21,956 nucleotides of DNA from Candidatus Sericytochromatia bacterium (GCA_036676495.1 JAKFCT010000026.1:1-21956); one strand, 5' to 3'. Numbered from the stretch's first letter, positions 1 through 21,956 are shown. Made by a program: numbers and translations. Notes: generated by a model from the letters alone, not told the origin.

Positions 1-16
1 TAGGATTGAGATACGC

Positions 17-1267
17 ATGAAGTTCACCAAGAAGCTCGACCTCAGCGTCCTAGGCTGGTTCGCGCTGCTCTCCTGCGTCCTGGTCGTCCTCCTCGGCTTC
101 ATCGCCTTCAAGGAGGAGAACCGGGAGTGGAAGAACGTCCAGAAGCAGTACTACGCCGTGGAGCAGAAGGTCGCCGCCGCGCAGGGCCGCGAAGTCCCTC
201 CCCAGAAGCTCGCGCTCAAGCAGGTCATGGTCAAGGACCTCGGTGCGGTTGATCGCTGCATCACCTGCCACGTGGGCATCGACGACCCCAACATGACCAA
301 GGAAGCGGTCGTCGAGGCCGGCGGAAACTACAAGGTCTTCGCCCAGCACCCCGACTTCGACACCTTCATGGGCAAGCACCCGGTCGACAAGTTCTCCTGC
401 ACCACCTGCCACCAGGGTCAGGGACTCGCCACCACCGAGGCCGACGCCCACGGCTTCGTCCACAAGTGGGACTTCCCCATGCTGGGCGACAACCACAAGG
501 ACGAGATGACCAAGTATGCGCAGGCCTCCTGCGCCACCTGCCACTCGAACCCCAACGACTGGGAGAAGATCGGCGCCAACAAGCTCGCCGAGGGCCGCAA
601 GATCGTCAACGACTACGGCTGCGTCTCCTGCCACAAGATCGAGGGCAAGGGCGGCATCATCGGCCCCGACCTCACCACCATCGGCGACAAGCTCCCCAGC
701 CAGTTCCACGCGGCCCTGGCCTTCGAGCCCATCAAGGAAGCGATCAAGGAAGGGAAGTTCCAGGGCGTCTCCAAGGATCACCAGATCCACGACGACGCCG
801 CCACCTGGCATGACTTCCACTTCATGAACCCCCAGGCCGTCTCCCCCGGCTCCACGATGCCCGCCTACGGCTTCACCAAGGAGCAGCGCGAGGCCCTGAT
901 CACCTGGATCTTCGCCCAGAAGAAGCGGAACGTTCCGGCTTCCTACCTGATCGAGGGTGCCTCCGGTGGGGGCGCCACCCCGGCCAAGGCCGCGGCGGAA
1001 CCCGCCAAGGTCGCGGCGGCTAGCACCAAGGGCCTGGATCTCTTCGGAGCCAAGACCTGCGGCGCCTGCCACGCCCTGACCGGCGTCCCCGGCGCGGTCG
1101 GCGCCGTCGGCCCCAGCCTCGACGGCATCGGCAAGACCCGCGACGTCGCGTTCCTGACCAAGTGGCTCAAGGACCCCGCGGCCGTCAAGCCCGGCACCAC
1201 GATGCCCAACCTGGGTCTCACGGACGACGAGTCCAAGGCGATCGCCGAGTTCCTGGTTAGCAAGTAG
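17..1267 (+). CDS. Membrane-anchored multiheme (5 x CxxCH) cytochrome c, probably the c subunit of a cytochrome bc-type complex
   Basis: N-terminal hydrophobic helix (WFALLSCVLVVLLGFIAF); heme motifs CITCH, CTTCH, CATCH, CVSCH, CGACH; the last two lie in class-I cytochrome c domains with GPxL and distal Met ligands (PGSTMP, PGTTMP); strong GC3 codon bias. Confidence 0.9.
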   Translation: MKFTKKLDLSVLGWFALLSCVLVVLLGFIAFKEENREWKNVQKQYYAVEQKVAAAQGREVPPQKLALKQVMVKDLGAVDRCITCHVGIDDPNMTKEAVVEAGGNYKVFAQHPDFDTFMGKHPVDKFSCTTCHQGQGLATTEADAHGFVHKWDFPMLGDNHKDEMTKYAQASCATCHSNPNDWEKIGANKLAEGRKIVNDYGCVSCHKIEGKGGIIGPDLTTIGDKLPSQFHAALAFEPIKEAIKEGKFQGVSKDHQIHDDAATWHDFHFMNPQAVSPGSTMPAYGFTKEQREALITWIFAQKKRNVPASYLIEGASGGGATPAKAAAEPAKVAAASTKGLDLFGAKTCGACHALTGVPGAVGAVGPSLDGIGKTRDVAFLTKWLKDPAAVKPGTTMPNLGLTDDESKAIAEFLVSK

Positions 1268-1316
1268 CCATCCCTCGCCGCCGGCGCTCGCGCCAGTCAG
1301 CGGCAACCCAAGCAAC

Positions 1317-1346
1317 GAGGCCGGATCCCCGCGGGGATCCGGCCTC
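1317..1346. terminator. GC-rich hairpin between convergent genes, probable bidirectional terminator
   Basis: GAGGCCGGATCCC-CGCG-GGGATCCGGCCTC perfect inverted repeat; only a weak T tail (TTGCCTTGCTT). Confidence 0.65.
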
Positions 1347-1355
1347 TTGCCTTGC

Positions 1356-2204
1356 TTAACGGTTCAGATCCCGGCCGTAGGTCACCTCCTGGCGTCCCCG
1401 CTCCTCGCGCTTGATCATGTCTTCGCGCAGGTGACGGTTGTAGTCGGCGACGGCAATGCCGCCCGCGATCGGGTTCCGCGCCACCTCATTGAGGTGCGCC
1501 CGCATGCCGAGCCAGGTGCCCAGGACGGCGACGCCGTGGATCAGCAGGACGCCCAGGCTGAACCAGCCGACGTTGCTGCCCAGCAGCCGGATCGTCGCGG
1601 CGTCGAGCCCGAGACCGGTCGGAAGGTTCAGGTTCGGGGTGCCCGGAGCCACCGCCGCCTGGCCCGCCGCCACTCCCGACGCGACCGCCGAGCCCAGGCT
1701 CAGCGCGAAGATGGCCAAAAGGACGGGCAGCGAGGAGATCAGCGCCCCCAGCACGAACCCGTTGAGGATCGAGCCCCAGCTCGATCTCAGGTTGGCCGTC
1801 CAGCCCGTGATCAGGGCTCCCACGAAGGTGGCCAGGAGCAGGACGAGTCCGGTCACCACGCCGGCCGTCGTGGGAGCGACGCCCGGAGCCGCCCCCGGAG
1901 CCGCGCCCGGCGTCGGAGCCACCGTCGCGGCGCCGATCGCCACGGCCAGCGCCCCCAGCACCAGAGTCAACGCGAAGTAAGCGAAGAAGCCTCCCCAAAT
2001 CGACCCCCAGCGCATCTCATCCCCGGCCATCGGGGAGATCTGCTCGTTACGCGTGAAGGGCAGATCGACCTCGCGGACGTCTGCCGTCGTGTCCAGGCCT
2101 CTTCCCATGATCATGCTGCGCCGCAAGTCGGGTTCGGTCCCGACGTCGGCGCGCGGCGCCTCGATATTGCTCCGAGGCATGTTGACGTCGCGGTCGCGAT
2201 CCAT
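1356..2204 (-). CDS. Hypothetical integral membrane protein (about 4-5 TM helices) with charged N- and C-terminal tails
   Basis: SD AAAAGGAGG upstream of ATG on the minus strand; WGSIWGGFF starts the first hydrophobic segment; several Gly/Ala/Leu-rich helices; GAAP repeat loop. Confidence 0.8.
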   Translation of the reverse strand: MDRDRDVNMPRSNIEAPRADVGTEPDLRRSMIMGRGLDTTADVREVDLPFTRNEQISPMAGDEMRWGSIWGGFFAYFALTLVLGALAVAIGAATVAPTPGAAPGAAPGVAPTTAGVVTGLVLLLATFVGALITGWTANLRSSWGSILNGFVLGALISSLPVLLAIFALSLGSAVASGVAAGQAAVAPGTPNLNLPTGLGLDAATIRLLGSNVGWFSLGVLLIHGVAVLGTWLGMRAHLNEVARNPIAGGIAVADYNRHLREDMIKREERGRQEVTYGRDLNR

Positions 2205-2400
2205 AACGTGAGCCTCCTTTCACCCAGGGTGATACGACCATGTCGTAGCGCGAGCTTAATGTATCTTCACAATGATGACAACCCGCGCCTCTTTTCTGAA
2301 GCGGGTTTGCGGGATCCCGCCCCCCTGAAACCCCCAGCCGACAGCGAATCTGGTATTCTGAGGGGGGTCAGGAAGGCCCCGCATGGAGAACGAGAGCGCC

Positions 2401-2739
2401 ATGAGCGACAAGATGAGCCGGCAGCAATTCCTTCGCGAGGGGTTGAGCCGTTTCCTACAGGGGCTCTGGGGGGAGACGGAAGACGCGCCCGCAGGCCCCA
2501 GCTGGCAGCGGCCTCCCGGCGCCCTGCCGGAAGCCGAGTTCTTGCGCGCATGCACCCGCTGCGATCTCTGCGTCAAAGTCTGCCCTCACTGGGCCCTCAA
2601 GGTCGCCACCCGGCATGACGCCCCCCCGCCGGGGACGCCGTTCCTGCATGATCCCGGGGCCGACGCCTGTGCGCGCTGCCCGGAACAGCCCTGCATCGGT
2701 TCCTGCCCGACGGGCGCCCTGCGTCCCCTGGGAGGCTAA
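2401..2739 (+). CDS. 4Fe-4S dicluster ferredoxin, NapG/MauM/NapF-like N-terminal half
   Basis: RPPGALPEAEFLRACTRCDLCVKVCP and CARCPEQPCIGSCPTGAL are typical NapG/MauM signatures; start ambiguous (2383, 2401 or 2413). Confidence 0.85.
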   Translation: MSDKMSRQQFLREGLSRFLQGLWGETEDAPAGPSWQRPPGALPEAEFLRACTRCDLCVKVCPHWALKVATRHDAPPPGTPFLHDPGADACARCPEQPCIGSCPTGALRPLGG

Positions 2740-2775
2740 GTATTTTTCCACAAATGGCTTGCTGGGCGGCTGTTA

Positions 2776-2784
2776 TGGTAGAAT
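2776..2784 (+). promoter_or_regulatory. Putative extended -10 promoter element (TGGTAGAAT)
   Basis: TGn-TAGAAT in the intergenic region about 120 bp upstream of the 2907 ORF. Confidence 0.5.
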
Positions 2785-2906
2785 GGAGCCGAGTTTCCCT
2801 GTCAGGGAGCCTGATAAACCCAGGCCCTTCGGGGATTAGCAGGAATGGGGGGCGCTGACCCCCGCCCTACCGCCCCAATCAGCGGCTTTAAGGAGAACGA
2901 CACCCC

Positions 2907-3317
2907 ATGATGACCGCGCTCGCCGCCGGAGCCAAAGTCGTAGAAGGGTACTGGTACCCGGATGCTTTGGCGCAAATCCTCTTGCTGTTTGGCTTCACCA
3001 TCTTCTTCACCTTCCTCGGGAACTTCTGGTTCGCGCTCGCTAACAAGCGCCGTTCCATGAAGAGCTGGATGGTCGCAGCCTTCAAGGCCTCCATCGCCTG
3101 GACGGGCTTCATCTTCGTCGCCATCGTCCTCCCGATCGCCATCTACGGTCAGGGCCTCAACCTCCTTCAGAACAAGACCGTGGGCGGCATCTTCTTCACC
3201 CCCTTCCTCGCGGAGAGCGTGGCGGGAGCTGGAGCCTTCGGCCTCTGCATCGCCCTGATCATCGGCTACGTGGCCCTCTTCTACACCAAGAACTTCCGCT
3301 GGTTCCTCAAGGCCTAG
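2907..3317 (+). CDS. Small hypothetical membrane protein (3 TM helices)
   Basis: SD TAAGGAG upstream; three hydrophobic segments separated by Lys/Arg loops; strongly biased codons (TTC, ATC, AAG). Confidence 0.8.
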   Translation: MMTALAAGAKVVEGYWYPDALAQILLLFGFTIFFTFLGNFWFALANKRRSMKSWMVAAFKASIAWTGFIFVAIVLPIAIYGQGLNLLQNKTVGGIFFTPFLAESVAGAGAFGLCIALIIGYVALFYTKNFRWFLKA

Positions 3318-3347
3318 CCTTAATCGGCAGCCGCAGACGCTAGCGTT

Positions 3348-3379
3348 CGACGAGGCCGCCCTTCGGGGCGGCCTCGTCG
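3348..3379 (+). terminator. 14-bp stem with TTCG tetraloop, probable terminator or 3' stabiliser
   Basis: CGACGAGGCCGCCC-TTCG-GGGCGGCCTCGTCG; no T tract follows. Confidence 0.6.
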
Positions 3380-3426
3380 CGTGGGTCCCCGCCTGAAACA
3401 AACGGTTCCGGAGCGCGCCGAGGAGG

Positions 3427-3432
3427 TATAAT
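3427..3432 (+). promoter_or_regulatory. Consensus -10 box (TATAAT) upstream of queF
   Basis: Perfect TATAAT in high-GC DNA about 80 bp before the queF start; no good -35. Confidence 0.5.
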
Positions 3433-3509
3433 GGCCTTTCGGCATCCGTCGCGCCGGCGACGCTGAAGCCCCCCCCCACAGCAACACCCCCTTGGAATGG
3501 AGATCCGCG

Positions 3510-3905
3510 ATGGACGGCATTACGCAACTCGGTCGCCCCACCCACGTTCCCACCTCCCCGGAGGAGGCTCGGCTAGAGGCATTCCCCAACCCGAACCCGG
3601 CCCGCAGCTACACGATCGAGTTCACCTGCCCGGAGTTCACCGCCTTCTGCCCCATCACCCACCAGCCCGACTTCGCCGAGATCCGCATCTCCTACGTGCC
3701 GGACGAGCGCTGCGTGGAGCTCAAGAGCCTCAAGCTCTACCTGGGCTCCTTCCGCAACCAGGGCATCTTCCATGAGGCCGTCACCAACCGGATCCTCGAC
3801 GATCTGGTCGCCGTCCTGGCCCCCCGCCAGATGACCGTCGTCGGCGACTTCTCCGTCCGCGGCGGCATCAAGACCGTCGTGACGGCCACCTATACCAAGC
3901 CCTAA
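3510..3905 (+). CDS. queF: NADPH-dependent 7-cyano-7-deazaguanine (preQ0) reductase, type I
   Basis: PEFTAFCPITHQPDFA with catalytic Cys/Asp; QueF motif ELKSLKLYL; FHE; VRGGI; SD GGAG before ATG 3510. Confidence 0.95.
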   Translation: MDGITQLGRPTHVPTSPEEARLEAFPNPNPARSYTIEFTCPEFTAFCPITHQPDFAEIRISYVPDERCVELKSLKLYLGSFRNQGIFHEAVTNRILDDLVAVLAPRQMTVVGDFSVRGGIKTVVTATYTKP

Positions 3906-3927
3906 ACGCCTGCGGCGCGACTCCGCG

Positions 3928-3958
3928 TAGCCCCGGTGCCAAATCGGCGCCGGGGCTA
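3928..3958 (+). terminator. Hairpin downstream of queF
   Basis: TAGCCCCGGTGCC-AAATC-GGCGCCGGGGCTA, 13-bp stem with one G-U pair. Confidence 0.5.
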
Positions 3959-4081
3959 GGTTATGCCCGTCGCTTCCCGCGCGTAACCTGACAGGGTCGC
4001 CCTTTCGGGACTTGCTCAGTTTGCCGAGCGGCTGGGTACAATAACCTTGCAAGCAATGGTGCTAGCAAGGAGGGGCGCTCC

Positions 4082-5323
4082 ATGGGCAAGATCGGATTGG
4101 TCCTTTGCGGCGGGGTCGCCAAAGGGGCCTATGAAGCAGGTGTTCTCAAGGCCCTGGCGGAGCAGCAGATCTACCCCGACGTGATCGTCGGCATTTCCGC
4201 CGGCGCCATCAACGGGGCCTTTGCCGCCCAGATGCTCGCCACCGGACAGTTCACCGCCTCCGTCGTGGAGCGCGAGCTCCTCTACCACTGGCGCGAAACC
4301 GTCGACGCCCATCACCTCTACCACGGCTTCGATCGCAAGGACCTCCCGCCCCTCGAGCAAAAGAGCCTGAAGTCCCTCTTCCAGCGGCTCGGCATCGACC
4401 CGCTGCGCCGCCAGTACCGCCCCCGCATCGGCTTCGACTCGCTCTTCGCGTTCGAGCAACTCGTCCGGGGCGATTTCATCTCGCTCATCAACCACGACTT
4501 CATCCGGGGCATGCTCGAGTCCTACCTGCACTTCCCCCCGGTGGTCAAGCGTGACGTCACCCTCTCGGTGGTCACCTCCGACCTCAAGGGCAGCACCACC
4601 TTCACCGAGGACATGAAGCTCAACACCGAGTACTCGTCCTTCGACGAGTACCGCTGGCATGCCGGCATCACCGAGGACGACTGGGAGGAGATGAGCCCCC
4701 GGATGCAGGACATGATCCTCGCGTCGAGCTCCTTTCCCTTCATCTTCCCCCCGCTCGAGACCTCGGAACCTGACGGCGGCCATTCGAGCTTCCTCGTCGA
4801 CGGCGGCTTGATGGATTCGGCCCCCATCGGCCGCGCCATCAAGCTGGACCCTGAAATCGACACCATCCTCGTGGTCTCCGGAGTGACGGTAGTGGACCCC
4901 CCGGAATCCGATCTCCAGACGCTGCATCAGGTGCTCGGCCGAGTCTTCTCGCTGCTGGCGGGACGCTTCCTGATCCAGAACTACCACAAGGTACTCCAGT
5001 GCAACGACCGGATCACGCGCCTCGACGCCATGGTCAAGCGCGGGAAGAACGGCAGCGTCCTGCACAACGCGCATAACGAGGACCTCTCGCGGCTCGCGGG
5101 CTTCAAGGGGCTCGACGACTACCTGAGCCGCCGCGTCGTCCGCCTGGTCCCGATCTTCCCGAACCCCGGCCTTCCCGGCGACGTCTTCGACGGCTTCTTC
5201 CAGCCCGAGTTGCGCGCTCAGTACATCGATCAGGGCTACATGGACGCCATGGCCGCGGTCGGCCGCGAGGCCCGGATCACGGCCAGCGAGCCCATCGCCT
5301 CCCCCTTCCAAAGCCTGGTCTGA
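4082..5323 (+). CDS. Patatin-like phospholipase
   Basis: Oxyanion loop LCGGVAKGAYEAG, nucleophile elbow GISAG, ASSSFP, catalytic Asp in DGG; SD AAGGAGG. Confidence 0.92.
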   Translation: MGKIGLVLCGGVAKGAYEAGVLKALAEQQIYPDVIVGISAGAINGAFAAQMLATGQFTASVVERELLYHWRETVDAHHLYHGFDRKDLPPLEQKSLKSLFQRLGIDPLRRQYRPRIGFDSLFAFEQLVRGDFISLINHDFIRGMLESYLHFPPVVKRDVTLSVVTSDLKGSTTFTEDMKLNTEYSSFDEYRWHAGITEDDWEEMSPRMQDMILASSSFPFIFPPLETSEPDGGHSSFLVDGGLMDSAPIGRAIKLDPEIDTILVVSGVTVVDPPESDLQTLHQVLGRVFSLLAGRFLIQNYHKVLQCNDRITRLDAMVKRGKNGSVLHNAHNEDLSRLAGFKGLDDYLSRRVVRLVPIFPNPGLPGDVFDGFFQPELRAQYIDQGYMDAMAAVGREARITASEPIASPFQSLV

Positions 5324-5324
5324 G

Positions 5325-6473
5325 ATGCTCGACCGCAACCACCTGCTTGCGGCCCTCGAATCCCGTGCTGCGGACTTCAACCGCTTCGACCGTAACCGGC
5401 ACGAGGCGATCGCCCGCCTCCAAGAGGCGCTTTCCAGTCTGGAAGCCCAGGGCCGGCTCGCCCTCGAGGCGAGCCTCGGCGACGCCGCGGCTCCCGGCGC
5501 TTTGCCCACCCCCGAACTGGACCGCGGCCTCGTCCATCCCTTTTCCGAGACCTTCCAGCACCACCCCGATGCCCTCTCCTGGGCCCAGCGCCAGCTCGAA
5601 GGCCTGACGAGCTTCGCGGCCGACGGCAGCCAGATCGAGCCCGACAACCGCTATGACGTCCCGGTGGCCCTCATCCAGGTGGGAAGCTTCGAGAACCGGC
5701 ATCAGAGCGAAGGCTCCTACCGCAAGGAGACCGAACTCCAGGTCCTCACTCCCGAGGAGCTCGACGGCGAAGGTCCCGTCAAACGCCTGGTCGACCTGGC
5801 ACGCTTCGAGCGTGAGCTCTCCGCGCTCATCCGCTTCATGACCGAAGGCGCGCCCGGGACGGGACGTCGAAAGCTGGTCTTCATGGACGGCTCGCTCATC
5901 GTCTCCTTTGCCGAGAAGCAGGGCAAGGACCCGCATGCCTCGCGCTACGTCTCGACGATCCTCGCGCTCCTCGAGGCCTCCGAGGCGACCCGCACCCCGC
6001 TCGTCGCCTATGTCGACGGCTCCCGCGCCAAGGATCTCGCCCGGATGGCGGGCCTCGCCTCCGGAGTGGAGGGCGGGACGGTCAGCGACGCCATGCTGCT
6101 GGAGGGAAGGTTGCGCTGGGGCGATCGCACCGCGGCCTTCCGCTGTGCCCGCGAGGGGATCCTGGACTCCTACGGCCGCCACCGTCGGGACATCGCCTTC
6201 ACGTACCTGCAGGTGCGCGAGGGCCACCCACCGGCCCGCCTGGAATTTCCGGCCTGGATGCTGGACGGGATCGACGGCGTCGTCGACGCCGTGCGCGCCG
6301 ACGCGATCGCCGGGGGAGGGTACCCGTACACCCTGGCAGCGGCCGATGCCACGGCGGTGCTCACGACCGGCGATCGCGACCGCTTCCAGCGCACCCTCGA
6401 GGACTTCCTGGAGCGCAAGGAGATCCCCCGCGTCTTCTCGAACAAGGCGCTCTCCAAGGTACGCCGGCGCTGA
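5325..6473 (+). CDS. nurA: NurA-family nuclease
   Basis: Acidic motifs AADGSQ and FMDGSL, AYVDGS, RLEFPAW and C-terminal GYPYTL..A, in the order expected for NurA; HerA gene nearby. Confidence 0.85.
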   Translation: MLDRNHLLAALESRAADFNRFDRNRHEAIARLQEALSSLEAQGRLALEASLGDAAAPGALPTPELDRGLVHPFSETFQHHPDALSWAQRQLEGLTSFAADGSQIEPDNRYDVPVALIQVGSFENRHQSEGSYRKETELQVLTPEELDGEGPVKRLVDLARFERELSALIRFMTEGAPGTGRRKLVFMDGSLIVSFAEKQGKDPHASRYVSTILALLEASEATRTPLVAYVDGSRAKDLARMAGLASGVEGGTVSDAMLLEGRLRWGDRTAAFRCAREGILDSYGRHRRDIAFTYLQVREGHPPARLEFPAWMLDGIDGVVDAVRADAIAGGGYPYTLAAADATAVLTTGDRDRFQRTLEDFLERKEIPRVFSNKALSKVRRR

Positions 6474-6574
6474 GAGGGCCGGCACCGCCGCGATCCGGCG
6501 GCGATCGCGCTAAGGTATACTAGGAATCAGCCGTTGCCCGCGCTGAGCGCCCATCCGCCAGAAAGGAACCCGAC

Positions 6575-7267
6575 TTGAAGCACTCCATCCAGTTTCAACC
6601 CGCCTACTCTCTGGCCGTCATCCAACTCGACGCCGGAGAGCGCGTCCGCGCCGAAGCCGGCGCCATGGTCTCCATGTCCGGAACCATCGAGCTGGAAGCC
6701 AAGTTCAATACCGGTGGCAAGGGCTTGATGGGCATGCTCAAGCGGACCGTGCTCGGGGGAGAGAGCCTCTTCCTCTCGACGCTGACGGCCAAGTCGGGCC
6801 CTGGCGAGGTGACCCTTGCGCCGTCAATGCCCGGAGACATCCTTCCCCTGACGCTCAGCGGGGAGACCCTGCTGACCGAGCGGGGAGCGTTCCTGGCGGC
6901 GGCCGACGGGGTCGAGATGGACGCCCAGTTCGCCGGCCTGAGGGGCTTGATGGGGGGAGAAGGCCTCTCCTACCTGCGCTTCTCCGGCCATGGCCTGCTG
7001 CTGCTCGCCGCCTTCGGCGGGATCTACGCCCGGGAGCTGGCCCCCGGCGAACGCTACATCGTCGATTCCAGCCATCTCGTGGCCTTCGAGGAGCGGGTGA
7101 GCTACCTGGTCCGCAAGGCCGCGTCCGGCTGGATCTCCAGCTTCACCAGCGGAGAGGGCCTCGTCATGGAGTTCACCGGTCCGGGCCGCCTCTGGCTCCA
7201 GACCCGCAACCCCCGGGCGAACGCGGAATGGCTGAGCGCCTTCCTGCCCAAGCCCAGCGCCGAGTAA
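6575..7267 (+). CDS. TIGR00266 / AIM24 family protein
   Basis: AEAGAMVSM, GGESLF, LAPSMPGDI, GGEGL, YIVDSSHLVAF, SGEGLVMEFTGPGRLWLQTRN; TTG start after SD AAAGGA. Confidence 0.92.
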   Translation: MKHSIQFQPAYSLAVIQLDAGERVRAEAGAMVSMSGTIELEAKFNTGGKGLMGMLKRTVLGGESLFLSTLTAKSGPGEVTLAPSMPGDILPLTLSGETLLTERGAFLAAADGVEMDAQFAGLRGLMGGEGLSYLRFSGHGLLLLAAFGGIYARELAPGERYIVDSSHLVAFEERVSYLVRKAASGWISSFTSGEGLVMEFTGPGRLWLQTRNPRANAEWLSAFLPKPSAE

Positions 7268-7271
7268 GCCC

Positions 7272-7847
7272 ATGCGCCTCGGAAAGGTCGTTTCGTCGCG
7301 CTCCCACGTCGACGTCCTCTGCCAGATCGACAAGCCCCACGAGTCGGAGCACCCGCCGGGGCCGGCCGATACCACCTTCGGGCGCTTCGTCAGGGTAGGC
7401 GAGACGGCCGTGGGGATTCTCTACGACTCGCAACTGCAGAACCCCGATTTCGGCAACTTCGGCCCCCGGCTCGCCAGCAGTCCGGCCCAGGTCGGGGTCT
7501 TCACCCCGGACTTCTACGACGAGCAGGCCACCCTCGTGAGCGTGCTCCTGCTGGGCGCGCTGGACGGCGCCGGAGGCCAGCAAGGCGTGCCGCATGAGGT
7601 CGTGCCCATCCACGCGGAGGTGCGGATCATGGACGAGCGCGAGATCGTGAGGTTCCATCACGATCCGGCCTCCTCCGTCCAGGTGCGCTACGTGCCGCTG
7701 GTGCTGTCCCACGCCGGCCCCGTGGCGGTCCCGCTCCTGACGGGGGTGCTGGACCGTCTGGCCGGCCTTTTCCCGCAGGATCGCCCCCGGATCGAGGTCC
7801 TGCGCAAGGCGCTGCTTTGGCAATCCACCATGACCGCGATCCGCTGA
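7272..7847 (+). CDS. Stand-alone HAS-barrel-like protein associated with NurA/HerA
   Basis: N-terminal LGKVV...FGRFVRV...VGILYD beta pattern parallels the HAS barrel of HerA (IGTVKG...IGEFVYY...LGKITE); lies 10 bp upstream of HerA. Confidence 0.7.
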   Translation: MRLGKVVSSRSHVDVLCQIDKPHESEHPPGPADTTFGRFVRVGETAVGILYDSQLQNPDFGNFGPRLASSPAQVGVFTPDFYDEQATLVSVLLLGALDGAGGQQGVPHEVVPIHAEVRIMDEREIVRFHHDPASSVQVRYVPLVLSHAGPVAVPLLTGVLDRLAGLFPQDRPRIEVLRKALLWQSTMTAIR

Positions 7848-7857
7848 GGAAGATGAG

Positions 7858-9507
7858 ATGGATCACCTGATCGGAACGGTCAAGGGCCCCGGCGAGTCCT
7901 CGCATGAGTACCGCTTCATCACGACGGACAACCACCAGAGCAAGATCGGAGAGTTCGTCTACTACCCCGTGCAAATCGACGGGGAGATCTGCCCGATCCT
8001 GGGGAAGATCACCGAGCGGAAGCTCGTCCGCTCCCTGCCGGACGCCTTCATGGCGGATCCCTCCATCTCGCCCCAGGACGTGGCCGCGCTCTTGGGTGGA
8101 GAGCTGGGCGAGGCGGAGCTCTTCGAGGTGACGGTGGCGATCGCCGGCCGCTTCGATCCCAAGCTCAAGGGCTTCCTGAACCCGCGCATCCCGCCCGATC
8201 CCGGCGCCCGGGTCTACGTCGCCTCCAACACCTTCCTCACCCAGGTCCTCAGCCCCCGGGCGCAAGACCAGGTCGGCTCGGCCCACCTCGGCTCGCTGCT
8301 GACCCGCGCGCCCGGCGAGGTGCCGATCATCCTCGACGTGAAGAACCTGGTCTCCACGCACCTGGCCATCCTGGCCTCCACGGGCTCGGGCAAGTCCTAC
8401 ACCGCGGGCGTGCTCGTCGAGGAGCTCATGAAGCCCTACAACCGAGCAGCGGTGCTGATCGTCGACCCGCACGGGGAGTACGGCACCCTCAACGCCCTGG
8501 AGTCGCACCCGGCCTTCGCGGAAGGCGGCTACCGGCCCCGGGTCAAGGTGATCCCGCACGATCGCGTCAAGATCCGCATCTCCTCGCTCACCGAGGCCGA
8601 CATCAAGGCCCTCTTGCCGATGATGAGCGAGAAGATGATGGCCTTCATCGGCAAGGCCTTCGACCGCTTGAAGCGGCGGGACACCCACCTCTGGGGCATC
8701 CGCGACCTCCTGGCCGCGCTCGACTCGCTGCGCGCCGAAGGCGCCGAGGACGACCCTGCCTCCAACGCGAGCACCATCGAGGGCCTGCGCTGGCGCCTCG
8801 AGGACCGCTTCGCCCGCTCGAGCATCTTCGATGACAAAGACCATATCCCCTTGCCCGAGCTCTTCACCCCGGGCCAGGTCACCGTCTTGCAGCTGAACGA
8901 GATCGATCAGGTCGAGCAGCAGATCATCGTCGCCACGGTCGCCCGACGGATCAACCGCGCGCGCATGGATACCAAGACCGGCAAGGCGCTCGACGGCGAA
9001 TCCTTCATTCCCTACCCGGTCTTCATGCTGTTGGAGGAGGCGCACCGCTTCGCTCCCGCGGGAGCCTCGGTCGTGAGCACCCCCATCCTCAAGACCATCC
9101 TCGCCGAAGGACGCAAGTTCGGGGTGGGAGTGGGCCTGATCACCCAGCGTCCCGGCAAGCTCGACGCCGACGTGCTCTCCCAGTGCATGACCCAGTTCAT
9201 CATGCGGATCGTGAACCCCATCGACCAGCAGACCATCGCCCAGAGCGTCGAGGGAGCCGGCCGGGACCTGCTCGACGAGTTGCCCGCCCTCACCAAGGGG
9301 CAAGTGATCGTCTCGGGAGTGGCCGTGAACACGCCGGTCCTCTGCCAGGTTCGCGCACGGCTCACCGAGCACGGGGGAGAGACGATCGATGCGCCGGCCG
9401 AGTGGCTCGATTACTTCGGCCTCTCGCAGGTGAGCGCCCGGGAGCAGGACTCCGCCATCCTGGCCTCCCCCGCCAAGGCGGAGCGCTACAACGGCTATTC
9501 GATCTGA
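7858..9507 (+). CDS. herA: HerA/FtsK-superfamily ATPase (DUF87 type) with N-terminal HAS barrel
   Basis: HLAILASTGSGKS (Walker A), VDPHGEY, LLEEAHRF (Walker B), EGRKFG (arginine finger), ITQRP. Confidence 0.92.
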   Translation: MDHLIGTVKGPGESSHEYRFITTDNHQSKIGEFVYYPVQIDGEICPILGKITERKLVRSLPDAFMADPSISPQDVAALLGGELGEAELFEVTVAIAGRFDPKLKGFLNPRIPPDPGARVYVASNTFLTQVLSPRAQDQVGSAHLGSLLTRAPGEVPIILDVKNLVSTHLAILASTGSGKSYTAGVLVEELMKPYNRAAVLIVDPHGEYGTLNALESHPAFAEGGYRPRVKVIPHDRVKIRISSLTEADIKALLPMMSEKMMAFIGKAFDRLKRRDTHLWGIRDLLAALDSLRAEGAEDDPASNASTIEGLRWRLEDRFARSSIFDDKDHIPLPELFTPGQVTVLQLNEIDQVEQQIIVATVARRINRARMDTKTGKALDGESFIPYPVFMLLEEAHRFAPAGASVVSTPILKTILAEGRKFGVGVGLITQRPGKLDADVLSQCMTQFIMRIVNPIDQQTIAQSVEGAGRDLLDELPALTKGQVIVSGVAVNTPVLCQVRARLTEHGGETIDAPAEWLDYFGLSQVSAREQDSAILASPAKAERYNGYSI

Positions 9508-9605
9508 GGGCGCAGCCGCTTGCGCCTCCCCGCGCCATCCCGTCACCCACTTTCCAGCGTCACGCTAGCATCATGTAGACAAAGAGAGACCTGAGGGCCA
9601 TCACG

Positions 9606-10328
9606 TTGAACCGCGAGATTTTCGTATTCTGGACCGGGGACAATCCCCTTTCGGAGAACCGCCAGCGCGCGCTGGAGAGCATGAAGAACACGGGACTCGC
9701 TCCGGTCCTCGTCACCGGCCGGAACCTGCATGAGTTCGTCCCCGAGGACCGCCTCCATCCCGCCTACCCGCACCTCAACTTGGCTCACCGGGCGGATTAC
9801 TTGCGGTGCTACTTCATGAAGCACCACGGCGGCGGCTACTCCGATCTCAAGACCAACGAGGCCTCCTGGCTGGCCGCCTATGACGCGCTCGAACGCGATC
9901 CCGAGGCATGGGCCTGCGGCTACCGCGAGGTCTCCCCGCGCGGCGTCGCCGATATCTACCTCTCGTCGCGGCAACGGAAGGAGGGCCTCGCCGCGGCCAT
10001 CCGGGCCCAGCTGCAATGGCGCTACCTGCAATGGCACTACAAGTCGCTGATTGGGACGTGCGCCTTCATTTTCAAGGAGGGCACGCCCCTGGTCGATGCA
10101 TGGTGGGAAGCCCTCAATCAGCGCCTGGACACCTTGCATCCGGAGCTCGAGCGGCACCCCGCGAAGCACCCGAAGGAGCTGCCCGGCGTGATCTACGACG
10201 GGGAAAAGTCGCGCTATCCCGTGCCCTGGACCTACCTGCTCGGAGATATCCTGCACCCGCTGATCCACCAGTACCGCACGCATATCCACGCGGATCTTCC
10301 GACCCCCGATTTCTCGAACTACGCCTAG
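9606..10328 (+). CDS. GT32 / capsular polysaccharide synthesis-like glycosyltransferase
   Basis: IFVFWTG near the N-terminus and ADYLRCYFMKHHGGGYSD match the SDxxR...GGxYxD core; TTG start uncertain. Confidence 0.7.
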   Translation: MNREIFVFWTGDNPLSENRQRALESMKNTGLAPVLVTGRNLHEFVPEDRLHPAYPHLNLAHRADYLRCYFMKHHGGGYSDLKTNEASWLAAYDALERDPEAWACGYREVSPRGVADIYLSSRQRKEGLAAAIRAQLQWRYLQWHYKSLIGTCAFIFKEGTPLVDAWWEALNQRLDTLHPELERHPAKHPKELPGVIYDGEKSRYPVPWTYLLGDILHPLIHQYRTHIHADLPTPDFSNYA

Positions 10329-10458
10329 GCCTCGCCGGTTTTAACGAACTCCAAACAAAGACTTCATCGGCCCTTGCGAATCTTCTTACGCAGACGAGCG
10401 GATAACTCGTCAGGTGGGCCACGCGGCCTCGACACGACATTTCCCACCAGGAGGACGT

Positions 10459-10908
10459 ATGAGCATTGGCGGCATTCAAGGAAACGGCCACGGCCTGCAC
10501 GGGTTGGGCAAGGCCCAAGGTGCCGCGGGGGGCGATCCCAAGATCAAGCAGCTCGAACAGGAGCTGAAGCAGGTCGAGGAGGGCATGAAGCTTGCCGCCA
10601 TGACCGGCAACTCCCAGATGCTCGCCATGCTGCAGCAGCAGCTCCAGGGCATGCAGCAGTCCGCCGAGAGCGGCTCCGGTCAGGACCAGGGCGATCAGCA
10701 GCGGGGCGGCGGCCGCGCGCAGGGCTTCGAGGCGCGCAAGCAGCTCGAAGGCTTCCAGCAGAAGGCGGAGTTGCTGGCCCAGGAGATCCAGTTGCAGCTT
10801 CAGAGCGTGCAGGCGCAGTCCGGCAACCAAAGCTCCCAGGGCAGCGGCTTCCAGCAGGACCAGAACCAGGCCCAGGGGCGCGACATGCGCAACATGTATC
10901 CCGTCTAG
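10459..10908 (+). CDS. Gln-rich coiled-coil protein, FlxA-like
   Basis: SD AGGAGG before ATG 10459; MSIGGI start; coiled coils KIKQLEQELKQVEE and KAELLAQEIQLQLQSVQAQ; family call tentative. Confidence 0.6.
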   Translation: MSIGGIQGNGHGLHGLGKAQGAAGGDPKIKQLEQELKQVEEGMKLAAMTGNSQMLAMLQQQLQGMQQSAESGSGQDQGDQQRGGGRAQGFEARKQLEGFQQKAELLAQEIQLQLQSVQAQSGNQSSQGSGFQQDQNQAQGRDMRNMYPV

Positions 10909-10914
10909 GAGGAG

Positions 10915-10942
10915 CGTCATCCCCGCGAAGGCGGGGATCCAG
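10915..10942 (+). repeat. dRS3/REP-like extragenic palindrome, copy 1
   Basis: CGTCATCCCCGCGAAGGCGGGGATCCAG; 25/28 identical to the reverse complement of 16371-16398. Confidence 0.8.
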
Positions 10943-10945
10943 AAG

Positions 10946-10982
10946 GAAAGGGCCGGGGAGCGAATCGCTCCCCGGCCCTTTC
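10946..10982. terminator. Bidirectional intrinsic terminator between convergent genes
   Basis: GAAAGGGCCGGGGAGCGA-A-TCGCTCCCCGGCCCTTTC perfect inverted repeat with A/T ends. Confidence 0.8.
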
Positions 10983-10996
10983 GGCGTTGCTTCGGT

Positions 10997-12472
10997 TTAG
11001 AAGCCGAGGCTCACGCCGGCGTTGACGCCGGTGTAGCCGAGGCCTGCGACGGTCTGATTGACGCCCTCGACGTTGAGGCCGAGCGAGTCGGTCAGGCTGA
11101 AGCGCGCGCCCAGCACGAGGCTGGTGGCTTCGTCGCCGAGCGCGGAATGGGCAGCGTCACTGCTGGAGGAGTTCTTCCACTCGCGGGAGACCGAACCCTC
11201 GGTCTTGCCAGAGGCGGTCCCGACCTCGGAGTAGGTGATGGTCCGCTTGAGCGACTCGGTCATGGTGGAGGACTGGGCGCGGTTGCCGATCATCGTAGGG
11301 GCGTAGCCGAACTTGCCATAGAGGCGGAAGCCGTCGTTCACCTTGAAGGTGCCGCCCAGGCCGATCATGGGGCCGACCATGGTGGTGGTGCTCAAGGCGT
11401 CGTTCTGCCTCTTGGCCTCGACCGCGATGTCCTGGGTGAAGTTGTTGGCCGTGTTGGCCACATCGACGTGCTTGACCCGCTGGGTGGCGGCACCCGTGCC
11501 GTCCTCGCCGGTGATCACGGAGGTGGTGACCGTCCGCTGCATGACCATGGGGATGGTGACGCCCGCAAGCAGGTGCAGTTCGCCGCGCTGGTTCGCGCCG
11601 ATCACCGTCTTGGTGAGGGCATCGGCCATGTGCAGGGTCGTGCTGCGCGCTTCGTTGCCGCCGATCTTGCCCTTGGCGGTGAACTCGTTGGTGGCCGCAT
11701 TGGCCGCCGCGGAAACGGGAACGGCACCATTCGAGTTGATGAAGGTATTCTGGCCCGCGAAAACGACCCCCGCGTTGTCAGCCGTGAAGATGGGGTTGCC
11801 GCCGCCGATGAGCGTGCCGAAAGGATGGGCGGTAATCTGGGTCCGGGTGACCTGGAACTCCTTGTAGTCGGGTTGCCCACCGGTGCCCAGGGTGAAGGGC
11901 GTGTTGGAGGTGCTCACCGAGAAGCCCATGCCGCTCAGGGCCGTGTTGGCCCCCTTGATGCTGGTCGTGGTGCCATCCGCGGGATCCGTGTCGAAGGTCC
12001 GGGTGTTCATGGGCTCGAGGGCGAGCGTCTTGAACGTGTCGAGCGTGGCGCCGGTATGGGCGAAGGTGTAGTCGAGCCCGAGGCCGAAGCTGTTGTCGAG
12101 CCAGTAGGTGGCCGAGCCGGAGAGGCTGAAGCCGTGCTGGAGGTTGCTCGTGACGTTTTTGTTATCGATGCTCTGCGTGTCGACCTGGCTGTCGTTCTGC
12201 TTCGGGGGGGTGCCGGGAGCGGCGTTGTTCACGTCGCTAGAGCCGCTGATGGCAGCGGTCGTTCCGAGGTTCATCCCCGTGCCATGCATGAAGCGGTAGC
12301 CGCCCATGAGGGTGAACTCGATGCGGGGCTTGGTCATCTCGGTGGCCGAGAGGCTGGTCGCGGCGATGCGGGTCGGGGCGGGCTCGGTCTTGCGCAGCTG
12401 CGCGAGCGCCGGCGACGACGCCAGGGTGACGAGGCTGAGGCTGAGCGCCATCGTTGCGACGGGTTTAGACAA
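10997..12472 (-). CDS. Exported outer-membrane beta-barrel protein with long Thr/Asn-rich loops
   Basis: TTG start at 12472 after SD AGGAG; Sec signal ending PALA-Q; alternating strands (FSLSGSATYW, FGLGLDYTF, LVLGARFSL); C-terminal GVNAGVSLGF BamA-type signal. Confidence 0.75.
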   Translation of the reverse strand: MSKPVATMALSLSLVTLASSPALAQLRKTEPAPTRIAATSLSATEMTKPRIEFTLMGGYRFMHGTGMNLGTTAAISGSSDVNNAAPGTPPKQNDSQVDTQSIDNKNVTSNLQHGFSLSGSATYWLDNSFGLGLDYTFAHTGATLDTFKTLALEPMNTRTFDTDPADGTTTSIKGANTALSGMGFSVSTSNTPFTLGTGGQPDYKEFQVTRTQITAHPFGTLIGGGNPIFTADNAGVVFAGQNTFINSNGAVPVSAAANAATNEFTAKGKIGGNEARSTTLHMADALTKTVIGANQRGELHLLAGVTIPMVMQRTVTTSVITGEDGTGAATQRVKHVDVANTANNFTQDIAVEAKRQNDALSTTTMVGPMIGLGGTFKVNDGFRLYGKFGYAPTMIGNRAQSSTMTESLKRTITYSEVGTASGKTEGSVSREWKNSSSSDAAHSALGDEATSLVLGARFSLTDSLGLNVEGVNQTVAGLGYTGVNAGVSLGF

Positions 12473-12724
12473 GTCGAAATCTCCTATTGCTGTGTTGACG
12501 ACTACTTTCCTGACAACATCATTGCCAAGCGGTGGTTTGACGCCCATCATAGCACAATTCCTCAGCTACAACCGTGACCCAGCAACGATCCTAGGGTTCT
12601 GGGTCGCGGAGCGCTCCGCCCCTGGTCATCAGGCGCGGAATGCGCGATAATGAGGGCTCGCCGTCCCACGGACGGCTGGACCCCGCGGCCGCGTGAGGCC
12701 CGACTAACGTGGAGAGAAGCGACA

Positions 12725-13027
12725 ATGATCTGTCCAAGCTGTGGCTTCAACGAGAACAGCAAGTTCTGTAAGCACTGTGGCGCCCCGATGGTTACCGAGA
12801 CCAAGGCCAATTACCTCGGCACGCCCCAGTTCACCGGGATCACCATCCCGCCGCCGTCCGCCTCGGAAGGCTTCAAGGCCGAGGACATCGACGAGGTCGG
12901 CCTCGAGGGGCGGGACTTCGACGATCCCGACTCCGAATCCAAGGATTCCTGGTTCGGCCTGGTGCTGGTCGGCATCATCGTGGTGGCGCTCATCGCCTGG
13001 GGAGTCTCGCGCGTTTCTGCCGTGTAG
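12725..13027 (+). CDS. Zinc-ribbon protein with acidic linker and C-terminal TM helix
   Basis: MICPSCG...KFCKHCG; SD GGAG; D/E-rich linker; hydrophobic FGLVLVGIIVVALIAWGV. Confidence 0.8.
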   Translation: MICPSCGFNENSKFCKHCGAPMVTETKANYLGTPQFTGITIPPPSASEGFKAEDIDEVGLEGRDFDDPDSESKDSWFGLVLVGIIVVALIAWGVSRVSAV

Positions 13028-13094
13028 TTGCTAGCTTTCCTTTTTGCAGTTACTATCAAAAAGAAACCGACCCGCAAGAGAGGGAGATGAGCCA

Positions 13095-14552
13095 ATGACC
13101 GAGCAAGGCCTACAAGGGAACTGCTGTCTGCAGAACCCGCCTCGCGATCCCGTGGAGATTTGCCTGGAAATCAACGAACGGGCCGCCGGTCACCCGCTCT
13201 ACCAGGATGCACGAAAGGGGCTCGCCCCCGGCTCCAACCTCGCGTGGAGGCTTTCTCCCGAGCCCTTCTGCATCTCCAAGGAAACCTTCCTCTACCTCAA
13301 GGGACTGGGCAACCATCTCCTGAAGTTCTACGAGGCCACCAACCGCCTCTACTTCGAGAGCGTGAAGGGGCAGCAACCCGCCTGGATCCATCAGCTTCTC
13401 GACCAGGGCAAGCCGGACTCGCTGATCGACTACGGCCGCATGAACCGCTTCAAGCGCCAGTTGCCCACCGTGATCCGGCCCGACCTCCTCTTCACCGAAT
13501 CCGGACGCGCGGTTGCCAGCGAGCTGGACTCCATCCCCGGCGGCCTGGGCTTCGTCGCAAGCCTCTCCCACGAGTACGCGCGGCTCGGCTTCGAGCCCGT
13601 GGGCGGCCCCACGGGCATCGTCGAGGGCTTCGCCAAGATGATGCGCGCGCAGACCTCGGAAGCCGATCCGACCATCGCCATCGTGGTCTCCGAAGAAGCC
13701 AGCGATTACTGGCATGAGTTCGTCTGGCTGGGCCAGGCGCTCACCGAGACCGGCCTCGAGACCCTCGTCGTGCGCCCCCTGGACCTTCGCTTCACCGAAG
13801 AGGCCTTCGAGGTCGCGCTTCCCGGCGGCCGCATCGCCACTCCGCACATCATCTACCGCTACTTCGAGCTCTTCGACCTCAAGAACATCCCCAAGATGGA
13901 GCTCATCCAGTACGCCAACAAGAAGCAGCGGGTCTTCGTGACTCCGCCCTTCAAGGCCTACCTCGAAGAGAAGCTGCTCTTCGCGCTCTTCCACCACCCC
14001 ATGTTGCGTCGCTTCTGGGAAGGAGCGCTGGGAGACGAGACCTGCAACGCGCTCGACAGCCTGATCCCGCGGACCTGGATCCTCGACCCCACTCCCCTGC
14101 CTCCCCAGGCGGTGATCCCGGGCCTGGAAATCGACGGCATGGCCGTCAACGACTTCCGGCAACTCTTGCACACCACCAAGAAGCAACGGGATTACGTCGT
14201 GAAGCCCTCGGGCTTCTCGGAACTGGCCTGGGGCTCGCGGGGCGTGGAGTTCGGCGCGGACCTCTCCGCGGAGGACTGGGAGCGCACCCTCAACCAGGCG
14301 CTCGACTCCTTCGCGCAGACCCCCTACCTGCTTCAGGAGTACCACAAGCCCGCCAAGGTCACGTCGCGCTACTACGACTTCAACCGCCAAGAGATTCGCA
14401 GCTTCGACGGGCGCGCGCGGCTCTGCCCCTACTACTTCGTCTCGGGCGACCAGGCTGAGCTGGGCGGCATCCTCGTCACCGTTTGCCCTGCCGACAAGAA
14501 GGCCATCCACGGCATGGTCGACTCGATCATGGTGCCCGCGCGGGTCGAGTAA
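13095..14552 (+). CDS. Circularly permuted ATP-grasp / glutathionylspermidine-synthase-like ligase
   Basis: IRPDLL...ELDSIPGG, IYRYFE, EEK, IPRTW, VVKPSG...WGSRGV, LLQEY in the permuted ATP-grasp order; SD GGAG before ATG 13095. Confidence 0.7.
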   Translation: MTEQGLQGNCCLQNPPRDPVEICLEINERAAGHPLYQDARKGLAPGSNLAWRLSPEPFCISKETFLYLKGLGNHLLKFYEATNRLYFESVKGQQPAWIHQLLDQGKPDSLIDYGRMNRFKRQLPTVIRPDLLFTESGRAVASELDSIPGGLGFVASLSHEYARLGFEPVGGPTGIVEGFAKMMRAQTSEADPTIAIVVSEEASDYWHEFVWLGQALTETGLETLVVRPLDLRFTEEAFEVALPGGRIATPHIIYRYFELFDLKNIPKMELIQYANKKQRVFVTPPFKAYLEEKLLFALFHHPMLRRFWEGALGDETCNALDSLIPRTWILDPTPLPPQAVIPGLEIDGMAVNDFRQLLHTTKKQRDYVVKPSGFSELAWGSRGVEFGADLSAEDWERTLNQALDSFAQTPYLLQEYHKPAKVTSRYYDFNRQEIRSFDGRARLCPYYFVSGDQAELGGILVTVCPADKKAIHGMVDSIMVPARVE

Positions 14553-14570
14553 CGCAGCCTCCAGGCAAGA

Positions 14571-14601
14571 AGCGAGCCCTCGGAAAATCCGAGGGCTCGC
14601 T
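14571..14601. terminator. Hairpin between convergent genes
   Basis: AGCGAGCCCTCGGA-AAA-TCCGAGGGCTCGCT perfect 14-bp stem. Confidence 0.7.
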
Positions 14602-14611
14602 CGCGTTGGAC

Positions 14612-15142
14612 CTAGAAGCTATCCTTGACCTCGTCATAGAGGCACTGGGCCATGAAGTAGAGGAGATCCTTCTCGCGGTCGAACTCGGCATACCCGATGG
14701 CGGTCGCCAGTTCGCGGGCCAGCAACATCACGGCGAGGTCGTCCTTGAGGATGTCCTGGCCGTCCACGTAGAGGGCCACCGGACGATGACCGGTCTTGAA
14801 GGGGCGGCGGGCCTCCGGATCCGAAACGACCTCGCAGTCCATGGTGACCGAGCGGTCGTAACCGATGGGCTGACCATTCTCCTGGCCCCAGAGCCAGTAG
14901 TTAAGCGAGAAGCGCTTCCCTTTCCCGCCGGTGGGCAGGTTCATCTCCACCCCATGCCGGACCATGATCCGGGTGACCGAATTGGGCTTGCCGGCAATCA
15001 CCCGGTCCTTGAGGTGGATGATCGTGAGGCGGCTGGCGGCATCCACCTGGGCGTCCGGGACAGCTTGCGGAGCGAGGGAGGGCGCCCCGCAACCCGCGAG
15101 GAAAACGAGCGAGACGGCGCAGAGCGATATGAACGGCTTCAA
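14612..15142 (-). CDS. Hypothetical lipoprotein
   Basis: TTG start at 15142 after AAGGA gives MKPFISLCAVSLVFLAGC, a signal peptide with LAGC lipobox. Confidence 0.7.
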   Translation of the reverse strand: MKPFISLCAVSLVFLAGCGAPSLAPQAVPDAQVDAASRLTIIHLKDRVIAGKPNSVTRIMVRHGVEMNLPTGGKGKRFSLNYWLWGQENGQPIGYDRSVTMDCEVVSDPEARRPFKTGHRPVALYVDGQDILKDDLAVMLLARELATAIGYAEFDREKDLLYFMAQCLYDEVKDSF

Positions 15143-15385
15143 AGCGGTAACATCCTTTACGAAACGGGCTCCGGACGGCTCCGGCTCAAGCGGCCAAGAG
15201 GCCGTCAGGCCACCCAAACTACTTCACATTCCCTCATCATGTCGCGTAAAGGATAAAAGACACTTATGTCAAATCTAAGAAAAGGTTAAAGCGCAAGAGC
15301 TCCCGAGACGATGCCAGGGGAGCTCTCGTCAGGAAGGCTGGCGCCTGCCGGATCGGAGATCGCGCTGGCGCCTGCGGCTGTTGCT

Positions 15386-16261
<876 letters not shown>

Positions 16262-16370
16262 GGGCTACCTTTCTTGCGAGGACGGAGAAAACCTACCGCC
16301 ATGATAGCCCAAGCTTAGCCAAGGAGCCAGTTCCGGCCGACCAGGGGGAGCGCCACATGCCTCGAGGGGC

Positions 16371-16398
16371 CTGGATTCCCGCTTTCGCGGGAATGACG
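16371..16398 (-). repeat. dRS3/REP-like extragenic palindrome, copy 2
   Basis: Minus strand CGTCATTCCCGCGAAAGCGGGAATCCAG contains ATTCCC-N8-GGGAAT. Confidence 0.8.
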
Positions 16399-16420
16399 CC
16401 CAAGCATGCGTTGGCTGGGG

Positions 16421-17449
16421 TCAGTTCCGGTATTCGAGCGTCTGAGGCAGCTGTCGAGGCACCACCCGGCTGAGAACGGTCAGGTTCTCGTCCATCCCGA
16501 AGCTCGTCCTCACGAAGTAGAGGGGACGATGCTTGGACTCGTTGTAGATTCTTCCGATGTACTCGCCGATGATGCCCAGGGCCATCAGCTGAGCCCCCCC
16601 GAGGAAGGAGATCATCACCATCAAGGAGGGATAGCCCGCGACCGCATTTCCGTAGAGCAAGGTGACGATGACCCGATAACCCGCATAGAGGATCGCCAGC
16701 AGGGCGATCAAGAAACCGGCGTAGCTCGCCACTTGAAGGGGGACGATGCTGAACGACGTGATCCCCTCGATCGCGAAGTTCCAGAGGCGCCAGTAGTTGA
16801 AGCTGCTTTGGCCGGCAAAACGCGGCTCCCGGTGATAATGGATGCTGGTTTGCTTGAAGCCGACCCAGCTAAAAAGCCCCTTCATGAAGCGATGATGCTC
16901 CCGCACCCCCCGCAGCGCCTCGACGACCTGGCGCGACATCAGGCGAAAGTCGCCCGTGTCCGGGGGAATGGCCGTAGGCGATATCCGCTGGATCACGCGG
17001 TAGAAAAGCAGCGCGGTCAGCTTCTTGGGGGCGGATTCGCCCTCGCGCGTCAGCCGGGTGGCGTAGACGACGTCGTAACCTTCCCGCCACTTCGCGAGCA
17101 AGTCGTGGATCAACTCGGGGGGATCCTGGAGATCGGCGTCGATAGGCACCACCACCTCGCCCAGGGCGTAATCCAGGCCGGCCGTCAACGCAATCTCTTT
17201 GCCGAAGTTCCTCGAGAGGTCGATGACCTTGATCCGGTCGTCTTGCTCATGCAGGGCGACGAGCCGGTCCAGGGTATCGTCCCGGCTTCCGTCATTGACG
17301 CAAACGATCTCGTAGGGACAGCCAGTCCCCTCCAGCACGTGCGTCATGCGCTCGTAAAAAGGCGTGATGTTGGCCCCCTCATTATGCATGGGGACCACGA
17401 CCGAGATGAGAGGTGCAGGGGATCTACCCAAGGGTCGCCTTCCTTCCAA
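16421..17449 (-). CDS. GT2 polyprenol-phosphate glycosyltransferase, GtrB/YkoT-like
   Basis: ISVVVPMHNE, VNDGSRD, SRNFGKE, IDADLQDPP, GDFRLMSR and two C-terminal TM helices; start uncertain. Confidence 0.92.
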   Translation of the reverse strand: MEGRRPLGRSPAPLISVVVPMHNEGANITPFYERMTHVLEGTGCPYEIVCVNDGSRDDTLDRLVALHEQDDRIKVIDLSRNFGKEIALTAGLDYALGEVVVPIDADLQDPPELIHDLLAKWREGYDVVYATRLTREGESAPKKLTALLFYRVIQRISPTAIPPDTGDFRLMSRQVVEALRGVREHHRFMKGLFSWVGFKQTSIHYHREPRFAGQSSFNYWRLWNFAIEGITSFSIVPLQVASYAGFLIALLAILYAGYRVIVTLLYGNAVAGYPSLMVMISFLGGAQLMALGIIGEYIGRIYNESKHRPLYFVRTSFGMDENLTVLSRVVPRQLPQTLEYRN

Positions 17450-17467
17450 GGACTCGATGAAAGCCGA

Positions 17468-19039
17468 TCAACGACGGAGCTGGTAAACCCTCAGGTCCGG
17501 CCGCTCCTCCAGGGTGATCTCGGGGTAGCGGCCCTTCAAGGAAGGGACTTCCCCATGCCAGGAGAGGTAGTAATCGATCGGGTGACGCTCCAGCTCCGCG
17601 CGCAAAGCCTGATCGTCGGAGCCGAGCTTGGGAACTCCGTAGAACTTCGAGCCCGTCTTGAACGCGATGTAGAGGACTTCGCCATAACGGTCGGAGGCGA
17701 GGTTCCCGGTGATTCCGTACTTCTTCTCGAGGGCCTCGCCCACGTCATGCAGGTCCTTGTTCAGATGGACCGACTGAACCAAGTCCGTCAGCGGAATGGT
17801 GAGGAAACTGAGCACGAAGAGCGAGACGACGGCGACGCGGCGGCCGCCGGACAGGCCGTCGCGAACCCACGATCGAATCAGCCCCAGGCCGGTGACCAGC
17901 AGGAGCAGATGGAGCGGCCAGAAGTAGCGCATTTCGACATGCAAGATGGCATATCCCGCGGCATAAATCCCGAACGTCGCCAGCAGGAAGGCCGCATCAA
18001 GCCTATCCGGCGAAGGCCGTCGCAGGCGCCAGGCAAAGGCCACCAGGAGCAAGAAGGCCAGGGGAGGCAGCAAGATGAAGACGATCCAGTAGAAGTTCTC
18101 GGCGAACAACCAAAGTTGATGCTTGAAACTGCGCCACGACTCCAGCGCGCTCCACTGGCTCACCGGAAGCAGCGACGGATCTTCCCAGGCGCTCACGGCG
18201 CCAGGGTTGGGGGGCGGCAACAGGCCCTCGGTAAGGATTGCCTGCCCCTTGGAATCCGGTCCCACCACCCCGTGATTGTACGCACCGGCGGTGCTGGTCG
18301 TGAAGCCGCCGTACTTCTGGCTGAGCGCCATGATCCAGGGCCCGGACACCATCGCGAAGATCAGCATGCCGACGGCGTAGTGCCTGAGGAGCCCCGGCCA
18401 TGCTTGCCTTCCGGAACGAAGCCCATGGAAGACGGTCGCCAGGATGAAATGCGCGAGAAAGAACGGGAAGGCAAACCCCTTGGCAAGGTACGCGATGCCC
18501 GCCGCCAGACCCGCCAGCATCCCAGAGAATCGCCTCTCGGGATAGCGGGGATCGAAGATCACGGCGAAGTAGGCCACGAAGGCCGCGGTGTTCAGCAGAT
18601 CCGGCGTCGTGGTGATGAAGGCATAGGCGAGCATCGTCGGGACAAGCAGGACGGCCAGCAAACGCCGCCAACCGGATTCGAGGCCGAGCCGGCCCGCGAA
18701 CCAAAGCGTCAGCGCATACACCCCCAGCCCCGTCGCAAGCAGAACCACTTTCGCCGCCACATGGGAGTCGATCCCGAGCGCGAGCAGGGGGACGATCAAC
18801 CACGAGAACAACGGGCCCCAGAGCCCGTTCACGGCGTTCGAAAAGTCCCCGATCAGGTACTTCTCAGCAATGGTCAGGTAAGACGTTCCATCGGGGTTCA
18901 GCTGGTAACGGTACAGAGGAAAAAGCAGCGCCCCAAGCACGAGATAGAGTGCGCCACCTAATGAAAACCACCCTTTATCCGCGAGCCTGAAGGCCGTCAG
19001 GGAGGTGGAATGACCGGAACGAAGCATGGATGACCTCAT
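17468..19039 (-). CDS. Polytopic GT-C fold glycosyltransferase (ArnT/PMT-like)
   Basis: About 11-13 hydrophobic segments; first-loop NPDGTSY acidic motif, TPDLL, AYLAK, EMRYF; soluble C-terminal domain; 18 bp upstream of the GT2 gene. Confidence 0.7.
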   Translation of the reverse strand: MRSSMLRSGHSTSLTAFRLADKGWFSLGGALYLVLGALLFPLYRYQLNPDGTSYLTIAEKYLIGDFSNAVNGLWGPLFSWLIVPLLALGIDSHVAAKVVLLATGLGVYALTLWFAGRLGLESGWRRLLAVLLVPTMLAYAFITTTPDLLNTAAFVAYFAVIFDPRYPERRFSGMLAGLAAGIAYLAKGFAFPFFLAHFILATVFHGLRSGRQAWPGLLRHYAVGMLIFAMVSGPWIMALSQKYGGFTTSTAGAYNHGVVGPDSKGQAILTEGLLPPPNPGAVSAWEDPSLLPVSQWSALESWRSFKHQLWLFAENFYWIVFILLPPLAFLLLVAFAWRLRRPSPDRLDAAFLLATFGIYAAGYAILHVEMRYFWPLHLLLLVTGLGLIRSWVRDGLSGGRRVAVVSLFVLSFLTIPLTDLVQSVHLNKDLHDVGEALEKKYGITGNLASDRYGEVLYIAFKTGSKFYGVPKLGSDDQALRAELERHPIDYYLSWHGEVPSLKGRYPEITLEERPDLRVYQLRR

Positions 19040-19137
19040 GTAACGCCGCCTCAGTGGGTGAAGACGGGCTTTTGCCCCCCATCACGCGTGGGCATGCCCC
19101 ATGGTGAGCATAAAGCAGGCGTTCGTCAACCGATGAG

Positions 19138-19175
19138 ACGGACTAGCCGCTGGCTTGCGCCAGCGGCTAGTCCGT
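19138..19175. terminator. 17-bp perfect hairpin downstream of the HD-GYP gene
   Basis: ACGGACTAGCCGCTGGC-TTGC-GCCAGCGGCTAGTCCGT; the loop reads GCAA (GNRA) on the minus strand. Confidence 0.7.
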
Positions 19176-19227
19176 TTGACGTGTGGCCTCGGCCAAGCCT
19201 TGCGGGCGGCCTGGGTGGGCGGCCCGA

Positions 19228-20502
19228 TCACGAGTCGCGGTAGAGGTCCGAGACCTGGAGGCGGCCGTGCTTGGCGAGGTCGATCAGCTGGCCTTCCAGT
19301 TCCACCACGGGAAGCTGGCAGGCCTCGCGGTTGACCTGGACGACCTTGGCGACCTCTCCCGAGTTGAGGACGACCATCGCGTTCTTGGGGTAGGGGACGA
19401 TGAAGTGCTGGAAGGCCCAGACCATGCGGCGCTCGAAGTGGGTGTCCATGCCTTCGAGGATGATCTTGTAGGCACGCTCGGGGGGCATGCCCTTCTTGTA
19501 GACGCGGTTGGAGATGAGGGCATCCCAGACGTCGCAGACCGCGACCACCCGGGCCATCTCGGGGATGTTCGTCCCCTTGAGGTTGAAGGGGTAGCCGCCG
19601 CCCGCCCACTTCTCATGGTGGTGCATGACGATTCCCTTGATCTCGGGAGTGGCCCAGCGGTAGTTCTCGATCAGGCGAAGGCCCTTCTCGGGGTGGGTCT
19701 TCATGACGTTGAACTCGGCCTCGGTGAGCTTGGCGGGCTTGTTGAGGATGAAGTCGGGGATCTGGTTCTTGCCGATGTCGTGAAGCAGCGCACCGATGCC
19801 CAGAACCCGAAGCTGTGCGGGGGTATAGCCCAGGGTCACGCCCATCAGCAGGGAGAGACTCATGACGTTGGCGGAGTGGGCGTAGGTGTACTCGTCGTAG
19901 ACCCTGAGATCGCAGAGGCTGTTGAGCAGCTCCTTGTTGTTGACGATCTGGGTGATGGTGGACTGGACGCAGTCGTCGGCGGCCTGGAAGTCAATGGCGG
20001 CCGATTCCTTGTACTTCTGCTGGATCGAGCGGATCGAGGTGAGGTTCTGGGTGGTGACGTCCTTGGCGAGCTTCTCGAGCTTGGATTCGGCAAAGCGGCC
20101 CGCGAGGGGGTTGGGCTTCGCGGCTGCCGCGGCCCGCTGAGGGAACCCCAGCGCCCTTCCGAGGCTACCGGTCCCCAGGCCACCGGTCTTGGGACGTTGG
20201 GGGGCTGGGGCGGGAGGCTCGGCGGTCTTGAAAGGATTCCCCAGGGGTCCGGTCATGGCCCGCCGGGGTTTCGGCTCGGGCTCGGGCTCGGGCTCGGGTT
20301 GAACGATGGGGGTATCGGCGGTCTGGAAGGTGAAGACCGGAACGTTCGTCACCCCGCAGCGCAGCAGCATGTAGATGTTGGTATGATCGAGGACCGTGCC
20401 AGGACCCAAGAGTTGCTGAAAACTGGTGGGGTGGTAGACCGGTTCCGCGAGGACCATGCCAGGCTGCAACTCGCCTATGGGCGCAAGAATGGAAGTGCTC
20501 AT
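19228..20502 (-). CDS. HD-GYP domain cyclic-dinucleotide phosphodiesterase
   Basis: DEYTYAHS, LLHDIGK, KTHPEKG, HHEKWAGGGYP, VCDVWDALISNRVYK; start at MSTSIL after SD GAGGA. Confidence 0.92.
   Translation of the reverse strand: MSTSILAPIGELQPGMVLAEPVYHPTSFQQLLGPGTVLDHTNIYMLLRCGVTNVPVFTFQTADTPIVQPEPEPEPEPKPRRAMTGPLGNPFKTAEPPAPAPQRPKTGGLGTGSLGRALGFPQRAAAAAKPNPLAGRFAESKLEKLAKDVTTQNLTSIRSIQQKYKESAAIDFQAADDCVQSTITQIVNNKELLNSLCDLRVYDEYTYAHSANVMSLSLLMGVTLGYTPAQLRVLGIGALLHDIGKNQIPDFILNKPAKLTEAEFNVMKTHPEKGLRLIENYRWATPEIKGIVMHHHEKWAGGGYPFNLKGTNIPEMARVVAVCDVWDALISNRVYKKGMPPERAYKIILEGMDTHFERRMVWAFQHFIVPYPKNAMVVLNSGEVAKVVQVNREACQLPVVELEGQLIDLAKHGRLQVSDLYRDS
20273..20296. repeat. In-frame tandem hexamer (GGCTCG)x4 encoding a Pro-Glu linker
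   Basis: Four exact copies, translated as PEPEPEPEP in the HD-GYP protein. Confidence 0.85.
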
Positions 20503-20603
20503 GCGCAACGTCCTCGAATGATGCCATGTTGGCCGCGTACAGAAACTGAATCCTTTATACCCAAGCCCCTGTCTTTTTGACATCTTCACAACCAGGCTTC
20601 CAA

Positions 20604-20633
20604 GTGACGTTTCGCGGGGCTTTCTGGTAAGAT
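20604..20633 (+). promoter_or_regulatory. Putative sigma70-type promoter for pepA
   Basis: GTGACG-N18-TAAGAT with TGn extension. Confidence 0.45.
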
Positions 20634-20763
20634 CAAGGAAGAGAGCGAGCACCTGACCGGATTCTGGGTCACCCCGCCCTTCCTTACCCCAGGTTGCGCT
20701 GCCTGACGCCCGCCCTGCGCGGCGTTCGAGCAGCTTGGCATTCACAGTTTTCAAGGAGACGCG

Positions 20764-21956
20764 ATGAAGCTCAACGTCAAAATCGGATCCCTAGCCAGCG
20801 AAAAAGCGGATCTCGTGGTTCTCGGCCTGTACGAGGAGCAGAGCAAGCTCACCGAGACGGCCAGCGCCATCGACAAGGCCCTGGGCGGGGTGATTGCCGA
20901 TCTGCTGAAGAGCGGGGATTTCAAGGCCAAGCAGCACCAGACCTTGCTGCTCCCCACGGCGGGTAAGCTTCCCGCCAAGCGCGTCCTGCTGCTCGGACTC
21001 GGCAAGCAGGATGGCTTCACGATCGAGCGCCTGCGCCAGGCTGCCGGCAAGATGGCGACCGCCGTCCGGGATCTGGGCGTCAAGTCGTTCTCGGTCGACG
21101 TGGGCGAATGGGGCGAATTCGAGGCCCCCGAGGCCTCGCAGGCCTTCGCCGAGGGTGCGCTCATGGGCACCTACACGTTCGGCAAGTACCAGACCACCAA
21201 GAAGGACGTGAAGGAGCTCGACTCCATCACCCTGCTCTCGGCCGACAAGGACGAGGCCGCCGAGTACAAGGACGGCATCGAGCGGGGCCGGCTGGTCGCC
21301 GAAGCGGTCGCCTTCAGCCGCGACCTGGTCTCGGCTCCCCCGAACGAAGTGACCCCCTCCGAGATCGGCCGCCGCGCGCAGGCCTTCTCCAAGGAGCTGG
21401 GCCTCACCTGCAAGGTCCTCGACGAGAAGGAAATCGCCAAGCTCAAGATGGGCTCGTTCCTGGGCGTGGCGCAAGGCTCCATGAAGGATGAGCCGCCCCG
21501 CTTCATCATCGTCGAGTACATGCCCCTCGGCGCCAAGGAGGCCCCGCTGGTCTTCGTCGGCAAGGGCATCACCTTCGACTCGGGCGGTATCTCCATCAAG
21601 CCCGGCGCGGGCATGGAGAAGATGAAGTACGACATGGCCGGCGCCGCCGCGGTGCTCGGAGCCATCCGGGCGATCGCCGCCCTCAAGCTCCCCCTCAACG
21701 TCGTCGCCCTCGTCCCCTCCACCGAGAACATGCCCGGTGGCGACGCCATCCACCCCGGTGACGTCCTCACCTCCATGTCCGGCAAGACCATCGAGGTCAT
21801 CAACACCGACGCCGAGGGCCGCCTGATCCTCATCGACGCCCTCACCTACGCCGAGCGCTACAACCCCAAGGGCGTCGTCGACCTCGCCACCCTCACCGGC
21901 GCCTGCGTCGTCGCCCTCGGCAACAACGCCATCGGCCTGATGGGCAACAACGAGGA
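20764..21956 (+). CDS. pepA: Leucyl aminopeptidase (M17), truncated by the window end and absent from the ORF track
   Basis: SD AAGGAG, ATG 20764 (MKLNVKIGS...); manual translation gives VGKGITFDSGG, MKYDMAGAA, ENMPGG, NTDAEGRL, DLATLTGA; no stop before the end. Confidence 0.95.
   Translation, partial: MKLNVKIGSLASEKADLVVLGLYEEQSKLTETASAIDKALGGVIADLLKSGDFKAKQHQTLLLPTAGKLPAKRVLLLGLGKQDGFTIERLRQAAGKMATAVRDLGVKSFSVDVGEWGEFEAPEASQAFAEGALMGTYTFGKYQTTKKDVKELDSITLLSADKDEAAEYKDGIERGRLVAEAVAFSRDLVSAPPNEVTPSEIGRRAQAFSKELGLTCKVLDEKEIAKLKMGSFLGVAQGSMKDEPPRFIIVEYMPLGAKEAPLVFVGKGITFDSGGISIKPGAGMEKMKYDMAGAAAVLGAIRAIAALKLPLNVVALVPSTENMPGGDAIHPGDVLTSMSGKTIEVINTDAEGRLILIDALTYAERYNPKGVVDLATLTGACVVALGNNAIGLMGNNE

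What the first reader, a model, noticed from the sequence alone, without database searches (positions are those of the whole stretch)
4082..9507. Patatin - NurA - AIM24 - HAS barrel - HerA cluster: candidate uncharacterised DNA-end processing or anti-phage module
Seen: five same-strand genes with gaps of 1, 101, 4 and 10 bp. Patatin, NurA and HerA keep their main catalytic motifs, and no Mre11/Rad50 (SbcCD) genes are in the window. Known: NurA-HerA is a nuclease-translocase pair for DNA end resection, usually beside mre11/rad50 in archaea. HerA ATPases also form defence systems with effectors (Sir2-HerA, DUF4297-HerA), and patatin is a membrane-lytic effector in CBASS (CapV). Inference: a DNA-end-sensing HerA/NurA machine could be coupled to a phospholipase output, with HAS and AIM24 as accessory subunits. 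Against this, codon usage looks native and there are no mobility genes, so a repair locus with chance neighbours remains plausible.
Basis: partly seen in the sequence, partly recalled or inferred. Interest (0 to 1): 0.78.

Follow-up and report, generated by a model that had tools for sequence, protein, structure and literature searches.

The report
NurA-HerA module with extra barrel subunit
The five genes are real, but only three of them (the NurA nuclease, the HerA DNA motor and a small unstudied protein that copies HerA's docking barrel) travel together across bacteria, while the lipase and the AIM24 gene are local neighbours.

Summary
Five same-strand genes lie at 4082-9507 with gaps of 1, 101, 4 and 10 bp: patatin, NurA, AIM24, a 191-aa protein and HerA, all with intact motifs. 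The "HAS barrel" guess holds: the 191-aa protein belongs to Pfam DUF8166, and its model matches HerA's N-terminal barrel (Z 11).

The five-gene "system" does not hold.
- **AIM24:** it sits in the cluster only in the window's own genus. The two sister genera that carry the cluster have no AIM24 match at all.
- **Patatin:** it is a backbone gene of this Sericytochromatia order. Its ortholog keeps the same chromosomal neighbourhood in genomes that lack NurA, DUF8166 and HerA.
- **Conserved trio NurA + DUF8166 + HerA:**
  - In 201 Cyanobacteriota genomes, DUF8166 and this HerA clade occur in exactly the same 15, and NurA in 14 of those.
  - In 121 genomes of a Blastocatellia class, all 66 HerA genomes carry DUF8166.
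  - The three genes may be clustered (here), paired as NurA-DUF8166 or DUF8166-HerA, or scattered.

Best reading: a chromosomal NurA-HerA DNA-end-processing machine with an uncharacterised third subunit. A patatin-coupled defence system is unlikely. Earlier notes of this scan reached the same trio in Chloroflexota.

The parts
4082..5323 (+). Patatin-like phospholipase (413 aa). It is a resident backbone gene and probably the first gene of the transcription unit. It is not part of the conserved module.
   Evidence: PF01734 at 1.1e-22. Motifs GGVAKG, GISAG and DGG are present. Orthologues occur in 37 of 41 class genomes. Synteny is kept without the trio. A 40% paralogue lies at G000:C27.
5325..6473 (+). 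NurA nuclease (382 aa), a core part of the module.
   Evidence: PF09376 at 3.4e-33. It is the only NurA match in the genome. D100, D188 and 37 other columns are invariant in 23 homologues. Full-length orthologues occur in 14 of the 15 HerA/DUF8166 genomes of the phylum sample.
6575..7267 (+). AIM24/TIGR00266 family protein (230 aa), a genus-specific insertion between nurA and the barrel gene.
   Evidence: PF01987 at 2.5e-70 and TIGR00266 at 194.9 bits. The 91% orthologues occur only in genus g1; genera g2 and g4 give 0 of 4. In g4 nurA directly abuts the barrel gene. In g2 the same junction holds an opposite-strand DUF4382 gene.
7272..7847 (+). DUF8166 (PF26500): a free-standing HAS-barrel protein with a C-terminal helical hairpin (191 aa). 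Proposed third subunit of the module.
   Evidence: All 37 homologues carry precomputed PF26500, which the Atlas names DUF8166. The AF2 model has pLDDT 83.5. Foldseek top hits are all HerA chains, best E 5.8e-5. VIA gives Z 11.0, rmsd 2.6 over 96 residues against 9c1n_R residues 1-102. Co-occurrence and adjacency.
7858..9507 (+). HerA hexameric translocase ATPase (549 aa) with its own N-terminal barrel. Core part of the module.
   Evidence: PF01935 at 3e-42. NF040819 at 7.1e-63, but 213 bits against a cut-off of 970. The nearest solved sequence is T. kodakarensis HerA, 1.2e-48. It is the only match in the genome. The N-terminal strand pattern of its model parallels that of DUF8166.

Best explanation
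The cluster is a chromosomal NurA-HerA DNA-end-processing module with a third, uncharacterised subunit. It lies downstream of an unrelated backbone patatin gene, and in this genus a passenger AIM24 gene interrupts it.

**Shown**
- NurA, DUF8166 and HerA are each intact.
- They co-occur across Cyanobacteriota, a Blastocatellia class and Ktedonobacteria, whether clustered, paired or scattered.
- DUF8166 has the fold of HerA's N-terminal HAS barrel, the domain that docks NurA in solved complexes.

**Inferred**
- A HerA hexamer translocates duplex DNA and a NurA dimer digests it, as in Deinococcus and archaea.
- DUF8166 docks on NurA through a HerA-like barrel surface. It would act as an adaptor or gatekeeper between nuclease and motor.
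- The most likely cellular role is resection or processing of broken chromosomal DNA ends.
- Patatin and AIM24 act independently. At most they share a transcript with the module.
For: **Gene order in relatives**
- Pat-NurA-DUF8166-HerA with no insert in L090 and L091.
- The same order with an opposite-strand DUF4382 gene in L003 and L004.
- AIM24 is present only in the window, L001 and L002.

**Sericytochromatia sample, 41 genomes**
- DUF8166 in 8 and HerA orthologues in the same 8.
- NurA orthologues in 7 of those 8.

**Phylum sample, 201 genomes**
- DUF8166 in 15 and HerA (E <= 1e-60) in exactly the same 15, spread over 10 families.
- Full-length NurA (E <= 1e-111) in 14 of those 15. No other genome scores better than 2.4e-39.
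- In 5 of 5 complete cyanobacterial genomes checked, the three genes lie far apart on the chromosome.

**Blastocatellia-class sample, 121 genomes**
- DUF8166 in 68 genomes. HerA in 66, all of them among the 68. NurA in 60, all of them among the 68.
- NurA lies directly upstream of DUF8166 on the same strand in 21 of those 60.
- HerA is never within 65 kb of DUF8166.

**Ktedonobacteria**
- DUF8166 lies directly upstream of herA in 5 of 5 genomes.
- nurA stands alone in 41 of 41 loci.

**Structure**
- VIA gives Z 11.0 (rmsd 2.6, 96 aligned) and Z 10.1 (rmsd 3.2, 107 aligned) to HerA N-termini.
- The HAS barrel of D. radiodurans HerA mediates NurA binding (PMC9960219, passages read).

**Predicted NurA + DUF8166 complex**
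- Weak support: median score 0.51 over three runs (0.59, 0.51, 0.50); the best of 3 controls was 0.16.
- 58 of 80 solved complexes and 2 of 110 mismatched pairs reached the mark. At 0.60 or under, only 7 of those 80 did, as did both passing mismatches.
- The runs agree in at least 85% of contacts, and the partner's pLDDT is at least 77.
- My own alignments were used, and likeness to solved HerA-NurA complexes may drive the score.

**HerA type**
- It is nearest to repair-type HerA (1.2e-48 and 6.2e-34). Defence HerAs score 3e-24 to 3e-12.

**Patatin as a backbone gene:**

**Native composition:**
Against: - The complex prediction is only a weak pass and may reflect memory of HerA-NurA structures.
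- One same-genus genome (G001, 97% complete) keeps DUF8166-HerA but has no NurA match anywhere.
- 8 of 68 DUF8166 genomes in the Blastocatellia-class sample lack a NurA match at 1e-15. DUF8166 is therefore tied more tightly to HerA than to NurA.
- Patatin abuts nurA closely. The gap is 1 bp here and about 1-40 bp in the relatives, and this holds in all 6 other family-f1 genomes that carry the cluster.
- Four earlier, unchecked notes of this scan report a patatin beside NurA/HerA clusters in Chloroflexota.
- The trio is patchy (15 of 201 genomes). That also fits an accessory or defence role.
- In some Acidobacteriota, herA neighbours a variable slot holding NACHT, reverse-transcriptase, AbiEii-like and HNH genes.
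- Related genomes are not independent, so the co-occurrence counts overstate the number of events.
- There are no expression or biochemical data.
Confidence: 0.6

Rival explanations
1. The trio NurA-DUF8166-HerA, without patatin, is mainly an anti-foreign-DNA system. It would load on free ends of phage or plasmid DNA and destroy them, with DUF8166 as a sensor or safety catch.
For: - The trio is patchy in Cyanobacteriota: 15 of 201 genomes.
- It was not found in 3 of 3 genomes of a sister genus.
- In Acidobacteriota loci the slot upstream of herA holds NACHT-NNH2, NNH2-RT, AbiEii-like and HNH genes.
- A 2026 review states that bacterial NurA-HerA complexes mainly degrade exogenous viral DNA (PMC13748450, passage read). 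That passage shows no primary evidence.
- HerA gives generic matches to PADLOC HerA models, best 7.1e-46.
Against: - The three genes are scattered over the chromosome in most carriers. Defence systems are usually compact.
- herA holds a fixed place beside truA in the Acidobacteriota loci examined: 4 of 4.
- The flanks in K. racemifer are housekeeping genes.
- The HerA sequence is nearer to repair HerA than to defence HerAs. The NCBIfam anti-phage HerA models score 84-87 bits against cut-offs of 800-850.
- No PADLOC hit for NurA or DUF8166.
Confidence: 0.17
2. One reading: a HerA/NurA DNA-end sensor coupled to the patatin phospholipase as a membrane-lytic output, with the barrel protein and AIM24 as accessory subunits.
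For: - The patatin stop and the nurA start are 1 bp apart, and catalytic motifs are intact.
- Patatin precedes nurA, or the place nurA left in G001, in all 7 family-f1 genomes with the cluster.
- Four earlier unchecked notes describe a patatin next to NurA/HerA clusters in Chloroflexota.
- HerA-effector defence systems exist, as shown by Sir2-HerA and DUF4297-HerA structures.
Against: - The patatin orthologue occurs in 37 of 41 class genomes, against 8 of 41 for HerA.
- It stays beside the same backbone genes in 5 of 5 relatives that lack the trio. It is collinear in 4 and inverted 7.3 kb away in 1. The slot is then filled by motAB or lgt.
- My patatin HMM hit 0 of 152 NurA, DUF8166 or HerA loci outside family f1, against 6 of 6 positive controls. 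The HMM is built from a narrow subfamily and could miss distant patatins.
- AIM24 is confined to one genus.
- No cyclase or other CBASS-type partner is in the window.
- PADLOC phospholipase hits are partial, best 2.5e-6 over 44 residues.
Confidence: 0.08
3. DUF8166 is a decoy or inhibitor, not an adaptor. By mimicking HerA's barrel it sequesters NurA, or caps HerA, and so keeps the nuclease silent until needed.
For: - It has the same fold as the NurA-docking domain but no ATPase domain.
- HerA keeps its own barrel, so a second barrel is not needed simply to build the complex.
- The NurA + DUF8166 complex prediction is a weak pass: 0.51 against a best control of 0.16; 58 of 80 solved complexes and 2 of 110 mismatched pairs reached the mark.
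- nurA-DUF8166 pairs occur without herA nearby in 21 of 60 genomes.
Against: - DUF8166 persists with HerA where NurA is gone (G001).
- It tracks HerA more exactly than NurA: 66 of 66 against 60 of 68.
- Nothing computed here separates adaptor from inhibitor.
Confidence: 0.1

Closest known systems
Bacterial NurA-HerA end-resection complex of Deinococcus radiodurans (PMC9960219; PDB 7wrw/7wrx)
   Same: A NurA nuclease plus a HerA hexameric ATPase in a bacterium, without linked mre11/rad50. The HerA HAS barrel is the NurA-docking surface (passages read). The DUF8166 model aligns to this HerA's residues 13-143 with Z 8.1, rmsd 2.8 over 95 residues.
   Different: - The D. radiodurans system is a two-gene operon with no free-standing barrel protein, as far as the passages I read say.
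- The D. radiodurans HerA sequence is not among the phmmer hits of the window HerA at E <= 0.001, so the two HerA clades are distant.
- Here a third gene, DUF8166, always accompanies HerA.
Archaeal HerA-NurA (Thermococcus kodakarensis 9x1l/9x1m; Saccharolobus solfataricus 4d2i)
   Same: These are the nearest solved HerA sequences (1.2e-48 and 6.2e-34). The best NCBIfam model is the archaeal-type helicase_HerA (7.1e-63). The NurA DGS motifs are kept.
   Different: - There is no mre11-rad50 linkage.
- The score lies far below the equivalog cut-off (213 against 970 bits).
- The genes are often unlinked in carriers.
- There is an extra DUF8166 partner.
HerA-effector anti-phage systems (Sir2-HerA, also called Nezha; DUF4297-HerA; PDB 8sub, 8j4u, 8wld, 8xav, 9c1n)
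   Same: A HerA-family ATPase whose HAS-barrel side carries the partner protein. These HerA N-termini are the top structural matches of DUF8166.
   Different: - No Sir2 or DUF4297 domain is in the window.
- HerA is less similar to these chains (3e-24 to 1e-16) than to repair HerA.
- The anti-phage HerA NCBIfam models score 84-87 bits against cut-offs of 800-850.
CBASS patatin effector CapV
   Same: A patatin-fold phospholipase with the Ser-Asp dyad motifs.
   Different: - No cyclase or signal-generating partner is present.
- PADLOC phospholipase-effector models match only short pieces, best 2.5e-6.
- The gene is a near-universal backbone gene of its class.

Membership tests
NurA-HerA DNA-end-processing complex | NurA-domain nuclease with conserved acidic catalytic motifs | tested here: met
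   PF09376 at 115.6 bits against a cut-off of 21. DGS at residues 100 and 188. D100 and D188 are invariant in 23 homologues.
NurA-HerA DNA-end-processing complex | HerA with an N-terminal HAS barrel and a RecA-like ATPase carrying Walker A Lys and Walker B acidic residues | tested here: met
   PF01935 at 145.7 bits against a cut-off of 23.2. G176, G178, K179, S180, E393 and E394 are invariant in 20 homologues. The N-terminal strands of the model have block pLDDT of about 68-81; the model as a whole is poor at 59.8.
NurA-HerA DNA-end-processing complex | NCBIfam equivalog score for repair HerA (NF040819) | tested here: not met
   213 bits against a cut-off of 970. This is a related clade, not the curated equivalog.
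NurA-HerA DNA-end-processing complex | Physical NurA dimer-HerA hexamer assembly with ATP-driven resection | not testable with these tools
   Needs biochemistry. Only NurA + DUF8166 was modelled.
NurA-HerA DNA-end-processing complex | Linkage to mre11/rad50 (the thermophilic archaeal form) | tested here: not met
   No such domain in the window ORFs scanned. An sbcD match lies on another contig.
DUF8166 (PF26500) | Match to the Pfam model | tested here: inconclusive
   The model is missing from the local Pfam copy. All 37 homologues, including a 97% identical one, carry precomputed PF26500. The best Atlas clusters are DUF8166 at score 0.96.
HerA-effector defence systems (Sir2-HerA, DUF4297-HerA) | Sir2 or DUF4297 effector gene adjacent to herA | tested here: not met
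   No such domain in the five genes or their flanks. PADLOC gives no hit for NurA, AIM24 or DUF8166.
HerA-effector defence systems (Sir2-HerA, DUF4297-HerA) | HerA of the anti-phage equivalog type | tested here: not met
   NF042943 at 87.1 bits against a cut-off of 800. NF042944 at 84.4 bits against 850.
CBASS with patatin effector | CD-NTase cyclase next to the patatin effector | tested here: not met
   No cyclase domain among the window ORFs scanned. PADLOC phospholipase hits are weak and partial.
AIM24 / TIGR00266 | Score above the curated cut-offs | tested here: met
   PF01987 at 236.8 bits against 25.7. TIGR00266 at 194.9 bits against 96.6.

The most novel reading that the evidence does not exclude
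DUF8166 is an obligatory third subunit of a widespread NurA-HerA clade. The clade spans Cyanobacteriota (including Sericytochromatia and Vampirovibrionia-type lineages), Acidobacteriota and Chloroflexota, with a homologue labelled Promethearchaeota. DUF8166 would be a free-standing copy of HerA's docking barrel that physically couples or gates the nuclease on the motor. If so, the accepted two-protein model of HerA-NurA resection is incomplete for this clade.
Probability: 0.45. Interest if true: 0.6.

Novelty: new variant of a known kind. Interest (0 to 1): 0.45.

Why it matters
NurA-HerA is the textbook archaeal end-resection machine. Its bacterial relatives have been studied biochemically in only two species, according to PMC13748450 (passages read).

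A small barrel-only protein that tracks HerA almost perfectly through three phyla, even where the genes are megabases apart, points to a missing subunit or regulator. Cultured strains carry the pair, for example Ktedonobacter racemifer DSM 44963 and several Dictyobacter species. A direct pull-down or cryo-EM test is therefore feasible.

The result also removes a tempting false lead: a lipase-armed HerA defence system.

No paper containing "DUF8166" was found in the searched library.

Tried and rejected
- **RNA evidence for co-transcription:** no RNA holder was listed for window 4000-9600.
- **Promoter and terminator scan of 3400-10400:** 0 promoter-like sites and 1 weak terminator-like site inside the patatin gene. 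This is no more than the shuffles give, so it is uninformative.
- **Wider locus searches**
  - The search for related loci with the NurA protein alone returned only one close relative.
I used the single protein P0030 instead.
  - The Promethearchaeota-labelled DUF8166 homologue P0212 was found in neither genome contigs nor metagenome contigs. The archaeal gene context stays unknown.
- **PF26500** cannot be searched locally.
- **BLASTP of DUF8166 against HerA of the window:** no significant similarity, best E 0.42. The relation is visible only in structure.
- **Relaxed evolution of DUF8166 in the NurA-less relative:** rejected. Its distance ratio (L002 against L001) is about 2.3, against 2.0 for HerA (from the identities).
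- **Remnants of the trio:** HMMs for NurA, DUF8166 and HerA found none in the five trio-less backbone loci. No NurA remnant was found in L002 at E <= 1.
- **The full HerA model** is poor (pLDDT 59.8). I used it only for the N-terminal strand pattern.
- **phmmer of NurA against PDB sequences** gave no meaningful hit.

Full report
**1. What is in the sequence**

Five + strand ORFs occupy 4082-9507. The gaps between them are 1, 101, 4 and 10 bp.

| Gene | Coordinates | Family evidence |
|---|---|---|
| Patatin | 4082-5323 | PF01734, 1.1e-22 |
| NurA | 5325-6473 | PF09376, 3.4e-33 |
| AIM24 | 6575-7267 | PF01987, 2.5e-70; TIGR00266 194.9 bits, cut-off 96.6 |
| 191-aa protein | 7272-7847 | No hit in the local Pfam copy |
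| HerA | 7858-9507 | PF01935, 3e-42 |

- The catalytic motifs are present. They fall in columns that are invariant across homologues.
- GC3 of the five genes (0.87-0.93) matches the flanking genes.
- No Mre11/Rad50 or mobility domain was found among the window ORFs scanned.
- The genome holds one NurA and one HerA match. An sbcD match and two recJ matches lie on other contigs.
- Titles of the closest loci place the window in Candidatus Sericytochromatia.

**2. The fourth gene**

- All 37 homologues found in the large protein collection carry precomputed PF26500. The Atlas names this family DUF8166. The local Pfam copy lacks the model.
- An AF2 model built on 18 sequences has pLDDT 83.5 and pTM 0.81. 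It shows an N-terminal beta barrel followed by a helical hairpin.
- Foldseek's best PDB matches are all HerA chains, best E 5.8e-5.
- VIA-align places model residues 1-125 on 9c1n_R residues 1-102 (Z 11.0, rmsd 2.6, 96 aligned). It places residues 1-167 on 8wld_A residues 12-150 (Z 10.1, rmsd 3.2, 107 aligned). F1-ATPase N-terminal barrels follow at Z of about 8-8.7.
- Sequence similarity to the window's own HerA is nil (E 0.42). HerA's N-terminus nevertheless shows the same order of strands and helices, so HerA keeps its own barrel.
- A profile search of 1.84 billion representatives found 342 family members at E <= 0.001. Those listed are mostly stand-alone proteins of about 180-260 aa.

**3. 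AIM24 and patatin are neighbours, not parts of the module**

*Gene order in relatives of the same family*

| Group | Loci | Gene order |
|---|---|---|
| Genus g4 | L090, L091 | Pat-NurA-DUF8166-HerA, no insert |
| Genus g2 | L003, L004 | The same, with an opposite-strand DUF4382 gene between nurA and DUF8166 |
| Window's genus | window, L001 | AIM24 sits at that junction |
| Window's genus | L002 | Pat-AIM24-DUF8166-HerA, no nurA |

- The same-genus genome G001 holds the L002 arrangement and is 97% complete. It has no NurA match anywhere.

*AIM24*
- Close orthologues (91%) occur only in genus g1.
- The 4 genomes of g2 and g4 have no AIM24 match at E <= 1e-10.

*Patatin*
- Orthologues occur in 37 of 41 class genomes. 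HerA orthologues occur in only 8 of the 41, with a distant HerA homologue (36-40% identity) in one more.
- Five relatives without the trio were examined (L105-L109). In all five the 53-56% patatin orthologue sits near the same backbone genes as in the window: a 125-aa zinc-ribbon-like gene, a 502-aa gene, an HD-domain gene and an M17 peptidase.
- It is collinear in 4 of the 5. In L108 it is inverted and 7.3 kb away.
- The slot after patatin then holds motAB (L105) or an unknown gene plus lgt (L106).
- No remnants of the trio remain in those loci.
- A patatin HMM hit 6 of 6 positive-control loci and 0 of 152 NurA, DUF8166 or HerA loci from other lineages. The HMM comes from a narrow subfamily and might miss distant patatins.

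**4. The conserved unit is NurA + DUF8166 + HerA**

*Sericytochromatia sample, 41 genomes*
- DUF8166 in 8 and HerA orthologues in the same 8.
- NurA orthologues in 7 of them.

*Cyanobacteriota sample, 201 genomes at least 90% complete*
- DUF8166 in 15 and HerA (E <= 1e-60) in exactly those 15, across 10 families.
- Full-length NurA (E <= 1e-111) in 14 of the 15. The next best match in any other genome is 2.4e-39 and partial.
- In 5 of 5 complete genomes checked, the three genes lie hundreds of kilobases to megabases apart.

*Class of a Blastocatellia genome, 121 genomes (recounted)*
- DUF8166 in 68. HerA in 66, all within the 68. NurA in 60, all within the 68.
- nurA lies directly upstream of DUF8166 on the same strand in 21 of the 60, with at most 1,020 bp between matched segments. 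In one more genome the distance is 3.3 kb.
- herA is never nearer than 65 kb to DUF8166.
- None of the 76 non-Sericytochromatia herA loci contains a DUF8166 match.
- truA follows herA in the 4 loci examined.

*Ktedonobacteria*
- nurA stands alone within 10 kb either side in 41 of 41 loci.
- In 5 of 5 genomes DUF8166 lies directly upstream of herA. These include K. racemifer DSM 44963 and three named Dictyobacter species.
- In K. racemifer the flanks are housekeeping genes.

DUF8166 is therefore the gene that is linked to nurA in some lineages, to herA in others, and to both here.

*Caveat:* related genomes are not independent, so these counts overstate the number of events.

*HerA tree.* In a FastTree of HerA, the 8 Sericytochromatia sequences plus one Nitrospinota-labelled MAG separate from 69 Acidobacteriota-type sequences at a starred branch. 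Within the family the tree follows the genera. This fits vertical descent in the family and shows no sign of recent transfer.

**5. Likely mechanism**

*Established for relatives*
- HerA hexamers translocate duplex DNA.
- A NurA dimer docked on the HAS-barrel face digests it. For D. radiodurans this comes from PMC9960219 (passages read); the archaeal complexes appear in the search listing.

*Shown here*
- The window HerA is closest in sequence to repair-type archaeal HerA: T. kodakarensis 1.2e-48 and S. solfataricus 6.2e-34.
- It is less similar to defence HerAs (3e-24 to 3e-12), and D. radiodurans HerA is not hit at all.

*Inferred*
- DUF8166 copies the nuclease-docking barrel and binds NurA and/or stacks on HerA. 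It would act as adaptor or gatekeeper.
- A NurA + DUF8166 complex prediction gave weak support:
  - Median score 0.51 over three runs (0.59, 0.51, 0.50); the best of 3 controls was 0.16.
  - The mark was reached by 58 of 80 solved complexes and 2 of 110 mismatched pairs. At 0.60 or under it was reached by only 7 of those 80 and by both passing mismatches.
  - The runs agree in at least 85% of contacts, and the partner's pLDDT is at least 77.
  - My own alignments were used. Likeness to solved HerA-NurA complexes may explain the pass.
- Against a strictly NurA-centred role: G001 keeps DUF8166-HerA without NurA, and DUF8166 tracks HerA more exactly than it tracks NurA.

**6. Repair or defence?**

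*For a housekeeping DNA-processing role*
- The genes are scattered in most carriers.
- herA holds a fixed position beside truA in Acidobacteriota.
- Base composition is native.
- The HerA is of the repair type.
- No PADLOC system is recognised.

*For a defence-like role*
- Distribution is patchy.
- A variable slot with NACHT, RT, AbiEii-like and HNH genes lies upstream of herA in some Acidobacteriota.
- A review states that bacterial NurA-HerA degrades viral DNA (PMC13748450, passage read).

My odds: about 0.6 for end processing or repair with DUF8166 as a subunit, 0.17 for a trio-based anti-foreign-DNA role, and 0.08 for the patatin-coupled model.

**7. Earlier notes of this scan**
- I read these after my own survey. 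They describe the same trio in Chloroflexota genomes and also call the flanking genes passengers.
- Four of them mention a patatin gene beside the cluster. I could not test this. It is the main reason I keep a non-trivial probability for some patatin link.

**8. Literature**
- No paper in the searched library contains "DUF8166".
- The only paper holding patatin, HerA and NurA together is an unrelated review.
- A search for stand-alone HAS-barrel partners found nothing relevant.

**Verdict**
- The finding is a real cluster, but its proposed logic is mostly wrong.
- It is a new variant of a known kind: NurA-HerA with an uncharacterised barrel-only partner.
- The partner is already noted elsewhere in this scan and is not in print in the libraries I searched.

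Noticed in passing
window 16406-18961 (+) and 16421-17449 (-): The 851-aa + strand ORF is probably a spurious antisense frame. Its GC3 is 0.62 against about 0.9 elsewhere, its translation is R/Q/E/D/H-rich, and it has no Pfam hit. The opposite strand encodes a family-2 glycosyltransferase (PF00535, 8.1e-34).
   Followed up: partly
L007 3816-7409; L010 3804-6512; L024 6598-7959: The slot just upstream of herA in Acidobacteriota loci is variable and holds defence-like genes: a 1197-aa NNH2-reverse-transcriptase fusion, a NACHT-NNH2-HEAT protein, an AbiEii-like protein and an HNH protein. It may be an integration hotspot.
   Followed up: no
L014, L021, L026, L031, L033, L035, L038-L040, L045, L050, L067: MAGs labelled Heliobacteriaceae or Heliomicrobium (Bacillota) carry HerA sequences that nest among Blastocatellia sequences all over the tree. 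The labels probably do not reflect the organisms.
   Followed up: no
L002 about 6545-6675: In the relative that lacks nurA, the patatin-AIM24 spacer contains a direct repeat of about 24 nt, present twice. It may be a footprint of the deletion or a small repeat element.
   Followed up: no
G000:C27:70950-72143 (-): A second, full-length patatin paralogue (40% identity) lies elsewhere in the genome. The family-f1 genomes that carry the trio have two copies, and most other genomes of the class have one.
   Followed up: partly
G030:C1:2848336-2850519; G040:C277:7454-9574: Some Sericytochromatia genomes carry three tandem AIM24 paralogues, 40-45% identical to the window's AIM24.
   Followed up: no
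window 17-1267: A multi-haem c-type cytochrome (several cytochrome c, c3 and c7-type domains and an MtrC-like domain) opens the window. It is conserved in L001 and L002.
   Followed up: no
P0212: A DUF8166 homologue is recorded from a MAG labelled Promethearchaeota (Asgard archaea). Its gene context could not be fetched.
   Followed up: partly
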